From Convolutriloba macropyga (taxonomy: Eukaryota): a DNA stretch of 64,000 nt. Shown piece after piece: positions 1 to 64,000 of the stretch (position 1 is the first letter of the stretch; each line of letters opens with the position of its first letter). The stretch covers positions 35,464,001 through 35,528,000 of the forward strand of contig NC_134470.1 in the NCBI RefSeq assembly GCF_964194025.1. Reading direction: 5' to 3'. The translations under genes and the position numbers were made by a program. The notes below the pieces were generated by a model. The model worked only from the letters and a program-made list of their open reading frames with translations, did no database searches and was not told where the DNA came from.

Positions 1-1382
1 TAGTTCTCCTAATTCACTCATAGTCCGTTTTAGGGCCAGTATTTTGTTTTGTCAATAAAAGTTTTTGAATTACGTCAGTACTTTTCCTGCTGTTTTTTTC
101 GCTATACCTTTTGATCGTTTTTTTTTCGTTTTACATAAATCACGATTTTCACGTTTAACTCGTGACTTACTTCAATCAGTGTTTCAACTGAACGGATTTT
201 GATTCCTTTTCGCTAAGCGAGCAAATTTTTGCTAAGTGAGCAAATTTTTTGTTCATGTTCGGTTTTTCGAAGCGTTTTTTTTTCAGTTTTTGGAACCTCA
301 GTTTTATGTTATTAGGTTATTTGGAACCTCTTTCAGTTTTATGTTATTAGGTTATTTCAGACCAAAGTTATTGTTTTAAGGTTATTCTGATAGCGTTGTG
401 AGGTTTTTTGTGATTTAAGGTAGTTTTACGCTAATTTGGAGGTTTTTCAACTAATTCTCCGGTTGTAAGGCTATTTTAGCTATTTCTGGCTTATTGTATT
501 GTATTGCTTTAATTGTCAATAATTGTATGTTTAATACTCGTGGGCAGTTTCTATTACAAATTAAATAGAGGTTCTTTGGTACCAAGCACTTTATTTCTTT
601 GAATTTTGACCAAAAAATGTGAAAAATTGCAATAAATTTTTCCAAGTTTCCAATTTTTCGCTTTTTTTCAAAATCCGAGATATTCTTGTGCTTTTTTCTG
701 CTTGTCCGATTTTGTGTGAGCAATTAAATTATCTTGAATACTTGAAATCATGTTTTACCTTTGTATTTGTACTTGTACAAAGTGAAAAATTAATTGAATT
801 TTTGTCTTTTGTTTGGTTTAAATTACTTTTTAGTTTTTTCTTCGGTTAAGATAGGTATTCTCTTCTTTGAAGCTCACTGCGATCAGAAGCTAAAAATTCG
901 TCAGGCTGAATGTTTGGCGAAGGTATCTTTGATTCTTTTCCGGAATTCTTCCAGCTAGGTTTTATCGATAATTTTGAGTGTATTGAAAACAGGATATAAA
1001 AGTTAATGCCGCACGTGAAAACTGAGCGTTTAGGTCAAACGGCTAAACAAACTGAAGAGCAGAGGTAAGAGAGAGTAATGTTCATGTTGCGTTTTTTAAA
1101 GTGCGAGAAAAGTATGTGTAAAAAATTTTCGCTAAGCAAGCAAAATTTTTTTGATCACGTGCGGCTTTTTCCAAGCATTTTTAATTGCTCTCGAATGAAC
1201 GTGTTTTTTTTTAATGAGGATTTTCCGCGTGACCGTTTTTGCGCTTTTGTTCTAGAATGATCTTCGACTTCACAAGTGACTTTTTCACGTACTTCTTGAT
1301 TTTGAGTGACTTTAATTGCTCTCAACTCCGAAATAAAGTTTGTTGTTCAAACAAAACCGATTGTTACCGATAAGACGACAAG

Positions 1383-1460
1383 GCCGGTATAGCCGAGTTC
1401 TTAATGCCTTTGTCGAGGTGGAATCGGACTCCGGAGGTCGTGGTTCGAACCCTACCTTCG
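1383..1460 (+). mobile_element. tRNA-derived SINE-like head or tRNA pseudogene
   Basis: A-box-like TAGCCGAGTT (1390) and B-box GGTTCGAACCC (1442-1452) in a GC-richer patch; no complete cloverleaf. Confidence 0.45.
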
Positions 1461-1609
1461 TTAGATGTTTATGCACCCATAAAGAAATTTACGCCCCGCC
1501 GGTCATTCGAGAGCACAATTTCTCCGACGGTAGTCGGTTTATGTTTAGTATTGAATTGACAATTGTCAAAGTCGGGAGAAGTTATTTTTACAAGATATAA
1601 TTACTTTTT

Positions 1610-1653
1610 ATGAGCCATATGTTCATGAGCCATATGTTTATGAGCCATATGTT
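1610..1653 (+). repeat. 15-bp unit x3 (atgagccatatgtt[c/t])
   Basis: Read directly; related sequence at ~41245 has a single unit. Confidence 0.85.
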
Positions 1654-4600
1654 TTGGTACTCTAAACATGAACAAAAAAATTATACTAATTTTTGCAATT
1701 TTTTTCCGACTTTAGTTAGTTTATTATAGCTGCGAAGCTGTAAGCTGAGCGGAGCTATATTGCGGTGCTTTTGGTTTTTTGTTTTGTCGTCTGGCGCTCT
1801 TTTTCGTTTTACATCTGTTGACACAGCAAAGCTGAACAAGTCAAATTTTGTGAATGATTTTTCCCTCTCACTAATGGCTTCTGCGCGCGTGACGTCATTT
1901 CTCGCTCTCTCTAGGAAAAGTTTACTGCGTGATTAGATTTTGATCATATGTGACTTACCTCACTCAATAAAATGACTTTTGGCCTTTAAAATTTAAGTTT
2001 ATTTTGAATTAGTTTAAGGTCAAAGGAACTCATAGGTGTAATAAGGTCCCTAATGAAAAGGCTTCTGGCAATGATTTTTAACCAGCTTTATTAATTTATC
2101 GCTGAATTTTTTACATAGCTTTTTGAGCAGCGTCGATAATTTTTTAAACTTGTACCTGTATCTGTTTCTATCTCTATTATACGGCACGCAAGTCTATTGT
2201 TTCGGAGCTATTTCGGCAATCTGCCGGATATGTTTTTCTAAATGGTTTTCCCAATCCATTCATAGTTCATTCTAGGCCTAGTTTTTTGTTTGAACTAGAT
2301 ATCTATTTCTCTATAGTGCTTTTTTGTTCATCTGTGCTAAATAATTTTTTAAACTTATATCTGTATCTGTTTCTATCTCTATTATACGGCACTCAAGTCT
2401 ATTCTATCGCAGCTATTCCGGCAATCTGCCGGATATGTTGTTTTACTTTTTTTACTTTTTCGGTTAGTTACTTTTCTAAACCGTACTAACAAGTAACTGT
2501 AGGTTGAAGAGCCTTATTGGCCATCTCAATATTAATAGTTTTATATGTAATCTTGAGCTTTTTTGTGATTTCGCCTTTTTCAGTACTCTTTTAGTATTTA
2601 GGGACTATGGTATTTTTTGTAGATTGTTGTAGTTGAAGGAAATTTTTTTTGCTTAATTTCTGTTTTTGATGTTTTTTGCCTTATTCTTCTGTTTTTTTTC
2701 TGCCTTTTAGAAGATTTTTGTTATGTTCATTTGTGTAATTAGAGGGCATTTGTAAGGTTATTGTTACTAAATGAAATCAATTGATGGTTCGATAACACAT
2801 ATTTTCAAATAAATTGATCAACTCTGCATTTTTTTTGTTGGTTCTACCTCTTCTCAAGTTTTAAGTGTTTTTCGGAGCATTTGGGTGGCGTGTAGTGGCT
2901 CAATGAGTCTGTAGTAACTGTTTCGCAAAGTATGTTGAGAACAGTTTTTGAGACTTCGCAATTTTCAGAGAATTTTTTAAAAATTTAAGTTTTTTTGGGG
3001 ATTTTGTCCTTTTTTCTTTCTCCGTTTTTCTCCCTTTTCGAGATGGATCACCGGTTATATTTCCCTATCATTTTTTGAACACAAATAAGATCATATCTCA
3101 CAATCTATTATTTACAATTCCTTCCAATAAAGTTTCCAATTTTTTTCATCATTTGTTTTTTTCCCTGTTAATTTGTTTCCTCCTTTTGTCGTTTCAATTT
3201 CAATGGTATAGAGGTTAGTGAGTTTCATAGATTAGTAGTGGGCTAGGGTGTAAGTTAAGTTTTATCTCGAGTCTATTCAAGAGTGTTCTGGCTATGATTT
3301 TACAATTCAAATAATTGGAGAGGGAGTTGTGTTTTTGTGCATACCAGTTTTCGAGAAAGCGCAAAAAATAGGTGAAAAATTTTAGGCGTGAAATTTAATT
3401 TAATAAGTATGCTGTAGGTCTGGGAACACTTTCGAACATTATAAGCATAATTTAGACGTTTACGGGCAATTTTTAGTTGTTTCGACATTTTGGCCTCTTA
3501 GACTCGTGTTTAGCAGTTTTTGTTTTCGACAAGTTTGTACCGTCCGCAGGGAGTTTTCTTAGGTCTCATTAGATTTTGCGATAGTTTTGTTGATCTGGTG
3601 ACGAGTTAGCTATCGTTTTTTGGTTATTTGAATCTTTTGAAATTAATCAATCAAAACTTGTAAAGTAGTTTCAAGATAAAGATTTTGCCGCGATCTTCCT
3701 TTAAAATATTGTCCCTTGTTTCATTTCAAATTGAATGGTTTAAGAATTAAATGGCTGGTTCAATTTATAAAGTAGAATTTTTTACTTGGAGGAGTCAAGT
3801 TTTACATCAAGGTGATTTTCGAGTCTTCCGGCTATGTTTTTTTTAGAGCTGTTAGCACATTTTCTTAATTTTTGAATTCAAATTGAAGCCATGATTTTGG
3901 TCAAGCCGAAACAGGAAGTGGAGTGAAAAAAATTTTCTGCGGCGTGATGCTTTTTCACTCGGGCTTTTTGTAAATGCATTTCCGAATCAATTCCTATTTA
4001 GTTCAAGTTCTAGTTTTTCGTTTTATTGAGTTCTTTGAATTCTACGAATTCTAAAATTGTTTGAGTCGTAGGTCAGGTCTTTTCCTGCCATTTTTCTTGT
4101 TTCTTTTTGTTCCGTTTGATCTCGAATATTTGCCTGACCTTTTCACGCTCGATTTCTTGCGTTTGCGTGATCTGAATTGAAGTTAGCAAAGTGGGTTATC
4201 GCTGAGTGTTTAATATCTGTGGTTGTTATCCGGGAGATCCTGGGTGCGAATCTCTCCATCGTCGAAACTTGTTGTTTGCTAAAAATTTTCTCAAGGATGC
4301 ATCACATTTGAATTAATTTTGCAAGTTTTTAGGTGGCGGCGATAGCTTTTTGAACTCCTTTCTGTCTCTCGCTTTCTATCTGTATCGAACGGCACGCAAT
4401 TCTGTTTCGCATCTTTTCCGGTAATCTGCGGCCTGTGTAATCTTTTATTCCGCATTTCTTAGGGAGCGAGAAAAGTATTTGCGAAAATATTTTCGCTTAG
4501 CAAGAAACATGCTTTGATGAGGCGCCGATTTTTAGAAGCAGTTTTTCTTAATTTTTTAAAAATAAAAGTGGGTTTTTCTATCTTTTTGATAAGTACCTGT

Positions 4601-7289
4601 ATGTTTGGAAGCATTTTTAACCATCGCAGTCATATAATAGGCTTTTAGATGCAACCCGTAGCTATGTTCTTGTATTCCCCAGTTTTAGAATGTTTTTTAT
4701 GGATTTTGTATTTGGTTGATGTTAATTTTTATAACTTTTGGTGAACTGTCTTACTGATATCAATTTATGTTGTTTTTAGTTTAAGAATTTTAGCGGAAAT
4801 TCCATCAACATTTCACTTTTTTTCAAGATTTTACAGTTTGTGTGTAGTGTGGGTGCTCAATTTATCAGCTGGAAGCGTTTCTTAGGTATTGTTCAGAACA
4901 ATTACTGAGACCCTGCAGTTTTAGAAATAGTAAAAGAATTTTAGAATTGGTTCTTTAGTTTTTTCATGTTTCTCGGCTTTTCTCCTTCTTGTTTACGTTT
5001 TTGTTCTTTTTTCTACCAAATGGTAGCCCTTTGTTGAAATCTATCGTTATCTGTTGAGGTCGCAGCCAAGCCATTGATCCCTGGAATTAAGTTGAAAACT
5101 TCTTAAGTTTGTTCTTATTTCACATTATTTCAAAGATAATAGTTGTTGATTAGTCACTTATCATGACCGATCATGCAGTTTGTTAGTCAATCACTGAATC
5201 AGTAGAATTTTAAGCTCATCCGTCTGTGCTAATATTTGTGTGTAACTGATATAAAAAATTTTTAACCTCTAAAGTGTATGATAAATAAACCTGTGCTTCC
5301 TGTGATCTGTAAACTTTTCATGAAGTAAATCTATTTTTGGTAAGCTTGATTTGGTTAAATTCTGATCAAGTCAAAAGTTAAATTTGTGAAATGGGAGCTA
5401 GTGGACATTAGTTGCTGTGAACTGAAACAAAATAGTTGAAAACAGAGAATGAAACGCTTTTTCTCGAGTCAGTTTTCTTCAAAGGGAGCTAAGTTCCTTA
5501 GAACAGCTTACAAGAAGTAGTTAAACTTTGAGTGGTTGCAGAACGTTGCTCAAGCAAGTTACCAACCTACCTTAGCTAAGCAAAGTTGATTTCAAGTTTA
5601 CAGGACGATTACCAACGAGCAAGTCGGTTTTTCGACCATAAATCCTCTTACGGTTTTTCGACGATAAAACCTGTTTGTTTTATCGAGGCTCAACTGTTTA
5701 GCCCCGAGAGCTGTTCTATTTTAGTTGATCATAGTTACTGGCGTTGTGGTTTTATTACAAGGCGTTTTGGGCAATCAATAAAAAATTTACAAAAACTCCA
5801 TGTGAACCCGGTCTATTTGAACACGTTGAAAACTGTCCATTTGGTCAAAATCTCTGGTTTTATTGCGTGCCCAAGCTCTAATTTTGATCGTATACAGCGA
5901 AATTCATTTCTTTGGGATTTAAAGACTGGAATCAAAATTCAAGTCAAAAGTACTACGACCACATTAAACCGTTTCCAGTAATTTGAAGTAGGAACGCGAT
6001 ACACGGTTTGCATCTGTCGGTTACTCAAGTTTGAAACTCGATAGCCAAGTTTTATTACACCAATGTAACTACTAGTCTTATAGTTGTTGCGACCTTTGTT
6101 GGAAGAGTATGTAGTAGGTAAAACTTAAATTATAGATTCTGGTAAAATTTTGTTTTGCTAAAATTTCACGATAATCAAAATCAATCTTCCACTAAACGAA
6201 TCGGGGGTACGAAACCAGCTTTTGGAACCAACCAACAGTTGCCAGCGGTAACAGTATTAGTCATTTGATGAACAATGGTCCTTCTAGCTTAGTTTGTCAA
6301 AAGTTTTCAAGACAATCTCCAATTTTGCTTTTCACTTCTACTTTGTTTCGTCCGTTTGTGGTTTCAAGTTTTATTCTATGATAATGTAATTAGTTTTTTA
6401 TTTACTTATTTTTAGACTGTGGCATAAAATTATCTGTTTATTGTATGATTATGTAATTGTTTTTTGGTTTAGTTAGTTTTAGGCTGTTGCATAAACTTAG
6501 TTTCACTTCGAATCGATTCCGGAGTCTTCCGTCTTTTTAATCGACTTTTTGTTGGGGGATGTGTTATAGCAGATGTCAAATTTCGCACGTGAAAAGAAGT
6601 ATGTAGGTCAATCTGCTGAACAAAAGTCGAAGCACATAGGGAATTGAGAGTCGTTTTGTTCATTCATTGTTCAGTGAGATCGAAAAAAGATAGGAGTGAA
6701 TTAATTTGCGCCCAGCGAGCGAACTTGAACTGATTTAACCGAAATACTAGTTTTCATTTACATACAATGAAGGTTGGAAAACTTTATTGACCATAGGAAG
6801 CAAGTTTAAGTGTTTATGCTGTAATTTTGATCTACTTTTGTTATTTTTTTTGGTTGCTTAATTAGCTGATTTTGGATCAAATTTTATTGTATTTGGAAAG
6901 ATTTTTAGTTAAATGTTGTATTATCAGTGTCTTCTGTAACCATATCAATTGATTGATTTTTTAAAGTTGTTTTTGTCCACGAAAATTGATGAAATTACAT
7001 CAAATTTTGGCTTTTTTTCGATTTTTTTTGCCTATTTGTCCGTTTTTGTGCTTTTCGGGCTCGTTTTTCTTGTTCAATCGTTTATATAGAACTATTCCTT
7101 TTTCCGTTGTTGAGGGGAGGCTTTTGAATGTCATCCAGGCCAGTACTTGAACTAAATGCAACACTTTTTTGGTACGTAGCAATGTGAAGAGAATATTGTA
7201 AAATTTAGTAGTCGAAGTTTTTAGTATTCGAAATTTAGTAGTCGACGTCAATTTCGCGCCTTAGCGTCCTAGAGACTCGGATGCAGATT

Positions 7290-7900
7290 ATTGAGCTCTA
7301 ACCAGCGCGAAGATTAATGGACAGAAAGTGGCTTTCTCCACATCAATTATTCTTTGCTCTCGTATATATTTTTCTTATGGACTCTTGATATTGGTATGCA
7401 CAAATATCACCAGTGGATTGATTTTTTTTTGCTTCGAAATGGGCATTAATCTTAACTCAATGTCAAAGACCATTAGCTATGATCTCTAATCTTGCGTCAT
7501 CCTCAGTTGTTGTTGCACGCGTACACGGATGGCATTTAACCGGATCCCGGCCATAGCGTTGGGCAATACCATCACAGACACTCGTTTGTTATTGAATCAC
7601 ATTGATATCGCTTCAATGGCAGAGCATGACGTTCAGCTAACTTGATGCTCTTCTTTCCCTAGCAAGTTCGTGACCGAATCTCACTCTGTCGTTTTCGCCT
7701 TATTATTTGTAGTTTTTGTTTTGAGAATAGACTCCTTGTTTTCAGATATAATTATATAATGTTTTATCTCAGCTTCTGATGCTGATGAGAGAAATGAACG
7801 ATGAATTGATCTTTGGTATTTAACCGAACGATCATCAGTTCCTGATGTTAAGACTATCCTCCCTGCAAAGGTTACGGGAAATTTTTCTGGCACTTTGAAT
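7290..7900 (-). mobile_element. Degenerate 3' portion of a CRE-like (RLE-type) non-LTR retrotransposon
   Basis: Broken minus-strand frames read, in order, ELARERRASS*LN, LPLKRY, DGIAQRYG, TTEDDARLEIIANGL and EQRIIDVEKATFCPLIFA. These match the recalled C-terminal motifs of CRE-clade ORFs. Confidence 0.7.
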
Positions 7901-9048
7901 TGTGAACGATATTCTGTAATACATTCACCGTAACACTTAGAATTGTGTACCGGATTATTTTCAATTCCTCCTTTTGTCTCATACAATGCTGGGGCTCCAA
8001 GTATGCAACAACAGCGGCGAATTGTCATGTTTATCTTTTTTTCTCATTTTTCTAAATCATTGCTTTCGGTTTCAAACTTGTTTTTCGTACGGATTTTATT
8101 TTGTTGTCTTATTATTTTTTTCCTTTCGTGCTGATTGTTGATTGCTAGTAGCAGCGTAACCTATGGAAATTTTTATGCGTTTTGTCTGGATCTCCTTCAA
8201 TTTTTGAGTTCTGTTTGAGTTTGGTTTTTTGTTTCGCTTTTGCTTATAATGGTGTTTTTAGTGAAATAGTTCTTTTCTAAATCCTTATCATAGGTACTCG
8301 CAAATCAAATTTTGGTTGCTTAACTGATTTTGGTATCTAGGCTGAGTGTTTAGAGGATTTTTTAAATGATAATCTGTCCATGAATATTCTGGGATTACAT
8401 TTTATAATTCGTTTATATCTTCTTTCTTTTTCCTGATCGGTTTCCATATTGAGACTAAGTTGATCAGACGGTCTCGAACATAGACGAACTATCAGTGACA
8501 TGTGTGTTGCGAGAAGCAAGAACCTGTTTTTTGTTTTATTTCTATTTTTGCAGTTTGGTTTCATTGATTTGTTCTTTTATGGTTACTAAGATTGTTAGCT
8601 ACATTGCTTTCCTGTCTGCTTTAAGCATTCCTAATTTGTCTTTCTGGGAGATCTGATTTTTTTAAACAGTAGTGATAGGTATTTCAACCTTTTGGAGTTT
8701 AACAACAGTCTTTGAGAGTTTTTTTCCAGTATCAAGATTTTTGTGTCCTTTTTCTTTTTCACTTTTCAGAAGCTTTTTTCATTTTTAGAGTTTTTTTGTT
8801 TTTACGGGAAAATGTTATTCTCAGAGTTTTAATAAGTTGTTAATATGAGCATGGTCTTTCGTTGAGCAAGCTATTTTTTTTTGAGACTGCATAAATGATC
8901 TGAAGGATGAGGGTTCTTTTTTACAAATTGATAAATTTTCCACTGCAAGCTTCTGTTGACTATGGGGACGCAGCAACCAAATTTCTCAACAAAATATTTT
9001 GTTTTTGCAAAATTTACATCGTCTCTAAAATATATCTGGCTTCAATAA

Positions 9049-12000
9049 TTGTTCCGACCCAATTGTGGGGGGGGAACTATATACTCAGATGGGTTTTTTT
9101 TGTTCAGTCAATTTTCGCCGATCGATATATTCATCGTAGAGAAATGTGAGTGGTATCATTAAAAAGCTGTTCCAGCGTAGAATTCAAAATTGAAAAGATT
9201 TTTTTGAATTTCGTTTTTTTCGAGGAGTTATCGAGGATTGAAGTTTTGTGTGGGATATTTGGCATGATTTTGTTCACTTTTAGTGTAATTTTTCTTCAAA
9301 TTAAGTCATTTTCTATAAATTGTATTTCAAGTTTACATTTCATACCACAAAATGAACCAATTATGTGTTCCTAATAGACTGAAAGCGATAAAAACACTAG
9401 TTCTGGTCTCATAGTGAAATTCACTATAAAACATCGAATTCTGTTTGAGAGCTTTTTTAAAGAAAATTTTTCAGTTTTTTTGTTTTTTGAGTCACCTAGA
9501 GATTAGTCATTTTTCATATCGAGGTTCCGTTAACGACAAACCTCATTTACAGTCAAATGAAGCCCAATGAACAAAAGTAGTCGTTTTCAAAGAATCGCTC
9601 ATGTTTTTTTTGGATTCGACACTGAGTTTTCGTAATTTTAAATGAAAATTTGATTTTCTTTTTGAGGAATTACTACTTTTTTGGAGTCCTATGGCATGAA
9701 CTCATTGACTAAAGGTGCAATATTTTCTGTAATGAGCATTAAGTGAACATATCTAGTGCTTTGAATTGTCAGCTATTGGCTGTTAATTCTTTTGAAGAAT
9801 AATTTTTCAACATTATTCTTTTTGAACATTAAATTTTTTTTGAACATTAACCAATCATAAACTTATTTTCGTGAACTGTAAGTCAGTCTCAGTAATGAAA
9901 AGACCCTCTTCCTTCTTACTGCAACCAAATTTTATCTGGTTAGCGGTTTTATCTACTAACTATGGGATATATGAATTCAATGACACAAGATCTCATTTTT
10001 TTTTTTAATTTTTGTGGTTATTTTCGTATTATTGGTTACTTTTGAACTCATATCACATTATCCAAATATTGATAGCTCCCATTGGCTTAGAAAATACGTT
10101 CAGTTGATCACTGATAAATTTTTCAGAGAAATGCGTATGATTCAAATGGCTTTGACACTTTCTTCTCTCACTTTTCTACTGAATTTTTGGTTTTTGCCTG
10201 TTTTTGTTGTTGTTTTCATAGTGGTAAGTTTTATTGTGATGTCTTATTGATTACCTATGAATGACAAACGTCATTGTCCTCACATCAGATTTTAATTGAC
10301 CGTATTTATTGACTTCCGTTGAAAGCTAGTGATTTTAATGGCTGTTAAGACTTTGAAAATAATTTTTCGAAAATTTTTCTGAATATTAACCAATCTTAAA
10401 CTTTTCGTGGACTGTTAGTCAGTCTAAGTGTTGACATGACCCCCTTCTTTTCTACTGCAACCAAATTTTATCTGGTTAGCGGTTTTATCTACTAACTATG
10501 GGATATATGAATTCAATGACACAAGATCTCAATTTTTGTGGATATTTTCGTATTATTGTTTACTTTTGAACTCTTATCACATTATCCAAATATTGATAGC
10601 TCCCATTGGCTTGAAAAAGACGTTCAGTGGATCACAGGTGAATTTTTCAGAAAAAGGCTTATGTTTTAAATGGCTCCGGCACTTACTTCTCGCATTTCCT
10701 ACTGAGTTTTTGGTTTTTGTCTGTTTTTGTTGTTGTTTTCATAGTCATAAGACTTTTTGTGATGCTTTATCGGTTAACTATGCATGAAAAATGTCTTTTT
10801 CTCCCATTGGGGCATATCGGACTGTATTTATTGACTTCCGTTGAAAGCTATTGAATTTAATGGCTGTTAAGTTTCGAAAAATTTTTAAACATTAACCAAT
10901 CTTACCTTTTTTCGTGAACTGTGAGTCAGTCTCAGTATTGAAAGGACTCCCTTCTTTTCTACTGCATAAAAGATGGATCTGGTTTCCGGTTTTATCTTCT
11001 ACCTAATAGTTTTAAGACTTCAATGCCAAGGGTTTTCATAATTTTTTTAAAATTTTTGGAGACTCTTTCTTATTTTTGGTTGCTTTTGAAATCTTATCAC
11101 ATTATCCTAATACTGATAGTTCCCATTGGTTTAGGGGATACGTTCAATGGATCATAGCAGAGTAAAGCTTATGATTTAAATTGCTTCGACACTTTCTTCA
11201 GGCGCTTTTCTACTGAATTTTTCGTTTTTGCCTGTGTTTGTTGTTTTATAGTCAATAACCTGTTGTAATGGTTTATTGATGAAATATGAATGGCAAACAA
11301 CCTTGTCGTCCTATCAATTTATTGTATATACTTGCTTCCGTTGGAAGCTTTTGAATTGTATGGCGTTGATACTATGAATTTTCACAAAAATTTCGTGGGT
11401 TCTCAAAATTTATTTGAAACAAGAAAAATTTTTAATGAAAAGTTCACTTTTTAATGCTTTCGACACTTTTCTCGCTCAATTTTTTTTTTGATATTGCAAT
11501 TTTTTTTCCTGTTTTTTTGTTCTTTAGGTAGCCGTAAATTGCTGACCGGTCGCATAAGCTTGTAATTGAAGATTGAATGAATGATGTTACCCGAAGCACT
11601 CAGTTTTTAGCGAATAGTCTTTATGATATACATTTCCAATTTTTTTTTCAAACTTTTCAGTTTTTGTTTTGTCTTTTTCCAACTTGTAACTTATTTTCAT
11701 CATTGAGAGGTCCCGTCCAATTTCTGTATTTCAAAAAATAACGTATCTACTTATGTGATTTGTCACTGACGTTTCGTTTGTTGGACAGTATGCGTTTTTG
11801 AAAACGTTTTTTGAGTGGTCAGTTTTGTGTTTCTTTTACTCTTCTTTCAACACAATCGCGTAATAACAGATCCCAATGGTTTTCAAATGTGGCCCAGGTA
11901 AACGTAGTTAATATCTCAGTATAAATCCTTTAGTTGAAATAGGAGAAATGACAATTGAATTAAAAGAAGTACATAATATTCAGATAATAGCTAATGACTT

Positions 12001-12634
12001 AAATGGTATCAATTGTTTGTGTTTTCGCAAATCGTTTGTAATTTTTTGAATTTTTCTGCATCTTTAGTCCGTTTCTATGGCTTAGTCTAACCAAAGACAG
12101 GTCCTTTTGGTTTCGTAATAACTTTTTAGTTATTTGTCAAGGTTTATTTAGTTAAAAGCTAATGCTTTTTAAAAGTTTTGGAATTTCTTGGTTTAAAAAA
12201 TATTGATCAATTTTTGAATTTCGCCTCATCTTTGTCGAATTGTTACCTAGTCTCATTAAGAAAAATTTCCATCTGCTGTATGGTTAGGAAAAAGTAAATT
12301 TGTGTAGTTAATGTTTTATCTGACTGCATTTTGTCTTTGTTACTAGGTGCTTTTAAATTTTGATATTCAATTTTTGCCGTGATATTTTTATTTTTGCTAA
12401 TTTTGTTGTTTGTTTTTTTTCTCGTAGTCTCTTTAACGGCAGATCTTGTTGGCGCTGTAATGAGGCATGGCATTATGTAATTCAATTAGTGGTTAGATTG
12501 TGTAATGGTTGTTTTAACCTGAAATATCTATTTTTGTTTTATCGTCATTTGGTTGACAATTAAGTAAAGAATGTTGATATGCTCGGTTCGGAACATCATG
12601 TGCAAACGCAGCCTCCTTAACGAGCCTCCTTGTT
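9049..12634 (+). mobile_element. Family A non-autonomous Helentron/DINE-1-like element, copy A1
   Basis: 5' ttGTTCCGACCC at 9049-9060; 3' sub-TIR GGTTCGGAAC, a decayed palindrome and cgagcctccttgtt; three internal ~520-bp subrepeats. Confidence 0.7.
9840..11350 (+). repeat. Three ~500-540 bp subrepeats inside A1
   Basis: aa(c/t)attaaccaatc...ttcgtg(a/g)actgt..gtcagtct recurs at ~9843, ~10382 and ~10888. Confidence 0.85.
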
Positions 12635-13515
12635 TTACATTTGGCTCTCAAATTGAATTGTTGCTTGAGTTGTCTTTCGTCAGCTAAGTTGTAACAAATG
12701 AGTTCAAAGCTTCTTTAGTTTTGTTCTGCTGACTGTGCTTTTGCTGTTCGGTAGTTCTGTTGAGTCGTTTCCGGATTCTTTGCAGCTGTTTTTTTATGTC
12801 GTTAATGTTTTCATAACGCCGTGACGCTCACTTAAAAAAACAGCATTTTGTTCATTTAATTATACAATTTTTTAAAAATTGTGGGAGTAGCGTGATTTGT
12901 AAACTTGTACACTTGGAGTTTTTTGTTCATTCGCGTGAACAGATTTGTGGTCACACGTTCCTCTCTCTCATTTTGACTTGTGTTGACCAGAAAAGTTCAG
13001 GTCAATTGAATCTTGAATGGTTCAACTTTGAAAGGAACAATTGAAAAGTCAACTTAATCTAATTGAAGATTATTTGAGTGCAACTTCATAGTAAACAAGT
13101 CTAAATTTCAGACATCACAAAAATTTGTATAATTACTTCAGATTTTTAGGTCTCTTATCATTCGTATTTTGAGACTACATGTCTATAATGCTATCGCAGC
13201 TATTTTCTGGCAATATGCCAGTTATATTTAATGCTTGTTTGGTTGCCAGTTCAGTCATGCAAATCAATCGCAGCTTTTTTGGGCAAGCATCGATTATACC
13301 ATCTTACGAAGCACGTGTTTGAGACGCACATTCTCAATAGTGCCTAGGTTGTACCAAATTTTGCCCTTCTTGGCTTATATGGAGCATTTTTTTTGGTAAG
13401 AACGTCTTTGTTGGAGCAATTGCTGTGCTTGGCACAGCAAACTGTGATTCAACTTATTCGCATTGTGATGTAATCTGCAATTCATACATTTAAAGTTACA
13501 AGCCAATGTTTTCAG

Positions 13516-13644
13516 GATTTTGATGAAGACGGCGAGGGTGGCTACAAGTACAAGAGTCCACTTAGTGAGAGACTAAAAACTGTGCTCGGTGCGACTGCAT
13601 CAACAACGGCCAATGGAAGTTCAACATGCTCAGAGGTGGATTGA
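13516..13644 (+). CDS. Probable terminal coding exon of an upstream gene (DFDEDGEGGYKYKSPLSERLKTVLGATASTTANGSSTCSEVD*)
   Basis: aatgttttcAG acceptor and a coding-like GC island, followed by unique UTR-like sequence with AATAAA near 13970 and 15375. The reading phase is assumed. Confidence 0.35.
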   Translation, partial: DFDEDGEGGYKYKSPLSERLKTVLGATASTTANGSSTCSEVD

Positions 13645-15919
13645 CAACGGGCGTAATCTACAGTAGTTAACTATTGCTTCAATTTCATTTCTCATTTCAA
13701 CTATTCTGTTCTCAGACGGTGTCCTGCACAACTTAATCATTCACCTCATGCAGTTATCTATTAGTGTACAATTGGCAACGATGTGTAAGATCTCTAGAGC
13801 TATCTGAGTTGCTATAACAGTTGATTTGGTTAAAATTTTCATTGTGAGCAAACGACGTCCTTGCTTGTTAGAAGTGGTCGAAGGAGGCCCAATTTTGAAG
13901 TCTAAGCTAGCTTCCAAATTGAAACAAAAATTTTAAAGTGATCGAAAAGCAACAGTACGATACTGCTCGAATAAAATTCAGAAAACCAGATAACCTTTTA
14001 TCAGATTTTTTGAAAAATGATTTGATCCAAGGATACGATGCATCCCGTATTCAACCAGCTCGAATATGAGAATTCTATCAAGTGAACATTTGTTGATCTC
14101 AGCCTCTGTTTTTGTGAAAATGAAGCCATCAATCCAAATCAAATAAGCTTTCATAAATCATGTGTAGTTTGCTTCTAGATTAGATTGTGCTCCTGTTTTC
14201 TCAACGTTTTAAAGACATGGAAAAGAGAATTTATGCTCATAGTGGAAGGCATAAAAGTTTCACATCCCAACGATGCGGCCAAAATAGAAAGATTTGGTTT
14301 TTATGAGAGATGCTTTGATGCGATATCCACAGTGCTATGTAGGTTCTTAAAAATTGGGGTAAAAGTATCTGGGAGAAACAGTTGCTTCAATTTATTGAGT
14401 TAAATTAGTGGAATCGAAAGTTGGACCAATTGTAATTTGTGTGGATCTTTTCTGTTTATGCACCCCTCCCCCCCCCCCCCCCCCCCAAGTTTAAAGGGAG
14501 CACGTAGTTTGCAACCCGCCAAAAGCCCGTCTTATATTAACTCACAAATTTGCTATGTAACGACACATGGACTGTATTGGAATGATCCCATATATTCAAT
14601 AACTGAGGTTGCTTTTCGAAAAGATCCTTGTTTGAATTAATTCCTGCAATCTTGCAATGCCTAATTTGTAAGTAGTCTAGAAGAAAAGTACATTGCGAGC
14701 CAAATTATTGTAGCTCAATAATGCATTTAGTTATTCTGGTCTTTACCTATAAGGTAACAGAATCATCAGTGAATCAGCCAGTTATGTAATCTGTCTTGTA
14801 TTTATAGCCTTACTTCTCAACTTTGTAGATTAATTATTAGTTTGTTCTTATACCACAAGCAATTTAACGGTGCAGTGAAAGACTAATCAGTTTAAATGCC
14901 ATCTTTTCTATGTACAAATACATGCACAATTTTAATTGTAAGGTAGTGCAAAACGACATTCACAATATTACGTTTGCGAACAGTCTGATGTTACCATAGC
15001 AGCCTTAATAAGTAAATCGATTATAACCATCTCAAATTATAAGTTTTCCCAGACGTTTAAAAAGCGGTGGTATTTAAAAGAGTCTGCTGCTTTTGTTTGG
15101 TCTTCTTAAGTTTAAAATCTTGCACCACCTGAAGTGTACGCAGATTTGAAAACTCTGAACAAATGTCAATTCTTGACAGTTTGTTATCGCCTCTACGCAC
15201 TCAAACACCGTGGTATAAAAATGCAGTAATAATGAAACAAGAAGTAACCAAAAGTTTTAAAATTATATTCGACTTTTTGTAGGTTGGTAAAATAACGGAT
15301 TGAAAGAGTCGTCAATTTAATGAAACGTATTTCATCATTGATTGAAATATGAAAGATATCTAACATGCAAATGTAATAAATTAAAGATGGTTGGCGGTAG
15401 CAAAATCAAGTCTGTTTATATAGCATGGAATCATATCAGATAACTGAAACCAATAATTATATAAATTTTTATTCATAGTAGATATTCAAATTAATGTCTC
15501 ACTGACTGTCTATGTGATGTATATTTTGAAATAATTGTTTGTCTCTCTATTGCAGATGATCTGATTGTTATACGATGCATTCTAGTGTATATGTCAATGG
15601 AGTTTTAGTTTCATAATTATTATCCAATTGGATCTGATAAATCGTACAATTACTTTGTCTTGTCTTTGTTTATCTATATTGGGAGTTTTACGGAGAGGTT
15701 GTATTGCTGGCCTAAAAACAGTTTCATTTTCATTTCTGTTTTATGGGAAAATCTTGGAGCTCAAGTAGTGCAAAGCGTTAGTAAAACCGACCTTTGATAT
15801 GACCATATGACTTTTTGTTCTAAAACGGGATAAACAGATGAAAACCGGAGGACAAAGTCGATGAGCAGTTCACTTTTAGCTTTACTAGTCTTTAATGCTG
15901 AGAAGACAAAATCATTGTT

Positions 15920-18900
15920 TGAGGGGGCAGTTTAAAACTCCTTCCCGTCCCCACTTGCAGCCCCACTCCGGCCAAGTTGGTCTCGCTTTCACGCGCTCTC
16001 AAAACAATGCCTCCAATTATATAAAAAGTGCTGATAAAACCGATGTTTGTTCCGACCCACTTGGGGGAGGAAGCTACTATATGCTCAATTGGGGCTTATT
16101 TTGTTCAGTCAATTTTGGCCGATCGAGATATTCATCGGAGGGAATTGAGACGATCATTAGAAAACCCGTCCAGCGTAAAATATGAATTTTTTTATTTTTG
16201 TTTTTCCTACAGGGAGTTATCGAGGTTTAAACTTTTGTGAATAATTGACGTAATTCGTTTTTTATTCACATTTTCGGTATTTCTTGACCAAATTTTTGTC
16301 AATTTTGCTAAAGTTTGTTAAAATTTCTAACAAGAATTTTATTGATCATACCGTTAGGGGTAGCGGAGGCTTGCAGATTGGCTTTTTCGTAGTCTAATGG
16401 TTAAAATAATTGCTATTTTTTTCGAATTTCAGTCTTTTTTAATCGAAAATGGCACCAAATAAGCTTTTTTATCCCACTTTGTTTAAATATGCCAGAAATA
16501 AGGACCACAATCTGCTGTCACAGTCATTGAAAATTCCTCAAAAAGTAAGTTGCACTCTCACTTCTTGTAGTAGTCTTCTTGAATTAAAATTTTGCAGGTT
16601 TTTTGAAAAATTATCTTAATAACTGTGCAGACATCAATTTTTTGGTTTGTTGAAATATTTCATTTGCTTTATAATCTAATTTGCAAATATATAGATTAAT
16701 AACTTGTTTTTGTTGGACGCACAGCAAATGAGGACTCGTTTGAACTCATCTTGGATTCTTAAAATCTATATTTTTTCGGATTATATTTGGGCTCGGTCTT
16801 TTTCAAAATTTTTTAAGATTTTTGTTTTTTATTATGTTGATTACTGACATTAATGTTTTCAAATTAAAACCCAATTAATGACTGATCCTGTTTACAACAA
16901 AATGAGGCAAAAAACAAACATTTTGTTTTCAGAGAGCTCGTAATCTTTATGGCTTTGACTGTGTTTTCGAAAACTTTTGCTTGCTTTTGTTTTGCCTTCA
17001 TTTGTCATTGTTTGCTGCCGCATGACTTTTTTTGCTATTAACGAGAGGTCCAATTATTTTATTAGCAGCTCAGGTTGAACATATGAAATGCTTTCAGTTG
17101 GTATCTAACGCATCTTATGACTTTGAATATATTTGTTTTAAAAAATGTTAAGATTTGAATTTTGACAATTTTTTGTATTTTTTTCTGTCCACATGTAGCT
17201 TCATCTCAATGCATAAAAGGCCAGTTTTATTCCGAGTGAAGTAAAGAACGCGCGTTATAGGGATTTTATATTTAACTAATGGTTTCTTGGCTTTCTTACT
17301 ACAAAATTTCTTAGTTTTTTTCGCATATTTACCAAGATTTGATTTTAATATTTGACCTTTTTTCAAACTATCCCATTAATGGCAGCTCAGTTTGTCATCA
17401 AAAGAATGTGCAAAATGACCGTGAATGGTTTCATTGAATAGCTTATACTTGGGGGGAGTTTAAGACTCCTTCCCGTCCCCACTTGCAGCCCCACTCCGGC
17501 CAAGTTGGTCTCGCTTTCACGCGCTCTCAAAACAATGCCTCCCAATTATATAAAAAGTGCTGATAAAACCGATGTTTGTTCCGACCCACTTGGGGGAGGA
17601 AACTATATACTCAATTGGGGCTTATTTTGTTCAGTCATTTTTGGCCGATCGAGATATTCATCGGAGGGAATTGAGACTGGATCATTAGAAAACCCGTCCA
17701 GCGTAAAATATGATTTTTTTTGTTTTTCCTACAGGGAGTTATCGAGGTTTAAACTTTAGTGAATAATTGACGTAATTCGTTTTTTATTCACATTTTCGGT
17801 ATTTCTTGACCAAATTTTTGTCAATTTTGCTAAAGTTTGCTAAAATTTCCAACAAAAATTTTATTGATCATACCGTTAGGGTTAGCGGAGGCTTGCAGAT
17901 TGATTTTTTCGTAGTGTTATGGTTTAAATAATTGCTAATTTTTTTTCGAATTTCAGTCTTTTTTAATCGAAAATGGCACCAAATAAGCTTTTTTATCCCA
18001 CTTTGTTTAAATATGCCAGAAGTAAGGACCACAATCTGCTGTCACAGTCATTGAAAATTCCTCAAAAAGTAAGTTGCACTCTCACTTCTTGTAGTAGTCT
18101 TCTTGAATTAAAATTTTGCAGGTTTTTTTGAAAAATTGTCTTAATAACTGTGCAGAAAACATCAATTTTTTTGGTTTGTTGAAAAATTTCATTTGCTTTA
18201 TGATCTAATTTGCAAATATATAGATTAATAACTTGTTTTTGTTGGACGCACAGCAAATGAGGACTCGTTTGAACCCATCTTCGATTCTTAAAATCAATAT
18301 TTTTTCGGATTATATTTGGGCTCGGTCTTTTTAAAAATTTTTTAAAAGTTTTTTGTTTTTTATTATGTTGATTACTTACATTAATGTTTTCAAATTAAAA
18401 CCCATTTAATGACTGATCCTGTTTTCATTAAAATGAGGCAAAAAAAACATTTTGTTTTCAGAGAGCTCGTAATCTTTATGGCTTTGACTGTAATTTCGAA
18501 AACTTTTGCTTGCTTTTTTTTGCCTTCATTTGTCATTGTTTGCTGCTGCATGACTTTTTTGTTATTAACGAGAGGTCCAATTATTTTATTAGCAGCTCAG
18601 GTTGAACATATGAAATGCTTTCAGTTGGTATCGAACGCCTCTTATGACTTTGAATATATTTGTTTTAAAAAATGTTAAGATTTGAATTTTGACAATTTTT
18701 TGTGTTTTTCTCTGTCCATATGTAGCTTCATCTCAATGCATAAAAGGCCAGTTTTATTCCGAGTGAAGTAAAGAACGCCCTTTATAGGGGTTTTATATTT
18801 AACTAATGGTTTCTTGGCTTTCTTACTACAAAATTTCTTAAAGTTTTTTTTTGCATATTTACCAATATTTGATTTTGTTATTTGACCTTTTTTCAAACTA

Positions 18901-18979
18901 TCCCATTAATGGCAGCTCAGTTTGTCATCAAAAGAATGTGCAAAATGACCTCGTGAATGTTTTCATTGAATAGCTTATA
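15920..18979 (+). repeat. Direct tandem duplication, 2 x ~1.53 kb (15920-17447 / 17449-18979)
   Basis: Near-identical throughout by eye; paired ORFs 17148-17366 and 18675-18896 appear in the track. Confidence 0.95.
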
Positions 18980-21496
18980 GTTTTAACGGCTGCGAAAACG
19001 TCCTCTCACAAAATTGTTTTGTTTTTTCCTCTAATTGGTTGTTTTTTGTCATACGGCGTGTTCTTGAAAAACAAAGGCTTCAATTGCGTCTACGAATGTT
19101 TTATTAAATCTATTTACTGATTTCAGTCTATAGCTATCTGTTTAAATGACATTCAATAAATTATTTTTTAAGAAAGTGTATTTGAACGTCCCAATTTTTG
19201 TTCTAATTGTCGTCAGCAGGTATCTTAGCCTCATTATTAACAGTGCTCATTAACCTACTTTCGCTCCATTAGTATTTCTTTTGTTGATTTTGTTTTATGG
19301 CTGATGTCTTTAGGGCTACAATTGTGTTTTGATAAAAAAATTTGAGTTTTCGTTACAGTTAAAATATGTGGTTCCTTGTTTCTCACAAAGATCCTTTACA
19401 ACGAAGAACCATTCAATACCAAAGGAGACCAAAGCAAAAATTCGGACCTTGTTTTGGTTAATTTACTGTTTTTAGTGGTTTTCGAGGTCGTATAGTTTCG
19501 TTAAATTGTTTGACATTGTATGCTCTTTTCGTTTTTAATGTTTTTTTGTCTTATGAATAAGGTCTCGCTAACAACAAGCACAACTGGTTTCTCGAGCAGT
19601 TGCAATTTAATCTGCTTTTGTTTTAAGTCGAAAGTTTATGGTTTGTGCGATATTTTTTGAAAAAAAAATTGTTTTAAAAACATCCGCGGATATTTGTGCT
19701 GTCATTTTTATTTTAGTCCTGTCAATTTTGTAGCTTTGTGTCTGTACCGACAGCATCCGTTTTCTTTTGAACCAAAATCCAAATTTTATAGTGTTTATAA
19801 CAAAGGGTCTCTTGGCTTTGGTACTAAGCATTTTCAAAAGAAGTGATTTTTGCCCACTGAGTCACCCATGGGAGATACTAGATATCTTTAGAGTACCACA
19901 AATGGGAAACTAAAGATGTTTATTGTTCTACACGAATGGCCTGTGGTTTTTGCGGTTGCGATACCGCTTTCTTGTTAATTTTTTAAATTTTTTGCCGTTC
20001 TCTCTAGTCCTCTGACATTTTATGGACAATGAGAGGTCTCAATAGCTTCCGGTGAGATAAAATTTAACTTTCTGAATCAGCTGAATTGATACTTATTGGT
20101 TTTAATCAAATTGAAATTGTTTTTTTTTCAAATTTAGAGACTTTTTTGAATTTGCCCCTTTTTACTCTCTGTCGGTCTGTTACCCAGTCTCGTTGACAGG
20201 TCTCATATCTTATCTGATGAAGGACATGTTAGTTTGTTCGGTTCAGGTTTTATCTGATGCCGTTTTTGTTTTGTTATTAAGTGTTTTTGTTATCTTTTCC
20301 GTTTGTGCCCCCTGTACATTATGCCCCCAGTTACGAGCACGTGTCACTACATAGTAAATCATCAGGTAAAAATGTCACGTGCGTTTCGGGGCGCAATTAT
20401 TATGAACCCACTAATCTCCAGGGGGAACAAACGGAAGACATCCGTGTTTTTTATATAGACAACGAATTTTGTCCGTAATTAGTGTTTGCTATTTGATTTT
20501 CATGTTTGTGTTGTCCATTCAAACATTTTAATGGCTTTCTTTGATTTATAGTTTTAATGGCTTCAACACTGCCGTTTTTGATAACCTTATTTGTTTTTTT
20601 GTCGTTTTACGGTTCATTCACATTAATAACAACCTTGACTGGCTTCCTGAGTGGCTGCAAGTTAGTCTGTTTTTGTTTTAAGTTGAAAGGTTACGAATTG
20701 TTTGAATTTTTGAATATATTTGTTTTAAAAAATTTTGTGGATTTTTCAGATTTGTGACTTTTACTTATTTTTGTCATTTTTGTGGTTTGGTATCTGTACT
20801 TACAGGTCGCATCTTCTCTGTCATGAAACTCTTCGTTTTCAACTAATGGTTTCTTTGCTTTGGTACTACGCATTTTCATTAAATAAGTGTGATTTTTGGG
20901 TATTTGCATTTGTTTCCTTGTCGGATTATTAACTATTGTAATGGCCCAATTTGCATTGCAAAAGAGCGCAATTGAGGATATTTAATGTTCTTCATGAATA
21001 GCCTATGGTTTTAGCGGTTGCGACAACGCCTTCTTGTTAGTTTCGTTTGGTTTTATCATTTTTGTCGTTCTTTTTGTAGTAGCCGACATACTAGGGATAA
21101 TGACAGGTCATAATTGCTTCCTATGAAGTATAAATTAACCTTCTTAACGAGCAAGTAGATTGATAAGTATTGATTTTAATCAATTTGAAGTTGGTTGTTT
21201 CCAAAGTTCGGGTTTTATCTGATTCGATATTCCTTTTTTTTAAAATTTTTTGACATCAAGTTTTGGTTCTAATTAATGTTTGCTATTATTTGATTTTTTT
21301 GTCTTGTCTAGTACTCTCACTCAAGTCTCCTTGACCCTCTGATCCAGCATTTTTTCACTTAGTTGTTTGTCGAACGATATGTGAATTTTTGGAAGTTTTC
21401 TATCTTTTACTCATTTGGTAGACAATTAAGTAAAAACGTGGATGAGCGGGGTCGAAATGTTATGTGCGATCGCATTATATTAGCGAGCCTTCTTGT
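16047..21496 (+). mobile_element. Family A copy A2 (5' part tandemly duplicated; second head at 17579)
   Basis: GTTCCGACCC heads at 16049 and 17579; 3' gatgagcggggtcgaaa-atgtgcgatcgcat-cgagccttcttgt at 21441-21496. Confidence 0.65.
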
Positions 21497-22350
21497 CAAT
21501 TTTATTCCTAAAGCTACTACTTTTAATTTTTTTTATAACTCAACACTTTAAATTTTAAAAGTATGGAATTTTAATTTCTGCATCATTCAAGTCATTCATC
21601 GATGCAGGTACCAAAACAAAGTGGTACCTGATAAATTTATTAAATAAACTTTGATTTTATAAAAAGAATTAAAAAATGCAATAGTTTGACCTGAAGCTTT
21701 AGGAATAATAGGGAAACATTTCTACCAATTTGGGACACAATAGAAAACTGGTATCCAAAAACATGCTGATTTACACGAAAATAACATCATTGATTCTCCA
21801 GGTATTTTTCTAATTTTTTATTCTTAAAAATGTATTCGAGAAAAGTTTTCCGTTGCGATTATTTTTTTCCATAATTTTCATGTGAGCGATTGGTTTCAAT
21901 TGGCTTATTCTTCCTCGACTTCTTGAGTTTACAGTGATCTAAATTGCAACTTCGTTCAAGGAATTTATGCAGCTGAACTGAATTGCTGGTTTTAAATAAA
22001 AGTTAAATAAAACTGCGCCAATTTTAGATCCCCTTTCTTCAATTTATTTTTTGTATTAGTTTTTGTGTATAAAGTGCAATTTTTTCCCTTAGGATTTTGA
22101 GAGAAAATAAGTCATCCACTAGTACCCAGCTAGAACAGGTACAAGAAATCTGGTTCGCATTATTGAGCTTCTGTGTTTATTTTATTTTATAAAAACGTTG
22201 TTTGACAACAATTTTGATTAAAGCTTTCAACAGAAGTTGCAGCAGGTTGTGGTTTCTCTTAAATTGTGGGGTTCGAAGTAGCTGTCTGACCTCAGTCCGA
22301 TTGAAAAACTGAGCTACCAAAACGTACTGCGACAAGCAGGCGAAATATTA

Positions 22351-23287
22351 TTAATAACCGCGTCAGCAATTCCCGGCGGCTATTATTGCGGTCCTAATTT
22401 TTTTTACAATTCAAAGAATTTGAATTATATTGGGGAATTTGAAAGATCTGTTCGCACATTTTCATGATTTGTGAAGTCAAATTGGAGTAGTGATTTTGGT
22501 CACGCCGAAACAGGAAATGGAGGGAAAAGGCGAGTAGTTTTGCGGCGTGAAATTTTTTCGCTCTAATTTTTAAGTAGAGTGAGAAAACGGTGTTTCAGAA
22601 AGTTCGTTTTCTCGCTAGTGGTTTTTTGTTCACATGCGGCAATTTCACTTTGGTTTTTTCTGTTTTTTTTTCAATTTTTTGGATCAGATTTTTTTCTAAA
22701 TGCTTTTTTAGAATCAAATTTACATTTGTCGCTGGTGGTTTTTTGTTCTCGCGAAAGGCATTTTGACATTGATTTTCTGTTTTTTTGTTATTTTGATCTG
22801 ATTTTTTTAGAAATGGTTTTCCCAGTTCACTTATAGTCCGTTTTAGGTCCAGTTTTTTGTTTAGTCAATGAAAAATTTTTTGAATTGTACGTCAGGACTT
22901 GTCCTGCTATGTTTTTTGCTTCGTCTAACAGATTTTTGTTTCGTCTTACCCTGACTTCTTGGAATTGACTTTTTCAGTGACTTCAGTGAATTTTACTGCT
23001 TGCAGTTAAAATGTGTTCGTGACGTCAGCTCTGCGTTTAGGTCAATTGCGTGACTTACTTCACTCAAAAAATGACTTCTGAAATCACTAAATAAACTTTA
23101 ATTTTTATGGGAATTTACTAGTTAAAGATCAAAAGTGTGCATCCAAGTAGTCCCAAACGTATATGCCCTAAATCTTGAGTATTAGAGTGTGGTCAATCTG
23201 TTCATCTTATTTCTTTAGTTTTATTCAACTCATGGAAGGCCACAAGCGTCTATCGCGGCTATTTTCCGGCGATCTGCGGGCTATGTT
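22351..23287 (+). mobile_element. Family B non-autonomous Helentron/DINE-1-like element
   Basis: 5' ttAATAaCCGCG...GCGGCTATT; 3' CGCGGCTATT-tt-CCGGCgatcTGCgGG-ctatgtt. Confidence 0.7.
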
Positions 23288-24621
23288 ATTTAATCGGTAC
23301 CTCTCCAAATCCACAAATGTTTTTCAAGCAGATCGCAAAATTCCTACTTGAAATTCACAGAGAGCAATAAGGAAAAGGATACTGTACCTATCTCTTTTTC
23401 GGAACCTCATTTCTTGTGTGCCTGGAAATGGCAGCAAATATAAATTTTTTCACCGGTATTTCATTGTCATAGCAAGCTAATTAAACAACTTATTTTTCTG
23501 ACGTGTCTTCAAAACCTATCAGTCGATGCAATGCGTCTGCCTGTTTACTGCAGATAGGACAAAAGTTTACAGGCAGATCGTTTAAGATATTAATCAACTG
23601 TTTTATTTTGTTATTTTTCTCCAGATTAAATTGTAATTCAGGACTCAAGTAAGCAGAATCTTTCTCAAAACGTTAAAAAATTTTATAGAGAACCTGCGAA
23701 ATCGGGCTCTTATAAACAAAATAGCAAAACGTTGACTTTAATTCGTGCTTTTTTAAGACATCGTTAAGAATAAATACAACCGTGGCGAATACAGCTCAAC
23801 ACGTTAACTAAGAAATAATTCCAACCCCAGGAACAAATTGGCGAGAAATTTTTAAATACATGATTTCAGCTATCCTTATAAAATGTCTTTATTTATTTCC
23901 AAGTGTTTCCCATTTCCTTTGACAGTGTTTCATTTTTTTGTCTAGTGTTTCACACCTTTTTGACGGAACAAGTGTTTTCAATAATCGTAAGAATTTACAA
24001 ACATCAAAAAGAAGGTCTTTTTTCGCAGCACTCGACGTTATACGGTAGATACAAAATCTGAAGCACGCGAAAATTTTTGTATTGCTAGTATTTAGATTCT
24101 TTTGAATTATCGCGCCTTGATGGGAGCACTCGATGAAAATGTTTATCAACAAAAAATAGATCACAATTGAGACTGGAGGAACCTTTGTCACCATTATTTT
24201 TTTAAAATCTCTAAAAGTAGACAAAATGGCTCAGAAATGATTGAAGAAGGCTAAAACGCTGCAATAAATCACTTTTGAAAAAGATCAAGGAAATCTATTT
24301 GTCTAATCGCAGCAGCAATTTTAGTCGATTTTTCTGGGCGTAAAATGGCACCAAATTGGATTTAGCTGATTTGGCATCAAATTTTGTAAAGTTTGGCTCT
24401 ATTAAAACAAAATTATACCAAAATGATTTTAAAAAATATAGTTAAACTAATTTGGCGACCATTGTCAATTGATTTAAAAAATAAGGAGAATAATGCAATT
24501 GTATACATATTCAGCATAATTTTCCTAGAAGCACCGAAGAGCGCGAAGAGTCATGGGCACAACCCTGTAAACCTCGATATCCCCGTAAAATACAAAATTC
24601 ACAAAATCCTGCAAGCAAAAT

Positions 24622-27600
24622 CTTCTACTTTAGGCGGGATTCGTAATCATGACACTTTTTAAAGTAATTATATCGATTGGCCAAAATTGACTGGGCGATG
24701 AAGACCAGTTGAGCATGTAGTTTTTCCGCTCTGTGGGTCGGACGAAAATTGTCCGACGGAAGGCATCCACAATTTATATCAAACAAGGAGGCTCGGTAAT
24801 GTGCGATCGCACATAAGGTTTCGACCCGCTCATCCACAATTTTGGCATAACTTGTAATTCCCCAGAAAATATATGGGTGCAGTCTATAATAAGGCTTGGT
24901 AACAATTAGACAAAAAAAGAACAAAAACAGTAAAGTTAAAAAATTCGCTTATTTCTTAAAAAACCCTTAGTTTCAAGGTAATGAAAATCATTAGAAATCA
25001 ACTAAAATATCCCAAAGGTTAATGATTACCAATGTTTTATAGAAGGGCATTAAGACCTATCCTTATTCAATTTATGCGGTTAAAAAGAACAAAAAGACAA
25101 CAAACAAAAATTCAAATAAAACTTGCCAGAAAACGATGAAGCCGTAAAGCCATATTGTCTTCCTCAAAATGTGTTCCATTGTGCCTTCTTTGAACACTGA
25201 TAATTTAGTTTGTGAGCTCTAATTAATGAGAATAGGTTCCAAGTAGACAGAAAAGAAAAGGCAAAATTACTTAATACTTTTTTTTCTAAACAAAATTACT
25301 TCCAGTCGTGAAAGCCATAAATTAGAAAATAAAATAAGGAAATAGGTCCGTTTATTCGTCCAAAGAAAGCTCTTGCGACCTGCAATTATGAAGAATATGT
25401 TTTACATCTAAAAAAATTTCAAAATTGACAAAAACCAAAAATTTTTTTGGCGAATAAACCCGTGTCGAAGCCAGTAAAGCCATGACGAATTGTTTAAAAA
25501 CGTTAGATTTTATGACGCCAATCCCTTTTGACACCTTCTTTTGACACCAATAACATTTTTTATCTGTAATTAACGACACTAGGTAACAAATAGACAATAA
25601 AAAAAACAAAATTCCGAAGTTAAAAATTTTTTTTGGAAAACAATCGTCTTCGAAGTCATGAAAGCCATCAGCTATCTACTAATATCAGAATACCGGATCA
25701 TCTATTCTTCCATGAAAATTTTCTACGTTTGGCGGGACTCGTAATGATGACACTTTGTAAAGTGATTATATCGATTGGCCAAAATTGACTGGGCGATGAA
25801 GATCAGTTGAGCATGTAGTTTTTCCGCACTGTGTGTCAGACGAAAATTGTCCGATGGAAGGCATCCACATTTTATATTAAACAAAGAGGCTCGATTTTTG
25901 TGTGATCGCACATAAGTATCCGACCGCGCTCATCCACAATTTTGGCATAATTGTCTACCAAATTGGGAACAGATAGAAAAACCCAAAAATTCAGTATTTA
26001 AAACCCAATCTCAAAGTATTTAAAAAAATAATGTATGAACGAAATGATAGCCTCCAAGGCAAATAACGCAGTGAAGTGAAACATGTTCCACTAGATTGAT
26101 GAGATATGCCAATATTAAGAAAGTGAGTTAAGACCAGCAGCAGAATCAAACCAACAACAAATATTAGTTACATCAAAAACTTTATGTCCGTTTTACAAAA
26201 CAAAACTTAATGACAAGGTCAACATAGCGTCAAACAAAATTGAAACTAAACAAAAATAATTGTAATTCCCCAGAAAAGATATGGGTCAAGTCTATATTAA
26301 GGCTTGGTAACAATAAGACAAAAAAGAACAAAAACAGTAAAGTTAAAAAATTCGCTTATTTCTTTCTGAAGATCATTAGTGTAATGAAGTAATGAAGTAA
26401 TGAAAATCATTAGAAATCAACTAAATATCCCATTGGTTAACGATTACCAATGCTTCTATAGAAGGGCATTAAGACCTGTCCTTATTCAATTTGGTATGCG
26501 GTAAAACAACAAGAAAAAGACAACAAACGAAAATTCAAATAAAACTTGCCAGAAAACGATGACGAAGCCAAGCCGTAAAGCCATATTTTTGCCCTCAAAA
26601 TATGTTCCTTTGTGCCTTCTTTGAACACTAATAATTTAGTATGTGAGCTGTAATTAATGAGGCTAGGTTGCAAGTAGACAGAAAAGAAAAGGCAAAATTA
26701 ATGAATACTTTTTTTTCGAAACAAAATTACTTCAAGTCGTGAAAGCCAATAATTAGGAAATAAAATAAGGAAATAGGTCCGTTTATTCGTCCAAAGGAAG
26801 CCCTTGCAACCTGCAATTATCCAGAATGTCTTTTCTTCAATGAAAAGCCAATGAAACCTGTCATTGTACAGGTAATTGAATAAGACTGAAGCGACAACGT
26901 AAAAACGACAGTTAAAATCAATTTAAAATTTCTAAATTCTTCAAGAAAGTATTGTCGAAAAGTAGTGTTGTAGAAATGTGACAAATCTAAAAAAACGTGA
27001 AAAATTTGCAAATACCTAAACATAAAAAGTGTGAAATCTATTAGTATCAAAGCCAGAAAACCATAACTTAAGGCGTAAAACCGCAATAGAGATTAAATTT
27101 TAAATCAGTAGAAAGACGAAGCATTCTTTCTTTGCTGACACTTAGCTAAAAATTGACCAAGTTAAGAAAGAAAATAGAGGCAAAATTCAATTGCCATTAT
27201 TTAAAAATCAAAAGTGAAAAGGACCATAAGATTTCAAGTATAAAATTAGATGCATTAATTTGGAGCTAGCGAATTGGAGCTATCAATACTGAGCTTTGAT
27301 TTGAAACGTTCTGTTCTTAAGCTAATATAAAAAAGATCGATTTTTTTCAAAAAGACCGACTGACTACAATCCGAATTCTTTTTGGATTGTAACAGGCCCA
27401 GATTGGTCCAAAACTAGCCCTGCTAATGCTATTCGTCCATTAGAAGCATTGAAATTTTCGAATGTAATAGATGTAGATAATTTGATAGTTAAAAAATCAA
27501 AAATAAATTCTGCGTTTTTGATTATCAACGAGTAAAGTTAGCAAAAAACGGCAAAGTTTTTATTACAGAGCACTCTCAACGGAAATTGAAGTAGGAATAG

Positions 27601-28103
27601 CCTTTTTTGAGTCTACAAAGATTGTGTTAGTGGTGTTAGGGTGTGTACTTCCAGCAAATTTAATCAAAGTTAACTAAAGACAGTACTTTTGTGCAATTTT
27701 TGATGAAAAAGACTGAATTTTGGAGTATTTAGCCGAAATTTTTGACCGAAAATGTAAATAAATTTATTCGACAATTGTTTTTGTCTTTAAAAATTAAATC
27801 AACAACACTATTCTTCAAAATTTTAACAAGTTTTAGCAAAATTGACGAAGTTTAGGCAAAAATTCCGGAGAATGTGAATTAAAACAAGAGAATTCACTCT
27901 ACTTTTCTCAGAAGTTTAAACCTCGATAACTCCCTTTAAAAACGAAAATAAAAAATCTTTATAATTTCATATTTGACGCTGGACAAGCTTTCTAATGATA
28001 CCTGTCTCAACTCTCTACGATGATTATATCGATCGGCCAAAATTGTCTGAACAAAAAACCCCTTTGAGTATATAGTTCCTACCCCCTCAAGAGGGGTCGG
28101 AAC
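24622..28103 (-). mobile_element. Cluster of family A copies on the minus strand, head to tail
   Basis: Reverse-complement heads end near 28103, 25843 and 24745; reverse-complement tails lie at ~25880-25935 and ~24782-24835. Base skew flips to A-rich here. Confidence 0.6.
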
Positions 28104-30299
28104 AGCTAAAGAGATAAATCGAGTTTAGGAACTGCAGTAAGATTTTTCGTGTAGAAATAGGAAAAGGCAACTTCAATCAGGTATTTGATAGAGCATTTTT
28201 TTCAGTTCCATATGGCGGGAGTCCAGCCTGGCAGGAATTCTCACTTTCCAATTTTCAAAAATTTGGTTGTGAAAGTTTTTTCATTCGACAATTCGATTTT
28301 AACCCCTGCTAATTACAGCAGTTACTGTAGTGTTTTTTGTATTTAAGGTACTTTTTATTGGCATTCACTTATTAAATTTTCTGAAAATCGAATGCAGATA
28401 TAAAGAACGTTTTATTCAGAAACCTATAAAATTTTGATCCATTTGAACGCGCGTTTTACTGCTTGTGCGATCAATTGTATATTTCTATTCTCTGAAGTGG
28501 CACTGCTTTGATGTGTTGCAAATTTGTTTTTGTAGCAAATTGTGAACGTAAGGACAGCTGCTATCTAGAGCAAAACACATAGTTAGCTATATTTCCTGCC
28601 TCGTCAACTACTTCCATCCGGCCGAAAATGATTCAAATGACTTAATTGGCCGAATCCAATTTGAAGGTACAAATTGTTCTCGGATAATAGAATCTAGGTT
28701 CAGTTCAAGTTGATATTTGTTTTGACTGGGACTTAAGTTTGAGACGAATTGGTAAGACCGTAATGTATGCTTTGAAAATAAGTTTCATTCTTCTGCAGAT
28801 GGTCGTAATTTGCAAGTTTCATTTGCGTTTTGTACTCTTTAGATTAGACAAACTTGTACGCAGACTTAATGCAGAATTTATAATTCTCTCTTTTCTAACT
28901 CACTTTATGACTGAAGCTAGCTTTAAGCTTTAGTCAGCTCAAAAGTCCAATGTATTTTAAACCATAGTATAAACTGTAACTTGCATTCAATGGTTAAGCT
29001 TTGATTTTGTCTAGCTGAGGTTTTAATCCTTAGTATATTCATTACAACTCTCTGATTTATGCGAAATCTTAGGGACTATTTTGCGATCTTTCGCTAGCTT
29101 GTAGTTATTATGCAGTTCTAGTATTTTGAATTGCAACCGTTAAACATGGCCCTATTTCGTGGACTTTCCTTGTGTGTCACAAGTATTTGCACTGAAATAG
29201 GAACAATAGTGAAATATTGTCTGATCTGAAACTAAACCGCCAGTTTCGAAAGACGCGAGTCTGTTTCATGTTGTTTTGCGTTTGCTCGCTTGAATAAGTC
29301 AATCGAATGCAACCTCCCCCCCCCCTCACTCCCTCCCTCTATGTTCTATGTTTGAGAAAGTTTCCTAAAATAACATTCTATAGTTCAGTTGGTTTACTTT
29401 GGCTTATAGCCTCTGAAATGCAACTACGTAGAGATTTGCCTTCAAAATTGTGAAACATGCAATAATTTTGTTTATGAGGCAGTTAATTTTTTGACACGTG
29501 GTACGGTTATATTTGATTATTTTTGGTCTCTTATCGATTGGTATTTATTTGAACGTTTATTCCAACGTCATTTTTCCGTTAATTTGATTAGCATTAATGG
29601 TACGACCTTGTTATCTGGTTCTAGCGATGTCTGTTATCATTAACAATTTTGAGTTGTGGCAAAATGGGCTCAAGTTAAATTTGGAGAGATTATTTGAAAA
29701 GATTGGTATTCTGTCTGGCGAATTGTCAAGACTTCCGAGCAAAGCCAAGAGTTTTGGTTCGGAAGCGGTATCTCGTATGAAACAAACGTTGCTGTATGAA
29801 CGAGCGACCGTAAAGTTGTTGGCGTTCATTATTGTCTGAATCTTATCGTGGTGATTGATATTGGCGTCATCATGTGATTTTCAAATTTTGTTGCCTTTAA
29901 AAACGGCAAACGAAGATTTTTATTGTTTTTAGTGATCAGCTTAATATTTAATTGATTGGGGGGACATCGTTTTCGTGCGTAATTTTTCGTGCAAAATTTT
30001 AGTTTTTGCCTGTACTTGTCGTTTTTTTGTAGTTGTATGGCATATCCTGGATAATGAAAGGCCTTAGTCGTTCTCTATTGAGGTATAAAAACTCTCTCAA
30101 TGATTTCATTTGATGCGTAATGTTTCTAATCAGTTCGAATTTAATTCTTTTTTTAAAAAAGTAATGTTTTAATAAATTTTGCCCCTTTTGCTTATTTCTA
30201 GTCGATTTGCTGCCAAGTTGCATTGAGGAAAAGTCCCATATTTTGTTCCATTTTGATTTGGTTATTAATGGTTTTCAAAAAATGGACAAGGAATTTTGG

Positions 30300-30546
30300 T
30301 CGTAATTAATTTTTGTTAATTATTTGATTTTTATTGCCGTCTTTTCTGGTTGTCATATTATGGTAGCCACAGGTCTCATAAACCCTCTAGAGTAGATTGT
30401 TTTATTCTTTTAGTAGTTTGTTGAACGATATGTTGATTTGTTAATTTTTTTTATCTCTTCCTCATTTGGTAGACAATTAAGTGAAAAATGTAGATGAGCG
30501 GGGTCGGAACTTAATGTGCGAACGCACATTATCGAGCCTCCTTGTT
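30300..30546 (+). mobile_element. Family A 3' fragment with the best-preserved terminus
   Basis: GGGTCGGAAC (30501-30510), perfect hairpin TAATGTGCG-aa-CGCACATTA (30512-30531), end cgagcctccttgtt. The left boundary is approximate. Confidence 0.7.
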
Positions 30547-32192
30547 ACGTAACAAATCAACATAGGAGACTGATACCTGAAACAAGATCTTTACCAGCAA
30601 ACCAGCTGTTGCATTTAAGTTTTGATGGATTGTGTATAAAATTGGGCATTAAAACATCTTATCGTTTGTGTTCTTACCAGATAGTTCGGGGGGGGGGGGG
30701 GCTGAATTTAACAAAATTTTAGATTTGTAGCTGCGAAAATCTTCAGTTTAGATCAGAACTCTCCGAATAATAAAGCTTTTAAGGGCCGTCCTTTTCTTTT
30801 GCGCGTTTGTTTGTTGCTTCGAGATCAACATAATGTCCTTGAGACTTTTTTGCGATGACAAAATTGCAAGTTAAGAAAATTGGAGCGAAACCCTTTCGTT
30901 TATTGCTCTCAAAAAATGTTGGTGTCAATTAATGTAGTCCTGCTGGACTTTTATGCAATTTTTCTTTCTACTGGTTTTTCGTCTGATAGTTTTTTTTCTG
31001 ACCATTTGAGTTTTCATCCTCGATTCCCTAAGTGTATAAGTCATGATGTGAGTGGCGTTTTTGGCGCCGCAGGAGTTTTCGGCGAAACTGTTAGAGAATA
31101 TAGATTTGTGGTGTGAATGTAGGTTCGTAGAGTTTGACACCAAATCAACCTCATTACCCCCACCCCCCCCCCCCCCCTCCCCTCCGCCCTCGTCTCGTCT
31201 TCCTCCTGCGCCTCATTCCTCCCGTAACCCCCCTCAGCCAGGCTTGACGACCCCCTCGAGACCTCCATCCTCTTCCCACTTTGTTGAACCCCCTCTCAAT
31301 TAAGCTAAAGCTAGTGTCCTAAAATTCAGCTACTTACTAAGCTACCTACGGACAAAGTCAACGGCTCTTCAGTCGTCTGAGAGTAATTCGCTCAACGATA
31401 ACCGGTTGTTTTGATTCCTGGATCTGTTGCTAAAGTTTTTAAGCAACTGTCAATTTTTTAGACTAGCTTTGAAATCTGTTCGAATAGCATTTCCTTTACA
31501 GTGAAGAATATGCATTTTTTTGTTGCATTGTACTGCACCTGATCGCTGTAAATAAATTGCTCTGGATCAAAAACTGCATAAATCAGTTCTTTCCGTTACA
31601 TTTTTTAAAAGACGAACTAAATTACTTGGTCAATCATTGGCATGGCTCTAGTTTAAGTTAATTGTATATCAAATGCGTTTTTGACGCCACTCTTTTAAAG
31701 TATTTATGTCTATTGATCTGTTCGCATCTGTTATCGGCTAATGCGGTATAAGTCAAACAACAGAGGCAGTTATTTATTAAAAGTCCGCTCATTGAGTAAC
31801 AAAGAGTTGAGGCTAACTCAAACACCAATCGGATCCTGAATCACCGTCTGGCAGCAGCTTGAGTTAATTTTTGCGACATCAAAGGAAGTGATCAAGGTGC
31901 TCAATTCTATGCCAAATCTGTTTGTCTTTTAAGGGCTACAGGTTTGGCGTCAAATGCTCAGTTCACTATGCTTTACTATAGGCTAAAGTCTTGGGTTAAC
32001 GTTTTGATTTTACAAATTGTGTCCCTTTCCCCCAACCTTTTTGGGAAATGTTTGTAGTTCCAGTCCTTAAAACTTGTTGCTTTAGGCCAGTTGGTCAATT
32101 GAATGAGTTTTTGTACCAGTAACAGATTTGATTGAAAAACCTTTTCTACCATGTAGACTCGAGTATTTTGGTGATCTTCCAGATACTTGAGG

Positions 32193-32373
32193 ATGGGGCC
32201 TGACCAAGGCAACATAGAGCTGGAAGTGACCTACTTCCGGTCCAACCAGGACTTCCTGGAGAACATGGACCTCCCCATGGAAATGAAGCTCAACTTTTCC
32301 CTGCCTCGCAATACCACATTGGGAGACGTCAGACTCAAAATTTCGAGGACTGCCAAACAGAGACATGACGAAG
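32193..32373 (+). CDS. TLN: Talin coding exon 1 (N-terminal F0; MGPDQGNIELEV...AKQRHDE)
   Basis: Acceptor tcttccAG at 32181-32182, ATG at 32193, donor GTtcgt at 32374. Phase 1 matches the next exon, and GC content is coding-like. Confidence 0.75.
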
Positions 32374-35300
32374 GTTCGTATTCTCGGGCTTTTATTTTGG
32401 GTCATAGTTTTTTCTTGCATACGATTCGCCTCATTTGTAGCGATCGAATTTTGGCTCTTGGTCGTACCATTAATTTTTCTGAAGATGAAATTCAGAGCAA
32501 TTATGACTGTCCTAGTACTTTGTTGAGCAATTGTCCACCTGAGTGATTTTAATTGCTCTCGTTTCAATTAAACGCATGCATTCGAATTAAACACCAAAGC
32601 TAACATTACAATTAGTCGATTTAGTCGGTAGTAGGGACGACTATCTCGCCTAATTCTGCTTCACTTTTGGAGCAAGGGTTAAAAGATTAGTATCATTTCA
32701 AGAAAGTCAGTACTGTCAATTTTAAAATGGCTTTGACCGAGGTTCATCCATTCATCATGTATTTGTTTTGCTAAACAAATTTGTTACAATTATATAAGTC
32801 CTGGGCTCGTTCTTATGGAATTTTACACGTGATCACTTTTCTGATGATGTTTTTGATTTTTTCCTGCTTAAAAACAGGATTAGAAGGTGAAGCCCGGAGG
32901 GTATTAAGCTGCGGAGCAGCTCTCTTACAGCATTACTAGTCTCTAATTGTACAATTCATCGAAGCTAGAAGACATAAATTATTAATGTGAAGAGCTATAC
33001 TTTCGGGGTTTAGGCCCCACTCTCCCCTCGCCGAGCCCTCCGCTCGGACTCCGCCCATGCCGTTTCTATTTCCCCTTCTAAAGTTTGCTACTACCGTTGG
33101 AGAGTAATTCACTGTGTTAGAGAATTTTGTTTTACTTCTGGCAGACTATTTTCGTAAATTTGTCTAGCGAGCAATATTGATTTTGATTATTTGTTAAAAA
33201 ATAAATTGCTCGTAGAAGCAAAAAAAGTACATTTGAATACTTAGTTTGCGCGCCTTATCTTCTCAAACTATTGAATTTTTCATACCTGCAAGCCGTGAAG
33301 CTTGAACACGACATCAATCTGAGGTGAACTACCATTCTTTCACAATGTTCAGCAATGTCAGTTAGTCGTCTGGCTATAGTATTTGTTTGTGGTCCGAAAT
33401 TGTAGCCAGACGTCTAAATCACCAAGAACCTCTCATCTTTCTTGAAAAGCTATATTCGGAAACTTCAATTCGTCTCTAGTTTGAGAAAAGTTGCGCCAAA
33501 TTTAGTATGCTTTTTAAGGCCAGTGAGAATAATTTAAGGCCAGTGAGTCTTGACCAGCTCTTACTGTTGCTTTGGTACTCAGAACATTGTGCTGCTTCCG
33601 TTATCAGCCTAGGAATGCATAGCGGCTGCTTCCGTTAATGCATAGCGGCATTTAGAAACTGGTTTTAGCCAAATTAGTGGAAGTGCTAAAAAAAATTTCC
33701 AGAGCGGAGTATCAAATTTTGAAAAATGCTCTTATATTTTCGATGCGTTTACCCTTTCTTTGGCAAATTCTGCCTTAGAAGTTTTCTATTACAGCTGATA
33801 AAATTAATTAAAGGGCGCTGCTTAAATGGAGTAAAAAGCAGGAATCACTTATATTTGTACTATAAATTTTGTTACGGTTTTGTGATCTTGTCGTTTTGTG
33901 ATCAAAATATAACCTGCTTCAAAATCTAGTTCAAAGAACAATTTAGTTGAGAGATACTTTTCTTCAAAATTGAATAGATCAATTTGGAAATATGGAAACC
34001 AAGTGCGCAACAACAACATAACTAGCCATAACAGTAATTGGATGCCAAAAACAATCCGGTTGCATATTCAAATATTACCTGCTCAGTTTAACGGCGTATT
34101 TAGATTTTTTTCAATCTTAGAAAAAATGTATGTAAAGAATATTACTGTTAAAATAACCATGGTTGAACTGCGGGTTCGTTTTGCTCATATCGACCCATTC
34201 TCCTCATTTATGTTAACGTTAATCAAAGATGACTGCTAATATTGAATTGATTTTCAAAAAAATTGAAGAGGTGTCGTTACGTCCTTAAATTGAATGCTCG
34301 GTTACTGTGGTCTGTTGAATCATAAGACTTAAAGAATCAGTTAAAATGAACAGTCTTTTTGATTGTCAGGTAAAACTAATCCAGAAAATTGCCATTAAAT
34401 TTGAGTTTCATAAATTTTGGATTATCGGAACTCATACCTAAGAGGTATAACCAAATCATCACGGGCAAATCGGCCCGATTTGTGTGTCTTTTGTTCGTCT
34501 TTCCTATGTCAATACATTGAAAATGTAACAATATCGCGAGAAATAAAAATCGGTCAAAAGGGAATTGCGCAACCCGAGTTCGCAAGTGTCCAAATTTTAG
34601 CAGCGGAATTGAGATAAAAGCTTTACATCCTATTTTTCGCGCGCTGTGTAGAACTTTAGTGCTCCGTTTAGGTATATCTTTTTCGCACTGAGCGTAACTC
34701 TATTCTGCATTGAATATATCTGTAATCCGCAATTGTGCCTTAATTAATGCGCTTTTGAATGTGTAAAAGTGGTTTGTTTTTTTTTTATTTGACAGCAATT
34801 AAGTTCACAATAGAGACAGCAATTTCGCTGATTTGGTAAAATGTCTAATATGAATTGAATACTTGTCTTCTTGCTTTTTTCAAATATTGAGTGATTTCAA
34901 TTTGAATTAAACAAATAACGTTCTTTCAATTGAAGTTTTTCAATATTTTTTGAGTTTATTGACAGGAGTCTATTGACAGATGAACACCAAGATAAAATAG
35001 AGGGAATTTTTGGTTAAAAAATGGTTTTGAACCGATTACTGTTTTCTTTTGTTTATTTTTATTACTGAGTGATTTTCAACGGAATTCAGCAAATGAAATT
35101 ATTCAATTGAGTTGATTCCATATACTTTGCATCTGTTTACAGGTGTCGATTGACAGGTTGATTGATTTTTTACTGAAAAATCCCTCTGTTCATCCCTAGC
35201 GATTATTGACACGTTGACAATCTGGCCACCTTAAAGCAAGAAATTATACCACGGCTAATGCATGAAACTATTTTAGATTGCTAAGGAAATTGAGAATTTT

Positions 35301-38300
35301 TGTGGACTTGTATCCATTGACAGGTGTCTATTGATTTACTGAAAAAACTATCTTTTTTAAAACTAAATTTGATATATATATAAAAATATTGATATAAAAT
35401 AAGATTTAAACTACGAGTTTCGAATTCTAGATGAATTTATACGAGTCCCAGATGTTAAGCTCACTTCTCTATGGTATAATTTTAAGCTTAAACCACTTAA
35501 ATGCTCAATTAATGAAGCTTTTAACCACTTTCATGCTCAATAAATGATAATTTACCTCTGCTTTGCAATGTGCTATCCAAAAAACGTTTTGCGGGCCCGA
35601 TTTAAATCAGCGGAGAGAAACAATTTGTGAGATAAGAGAAAGTCTATTATCGAGACGAATTTTTCTTTGAGGTAGCAACAAAACAAGGTTCTAATTTTGC
35701 CTGAAGTTGTTTAAAGCAATCTCCGACAGACCCTAGATTGCCTGATTTGAAGAAATATGTTAAAGAAAATTACAGATTGACATCAGAAAAACATCAGGAA
35801 AAACATTTTCTCTTGTTTTCTTCAGGAAGCTTCTGGTTGCGAAAGTGTGCTCTCCAAAAATTATGCTTCTTTACTACTTGCATCAATTTTAAAATGTTAT
35901 AAATTCAGATATTCTTGCTGCTGTTCTTCCATAGAAAGCATCGACTGGGATCAAATAGTTTTGTCGGTTGTGGAAAAACTGCAGTCTTTGAAAAATGGAT
36001 AAATGACCCGAAATCAGGCAAAAATGAGGCGGCAGTTGGTATTTAATTTTTTCAGAAACAGGAATTCGAAAAAAAATCTGAAAATTGCCTAAGGTTGTCA
36101 TGAAAATCACATTTTCCTCTTGATTTCAAAATTTAATCACCGATAAGCCCTTTTTTCTTTAAATAAAAAATTATGTACTTCTCAATTGCTACTATAGATT
36201 GTGAATGCGTGTAAGCTAGATGAAAAACTTCAAAAAATTTTTTATGCCTTTTTTTCAAAGAGAACAAAATATTACAACTGGATAAATATTTTGACTAAAA
36301 ATAATGCAGCATATTCTTTTTACCTGCTAGTTTTTCATTTTTTCAGAACAACTACTAACTGTTCACTTTGAACGAAATCCATAACTTTCCATAGTTAGTA
36401 ATCATCGATAGTTAGTAATGTTTTTTATATATTATTTATCACTGAAGAAGAAACGTTCAAGACTATTTTGAAAAGTGTATAAAATTCTATCACGAAATTA
36501 ATTTTTTAAACGTATATTGTCAGGAAACCGTCCCTCTAGCGTTCATTCTACTAGTTTTTGGTTTTGGGAGAATTGGATTTGAAAAACATTCTTTCCAAGA
36601 TTGGATACCAATGTCAATACCTATGCTGTAAGCTTAACTTTTTGCGTTTTAGAAAAACCACCGTATGAATAAGTGAGCTCGCAGGGTATAGTTTATGTAA
36701 TTTTTTGGCATAAACTTGATTAGGCAAGGTTTAATATCGTTATCAATCGCTCAGGCTGGTCATTTTTAAATTTCCAAATGTGATGATTTTTTAAAGCTGT
36801 TTTGTGTTTAGTTGAGAGGTTTGGACTGTTTGTGCCCAAGCAGCAGTTGGATCTAAGTGACATGGCGCCCAATAGGAACGAAGGTATCTGGTATGACTCC
36901 AGTCGAGACATCGAGAAGCTGGGCAGCCTTGTCTCTGGTCCAGGAGTCACAACTCTTCAGGTTACTTGAAAACGCCGTCAATTCTATCAAATTGCTTAGC
37001 ATGCTGTCATGTGGGTACCAAGCCTATCAAAAGCATAAATGGAATGAAGAATGAAAGAGCCCAATTTTGGTTAAGGGACTATCGGACATGATCTGATGTA
37101 ATAAGTTATGCTTTTATGCGCGCTATTTATCTTCCTCGTCGCTTAAATGTGCACAGTGTGCGGTGTTCCGCCTTCAGGTAATATTGAGTGTGTAGTGTTG
37201 GTGGTGCTGTGGACGGACGTCAGAGAAGCAAACTAATCAGCTTGCTTCACTGACGCCAGTGTTGGTGATGCTTCAAAAAAGACCCTTGAGTTATAGTTAC
37301 TTTGGCACGATATGCCTGGGCTACCCTTTGCCCACTGTTGTTCCTTGTCAACAGTTAAAACTTTCGTGAGATTTGCTTCACAAATCTTCTTTTGCTACCA
37401 TGAAAAAGTCATCCATTTCCTAACCATTCGATTACATCTATCTAATCAACATTATGACTTGGTGTTTCTTAAAGTTACAGTTTTTAGCACGTGCCTCCTG
37501 GTACACACAGGAAAGATTACATGAAGCGCAACCTACAATAGTTGATTTGTTTTAGCTTGAGTATAGAAGCCTCTATCGAACGATTACCATCAACCTGCCT
37601 TCTGGCCACCGCAAGATGGATGTTCGCGAGACACAGAAAGTAGGCGAGATTGTTCGCATGGTGTGCCAGAAAGAAGGCATAGTTGGAGACATAGTTGACG
37701 AGTATTCCATTATGGTGGAACCAGAGACACCCGCTGAGGGCCAGACTATGACCTTGGGTGGCACCAGGACATGGGGCAACATGACCACTATGGGCAAGAG
37801 TAAAACTATGGGAATGGGGACCCTGTCTCCCGACTTCAAAGGATCTCCCGGTGGTGAAAAGACACCTGTAGGTATCTAAAGGTTTTTAACGTATCTGATG
37901 TTATCACTTTGGCGAAAAATGCAAAAATATTTTTGTACTAATATTGTGACAAAAAAGTTGGACGAATCAAGGAGGTGTGGTTGTTATAATTTTGTTTTGT
38001 GTATCTTATTGAACCGAGTTGCCCAATTTTGGGCAAATATTGAGTGCAAGATGCGAGATTATGAGTTGCATCAAGACTTTCCTCCGGAAGCCTTCAATTC
38101 GAAGAGTAACCTATTTGATAATGCTATAGCAATTGAATTGAATGACTATTAACGAGACAATGATATCGCTAAATTGGCAAAAAAAATTGCTACAACTTTT
38201 TAGCCTGCGTTAAATTGATATCTTTGTTTGAAACTGTTATGATTGGAATACCAAATTGCTCTTGAACGAATTCTGAAGCAATTACTGTAATTTTTTAATG

Positions 38301-41300
38301 CAAAATTCTTGCTTGACCGTTTTGTTCTGGAACAATTCTTGGATTTCAATTATCGTGTGACTTTTTAACGCTTGATTTCTTGCTTTTTGCGTTACCTAAA
38401 TTGCTCTTATTCAGAAATTAAGTCTGTTAAAATAAGCGATTAGAAGATAACTGCATTGATATCCTAGGGGTTAGGGTACTTGGTCAGCCTTTATTGAGGC
38501 TACAATTATTGAGGCTAAAATTATCTAGGCTACAGCTCCATCTAAAAGAAATGGCCCTGCCTGTCGCTCGAGAGCAATTTGTTTAACGTTAGTTGGCTTA
38601 TGTTCTTAATCCGGAAACTCGGTGTGAATAACTAACTATTAATTTTCAGGCATCCAATTCGATGATGTCCAGAATAGTAAGCAGTTCACCCTATCACTTA
38701 CTCTACTTCCTTGACGAGTACTCCTTTACTACTACATGGCAATGGTCTCCTCTTATGAAGAGTTCACGAATCTATTTTGTGTTTAATAGCCGCCCTCATC
38801 TTCTCAGCCGGCTATTATAGCGCTCCTATTACAATTCAAAGAATTTTTACAGTTCAAAGAATTTGAATTGTGTTGGGACGCTGTCTTTTTTTAAGATCTG
38901 TTCACACATTTTCATGATTTTTGAAGTCAAATTGGAGTAGTGATTTTGGTCACGCCGAAACAGGAAGTGGAGCGAAAAAGCGAGTGGTTTTGCGGCGTGA
39001 AATTTTTTTCGCTCTAATTTTAAAGTAGAGAAAACGGTGTTTGAACAAAAATTCGGTTTCTCGGTAGCGGTTTTTTGTTCACATGCGGCAATTTCACTCT
39101 GATTTTTACTGTTTTTCGATTTTTTGGATCGGATTTTTTTTCTTGATGGTTTTCCCAATCCATTCACAGCTCATTCTAGGCCTAGTTTTTTGTTCGAATT
39201 AAATTTTCATTTCTCGCTAGTGGTTTTTTTGTTCACATGCGGCATTTTGACATTGATTTTCTGTTTTTTTCTTTTTTATCTGATTTTTTTAAAAATATTT
39301 TTCTCAATTCACTCATAGCCCATTCTAGGTCTAGTTTTTCTGTTTAGTCAATGAAAATTCTTTGAATTGTACGTCAGGACTTGTCCTGCGATGTTTTTTA
39401 CTTCGTCGAACAAAAAAAGGTTTCGCTTTACCTCATTTTGCCGCTTTTTCGACATTTTGCGTGAAATCTTTTTGACTTCTCTAGGCTAGTTTCTCTCTTC
39501 TCTAATTCTGCTAAAAGTGATTTTGAACATCAGTTACTCAGCAAAGCAATTCAAAATGAACAGAGTCAGTATAAAAAATTGAAGTCAGAAATAGAAACGG
39601 GATAAACCCATAAAGCCCAATTTTAGATGCCCGCTATTTGAACGTCGTTCCTATAAGTCTTAGTTACCATTGGTATTGATAGTAGCCCCTGTAGCCTCTC
39701 TCTAAGAAACAGAAGTACGTTATGTTCAACTAAGAAATGCCATCAAAATAAATCGGACTTAAAAAATGTTTTTGCACAAAAATCTTTTTTCAATATCTTC
39801 TATTCTTTCAATCCCAATCATGCTTATTGGAATCAACGGCGGCTATTTTCCGGCAATCTGCCGGGTATGTTTCTCCTTTTGTTGATCTAAGTTTTCTGAT
39901 CTTCGAATGATAGAATTATAGATCCTATAGCTGTCATGAGTCATTAATGAGCTTTTTGCCTTGTGATCAAAGTTAATTTGAGAACTGAAAGTGTAGGCTC
40001 ATTTTCGGTTACTAAGTTTGCGTTCTTGGTTTTAACTTGTCTCGGAATTTATTGGTTGCTGTGCAGACTTGCAGTACTCCAGATCCTATCGCAAATAAGC
40101 ATATTTCAAAAGGAGAATTTATAAACATAACTAGTGCGAATCGAGACTAATAAAATCAAGATGAATTTTTTATCAGCTTGAAGTATCCTTTCCTCTGCAT
40201 GTGATATGCTGTCTGCAAATTAAAGATTGAGACCGTATGAATAATTTACCATAGAAAAATTTGATGTCAGCAATTTCTTGTGAAATCCAGTGATACTACT
40301 ATAAGATTTTTACTTCGTTATATTTTTGGATATGGAATATTTATGTGGATGTAAAAAAATTATAAGGTTAACAAAGATTTCGTAGTTTCTGGAAATGGAA
40401 GATTCAGTGTAGCCCTTAACAAATTTTTGTATCGACGTTTTACTTCATTTAGTCCTTGTGGAGCTTGAGTCAAATAGCATGCTGATTTGACGATAAGAAG
40501 TGCATTGCAGCGTTCGTGTAGAACAGCGGAAAATAGTTGTTTTTGTACTTTGGCATTCTGTAATTTTAGGCGACAATTGGTCGAAATGCTAAGAAAATGG
40601 AAAAACTGAAGAAGAAACTGAGAACAGATGATGAGATTCTGTGGCTGGACCACTCCAAGAGTCTACATGACCATACCAATATTGACCTGGATACTGTTAA
40701 GCTCACATTCAGAAGGAAGTTCTTCTTCTCCGATGTGAATGTGACCGAGACTGATCCCGTACAACTGTCCCTTCTTTACAAACAGGTTAACTGCTCATTA
40801 TTCTAATTGTGAACAATTTGGGCTGATTAATAGCCGCGTCAGCAATTCCAGGCGGCTATTATAGCGCTCCTATTTTTTTACAATTCAAAGAATTTGAATT
40901 GTATTGGTGCGCTGTGTTTTTTTTAAAGATCTGTTCACACATTTTTCAATGACTTTGATCTTTCAAAACGGGATAAACAGGTAAAGCCCAGCGGGCATTA
41001 AGTTTCATTAGAAGCCCAAAGTTGGCTTTAGTAGTCCTTCAAGTGCTTATAGTGGTGCAGCTGCTGGGATGGCCTTAATTTAAGGTTAAAAGGTCATTTT
41101 TAGGAGTTTTTGGGCTCAAAATGGTGCAATTTTTCACGTTTTTTTGTGATTTTTTGTGAGTTTTTTGTTTGATTAGTCTCAGGTTGAAGTTTTTAAAAAT
41201 TGATGAAGGCTTTTTGTGAGACAGAATTGCTTGTTATGACCATTTTATGAGCTATATGTTTTGATACTACAAACACTAACACACACAAAATGATACTAAT

Positions 41301-44300
41301 TTTGCCATTTTTTTCAGGTTTTTTGAAAATTTTTGTCATTCTTTGAGTTTTTTAAAGCCCTAGTGTCAAGAAACCTCCTCTAAGGTTTGATAAAGGGTTT
41401 AATAATAGATTACTGCATAGTTTTTAGTGGTAATGGAATGGTTTTCAACTTTTTGCCATCATGAATTTTACAATTTTTTGACAAAACTTGCAATTTTCAG
41501 ATTTTTTGACATTTTTTGTCATTATTCAGTTTGTTTGAGTCAATGGACAGAAAACCTCATTAGGGTTTGGATAATAAGTTACTGAAAATTTTTTATTTGC
41601 CATGGGATAGGTTTCAATTTTTGATTATCACAAATTTTGCCAGTTTTTTCTTGACAAAATTCGCATTTTGTTCAGGTTTTTGAAAATTTTCAACATTTTT
41701 TCAATTTTCCAGCTTCAGGGACCAGGCAATCTCCTTTGAGGTATGTTAATAGGGCGCTGCATCTTTTCTAGTAACAATGGAATGGTTTTTAACATTTTAT
41801 TGTCATTTTAATTTTTTCTGGTTTCCTCAAGTTTTTGTCAGTTTTTGATATTCGTCCATTCTCAAGTGCGAGAAAACCTATTCCACGTTCTGATAGAAAG
41901 TTACTGCATGGTTTTTACTTGCAATGGATTTGTTTTCACCAATTTAACCTTTCGACGTTTAGATTAGGTATTTTTAAAGGGAAAAAGTTTTGCCTTGGGT
42001 TTAAAAGCATCGAGTTTTAGCAATGAGTACGTCTTTGTTTTGTTTTGATTCTTTTAGTTTCTCAATTTTTTGTTCTGGCCGGCATTGTTCAATTGATCTG
42101 CTGGTCAGGTAGAGTACGTCTAAGTTTTTCATGCAATTCTTTGAACTGTTTTTCAGGACTTGTCATGCTATGTTTTATTTTTACTTCGTCTAACACATTT
42201 TTGTTTCGTCTTACCCTGACTTTCATGACTTTGATGACTTTTCGTGACTTTCCAAACGGGATAAACAGCGCTTTTTCCTTATAGAGCGTATGTGTCTCAT
42301 GAAACTGACAGACCGGATCTAACCAAAAGTCTAGTGGTCTTTTAAATGACTGGTGGTCACTCTGTCTATCTTTTTTAGTTGCTTCAAATCCATGGAAGGC
42401 CTGAAGCGTCTATCGCGGCTATTTTCCGGCAATCTGCCGGCTATGTTTTATGAAAGCTAAGCTTTCATAAAGGGTTCTTTTAAATGAAAAACGGCGCCAA
42501 ATATGACTTTTTGAGATGATTTTGTGCAAATTTGTAAAAATAAACACCTTCAAATTGCTGACGCAATCTTGTTGAACTAGAATGAGGGCAATGTCACCTT
42601 CCACGCTTTAGAGGAGTTTCCTGGAATCACATTTTGTGGATTTTCTGCTAATTAATAGTTGCAAAGTGATAGCGGGGGCTATTATTGGCTTTCTCTTGTT
42701 TTTTTTTTAAATTTAAAGAAATTGATTTGTAATGGCCTTTTTTTCATGATCTGTCTGCCCATTTTGATGATTTTGAAGTCAAATTGGAGAAGTGATTTTG
42801 GTCAAGCCGAAATAAGAAGTGGAGCTAAAAAGCGAGTGGTTTTGTGGCGTGAAATTTTGCGCTCTAAATTTAAAGTAGAGTGAGAAATTGGTGTTTGAAC
42901 AAAAGTTCGCTTTCTCGCTGGTGGTTTTTTGTTCACATGCGCACTTTCACTTTGATTTTTACTGTTTTTTCAATGTTTTGGATCGGATTTTTTCTAAATG
43001 GTTTTCCCAATCCATTCATAGTCCGATCAAGGTCTAGTTTTCTGTTTAGTCAATGAAATTTCTTTGAATTGCACTCCAGGACTTGTCCGGCTATGTTTTT
43101 TTACTTCGTCTAGCAGATTTTTGTTTCGTCTTACCCTGACTTCTTGGAATTGACTTTTTCAGCGACATCTACTGCTAAGACGAGTGGTTTTGCTGTGTCA
43201 GTTTTTTCAGTCGAACTTTAAAATAGAGGAGAAAACCGTTTTTGAACGAAAATTCGAATTCTCAATTGTGGTTTTTTTTATTCACATGCGGAAATTTAAC
43301 TTTGATTTTTTACTGTTTTTCGATTTTTATATCGCGTTTTCTAAATTGCTTTCCAAATCCAATCCTAGTCAGGTCTAGGTCTAGTTTTTTATTCAGTTAA
43401 TCAAAAGTCTTCGAATTGTCAGGACCTGTCCCCTGCTGTTTTTTTTGTTTTTTGTTAAGTTTTTTGTTACAACCATATGACGTCGCGGTCACTTCAAATC
43501 TGCTTTTTAATTGCTCTTGAGTGAAGTTTGTTGCAATCATTGTCAACGTGTTGGTCTTTTTTATGCAAAATTTTTGATTGAAGATTTTGACTTTTCGAGT
43601 TTACACCCTTGAGTTCTTACATTTTGCGTGATGTAAATTTCTCTCATTCACATGTGTCAACAGTTCAACTCAATTTCTGACAGTTCACTGCTAAAATGCA
43701 ACTGTAAAGTACGCTAAATTTAGTTTACTTTTTTCGTTGAATTGTATTAGTGGTTTATACTGGTATATATAACCTCTAATGACGTCAGTTGAAGCCCCCC
43801 ACGACTGAAGCAGGCTGTAATAGATTTGAGTTTGCCATCAGTGGTTCGAAACATTTCTTCCGACGTAAGTCAGTTATGTTTGTTCATTCATGCATTTTTG
43901 TCCGCGTAATTTAGTGTTCGTCACTCGTCCGTGACTTACCTCTTCCAAGAACGACTTTCCTCGTTTTCAAAATGAATTTATTTATTTCAAGGAGATAAGA
44001 TCAACTAATCGTGTGCCACTATAATTGAAGGTTATCTGATTGCAGCTAATACAAGCTGCAATAAGTTATAAATTCCTAATGAAAATATAACATCTGAGCA
44101 ATTATTAAGCAGAACAGATTTTTCTCTTTTTCTTTCTGTTTTTATCCTCTTTTGCAGATCTAAGAAGCTAGAAAATCTAGTTTCTCGCTATCTGCCAGCT
44201 ATGTTTTCAATTGCTATTGTTCAATGATATTTAGCCGTTTCTTCGTTCATTGTAAATTTTCCTCAATTTTGTGGTGCCACATCTACTCAGCTGGCTATTA

Positions 44301-47300
44301 TTGTTACTATTATTATTGAGTTCCCGTTTTTTGAAGCTGAAGATTGTAAAGGATTGTTGGATTGTAAAGATTTTTTTTCAACTCGCTGAAAAGTTATGAG
44401 GATCTTTGAATCCCTATGGTTGCTGTAAAAATCACAGCAGCATGACATCAAATTCCTCATTTGTTGCAAAACAAAGTTTGAAAACGAAGAGAACTGACAG
44501 TAGTACATTTATTCATGACAGCTTTGGTGTAAGAAAGTTTTGCCCAGCGGGCAAAAACTTTGTTCAAAGCATTTTTGTATCTAATTATTTCAGCTGAAGT
44601 GGTTTGTTTAGCACATATTAATAAAGAATTGGAAGCAGGTTTAGCTGATTTTGCTTTAAAGAGACATTATGAAGAACAACTGGTGAAAATTGGAGACAAT
44701 TTTGTCTCGTTGATAATGTAATTCAGCTAATCGAATTAATTATTGTAGTTAATGCAAACACAATTGTTCCATCTTCCAGTATTGTTCTTTTCTGAAAAAA
44801 ATCTTATGGCTACGAATAAGTTGAAATGAGACGTGATTCAATGAATACAGGTTATTTAAATCCTCTTTTTAGTTGATGAGTTTGGGTTCGTTTTTGGGTT
44901 GTTTAGAAAAAACATAAACATATGTAAATTAAATTTTTTGATTTATACAGCTAAGTTTACCAAGGTTTTTGTCCGTGATGTTCATCCTGAGGCAAAAAAG
45001 AGCATGTTAAAAGACAGTTATCTAGAATTGCAAACCTGAAACCAATTTGACAATGATTTATAGACAAACACGGCTGAAACAATTTTAAAACCGCCAATAA
45101 TGCAAATAGAATTGGAACTTAAACGTTTGAGGAAAACTCTTTTTGATAAAAACATTTTTGGTGCAGCTTGATAATAACGTTTTTTGGTGCTAAAACAAAT
45201 GTTTCGGCGATACCATTTCAGATATATCGATATATCTTATGCTTCCCAATGCAAATGTGGGATCATTCTGTGCCACGCACATAACAAGCGAACTTCTTGT
45301 TCTAATTTCTTCACACTTGTAATCTTCATCCTGTTCAAAGTAAAGAACACCAAGTAAGTACTAGAGCCTTAACGAAAACTTTCCCAAAGTCATTAACAAA
45401 GTATCAAAAACAAACGCAGTTTTGTGTCATTGAATTTTGTACTTTAGACTTCAGAAGCCATTACCAAATCAGCACATCCTGTATCAGAAGAAACTGCCAT
45501 TGAACTGGCGGCTCTTGCAGCTATCAGCGAGAACGGGCTAATTGATGCGCCAGTAAAGGAGATGAGTGCCCAGTACAAGTCGTACCTACCCGAGGAATAC
45601 CGAAAAGTGAGCAAAATTGACAAGCGAATTGACCAGGCAAGAATTAAGTACATCGATCAGATCAAGGCTGAAATTGAGTCCAATGATGCCAGCGCTGCAA
45701 ATAACCAAAACGATTTGGAGTTCATAGAAAAGGCTGAGCGAAAAGCGACGAAGAAATACATTGACAAATGCAGAGCTTTGAAGACATTTGGCTATCGGTT
45801 CTACTTAGTGAAAGAAAAGATGAAGAACAAAAACAAACTGGTTCCAGTGCTCCTAGGAGTGAACAAAGACGGAATTGTGACTGCGGATGCTGTGAACAAA
45901 GAAGTCACAAAGATGTTCTATTTACATCAGATTAAACAACATTTTTGCACAGATGCTTCTTTTCACATTACCTTGCCCGGGTACCAAGCGGAAGATTACG
46001 TTGTACAGACGAATGAGGGAAAGAACATTGTGAAACTGCTGGAGGGATACATCGAGATCCACTTGCAAAAGGTACTTTTTACACAGCCGTTATTTTAAGC
46101 GGAATATCACGAATGGTTTGATTGGATAAATAATTGGTGAAATTATGGGGTCAACCTGTAATAACTTCGGTTATAATATGTACAACGTTTTTCAATAATG
46201 TACCCATAATTTTTTGAGAGCGTCAAGCAATGCGTTGTCTGGAGTTGCTTTTCGTATTTTTTTTGAAAAAGTAACTGAGAATTTTCTGTGTAATTGGTGT
46301 ATGGATATGTTAAGATGAGGAAGCGGGAGAGGTTGAACAACCAGAACACGGAGAATACAATTCAAGAGGAGAACATTGACTCTAAGCAGGCACAGACGTT
46401 CCAGATTGGAGGGGATGTGTCTCAAAGAGGGGGAAACTTGGGAGGGTACCACGGCATGGCTGTGCCGCAGGTCATGAGGCAAGGAGACGCTAAGCAAGTA
46501 AGTTCAAGATTTTAATTTGTTTTACCCCGCGCTTCAACTTTTATTGGATGTGAGAAGCAATTTATATCTTTTATCCTGCTCGCGTTGTGGTAAATGGGCG
46601 AGTTAAATGTTTTAAGTGGAACGAAATGTTACTAATTTTTTATGGGTCTTTGACAGGAGCTTGAAGAAAAGTGATCGTATTCAATGAAGCTTTGAATTGC
46701 TTAGGTGACAATAAACAGAATTGACTGGGGTGCCAAGAAAGCGAAAGTTGGCACCTACTTTGATGAAGGGGTAAGAAGAGTAGCAGAGGTTGAGGATGAC
46801 CTCCTCGAGTCCCAGAGAGGCTATATTCTCTCGAACGAAGCTGCTGACATGAATGCAGCAGTTGCTGGTCTTAGGGCCAACGAGTACCTGAGTAACATTA
46901 CTCATTTAGCTGTCCAAATGCTGGTTCCAGAAAACGAAAACCAACTTCAGTACTCGTTATCCACTGTGTCCAAAGACCTGAAAGCGTTCTCAGAAGCGAT
47001 AAAGATTCTGGCATCGCAGCTTGAGGATCCAGAGAAACGGAACCTGATTGACAGCGCAGTTGAACTGACAAATGCTTTCGGAGATTTGCTAAGACTAGCT
47101 CATCCGGGAAGTGAGGCGACAGCCGAGCAGTTGCACGACGCAGCACAGAAGATTGCAGAGAAGGCACAGAATATTGTAGACCAGTTGGACCAATTTATTG
47201 TGATCGGATCTGGAGCGGCTAATAGTCAGGTAAACATGTTTCCCATTTTTAAGAAATGTATCACTGAGTGACCTCGGTTACCCAGCGATGATATTGGTTA

Positions 47301-48358
47301 CTCAATAACAGCTTTGGATACCATGAAGGCAGATGTTGGGGGTAGCTGATACCCTCGCAATTGAATTCCGTACATATTGATTGAAATCTCAAATGAAGCC
47401 TGGAATTTCTGGATTTGGATTAAAGTTGCTTTCACTGAAACCTGAGCCAGTATGGCTAAATGGTTGTTCATCAGTAAGTTGCATTTATCCAAAATTTTGG
47501 TGTATTTTGTTCTCGGTTTGTAAACACTGGAAGGTGTAGTTTTGCATTTCTATGCAGTATAAAATTTGACGAGTGATCAAAATTTGAATTTAGATTCTGC
47601 TGAACCTGGTTCAAGAAGTGTTGAGCAAAGTGGAGGCTCTGACCAATAAAGCTGGTGAAATAGCATTTACTTCCGGTGTTGAGCAGAAGGCACAAGAACA
47701 AATCATGCTCAGCAAAGGTAGCCTTGAAGGAGCCTCGCTCAACCTGAAAAGTGTCGCCCATTTATTAGCCCCGGTTGCTGCAAACGATCCAATGAGCAAA
47801 CAGCAGCTGTCACGTGCGACCGATAACGTTGTGAAGAAGGTCAGGGATGTTGTCAATAATGTGCAACCTAACTGTCCCGATACAGAAGCAGTTAATGAAG
47901 TTCTCAGCATGTCACATCAATTGCACAACGATTTGGGCAATCTAGGCAGCTTTATTCACACTCTTGGAACTGGCGACCAGAGCAACGCTTCGAGCCAGTT
48001 CAGTCAAATTAACGCTCTTATGCAGAAAGTGAGATACAACATGGACAAACAAGACCAAGAGGCTACTATCAATGCTCTGAAGCATTTGATGGTATCTTGC
48101 AATTACTTGATCAAACAAGCTAAAGAAGACGCCGGTAATCCAAATGTTGATGAGGATCAGAAGCACTCGATAATAGCTGCTGCTCATGGATTGACTGGAG
48201 CTATGCGAACGTTGTTAGCCGACATCAAGGCGTACCAAACTGACGGTGGGAAACCTCTATCCAGAGAAGAAGTGTTGGCCATTCTCAAAAGTGTCCAGGA
48301 TCAAGTCAATGAGTTATGCAAAGAAGATGCTATGAGAGATGTCTTCATGAAATTGGAG
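32193..48358 (+). CDS. TLN: Talin-like protein, 5' part (F0-F1-F2-F3, neck, rod R1-R3, start of R4); exons 32193-32373, 36812-36960, 37556-37867, 38650-38676, 40570-40785, 45448-46071, 46315-46497, 46705-47229, 47594-48358; probably continues beyond the window
   Basis: All introns are GT-AG and the phases agree (1, then all 0), giving 994 open codons. Talin signatures: FGLF..GIWY (F0), DEYSI, KKMEKLKKKLRTDDEILWLD, RRKFFFSDVNV..DPVQLSLLYKQ, HPVS, LKTFG.FYLVKEKMKNKNKLVP.LLG, VQTNEG..I..LL.GYIEI, then helical-bundle rod sequence. Confidence 0.93.
36812..36960 (+). CDS. TLN: Talin exon 2 (F0; VERFGLFVPK...EGIWYDSSRDIEKLG...TLQ), missed by the ORF track
   Basis: gtgtttAG acceptor and GTtact donor. 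The translation matches the talin F0 pattern FGLF...GIW. Confidence 0.85.
37556..37867 (+). CDS. TLN: Talin exon 3 (end of F0, F1 and first part of the F1 loop)
   Basis: ttgttttAG acceptor; LEYRSLYRTITINLP...VGEIVRMVCQKEGI...DEYSI; donor GTaggt at 37868 (phase 0). Confidence 0.9.
38650..38676 (+). CDS. TLN: Predicted 27-nt symmetric microexon in the talin F1 loop (ASNSMMSRI)
   Basis: Branch-point-like actaac (38631-38636), aattttcAG acceptor, 9 open codons and GTaagc donor. Phase 0/0 fits between exon 3 and the 40570 exon. Confidence 0.6.
38783..39871 (+). mobile_element. Family B copy in a talin intron
   Basis: ttAATAGCCGC head; GCGGCTATT-tt-CCGGCAatcTGCCGG-gtatgtt tail; body matches 22390-22930. 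Confidence 0.7.
40570..40785 (+). CDS. TLN: Talin exon (end of F1 loop, F1/F2 junction)
   Basis: aattttAG acceptor; ATIGRNAKKMEKLKKKLRTDDEILWLDH...RRKFFFSD...DPVQLSLLYKQ; GTtaac donor. Confidence 0.95.
40827..42447 (+). mobile_element. Family B copy with substituted interior, in a talin intron
   Basis: Intact ttAATAGCCGCG...GCGGCTATT head and CGCGGCTATTttCCGGCAatcTGCCGGctatgtt tail. Confidence 0.7.
42652..44204 (+). mobile_element. Family B copy with degenerate termini
   Basis: Body matches the other B copies (gaagtcaaattggag.agtgattttggtca.gccgaaa); tail remnant atctgccagctatgtt. Confidence 0.55.
45448..46071 (+). CDS. TLN: Talin exon (F2 and PTB-like F3)
   Basis: actttAG acceptor; TSEAITKSAHPVSEETAIELAA...KEKMKNKNKLVP...GYIEIHLQK; GTactt donor. 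Confidence 0.95.
46315..46497 (+). CDS. TLN: Talin exon (head-rod neck)
   Basis: Weak tgttaAG acceptor and strong GTaagt donor. TIQEENIDSKQA...HGMAVPQVMRQG resembles the talin neck (TMLEDSVSPKK...HGSVALPAIMRSG). Confidence 0.8.
46705..47229 (+). CDS. TLN: Talin exon (rod R1)
   Basis: gcttAG acceptor and GTaaac donor; amphipathic helices including LIDSAVELTNAFGDLLRLAHPGS. Confidence 0.9.
47594..48358 (+). CDS. TLN: Talin exon (rod R2, R3, start of R4)
   Basis: gaatttAG acceptor and GTgagt donor; 255 open codons of helical-bundle sequence. Confidence 0.9.
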
Positions 48359-50044
48359 GTGAGTGTCTCCTGTTGGGGACAGTTTTCCATTAAGTCGATC
48401 CAAATGGTTTTCGAAACAGCCTAAATGGAATGTTCTAGAAGGGCCGAAATAAGAAACCAAGATTGTTTAGTAACAATTTTGAGACCCGTTTCAAAAGTTT
48501 TGTAAATGATATGAAGCTCACTGAACACTTTGATTTCTGCATCTTTGCAAACGATTCACAAACGTTTAGTTTCCAATTGCACGCAAAAGAAGTTTACCTA
48601 CCATCCAACTTAGTCTGTCTGGGCTTAGCTATCAGTTTAGTCTTTCTCTCTGGGCTGTAATGGTCATTTTGATGCGATGCTTTGTCTGACCTATTCAACT
48701 TTTCGTCGAGAGAAACGCGATAAATTGGTAACCTTCGCGTATGAAGGTATTAAGTGGCGGTGCAGTTCTTTAAGAGCTTTACCAGTCTCTACATTCCACA
48801 GTTTTCATTTAGGATTCTTTTGATATGCTCTTGAACAAATTTTCTAGCTATTTGGTGTTTTCGGGCGAATTTTCATCTGATTTTCATCCGCTTTCACTTG
48901 TCGACTGAGTTTTGCGGTCTATTCAATTGTTTATTAGAAACGCGTGTGCTACGGCCTTCAAAGATGCACACAGAGAATAGAGATTGTCTGGTTTGATGAT
49001 AAAACAATACAACTGTAAGGGAATTTTAAAACAAAATATTGGAAAAATAGCCTTCTCTAAAAGACCAGCACAAAACAGCTAAACTTGTTAAAAATCTAGA
49101 TTAATTTGATCGAATTTATTCCGTAAAATGTCTCAGTTGTACAAGTGGTCTGAAAGAAAAGATCTTTAGTTTGCGAGATGATGAGGAAACCAGCAAGCAT
49201 TAGCGGAACGTTGTGGAAAAACAACCAAATATTTCAAAATGGCATCAGACGATGGCAAAATTTAAGATAGAACACTAAAATCATTGAACACTAAAAATCA
49301 TGGAGTATGCAGCAGCCACACTAAATATTTTTTGTTCAAAAAGTAATTTGTAAGCATGAGCCTACAATAATCAAAAACAGAATCGATATCAAAAGTGAAA
49401 AATTGTATTTTTTTACGTTGCCAGGCGCTGACAGCAGAATTATTTTTGTTTTGGTAATTTGTAACGTTATATATTCTTTATTTGCATTTTTAATGTCCAA
49501 GGCTGGCGAGCGCGAGATTTTGTGTACATGCAAAAGCATAGTTGAAACTAAGTAGTTTTCCAGATATGTTGTTCTTTTGTTTTAGCTAATTTTGAGAGAA
49601 AAGAAGTTGTTTAAGTCAATTACCAGTCACCGGTTTCCAGCTAGAACATGCCGACAGATTGTGCATTATTTTTGAGATCTCTTGATGTATAGGAAAAACT
49701 GAGGAAAGTTTCTGTAATAACAGTTTTTACCAGAAAGCACCAAATTTGAGTGCTGCATGACGTCAAACGGCCGGAATTTAAGAAATTTAGGTATAGCTCG
49801 CAATGGCGAAAAACTGAATTCACTACAAATTGCAAATAATTAAACTTATTTCGGAAAAAAACCTGCAGAACTTTAATCGATAGTGCTCTTCTGGCAATTG
49901 AGTACAAATATCTCTTGTAATTTTAAGAAAGTGCCTGCCGTTTTTTTATTATTGCTTTGGAAAATTTTGGACAAAAAGGCTGATTTATCATTTAAAGCGT
50001 ATTTTGAACATAAAAAAGGCTTTGTAGTAATTAAGCTGTGACCA

Positions 50045-52881
50045 AACAAGGATGCTCGTTAATGTGCGTTCGCACATGATGTTCCGACCCGAGCTCATCT
50101 ACATTTTTGACTTAATTGTCAACCTAATGATGCGATACTTAACAATAGACGTTTGAATTTTAACAAAATCGTTATAAAATCGAACTACTAAAGGAGTTGC
50201 ATAATACCATGTCTAAATACAGCGCTCACAAGATCTGCCATTAGAAAGTCTGCGAGAAAATAAACAACAAAATAAGCAAAAACAAAAATTTTTCAGCGAA
50301 TATGATAAAAGAATAGAAAAAGAAACACAAATATTGACCACTCACAACACTTTTATGAAAACGCATATTGTCCAACAAACAAAACGTCAGTTACGACATG
50401 ATATCAATGGAAAAATAATTTCTGAAAAAAAATGGATGGAACCTCTCAAGGATGAGAATAAATTACAAGTTGACGAAAAGAACAAAAACTGAAAATTAAA
50501 ATTTATCTTTTTGAACGAACATCGTAAACTTTACTACTATTCGCTATAAACTGAGTGCATTGGCAACATCATTCATTGAACCCTCAATTAGAAGCCTATG
50601 CGACCAGTCTGCATTTTACGACTACATGAAGAATTTAAAAAAAGGCAAAAACAGCAAATTAAAAAAAAATGAGGGAGGAAAAGTGTCGAAGCCAAGAAAA
50701 GAAGAAATTTAGTAAAAAATTCTGTAATCTCAAAAAAATCTTTAGCGGCGTTGGGGTTCTTCTAATTTTTAACAATATGACTTCAAAAAATCAACAAGTG
50801 TGAACAAATATAATAAAACCACGAAATTTTTGAGAAAACCCGTTATGTCAACGGCGTTAAATTCAATGTCTTTGACCTGAAGACAAAAAATACAAGTTAT
50901 GCCTTAATGAGAAAGCAAGGATGTTTGTCAATCATAAGTCAATAACCGGACATCACAATAAGTCTTATGATTATGAAAACAATATTAAGTATATGAAAGT
51001 TCAGAAGAAAAGTCCGAGAAGAAATTGTCGAAGCCATTTAAACCAAACTCGTTTCTCTGAACTCTTTATCTATGATTCTTAGGACGTCTTTTATAAGCCA
51101 ATATGAACTATCAATATTAGGATAAGGAGATAAGTTTTCAAAACGAACCAAAATTACAAAAAAAATCCGAAACTTTTTTTTTGAAATTATGAGAACTCGT
51201 GGCATCGAAGTCATAAAACAAATATTTAGCAAATAAAACCGCTTCCCAGAGTATTTTCCAATGCAGTAAAAAGGAGGGTGGTCCTTTCACTGCTGAGACT
51301 AATAGTTCTTGAAAAATGTTTTAATAATGGTTGGTGTCCAAAAATGTTTTTTTAAGTCTTGATAGCCACCAAATTTCACAGCTCTCAAAGGAAATCAATA
51401 AATACGCAAAGTTTTGCCTCAATAAGGAGGTAAGGATGTTTATCATTTTTAAGTTATCAATAAGACGTCAAAATAAGTCTTATGATTATGAAAACGACAA
51501 AAGCAGGCAAAAACTAAAAATTCAGGGGAAAAGTGCAAGTCCATATAAACCATAAACTTTTCTCTGCAAACTTTATCCGTGATCAATTGAACGCCTTCTT
51601 TAAGTCACTGAGAACTTTCAATATCAAGTTAAGGTGATGAAATTTCAAAGGGAACCAAAATTACAAAAAAATATACAAAAGTCTAAAATAAAATTATGAA
51701 ACCTCGAAGTCATAAAATCAGCAGTTAGACTATGAAACCACTAACAAGATTCATTTTAGTTGCAGTAGAAAAAAAGGGAGTTGTTGTATACTGATACTGA
51801 CTTAAGGTTCACGAAAATAAGTTTAAGATTAGTTAATGTCCAAAAAAATTCTAAAAAATAATTTATGGGCAGAACAGGATGTTTATCATCAATAGGTCAG
51901 CAATAAGACATCACAACAATTCCTATGATTATGAAAACGACGTTAAAAACAGGCAAAAACGAAAAAAAAATTCAGCGGAAATTTGAAAAGAAAGTGTCGA
52001 AGTCATTTAAACCATATTTTTTCTGAAAACTTTATCTAGGATCTATTGGAGGTCTCTTTTATGCCAATGGGGACTGCCAATGCGAACATAATGAGATTTC
52101 AAAAGGAACCAAAATTTTTTAAAAAAAATACAGAAATTGTTTTTTTAAATTACAAAAACTGGTGTTATCGGAGTGATAAAAATAATAGTTGCCAGATGAA
52201 ACCGCTTAACAGATTAGTTTTGATTGCAGTTGAAATGATTGTGGTCCTGTCTCCTGTCATTACCGAAACTGACTTACTTTTCATGAAAATATGTTGAATA
52301 TTTTATTTTTCAAAAAAAAATTTTTTGAATTTTTTTTAAGTCTTGACAGCCGTTAAAGCACTATAAAGGTTTACATAATACATATAAGAAAGCCGATTGC
52401 ACTTTTAGTTAGCGAGTTTATGCCATAGGGCTCTCAGAACTTAATTACATCTCAAAAAGAAAATCAAAATTTCATTAAAAATTTCGAAAACTCAGTTTTT
52501 CATTAAAGGAACCTCGAGATGAAAATGACTAAAAAGTCTCTAAGTGAATAAAAAAACAATAAAAAATAGGAATGTTTTCTAAAAAAAACAGCTCAAATTG
52601 AATTCGAGATTTTTTATTGTAAATTTTCTCACGAGACCAGAACTAGCCTTTTTATCGGTCTTCTGGTAACTCTAAATTGTTTCATTTTGTAACGTGAAAT
52701 GTAATTTTGAAATAACATTTTTATAGAAAAGCCTCAGTTTGAAAAAAAAATACGCTAAAAGTGAACAAAGTCATGCAAATATCACGATGATTATATCGAT
52801 CGGCCAAAATTGACTGATTAAAAAACCCATTTGACTATATAGTTCCTCCCCCCCCCCACCCCACAAGTGGGGTCGGAACAA
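50045..52881 (-). mobile_element. Family A copy A5, inverted relative to A1
   Basis: Collinear reverse-complement match to 9049-12634, including both termini and the three subrepeats. Confidence 0.75.
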
Positions 52882-53890
52882 TAATTCAGGAATCATTTAT
52901 CTCTAAAAACAAAACAAATAGCCTTATGGTAAAGTTTTAATATTTTGTAACAAAAACAAAAATTTGAGCAACAATTATGGAAAAAGGAACCAAAAATGGA
53001 AATATGCCGGATTTCCGGTTTTCACGAAACTTAATAACTCGATAACTTCGAGAAAGGTAAAATTGATAAAGTCTTAAAATATTTTTGCTCGAGGGGTTTT
53101 CTGATGATGACACCCATAGTTTTCTACTTAAAATATTGAAAATACGCCAAAGTTGACTGAACGAAAAATCAGTTCCTCAACCGCTATATGGGTAGCGAAA
53201 AAAACTTGCGTACTTATGTTCGAATATACGTCAGAAAGTTGGCTTTATTCTTGCGCAGCTTTTTCTATTGGAATGTATCAAAGACGAGTCAGACTTTTTC
53301 TTAGGCAATTTACAGAAATGTCGTCACCGTGGCAACCCAGTCGAAGGATGGGTTTTATTTAAGGCAGAAAAAATTGCATTCCAACCGTGTAAATGAATCA
53401 CGTGGATTGGGCTATTCATAATCTTAAAAGTTTGACCCCCCTTAGTCACCCCCACTCCCCGTACACCCTCCTCTACCTCTCGTTCAGCCCTCCCAATCCT
53501 AAACACCACCTATCGCTTGACACCTCCCACCCATGTTTGATCCCCCTGCTGCGCTCACCCCTCCCCCTTAATGATGGCATCCCTAAGCCTCAGCTGGCTA
53601 CTATCGAAGCAAACCTCTCGCCGGTTGTTTGAGATCATTTCGCCCGTCGTTAGTCGGTTATGTTTAAAGTTAGGAAGCTTCCCAAACGTTGTAATAAAGC
53701 AGAACTCATTCGTACTTTTTTCGTGCATTTTTCGTGCTATGATTTTTTCACTTCTTTGAATGAGAGGTCACATTCTTTTGAAAAGCCAATCGATATTACA
53801 TAAACTGACATTGTTCGTGGACTTCAATAAACAACTCGTTAATAGTTGTATAATAGGCACTTTCGACACGTTTTCTGTTCAAAAAGTGCT

Positions 53891-54567
53891 TGTAACGTCC
53901 TAAAGTACGTTTTATTTAGTAATCGATATATCTTTTCCCCAATTTTATTGATCGCCTTATTTAATGCTATATCTGCTATAATCTCAAGGCCATCTATAGA
54001 CTTCATTTTTCTGCCTTATAAAGATGAGAAAATTTATAATTACTCTATGAACATCCTGTAAACTATCTCAAGTATATTTGTCTTAAAAACCATTTAACTA
54101 TCTTTTGTTATTTCATTTACCCATAATAGAGGAATTTGTGACAATGCTAGCCTGTATTTATTTTTACAATGTACACTTTACTATGTCCGGCACGTGCCAG
54201 CACGTGGCAGAAGTTCTATTTATCTTGAGTTAATCTTGATGTATTTGTATAGGTGATTACTCAAATGTAAATACGGCCCCCAGGTCTAAAAACGTATTAA
54301 TTTAAGCGACACAACCAAGATTGTCAAGTTGAAATTCAGCAGTCAAGTAATTCAGTCTTAGATTGAAATCCTGTTCGCTAGTGAAAAAAACTTATAGCTG
54401 TCGGCTCTGCTCCAAACGAAAATTAAAACCGCTCAGAAACAATTAATCATGCGAAAAGAATAATTTAAGTGATAAAAGCCATGCTACTAAGTAGTTAATT
54501 AATTTAGCGGGAAACATTACTTCAACAAATTTAACACAATAATATAGCCAGACAAAGGTATATTACA
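53891..54567 (+). repeat. Putative 5' LTR
   Basis: Ends ...TATTACA directly before the PBS. The best matching start is TGTAACGTCC at 53891, unverified because there is no second LTR to compare. Confidence 0.55.
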
Positions 54568-54581
54568 TGGTGACAGGAGTG
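54568..54581 (+). promoter_or_regulatory. Primer-binding site, tRNA-Leu type
   Basis: TGGTGACAGGAGTG directly after CA; one mismatch to TGGTGTCAGGAGTG, the complement of a eukaryotic tRNA-Leu 3' end. Confidence 0.75.
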
Positions 54582-55322
54582 TAGACAGCTTTTTCAATTA
54601 GTTCCTTCAAAAAAAAAAAAAATTGTTTATCTTTTGAATGTTGCTTTTTTCCAATGCCATTGTTATTCAAAACATTACCAACTTATTTGCACGATTCAGA
54701 TGAAGTTAGACAACTGCACAAATTTGATTTAACACTCTTTTCCTACGGAAGCTCCAACATCGGAAATAACCTCCGCAGAAACGTACACTATCTTTCTTGA
54801 AGATAATTTATTCATTCTTTTCATTGTTGGACTTACAGAAGATTACAGAGACAGGCTCATTGCAATAGTATCATTCGACAATCAGTTTGAATTCAGAGCA
54901 GTAATTAAGTACATAAAAACGGAAATGCATCTCGACTTAGAAAGCCTGAAAACTCAATTATTATTTGAAAGCGGAGATTGTAACTAAAATTAGTACTTTA
55001 TGACTCACCCATTATCGATGTCTCTGAACAAACTTTGTTTTTATTCTACTGCAGCCTTCTTCCTCTTCTTCATCATTGCTTATTATCTGATCACAGCACT
55101 GTTTATCTACCTCTTCATGACAGAGAGCGCCATCAGTTTTTCCAATTATCAATAGTCAGTGCAACAGAGATTGGAGCCTAAAAGAAGGTGACGCCCAATG
55201 ACAGTGACATCACACTGAGACACAGACACAAAGAACAAGAGAGTAAAACCCCTATTGGTAACAAAACTGAGTTAACCAGGAGACTGTGAGTTAGAACGTA
55301 TAAATTTTGGTGCTAAATTATA

Positions 55323-55670
55323 ATGCCTTCCCACGATTTATATAATACCCAATTACTCCCTGTTGTTAATAACTGTCGCTATTCAAACCATTTTGTGGAA
55401 TATGTAGACTGTAACTACATACAATTCATTAGCCCCCAAACTAACAACCTTATTATCTCAACAGCCATTAGTGCCTTTGTGTCTGACAAAACAAAACAAA
55501 TCGTGCTTCTAACTCAAAATTCTATTGACAAACGCGCCTTACTAATATTTATCCCCAAGACTTTGCGACAAAAAGCACGTGAATTTTCTAAAGTTAGACA
55601 TCTCATGACCCATTGCTATGACATTGATTTAGATGATTTTGAATCTCCCCTCATTGTAATTTCTGAATAA
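55323..55670 (+). CDS. Accessory ORF (115 aa, unknown function) between PBS and gag
   Basis: Intact ATG-to-TAA ORF inside the retroelement leader. Confidence 0.4.
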   Translation: MPSHDLYNTQLLPVVNNCRYSNHFVEYVDCNYIQFISPQTNNLIISTAISAFVSDKTKQIVLLTQNSIDKRALLIFIPKTLRQKAREFSKVRHLMTHCYDIDLDDFESPLIVISE

Positions 55671-55732
55671 TTGCATTCCCAGCCCACCCAGATCATCACC
55701 TTTAATTTCATTGAGTTCAGTTTTAAACTAAG

Positions 55733-56954
55733 ATGGCCGATAACGCCCAAATAACAGTAGAACCCTATAGAGGAGCCGAAAATCAAAGTTTCCGCCAATT
55801 CCGCGGCGGAAACTTTGATTTTCCGAGGTTTCATCGGTGTCGCAGCAATTCCGAGGTTTCATCGGTGTCGCAGCAATCCCTGTTAACCAACAATCAAATT
55901 TTCTGCAACTCCACCTCCAAGACGCCGCGTTACGATATTTTCAAACGTTGCCTGAAGCAACCAGAAATGATCTTGAATTAAGCCTCACAGCACTCAGGGA
56001 CCACTTCGCGAATCAAGATCTTCAAGAGGTACATGTTCTTAAATTAGAACAGCTGCGATTTGACCCAAAAACAGACAGCCCCGAAAACTTCCTACTGAAC
56101 TTACAAACAAAGGCCCAGCGTGCCTACCCAACGCCAAATCTGCCAGCAGTTGCAGCATTAGCGCTCCAGGAGATGGAGGAGCAGGGGATAGAGCAGAGCA
56201 CGCACGCTTCGATGGAGAAACAGCCGTACGAGCTGTAAGATTGCAAGCAGCAGAGGACAACAAGAACGAACAAGTTAAGCGAATCTTCATAAAAGCCATT
56301 CCGGGATGGCTGCGATCAAAATTGATGGAACAACCACCAGCCACGCTAGTTACCGACCTCTGCACCATTGCTCGACAACAGATGACAATCAGAGACATGT
56401 GCAGAAAAGATGACTATCCTGAAGATGGGTTCAATGAAATCAATAACGCCGTGTCCGAAAACCTGATAAATGCGCTCTCTAAATTGAATCAGAGGCAAGA
56501 TTCATTAGACAAAAAGCTTTAAACAATTGACGACCGCATCACGGCGACACATATAGAAACAACAACACAAAAAGATGTAACTCACTCTCCCCAGCAATCA
56601 TTTAATAGACCGGGGCAATTCACCGCGGCGCCCTACACGCCTAGAAATAACTATGCAAGTCAAATGTATCAGAACTCTTACAGAGGAATTAATCTTAGAG
56701 GCCGAAACTTCTTTAATAGAAATCCGAGACCCCGTTTCCCAATCACTAATGCTCAAGTGTTTTATCCTCGAAATTTAATACCTCAGTCACAACCCCGCAT
56801 GCCCACCAGCCCATATATGACTGGGACTAGATCCAGCGGTACCTTCTGTTATACATGTCGTTATCCAAATCACCGATCAGGTCAATGTTCTCAGAGAGGT
56901 AGAACTAATAATAGAGGAACCTCATTTCCATATAATAGCCAATGAAAAAACTAA
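55733..56954 (+). pseudogene. gag (frameshifted, with stops)
   Basis: Fragments MADNAQITVEPYRG, LQLHLQDAALRYFQTLP, VKRIFIKAIPGWLRSKL and the zinc knuckle CYTCRYPNHRSGQC (CX2CX4HX4C). Confidence 0.85.
56945..56951 (+). promoter_or_regulatory. -1 ribosomal frameshift heptamer A_AAA_AAC at the gag-pol junction
   Basis: The heptamer is in the gag frame and directly followed by TAA; the protease ORF (56993) is in the -1 frame. Confidence 0.7.
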
Positions 56955-59900
56955 TAATGCCACCCTTAACGCCCAAAAGTCGCTGACAGTCCATGAAATC
57001 TTTAGAGCAGCCTAGCAAACTATTTAATCTTTACAATATAAACCCTAATATGAGATCATCCCTTCTCCCCTATGTCAAAATTAAATTTAATAACGGAATA
57101 AGCCGTCGAGCACTAATTGACACCGGCGCTTTTGCAAATTTCATAAGCAACAGATTACTCCAACAAATTACCGGAACTGACAAAAACGCAGTCAAATTGG
57201 AGCAACCAGATTGTACTTCAGTCAAAATGGCTGGAGGACAACTAGTCAGAATAGAGACAGGCCGAAATTAAATTTAAACTCGCTAACAGAGTTTGTCGAA
57301 GACTTCCTTGTCCTTTCCTCTACAAACTCGGTCATCCTTGGTAACCCCTTCTTTATCAAGCATGATATTTCAATTAGCCCAAAACAAGCTCTTATTCAAT
57401 TCCCCGATTTGACAGTTCAAATTAATGAAATCAAGCCTGCAAACGAAAAACGACCAGCAGTAAGACATAAGAAGCTTCCCATTTACACAATCAAGAAGCA
57501 CACAATACAGCCCAGCACAGCACAGCAAGTTCTCCTGGAATGCTATCTATCAGATAAAACCGATCAGTTTGAGAACAAAAGTGGAGTAATCGCTCCTAAT
57601 GAAATTCTCGAAGAAGAAACACAGATTGCACTAACTTCTTCGCTAAGTACTGTACGAAAGAATAATATATTGTACGTCTCTGCCCTAAACGTAACTGAGA
57701 ACCCTATCACAATCAACAGCCGAAAAGAGGTAGGCAGATTCTCAATCCTTTCAACCGAGCAAGCCGACCAATTGATACAAATTGACCCACAACTGATAAC
57801 GCTAGCAAAATCAAGAAACAAAGATGACTATTTTGCGGAATTGAACCAGCTTATCCAAGATTTCGCCCAGCACAAACCAGGCCAAACTAGGAGACATCCA
57901 CCGGAATATAATAAACTATGGTTTCCGACACCAGAAACTTGCGAGGACCCATGTAATTTGCCGTTGCTACAGCAAGAAATTTACGACCAAATATTAAATT
58001 TCCAAAAATTGGAGAAGATTGATCCACGAAGTAATGAAGAAGACCGTAAATTCTTTCTCAGTAAATTCAACTGGGACAGTTCGCCATTAAATCAGAAGCA
58101 AATTGAAGAATGCGAGCACTTATTAATTGAATATTGTGACATTTTCGCCAAACACCGGTTTGACGTCGGATACAATATGGAACTGAAAATAAAGCAAACT
58201 CCAGAGCTTGACTTACCTGTATATGTACAAGGACCACCAACCCCAATCTATCTACGCGAAGAACTCCATATTGAATTAGCATTAATGCACTACTATGGAC
58301 TTGTAACAACTTTGTCACAGTCTAAATACAGTAGTCCATTCTTTGCTCATAGAAAAGAGTCAGGCAAACTGAGAATTTTAATTGATCTGAGAAGAGTCAA
58401 CCACCTACTAAAAAATGACTACCACGGCACAAACATTCCAATCTCAAACATGGCTGATGCAACCAGGTATTTTGCAGGAAAAACATTGTTCACAAAACTT
58501 GACTGCTCGCAAGCTTATCATTGCGTACACATGGCGGACGACACCTCAGTACAACTTTTAGCTTTCAATTTCTCATCAAGAACTTAAGCGTACAAATGTT
58601 TAGCTCAAGGACTTAGCAAATCAGTTACCGGTTTTAGCTCATTCTTTTGCCATTATCTAGACGCTTGTTTAGCAGCCGGCATATGCACACAATTCATGGA
58701 CGATATTGGGAGTGCAGTAACAGAATTTAGTCAGATACTTCCTAGTCTAAGGAAATTTTTCGATTGCATCCGGAGATCTGGACTGAAATTGTCACCAGAA
58801 AAATGCGAAATAGCCTCACAGTCAATCAAATTACTGGGCAGTACAATTACAAATGAGGGAATATCCCTAGAAGCAGAGAAAATCAAAAAGTTTTTAAAGA
58901 AGATTTCGATGCCAAGAACAACCAAACAGGTCAAAAGACTAATTGGCTTCGCTCAGTTCTTCAGAAATTTTATCCCAAATTTAGGCGAGAAGCTTATACC
59001 GTTTTATCAATTGTTACGTAAGGGAGCCGATTTTAAAGCGAAAGAAACCCATTACAATGCATTCGAAACTGTGAAAAATGATTTACTTGAAGCAACAGAG
59101 ATGACGCTCAGATTACCTAAACCTGGCCTACAATATGTCCTCCTCTGTGACGCAAGCTACTACGGAGCCGGATTTGTGCTTATGGTTGAAGACTACGTGA
59201 CAGGAAAACAGTCAAAGGAAAAGAAAGTCTACGCTCCAGTATCTTTTGGATCACAACTCTTCACGACAGCACAGCTGACGTTTTCAACTTATTACAAAGA
59301 ATTCTTAGCACTTTTTTTGCATTAGACCAGTTTTCCCACTACATCTGGGCATCCAGTCATTCAGTTTTTGTACTCACGGATAATCGAAGTTTAACGCATT
59401 TCTTTCAGTCAAAAACCATTCCTCCATCACTGGAACTTTTTGGACCGAGTTCTTTCGTTTAACATAGTTATTGCCCATATTCCCGGAAAAACTAACTATG
59501 CAGCAGATTTTCTCTCACGCGTACAGACAGATAAAGGAGCCAGCCTGTCCCTTAAAATAACGGACAAAGTACCAGTCCGTGAAATATATGTTGAATCTGC
59601 TGAACCAGATGAACCAAATATATGTTGAACCAAATGAACACGGCCCCTGAACCAGAGATGGAAGAAGTTACCATCGTCTCACAACTACGGGAACTCGGAC
59701 TTTACGACGCGTATATTGAACGAAAACGAGAGAATGGAGATGAAATAAGTTCAAGCGTGCGGAAGTTAACGCAAAACAATATGCGAACCAAGCTGATCTT
59801 CTGAACGATTTGACGGATAGAGAAGAAATATTAGATTTGGCGAGTGAGCAGACAAAAGGCGAAGAGATCATGCATGCAATTGAGTGGAAACGCAAGGGCC

Positions 59901-61350
59901 TAAATAGAGACTTGAAGTATGCATCCCGACTATTGAAGAAATACGTGAAACAGTTTAACCATTGGGAAATTGAAAACAACACATTATACAGACAATTCTT
60001 TGATGACACAGGCAAAAGATTTTTCAAGCAATACTGCCTGCCAAAGCATCTCTGGAAGGAAGTAATCTATAGACTACACAACTCACCAACAGGAGGACAT
60101 TTGGGAACACTTCGCACAATTCAAGAATTCCGAAAACGATTTTACTATCCTGGTTTTACTGAACATTTCATCGATTTCATCAACAATTGCATTACATGCC
60201 TACAGCTCAAGCAAACAACGAATAAACAACTGCAACCACCATTACAGTCTGTATCTTCACTACAGTCATTCCCCGGAGAAATGATGCAAATTGACTTAGT
60301 TGAACAAAAAGGCCCAATTTACAAATTTGTTTTTATTGGAATTGTTTACGAAGTACTTGTTTGCAGTGCCACTGACAAATGGTAGTGCCGACACAGTTGC
60401 CAGAGAGCTTGTGAAGATTTTCTGCCAGCATAGTTACTTGCCTAGTACATTACTGAGTGATTTAGGAACAAATTTCACCTCAAAACTAATGGCTGAGTTA
60501 ACGAAGTTACTCGAAGTTAAACTGAAACTTGCTATGCTGAAACACCCACAGACAATTGGAGTAGTGGAACGCTCACAGGCAGCACTTAAATGGATCCTTA
60601 AACTCAATTCCAATGAACAGTGGAATGATTGGCACAAATATGTACCGCTTGCAATCTTTATACACAATACATCGTATCATTCTTCAATTAATTGTTGGCC
60701 GACAACTCTATTTCATGGACGTGAACCTATTAAACCCTTGATCTCCGTTTTTCCACACGAGCAATGCAAGAAGTTGAAGTCAGTTCAGATTACGTTTCGC
60801 AGCTACAAGACGCAATGCTTCGAAAATTTGGCTAAAACAAACAAAGACGTTTAGATTCCTACCAGCGATACAGAAGTGACTATGATCAAAAAGCTGAAGC
60901 ACAGCCACTCAAATTGCATTCACCTTGTCTACTAATAAACCCTCGTCTAACAAGGAAAAACGATTTTACACAGAAAGCAGTTAAAACATGGCTATCACTC
61001 TATAGAGTCGAAAAAGTCCTAACAAATTCAAATTATATTATTAGAAAAACAGGAACAAATTATAGTCAATGTGTTCACCGGTTCAGGCTAAGACCTATCA
61101 ATCTGACAGAGCCACCAGACGATATACAGGAAATTGATCCTGCGAAGTTCGAAGCGGATCCGTTGAGAAGAACAACTCGAAATGAGCCAGAATTATTTGA
61201 GTACATTCCAAATTTATTAGAGGAGGAGCAAAGTACCGCATTTCAAAGACTGTAACAGTTCAACCTTCGCAAATACGCCTCGGCGTAATTGTTCCTCTAA
61301 ATGGAGCCCCTGCAATGCCATTGGTTGCACCAGTACCTCCGATAGTGCCG

Positions 61351-61393
61351 GTAATACCGCCAATACCCGTAATACCGCCAATACCCGTAATAC
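61351..61393 (+). repeat. 18-bp coding tandem repeat (VIPPIP) in the post-integrase linker
   Basis: gtaataccgccaataccc repeated ~2.4 times. Confidence 0.8.
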
Positions 61394-61949
61394 CAGCGGA
61401 AATCAGAACACCTTCGCCAATGAATTCGCCAAGAAATTCGCAAGAAAATTCACCCCGAGAGTTTTGCAACACCCGAAGAACTTCAGTATCCTGAAAGCCC
61501 CCCCCCCCCCCCCCCGCCCCCCGGAGCCGCTGAGAGCGAGAGAATTACAGCACATGACGAAGAAGATACAGAACAACAACCGGGACCAAGTACTCGAAGC
61601 AATCAAAACAGAGTTAACTTTGCAAAAATGCGAGGAGTCGGAAAATTTGAATCTTGGGAACTTGTAGCACGCTGCGGTTCACGTTCTCAAATGCCACGAC
61701 TGCCCGAATCTCCCACACAGCCACCTATCTTAACAAAAGAACAAAAACACCAAATAATTACAGAATCATCGCGCAGATCAAGAACGGATAAAACTCCAAC
61801 TAGAGAAACGAAACTAGACCAAGTCCGATCTAGCATTGAGAGATACCAACGAGGCTCAACTGATGAGAACAGAGGAATAACCCAAAGCCAGTCAAAGAGC
61901 AAACAAACGACTTCAAACATAAATGTAATTGAAATTGGAAAAACCAGAG

Positions 61950-62397
61950 CCAAATTCTTCCATCATAGAGGTGATCTTCTTAACTCCAGATGCTCTTTTG
62001 CACATTGCATATCAAGTGATATGAATATGAGTAAAGGCCTCGCTCGGCAACTTGTCACCTACTACCCCGAAATGCTGCAAAGTCAAGAATTCGCGCAAAA
62101 ACCACCAACAGTTTCCGTTATCTCAAGTTATGAAACGACTTTAAATCGATATATCTTCAACCTGGTCACGAAAGAGAACTACTATGATAAACCTACTTAT
62201 TACAACCTCTCAGTTGCTCTTCACACACACTACGATTTGTTATATTGAAGCACAGCATATGCTCTAATAATTTACCAAAACTCTGATGTGGTCTCGATCA
62301 ACTTTCAGAAAAAAGTGTTTTACGACAGATTATTGAAGTATTTTCGGATGTTCCAGTAAAAATTCACCTATACAAGTATAACACGGCCAGAAAGTGA
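61950..62397 (+). pseudogene. TARG1/OARD1 (Poa1p-like, DarG-related) macrodomain at the end of pol
   Basis: HRGDLL...FAHCISSDMNMSKGLA...RYIFNLVTKENYYDKPTY. After a shift at the (CA)n run near 62222 it continues LRFVILKH...LPKL*CGLDQL...IIEVFSDVPVKIHLY. Confidence 0.85.
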
Positions 62398-63872
62398 TAA
62401 TGTGCAGTGGCCAGTTAACCAGTTGACGCGCATTATCATGTCTTAAAGCGCCTTAAAACAGCGGCAAAAGTTCGAAAATAACTGAAAAATGTAGAACGTG
62501 TACTTGGTTTATCTCCAGTGTCCCCAGCAAAATTCAACTTTAGATGACACAAAGTGCATACATCGCCTCTACATATAATGCCAATAACGCCGGGGAACCG
62601 AAAATGAGCGTAGTTTGGGTAATATTGGAGAAAAATGAACCTTTTTCCAGAAAATGATCCAAAACTGACACCACAAGACTTACCCTCAAAAAATGGCTGA
62701 GTTAGAGCCCCTAAAAAGGCCCCCAGATGCCCGGAAACATTTTTCTGGACCCCAGGGATACAATCCAGAGTCGAGGTGCCCTAGCAACGAGTCTGAGGCC
62801 ATTTGGTTAAGAGTACTGCAGACATGAATTCGTGGAAATCAGACCCCTGAAAAATGGCTCAAAAATCAACAACACACACAATTTCATGAAAAAAGTCTTT
62901 TGACAGAAACTAACTATACTACCATTGAGATTGGCTTCCGTACTAATTAATCAGACCAAAAAATGAGGCGATTGATGAGTTCCTTATAGTTTTATACAGT
63001 CTGAATGGCCAAAAAATTAATCTGACAAAAGTTGTAAACAACTTTAAAAATGCCAATCTTGGTAGAGACGTATGATTCACATCGGAAACGGCTGCTAATC
63101 AAATGCTCCAAACCCAGAAAACAAATCATTGGAACAGAAACTTTATACTGCTCTTACACCTCAAGTATTTACTTTTATACTTGAGAATATCGAAATGAAA
63201 ACTTACGTCATGAAAACAGATTTCAACGCGGAGGAGAGTGCCTACAGTCCTATTTAGAAAGCAATAAGTCCACATCGGACCAAAAATCCTCGAAGACTAA
63301 ACAATCTGATTAAAAACTTTATCTCATACTGTTTTGAAAAATCATAAAATCACAGTGAAAATGAGCCAACAAGGTCCTTAGATACTCTCCTACAAGTTCT
63401 AGGGAATGAAATTTTTAAATTTGAGCTCGAAAAATTATAAACACCAAAAATAGGACGAACCTTCTGAAGAAATAATTATGTGACAGTTTGATGATCTGAA
63501 TATCAACTCATACTGTTTCCCGAAAATTGAAATTAATATAACGAAATTTGGCATGCACGTTCCCGACAAACCTAACTACAAATCTTCGGAGTTAGTTTTT
63601 CGTCTATGGAAAAAGTAAAAGAAAAAACCGACTCCAAACCAAATGGAGTTTGCTAATATCACAACAGTTAGTCCGTTGCAAACTGTCTAACTATTAATTG
63701 TTTTCAAAACCCAAGTTACACAGCCAGCCGCAACACACTTACATGCTTTTACTAAATTGCTAGTGTCTTGAATAAACATGCATAATAAAACAAACCGCAG
63801 TATATCAAACAAGTTGCTAGCAATAAAACAACTCACCGGCTAGTCACGCCATCCGTTCAGCAGCTTCATCAA

Positions 63873-64000
63873 ATGTCTCCAACACTACTGCTGGCCACGA
63901 TCCAAATTCTTCAGTTGACAAATCTCTCAGCTGACTCCCGGCTGATGATGAGGGCTGATAATGCCTCCCAAAATTGGACGCGCGCTTTCGTTTTCGGCTC
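63873..64000 (+). CDS. Start of a putative env-like secreted glycoprotein ORF (open to the window end)
   Basis: MSPTLLLATIQILQLTNLSADSRLMMRADNASQNWTRAFVFG: hydrophobic N-terminus and three N-x-S/T sequons, downstream of pol. Confidence 0.4.
   Translation, partial: MSPTLLLATIQILQLTNLSADSRLMMRADNASQNWTRAFVFG

Follow-up and report, generated by a model that had tools for sequence, protein, structure and literature searches.

An altered integrin-binding site 1 in the talin of the acoel Convolutriloba macropyga and absence of the corresponding tryptophan from the two β-integrin tails found

The DNA analyzed here (the window) is a stretch of 64,000 nucleotides from contig NC_134470.1 of the Convolutriloba macropyga assembly (positions 35,464,001 to 35,528,000), and positions given without a contig name are those of the window. 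Its forward strand carries a talin gene from F0 to rod R3. The exons are given below, where L073 denotes a metagenome contig with a collinear talin gene.

32193..32384 (ends approximate), plus strand: probable first coding exon with a putative start, divergent F0; 56–60% to L073, no Pfam match.
36812..36960 (ends approximate), plus strand: exon with the remainder of F0; tblastx matches to L073 of 66% and 91% (two pieces), preceded by AG.
37556..37870 (3′ end approximate), plus strand: exon with the start of F1 and the F1 loop; talin profile 22 bits, 62% to L073.
40570..40785, plus strand: exon with the end of F1 and the start of F2; talin profile 83 bits, 60% to talin-1, 84% to L073.
45448..46071, plus strand: exon with F2 and F3; Pfam FERM_M and IRS, matches to talins in the PDB, AG/GT ends, phase 0, no stop, pLDDT 90.9.
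46315..46497, plus strand: exon with the head–rod linker; AG/GT ends, phase 0, 53% to L073.
46705..47229, plus strand: exon with the end of the linker and rod R1; Pfam Talin_middle (E 1.1e-9), AG/GT ends, phase 0.
47594..48358, plus strand: exon with rod R2–R3; Pfam Talin_IBS2B, AG/GT ends, phase 0.

The AG/GT ends and phase 0 were confirmed at the four exons from F2 to R3, and F0 was assigned by its position and the match to L073. The gene extends ~193 kb beyond 48358, to the I/LWEQ domain and the dimerization helix on contig C3 at 35.70 Mb, outside the window. Two I/LWEQ exons above the Pfam cut-off, ~194 kb downstream on the same strand, were aligned to talin-1 2396–2532. With a profile of 26 talins and 190 kb of neighboring sequence, all segments above 3 bits (23/23) occurred in protein order from F1 to the C terminus. 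The gene therefore contains a FERM head with a PTB-like F3, a helical rod, and the I/LWEQ domain with the dimerization helix, in the same domain order as the metazoan talins (TLN1, TLN2, fly Rhea, and worm TLN-1; PDB IDs: 3G9W, 1MK7, and 6VGU). The mapped segments span 1676 of 2541 talin-1 positions; roughly one third of the protein lies outside the mapped exons, with not every rod bundle seen. Identity to talin-1 is 11–60% per mapped segment, and the IBS2 helix is among the best-preserved rod pieces (46% across 24 residues).

In the L073 contig (positions 1–3040), the exons from F0 to R2 are packed into 3 kb, versus 16 kb in the window; the introns are expanded and the exon order is unchanged. 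A Ty3/gypsy-type LTR retroelement with matches to reverse transcriptase, RNase H, and integrase is located in a talin intron (55700–62300, plus strand), and the copy is broken, as these matches sit in several separate frames. Just beyond it, two overlapping open frames were found (L012:2417–3522, plus strand), in the first of which a hydrophobic stretch comes after a basic cleavage-like site. They might represent an envelope-like gene, an identity for which the Pfam search of these frames gave no support.

The F2–F3 region is predicted to fold as a talin. The model obtained with a 27-sequence alignment had a pLDDT of 90.9, a confidence that derives partly from the canonical rows, and the pLDDT was 44 with a two-sequence alignment only. 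In a Foldseek search with the F2–F3 model, all listed rows above rank 27 were talins, and atlas searches returned generic FERM/PTB clusters and, for the β-integrin tail, nothing informative. F2 has an insertion of about 20 residues (45630–45745), which is modeled as extended helices and is shorter in L073.

The F3 part of the exon matches the PDB chains of talin-1 and talin-2 without gaps, the best being talin-2 (E 9.8e-28). In the numbering of bird talin-1 (2541 amino acids), Q358, H359, F360, and D377 replace Arg, Trp, Ala, and Tyr, and M319, K322, K324, L325, S365, and Q381 are kept. The four substitutions had been proposed in a first-pass annotation of this DNA and were borne out by the gap-free alignment to solved talins; the preserved residues that it named agreed with the column counts. 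The sites concerned are as follows.

45820..45840, plus strand: basic loop M319–L325, kept except for G321N and identical in L073; contact for the membrane and the membrane-proximal helix.
45937..45945, plus strand: codons 358–360, Gln, His, and Phe for Arg, Trp, and Ala; His, His, and Phe in L073.
45994..45996, plus strand: codon 377, Asp for Tyr; also Asp in L073, via a different codon.

Position 359 was Trp in 120/120 full-length reference talins (one hydrozoan homologue and 119 among the matches listed, 120 of 148), and position 358 was Arg in 113/120 and Gln in 1/120, whereas Phe at 360 and Asp at 377 each occurred in 0/120. This set spans choanoflagellate, Trichoplax, cnidarians, nematodes, rotifers, arthropods, tunicates, amphioxus, and vertebrates; it was gathered via words shared with the hydrozoan talin and is biased accordingly, with no flatworm or acoel among the listed names. 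The possibility, raised in the first-pass annotation, that the same residues are widespread in functional talins did not hold for these 120 references, among which H359, F360, and D377 are absent. When the columns at least 90% conserved in 44 nonredundant references were considered, 23 of 55 in the F3 region were altered in the acoel talin, further examples being R328V, R339T, E342A, T367H, D369T, G371P, S379V, and I399H. Judged from the aligned sequences, the four reported substitutions are part of this broader change of F3. An assembly error does not account for them, because an independent contig spanning 45440–46201 has no differences from the assembly and no listed variant from four DNA runs hits codons 358–360 or 377. 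As to the side facing the membrane, K322, K324, S365, S379, and Q381, which we take to be membrane-proximal or lipid contacts, and L325 are kept in five of six cases, S379 being replaced by Val. The basic loop is preserved, and the earlier description of this protein as a membrane-binding talin is consistent with that.

In the solved structures, A360 and Y377 presumably line the Trp pocket, and positions 367 and 379 presumably lie on the same sheet face as this pocket. The available parts of PMC8931153 and PMC12237089 do not show A360 and Y377 completing it. R358 is described as a part of the pocket for β3 W739 that stacks on the Trp ring (PMC2958305, PMC4003243, PMC12988159). The first-pass annotation had assigned R358, W359, A360, and Y377 to an NPxY pocket, but according to the accessible text of these papers R358 serves the Trp upstream and not NPxY itself. 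The NPx pocket is reported to consist of L353, I396, I399, and L400, with charge contacts by K357 and R358 (PMC4003243). Three of these four pocket residues (L353, I396, and L400) are kept in the acoel F3, in which I399 is replaced by His, and K357 is also kept. W359 is described as mainly structural and, together with I396, as touching β3 residues 740–742, and L325 is reported as a membrane-proximal contact (PMC2958305). According to the same source, R358A loses binding and W359A leaves some binding in vitro, W359A is the more severe in cells, and R358A largely rescues endothelial cells (PMC2958305). The worm mutant TLN-1 W387A (equivalent to W359) is reported as nearly wild type in a paper whose available text also cites a lost interaction (PMC9850256). 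The earlier statement that W359A abolishes binding was thus too strong, although a loss of interaction has indeed been cited. In both the acoel and L073, the Trp-docking features of the canonical integrin-binding site 1 (the R358 pocket and W359) are absent, with Gln or His at 358, H359, F360, and D377. On sequence grounds, the protein is a genuine talin whose integrin-binding site 1 is non-canonical, and it is not filed under the canonical Trp-docking type.

The L073 contig was the one relative found in a scan of metagenome contigs, and scans of genome contigs and viral contigs gave none. Its F3 shares 90% protein and 78% DNA identity with that of the acoel (pS 0.83, pN 0.064; silent sites near-saturated) and is the best-conserved stretch between the two species, most other head and rod pieces being at 53–86%. 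L073 has H358, H359, F360, C361, H367, and D377, and all of these except H358 are shared with the acoel across synonymous codon changes. The substitutions I399 to His and S379 to Val are also found in both species. Identical residues occur at 21 of the 23 derived conserved columns, and the two species have different residues at positions 354, 358, and 369 (358 being Gln in the acoel). Given the 21 of 23 identical residues and pN far below pS, the rebuilt F3 is an old, constrained trait of the lineage. As a separate observation, His or Cys residues were gained at 359, 361, 367, and 399 of F3 (45937–46062) in both species, and these residues might serve in pH sensing or metal binding.

Could the gene be a pseudogene or an assembly artifact? 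The unmapped third of the protein would be in keeping with this, but the frames are open without stops or frameshifts, the splice sites are canonical, independent contigs carry the same codons, and the pN is far below the pS against L073. Moreover, 10/10 coding variants in the F2–F3 and R1 exons from the four DNA runs are silent, versus 22% silent among the possible single changes. The gene is intact, as the first-pass annotation had held, and under purifying selection, and a decayed or misassembled copy is hardly credible. This selection and the splice sites hint indirectly that the gene may be expressed.

The annotation had also treated the gene as a paralog, and a second, canonical talin was therefore of interest. 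None was found in searches of the species' own genome with F3 and with the IRS, Talin_middle, Talin_IBS2B, and I/LWEQ profiles, which score the top candidates in an assembly of 4694 contigs. The F3 query gave two matches, the talin itself and, weakly and at 28%, a myosin-like FERM gene. The IRS profile gave three (talin, the myosin-like FERM gene, and a DOK/IRS-like frame), Talin_middle gave one, and Talin_IBS2B gave two, both within the talin gene. Of the six I/LWEQ matches, three were above the cut-off: two talin exons and one at ~2.37 Mb of C3, which was read as HIP1/Sla2 because ANTH exons precede it on the same strand. The paralog framing is hence not borne out. A canonical, integrin-binding talin hidden beside a divergent one is very unlikely. 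It could have escaped insofar as only top candidates are scored and the completeness of the genome is not given, but its scores with the IRS, Talin_middle, IBS2B, and I/LWEQ profiles would be far higher than those of the present talin, and no such match was seen. In addition, one talin is reported to be usual in invertebrates (PMC6032930), and the integrin tails described below do not themselves offer the Trp to which a canonical F3 binds.

The tail Trp is conserved in fly and worm. Among the human β subunits compared in the available text of PMC12988159, it is conserved except in β5, which has Tyr. Two β-integrin loci were found in the acoel genome, on contigs C4 and C16, each recovered with the vWA profile as well as with the tail profile. 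One β-integrin exon of this genome is 100% identical, across 95% of the query, to a C. macropyga record. Both tails align without gaps to β1 and β3. They have an acidic residue where D723 stands, retain E726, and have aromatic residues at F727 and F730; their first motifs are NPMF and NPFY. The membrane-proximal helix and NPx(Y/F) are likewise preserved in P0122, the third tail compared below. Inspection of the β tails, which had been suggested in the first-pass annotation, revealed that they are unusual at the matching position. Val occupies the position of β3 W739, eight residues before the aromatic residue of the first NPx(Y/F), in 3/3 tails, including that of P0122, a 66% identical β-integrin orthologue from another record, and no Trp lies upstream of the NPx(Y/F) motif in any of the three. 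The three Val tails may stem from one ancestral change, and if they were one event, the match between talin and tail would be one coincidence in a long-branch lineage. For an α-integrin, no match was obtained with one profile, which was also silent in every control, so that this result carries no weight as to an absence.

The second β-tail motif is the usual kindlin-binding motif. In the C4 β-integrin this motif ends in His instead of Tyr (NPAH, L003:1500–1690; NPSH in P0122) and is followed by a basic extension. The metal-site motifs are also atypical in comparison with the canonical ones given in the accessible part of PMC2397394: the C4 β-integrin (L031:1273–1755) has DxTxS for DxSxS, and the C16 β-integrin (L034:1396–1767) is without both ADMIDAS aspartates.

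Here, we propose how the acoel talin and its integrins may work together. The parts of talin that were lost face the parts of the tail that were lost, and the parts of talin that were kept face the parts of the tail that were kept. Because the talin pocket and the integrin Trp have both disappeared, the old adhesion contact was likely rebuilt on both partners rather than abandoned. We consider it somewhat more likely than not that the sole talin found still links β-integrins to actin, via an interface that has changed on both sides. F3 would still bind the membrane and the membrane-proximal helix and would still take the NPx(Y/F) turn, and the Trp–Arg stack would have been replaced by a smaller hydrophobic contact. 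F360, together with H367 and V379, may occupy part of the emptied pocket, where it would pack against the smaller tail Val, and the aromatic ring would in effect have shifted from the integrin to talin. Tentatively, such a ring swap at the oldest contact of the integrin adhesome (tail Trp to Val and talin Ala360 to Phe) could constitute a natural orthogonal talin–integrin pair, in which the own partner is bound and the canonical ones are not, possibly with a different mode of integrin activation. The first-pass annotation had left a choice between a talin that is integrin-independent through its head and one that co-evolved with an unusual β tail or another receptor. The former fits poorly, because talin and the tails both retain most of the residues that serve the membrane-proximal helix and NPx(Y/F), and an unusual tail was in fact found, with Val for Trp.

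The main competing explanation, which we regard as somewhat unlikely, is loss without compensation: the Trp–Arg contact decayed on both sides in a fast lineage with little matrix. F3–tail binding would then be weak, recruitment would depend mainly on lipids, kindlin, and IBS2, and the new F3 residues would be kept for folding or autoinhibition and not for gripping the tail. In line with this, F3 is not more diverged than the remainder of this fast-evolving talin. Conserved sites were lost at 21/51 positions in F3 versus 85/211 in the rest of the protein (p = 1.0; one misaligned rod segment was excluded from the counts). The variation at 354, 358, and 369 between the two species fits a relaxed old pocket, and the IBS2 helix is well kept. 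His at 399 of the NPx pocket and Val at 379, present in both species, also weigh against a rebuilt contact. Published observations, taken from the accessible portions of the papers, point the same way. Trp-to-Ala tails are reported to form few focal adhesions, but interaction with talin is still possible and adhesions form when talin is overexpressed (PMC12988159); acoels are described as long-branched and as having no basal lamina (PMC3789126); and fly talin is reported to work partly via IBS2 (PMC4386027). The last finding, together with the mild worm W387A, implies that loss of the pocket needs no compensation. The rescue of endothelial cells by R358A also fits this explanation. On the other hand, simple decay does not readily explain why F3 is the piece best conserved between the two species, why H359, F360, C361, H367, and D377 were held while their codons changed silently, or why two very divergent β paralogues have the same small residue, Val.

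The changed contact could also have been turned to another use, with a rebuilt β5–β7 surface of F3 binding a non-integrin receptor or adaptor and integrins reached via IBS2 or kindlin. The stretch 352–381 is mildly enriched for lost conserved sites (11/17, p = 0.04, or 10/16, p = 0.07, in another count), a result to be read with the fact that this stretch was picked post hoc from data already seen. A whole stretch that was rebuilt and then fixed would suit a re-targeted head, and the absence of a basal lamina described in the available part of PMC3789126 could free the head for other work. However, the membrane-proximal contacts and three of the four NPx-pocket residues are kept in F3, both tails keep NPx(Y/F) and the helix, and no candidate ligand was identified. 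We therefore judge re-targeting to be quite improbable and retain a contact with β-integrins rebuilt on both sides as the preferred explanation.

Compared with metazoan talins, the acoel protein is alike in the predicted F2–F3 fold, the basic loop, L325, S365, Q381, most NPx-pocket residues, the IBS2 helix, and an apparently single copy. It is different in that R358, W359, A360, T367, D369, G371, Y377, S379, and I399 are replaced, in the F2 insertion, in the low identity per mapped segment, and in having partner tails without Trp. In integrin β5 the pivotal Trp has likewise been replaced in nature, a difference reported to alter talin engagement and the type of adhesion (PMC12988159). The β5 residue is still aromatic and its talin is unaltered, whereas the acoel has Val in both β-integrins found and a rebuilt talin. 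In the engineered mutants (talin-1 R358A and W359A and worm TLN-1 W387A), the same residues were removed and function was partly retained, according to the accessible text of PMC2958305 and PMC9850256. Those are single changes made in the laboratory while the integrin stayed the same; in the acoel, several sites have changed naturally, the changes are fixed, and a second species has them too.

The docking of talin to integrins is older than animals, as NPx(Y/F) tails of Capsaspora are reported to recruit human talin (PMC6450878), and every talin of the reference set used here, from choanoflagellate to bird, has W359. A free-living animal whose sole detected talin lacks the pocket, with a matching loss in both β-integrins found, offers a natural experiment that can show which contacts adhesion and activation require. 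The case is relevant to two questions: why one mutation can be severe in mammalian cells but mild in worms, and how tissues hold together in acoels, which have little matrix. If the talin–tail pair is truly matched, it could serve as an orthogonal tool. Two points limit this interest: fast divergence is general among acoel proteins, and the compensation is one that we propose. Prior work on acoel talin was not found in a literature search, from which subscription journals were mostly outside the scope, and no report on acoel integrins was found by title or by the start of the abstract.

As to other adhesion components, a kindlin N-terminal exon and two collagen IV loci were found in the genome, in keeping with the preferred explanation. 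A motif scan of 200 kb around this N-terminal exon did not reveal the exon for kindlin F3. The two collagen IV loci are on separate contigs (C6 at 47.68 Mb and C7 at 37.49 Mb), not head to head, and they occur in a group for which a basal lamina is described as absent (PMC3789126). An intronless actin-family gene (L050:6599–7993, plus strand; Pfam Actin, E 1.4e-126), Arp1-like by appearance, is located ~1 kb upstream of the kindlin exon, perhaps within a kindlin intron.

Follow-up and report, generated by a model that had tools for sequence, protein, structure and literature searches.

Human TARG1 (also known as OARD1 or C6orf130; structures 4J5S and 2L8R) is a free host protein that takes ADP-ribose off glutamate and aspartate residues and off thymidine in single-stranded DNA via Lys84, and rescue from DarT is abolished in its K84A mutant, as described in the available part of PMC8501950. 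Lys84 and Asp125 form its catalytic dyad, whereas bacterial DarG (5M3E and 5M3I), which has the same macro fold class and the catalytic Lys, is without the dyad Asp according to the accessible text of PMC9411070. It has also been reported that PARP1 modifies single-stranded DNA at Okazaki fragments, as well as unligated fragments, and that TARG1 removes this ADP-ribose (PMC11102865, in excerpt).

The capture of accessory enzymes by retroelements is already known, as is the presence of a macrodomain in some of them. Some Repbase entries mention macro domains, as do CDD annotations of insect pol proteins. Epsilon-like fish endogenous retroviruses carry a macro domain (available part of PMC4977317, citing Basta et al. 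2009); the initial annotation of this locus had remarked that some other retroelements have such domains. These viruses, compared here through that citing description only, are also reverse-transcribing but belong to the Retroviridae and not to Gypsy. NADAR, an ADP-ribose-processing domain, is found inside Ectocarpus Gypsy Pol and in oyster Tx1 LINEs (accessible sections of PMC12477816), but in the brown-algal Gypsy it has an unrelated fold and lies N-terminally in Pol. Pol has an extra C-terminal domain in chromoviruses and in further Gypsy elements that bear a reader after the integrase (PMC12440569 and PMC12477816, each in part), transposable elements capture chromatin domains (excerpt of bioRxiv 10.1101/2021.11.30.470311, the supplements of which might list macro fusions), and rotifer retroelements share enzyme ORFs (PMC5408684, in the available portion of which 'macro' was not found). 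On the host side, ZAP/PARP13 and SIRT6 ADP-ribosylation have been linked to retrotransposon restriction (PMC4982230 and PMC4695847, in part). The available part of PMC12859917 contained nothing relevant. A TARG1-type macrodomain in Gypsy was not found described in the literature searched, which was short on subscription journals and Repbase Reports, and the occurrence of the TARG1 subclass at several positions of Gypsy Pol looks undescribed.

The window analyzed here, a stretch of 64,000 nucleotides from Convolutriloba macropyga (contig NC_134470.1), contains a decayed Ty3/Gypsy element with the order gag-PR-RT-RH-IN, which is followed by a macrodomain (Table 1).

Table 1. Features of the macro-bearing element, with positions counted from the first nucleotide of the window.
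Feature	Position	Strand	Evidence or remarks
Primer-binding-site-like sequence (CA then TGG...), possible 5' LTR end	54568..54581	+	
gag, broken	55733..56945	+	Seen directly; CX2CX4HX4C knuckle 56847-56888
Aspartic protease (LIDTGA ... ILGNPF), frameshifted	57050..57370 (approximate limits)	+	Seen directly
Reverse transcriptase (FMDD) and Ty3/Gypsy-type RNase H, broken, no tether	58050..59525	+	Pfam RVT_1, RT_RNaseH, RT_RNaseH_2
Integrase	60041..61199	+	Pfam: H2C2 zinc finger 60041-60211, rve core from 60327
Pro/Ser/Arg-rich linker, two frameshifts	61200..61918	+	Seen in the window copy
INVI, hydrophobic-N/Q/H/E-x-hydrophobic motif, candidate element-protease site	61919..61930	+	Just ahead of the macro fold
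TARG1/OARD1-type macrodomain, last domain of pol	61949..62397	+	Six-frame reading, PDB matches, profile score
LVTK motif	62162..62173	+	Lys codon 62171-62173, aligned with TARG1 catalytic Lys84 / DarG Lys80
CGLD loop	62287..62298	+	Asp codon 62296-62298, aligned with TARG1 Asp125; Gly aligned with Gly123

The domain order, the CX2CX4HX4C knuckle and the lack of a tether between RT and RH place the element in Metaviridae/Ty3-Gypsy by the criteria of PMC12440569, and the RT-to-RH gap is about 66 aa, as in another macro-bearing pol (P0175). The integrase of a relative (P0099) had Ty3 Gag-Pol as its best match (E 2.3e-18), with foamy virus close behind. The window RT was only 20-26% identical to those of 17 other macro-bearing pols, sat on a long branch in an RT tree built without named references, and gave weak PDB matches. 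The integrase C-terminal p58/GPY-F-type region (61001-61096) was below the cut-off (E 0.018), and three gag pieces had no match in Pfam. Troyka was ruled out by its knuckle (CX2CX8-10HX4C vs the CX2CX4HX4C found here; PMC12440569), and a chromovirus was ruled out by the lack of a Chromo match in any tail ORF or sister protein.

Pol is interrupted by stops at 58585 and 60833 and by frameshifts near 57260, 59310, 59430, 60350, 60740, 61245 and 61457, so that at least nine breaks lie outside the macrodomain, two of them in the linker. With this many breaks, the window copy is dead and its macrodomain is out of frame with its integrase. The primer-binding-site-like sequence is presumably similar to tRNA-Leu. 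No LTR pair was found within the 64-kb window, nor any 3' LTR matching this site; the 3' LTR may have been lost or lie beyond 64000. Rfam gave no matches over 52000-64000. The roughly 1.2 kb from the primer-binding-site-like sequence to gag (54568-55732) contains a decayed reading frame (longest open piece 55323-55670, 115 aa), possibly an extra ORF upstream of gag, with no meaningful Pfam match. The start of gag is disrupted by a short imperfect palindrome (55778-55823) and a local duplication (55800-55880) in which TTCCGAGGTTTCATCGGTGTCGCAGCAAT occurs twice. Elsewhere in the window, a talin-like gene, which suggests an animal host, lies in large open pieces at 45448-48424 (FERM, PTB and talin rod domains in Pfam), and positions 1-53000 hold many dispersed, strand-biased T-rich repeat families as well as tandem-like duplications of 0.5 and 1.5 kb, such as 16066-17321 vs 17592-18848.

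In the macrodomain of the window copy, a six-frame reading showed that a single frame holds GDLL (61970), AHCIS (62000), LVTK and KPTY (62189), the motifs of a macro fold that the initial annotation had placed at 61950-62397. This frame is shifted at a (CA)n run near 62222, and the next one reads PKL-stop-CGLD, with a TGA at 62284-62286. The remark that only these two lesions break the sequence holds for the macrodomain itself; the rest of pol has many more. The natural stop is the TGA at 62395-62397, which is also where the sister proteins P0002 and P0010 end. When the two halves were searched separately against PDB, the top five rows were human TARG1/C6orf130 both for the N-terminal half (E 1.8e-5; chain residues 11-92) and for the C-terminal half, in which the stop was read as X (E 5.4e-4; residues 101-144). 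The two matches are collinear and abutting, which indicates that the likeness to a macrodomain is not due to chance, and a profile built from 25 non-element macrodomains gave the domain a score of 123 bits. The catalytic Lys and the CGLD Asp proposed earlier were retained by alignment with TARG1, whose numbering here uses a PDB chain offset of 6 that reproduces both published numbers. On the other hand, Pfam reported no family for either half, and unbroken sister macrodomains scored below its cut-off (P0004 had no score at all); the check proposed for a macrodomain was answered by the PDB search and not by Pfam, and this insensitivity of Pfam even to unbroken sisters may explain why such domains have been overlooked.

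The whole unbroken macrodomain of P0002 matched TARG1 with E 1.3e-15 and DarG more weakly (E 3e-5). Its AlphaFold model (pLDDT 79-98 over residues 181-320) was superposed on TARG1 4J5S with E 3e-13, TM 0.88 and rmsd 1.6 A, and the structural ranking was TARG1, then DarG (TM 0.83-0.84), then viral macrodomains; as the model was built from 78 aligned TARG1-like rows, it is not independent of the sequence match. A single-sequence fold of P0011 had a pLDDT of 40 and was unusable. By sequence and predicted structure, the domain is of the TARG1/DarG class and not of the MacroD or viral X class, in agreement with the TARG1-like pattern suggested at the outset. Human TARG1 is the best match in both respects, with the same motifs and the same positions of Lys84, Asp125 and Gly123, but the window domain ends a retrotransposon Pol, is about 31% identical to it, and has only a predicted activity. 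The window domain has Lys at the equivalent of residue 84, where the SCO6735/ALC1 subclasses have Gln. A DarG antitoxin was ruled out because the domain ends pol at 62397, has the Asp and matches DarG less well than TARG1; unlike DarG, the window element has no DarT partner. Searches of a phage collection yielded 14 macro records with 28-34% identity, none closer than other macrodomains, and the ESM Atlas yielded generic Macro clusters at 0.94.

The same architecture was recovered from protein databases. A search with the N-terminal half identified six proteins among 19 candidates, five of which are close sisters (76-85% identity), and P0004 covers the integrase tail, the linker and the macrodomain up to its end in one frame. 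Scanning 1.84 billion representatives with P0004 gave 1,306 matches, of which the best 150 were examined. When 156 proteins were compared with the window regions, seven (P0004, P0011, P0014, P0020, P0039, P0049 and P0077) had integrase tail, linker and macrodomain in one frame, 40 had integrase only and 105 macrodomain only. Most of the integrase-only proteins end inside the linker, and two of them, P0099 and P0143, have macro sequence by profile; P0099 joins H2C2, rve, tail and the N-terminal half of the macrodomain in one frame. Long fused forms were not found among 69 candidates when a single sequence region served as the query, but a profile search of longer proteins did find them (P0162, P0168 and P0218, with integrase and macrodomain in one frame). 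In total, 11 database proteins carry integrase tail, linker and macrodomain in one open frame, which supports the macrodomain as part of the element family, in frame with the integrase in other copies, and speaks against a one-off OARD1 insertion that sister copies would lack. Two integrase tails of more than 350 aa with a shared end (P0098 and P0115) have no macrodomain, suggesting that the domain is dispensable for kin.

Among the seven fused proteins first compared, the macrodomain could be aligned in 21 of 21 pairs (median z 21 vs shuffles) and the integrase tail likewise in all 21 (median z 31), whereas the linker of about 100-265 aa aligned in three (median z 1.9). Two helices are predicted in the last third of the linker (61700-61870; residues 108-149 of P0002), and similar segments are visible in P0011, P0020 and P0077, which may explain the few alignable linker pairs. 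The column entropies of 11 subfamily rows (median identity 34%) followed those of 104 other TARG1-like macrodomains over 131 columns (Spearman 0.77). In the window lineage, 22 of 24 covered rows have the catalytic Lys and 14 of 20 have the Asp125 equivalent, which is replaced in the other six; several of the misses are decayed copies. Several binding-loop residues are also lost in the P0218/P0091 subfamily, and with the Asp losses this implies that some branches may be non-catalytic or decaying. Among the closest sisters, the macrodomain has diverged to the same degree as the linker (about 70-90%), a pattern that neutral decay following insertion would produce. Across diverged subfamilies, the macrodomain is conserved at the sequence level, so that neutral evolution, named in the initial annotation as grounds for rejection, appears not to describe the family, as judged on proteins only.

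Macrodomains of the same type were also found in other LTR lineages. The macro profile matched 82 long proteins, 27 of which have a retroelement Pfam domain by a precomputed column; Pfam mapping was run on 25 of the 81 new ones. The TARG1-type macrodomain lies after IN in P0175, P0188 and P0199 (only about 30-40 aa beyond the IN C-terminal domain), between RH and IN in P0084, P0182, P0184 and P0231, between PR and RT in P0176 and in a large family centred on P0163/P0183/P0212, and before PR in P0135 and P0171. In the PR-RT family, Lys is present in 49 of 51 rows and Asp in 51 of 51; both are present in all 13 further rows, two of which (P0198 and P0217) are of uncertain element status. These LTR pols (P0175, P0188, P0176, P0182, P0184, P0084 and the P0163 family) thus share the macro class and the Lys and Asp with the window element, but differ in the low RT identity given above and in the Pol position. 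Some further features were observed. In the P0163/P0212/P0204 family (ENA contigs), whose macrodomain may be a sister of that of the window lineage, a VHAL/IHAM motif follows in some rows. P0084 has an intact macrodomain and a degenerate second one after RNase H (483-621 and 658-787). P0188 (1354-1377) and P0199 (347-375) are Gypsy pols ending in IN, the TARG1-type macrodomain and a CCCH zinc finger, a pairing that we take to resemble RNA-binding PARP-family proteins. Moreover, TARG1-like macrodomains occur in fusions (P0164, P0170, P0179, P0190, P0089, P0082, P0124, P0123, P0165 and P0235) with DNA ligase III/BRCT, FEN1/XPG nuclease, uracil-DNA glycosylase, NADAR and viral methyltransferase; these partners support a role of the macro class in DNA repair or conflict.

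The origin of these domains was examined in a tree of 66 of 140 rows, in which near-copies and two thirds of the ungrouped rows were left out and the bootstrap was not fully settled. The 14 macrodomains of the window lineage formed one branch (98/87), a grouping that is partly circular since five of them (P0033, P0090, P0091, P0104 and P0128) are fragments with only the macrodomain whose labels came from an earlier tree. A sister relationship with the PR-RT family was unsupported (90/43), the deep forks were open, most rows had no taxonomy, and no named host OARD1 was included. The element-borne macrodomains scatter in the free tree, but AU tests rejected neither one origin for both post-IN groups (p 0.27) nor one for all 30 element-borne macrodomains (p 0.085). 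Independent capture is thus unproven, and swapping of modules between elements fits equally well.

Just ahead of the macro fold, 12 of 15 window-lineage rows have a junction-like motif of the INVI type, which precedes the xHC motif by 23-27 residues; it occurs once in 2,319 linker residues and in none of 37 control macrodomains; it was defined post hoc, after viewing the sequences. In P0002, it lies outside the modelled fold. The motif was absent at the same offset in 14 rows of other lineages, nor was it a marker of the RH and PR junctions that were inspected. We assume that it resembles Ty3 protease sites; the Ty3 site pattern was not found in the available part of PMC4974528, where Pol is described as being packaged and then cut into RT and IN by the element protease.

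Taken together, these observations point to a TARG1-type eraser that would be packaged with Pol and protect element cDNA or proteins, and that would have been kept under purifying selection in this Gypsy clade; the probability of this whole explanation is roughly 0.6. A Ty3/Gypsy clade would long ago have gained a TARG1-type ADP-ribosyl hydrolase as the final Pol domain. In active copies, by analogy with Ty3, the domain would be made within Pol and hence packaged in the particle, and the conserved junction-like motif suggests that the element protease probably frees it from the integrase tail. The freed domain could then remove mono-ADP-ribose by its Lys/Asp dyad from replication intermediates, namely single-stranded, nicked or end-exposed cDNA, or from Glu/Asp-modified element proteins. 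The reported substrates, single-stranded DNA and unligated fragments, would resemble intermediates of reverse transcription and integration. The benefit might be the undoing of host PARP-type marks that arise from defence or from the routine DNA-damage response at integration. That the macrodomain is tolerated at four Pol sites with its catalytic residues intact suggests a packaged enzyme rather than a part of the integrase.

One alternative, raised in the initial annotation, is a reader: the macrodomain would stay on the integrase and steer integration to ADP-ribosylated chromatin or DNA breaks, much as chromodomains direct it to heterochromatin. Its place C-terminal of IN, shared by chromodomains and the Ectocarpus Tudor domain (PMC12477816, in part), its short distance from the IN C-terminal domain in P0175, P0188 and P0199, the localization of TARG1 to DNA damage (available text of PMC4695847) and the loss of catalytic-loop residues in some subfamilies agree with this. 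However, it is weakened by the three other Pol positions (before PR, between PR and RT, and between RH and IN), by the linker of about 100-265 aa, which is long and unconserved, with the junction-like motif in the window lineage, and by the retention of the catalytic Lys in almost every row, since a pure reader would have no use for it. In contrast to chromoviruses, the window lineage has an enzyme-type domain with catalytic residues whose position varies across lineages. The free position, the catalytic residues and the junction-like motif together favour a packaged eraser, and we regard tethering as unlikely.

A role without host conflict, in which the domain acts inside the particle on element RNA, primer tRNA or DNA ends and rids them of ADP-ribose caps or NAD-derived by-products, seems to us improbable as well, and sequence cannot separate it from the packaged eraser. 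TARG1 reverses ADP-ribosylation of terminal phosphates in vitro (PMC8501950, in part), RNA processing has been proposed for the Gypsy NADAR (PMC12477816, in part), P0188 and P0199 couple the macrodomain to a CCCH zinc finger, and fusions to DNA ligase, FEN1/XPG and UDG are among the matches; however, several host hydrolases are redundant for this job (excerpt of PMC8501950), and related elements without the macrodomain exist (P0098 and P0115). The domain might also be a passenger, derived from a single capture of a host OARD1 transcript and of no benefit to the element. The pseudogene state of the window copy and the even decay of linker and macrodomain in the closest sisters would fit, but 11 proteins keep the domain in frame, in subfamilies with linkers that can no longer be aligned, its conservation profile matches that of functional macrodomains (rho 0.77), and its 14 rows form one supported branch (98/87). 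At the level of protein sequence, this reading appears already largely refuted and is very improbable.

The macrodomain is a real, conserved feature of this family of elements and belongs to a wider pattern that seems to have been little described. Selfish elements retain extra domains only when these pay, and the presence in Gypsy Pol of a conserved, catalytically complete TARG1-type eraser, at four positions across distant lineages, suggests that retrotransposition is under pressure from ADP-ribosylation. We tentatively suggest that several distant LTR lineages have repeatedly gained or swapped catalytically intact ADP-ribose erasers because hosts ADP-ribosylate retroelement cDNA or proteins in a defence not recognised until now, a possibility based on the four Pol positions of the TARG1 type and on NADAR in brown algae. 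If true, this would parallel the DarT/DarG phage conflict in eukaryotes, with the transposon as the carrier of the antidote. We know of no host ADP-ribosyltransferase that acts on these elements. The available text of PMC8501950 and PMC11102865 treats as open both what TARG1 acts on naturally and what ADP-ribosylation of DNA does in eukaryotes in vivo. The element sequences hint that hosts may use ADP-ribose tags against these elements; the unbroken element domains provide direct test material, and their substrate preference would show which host mark is countered.
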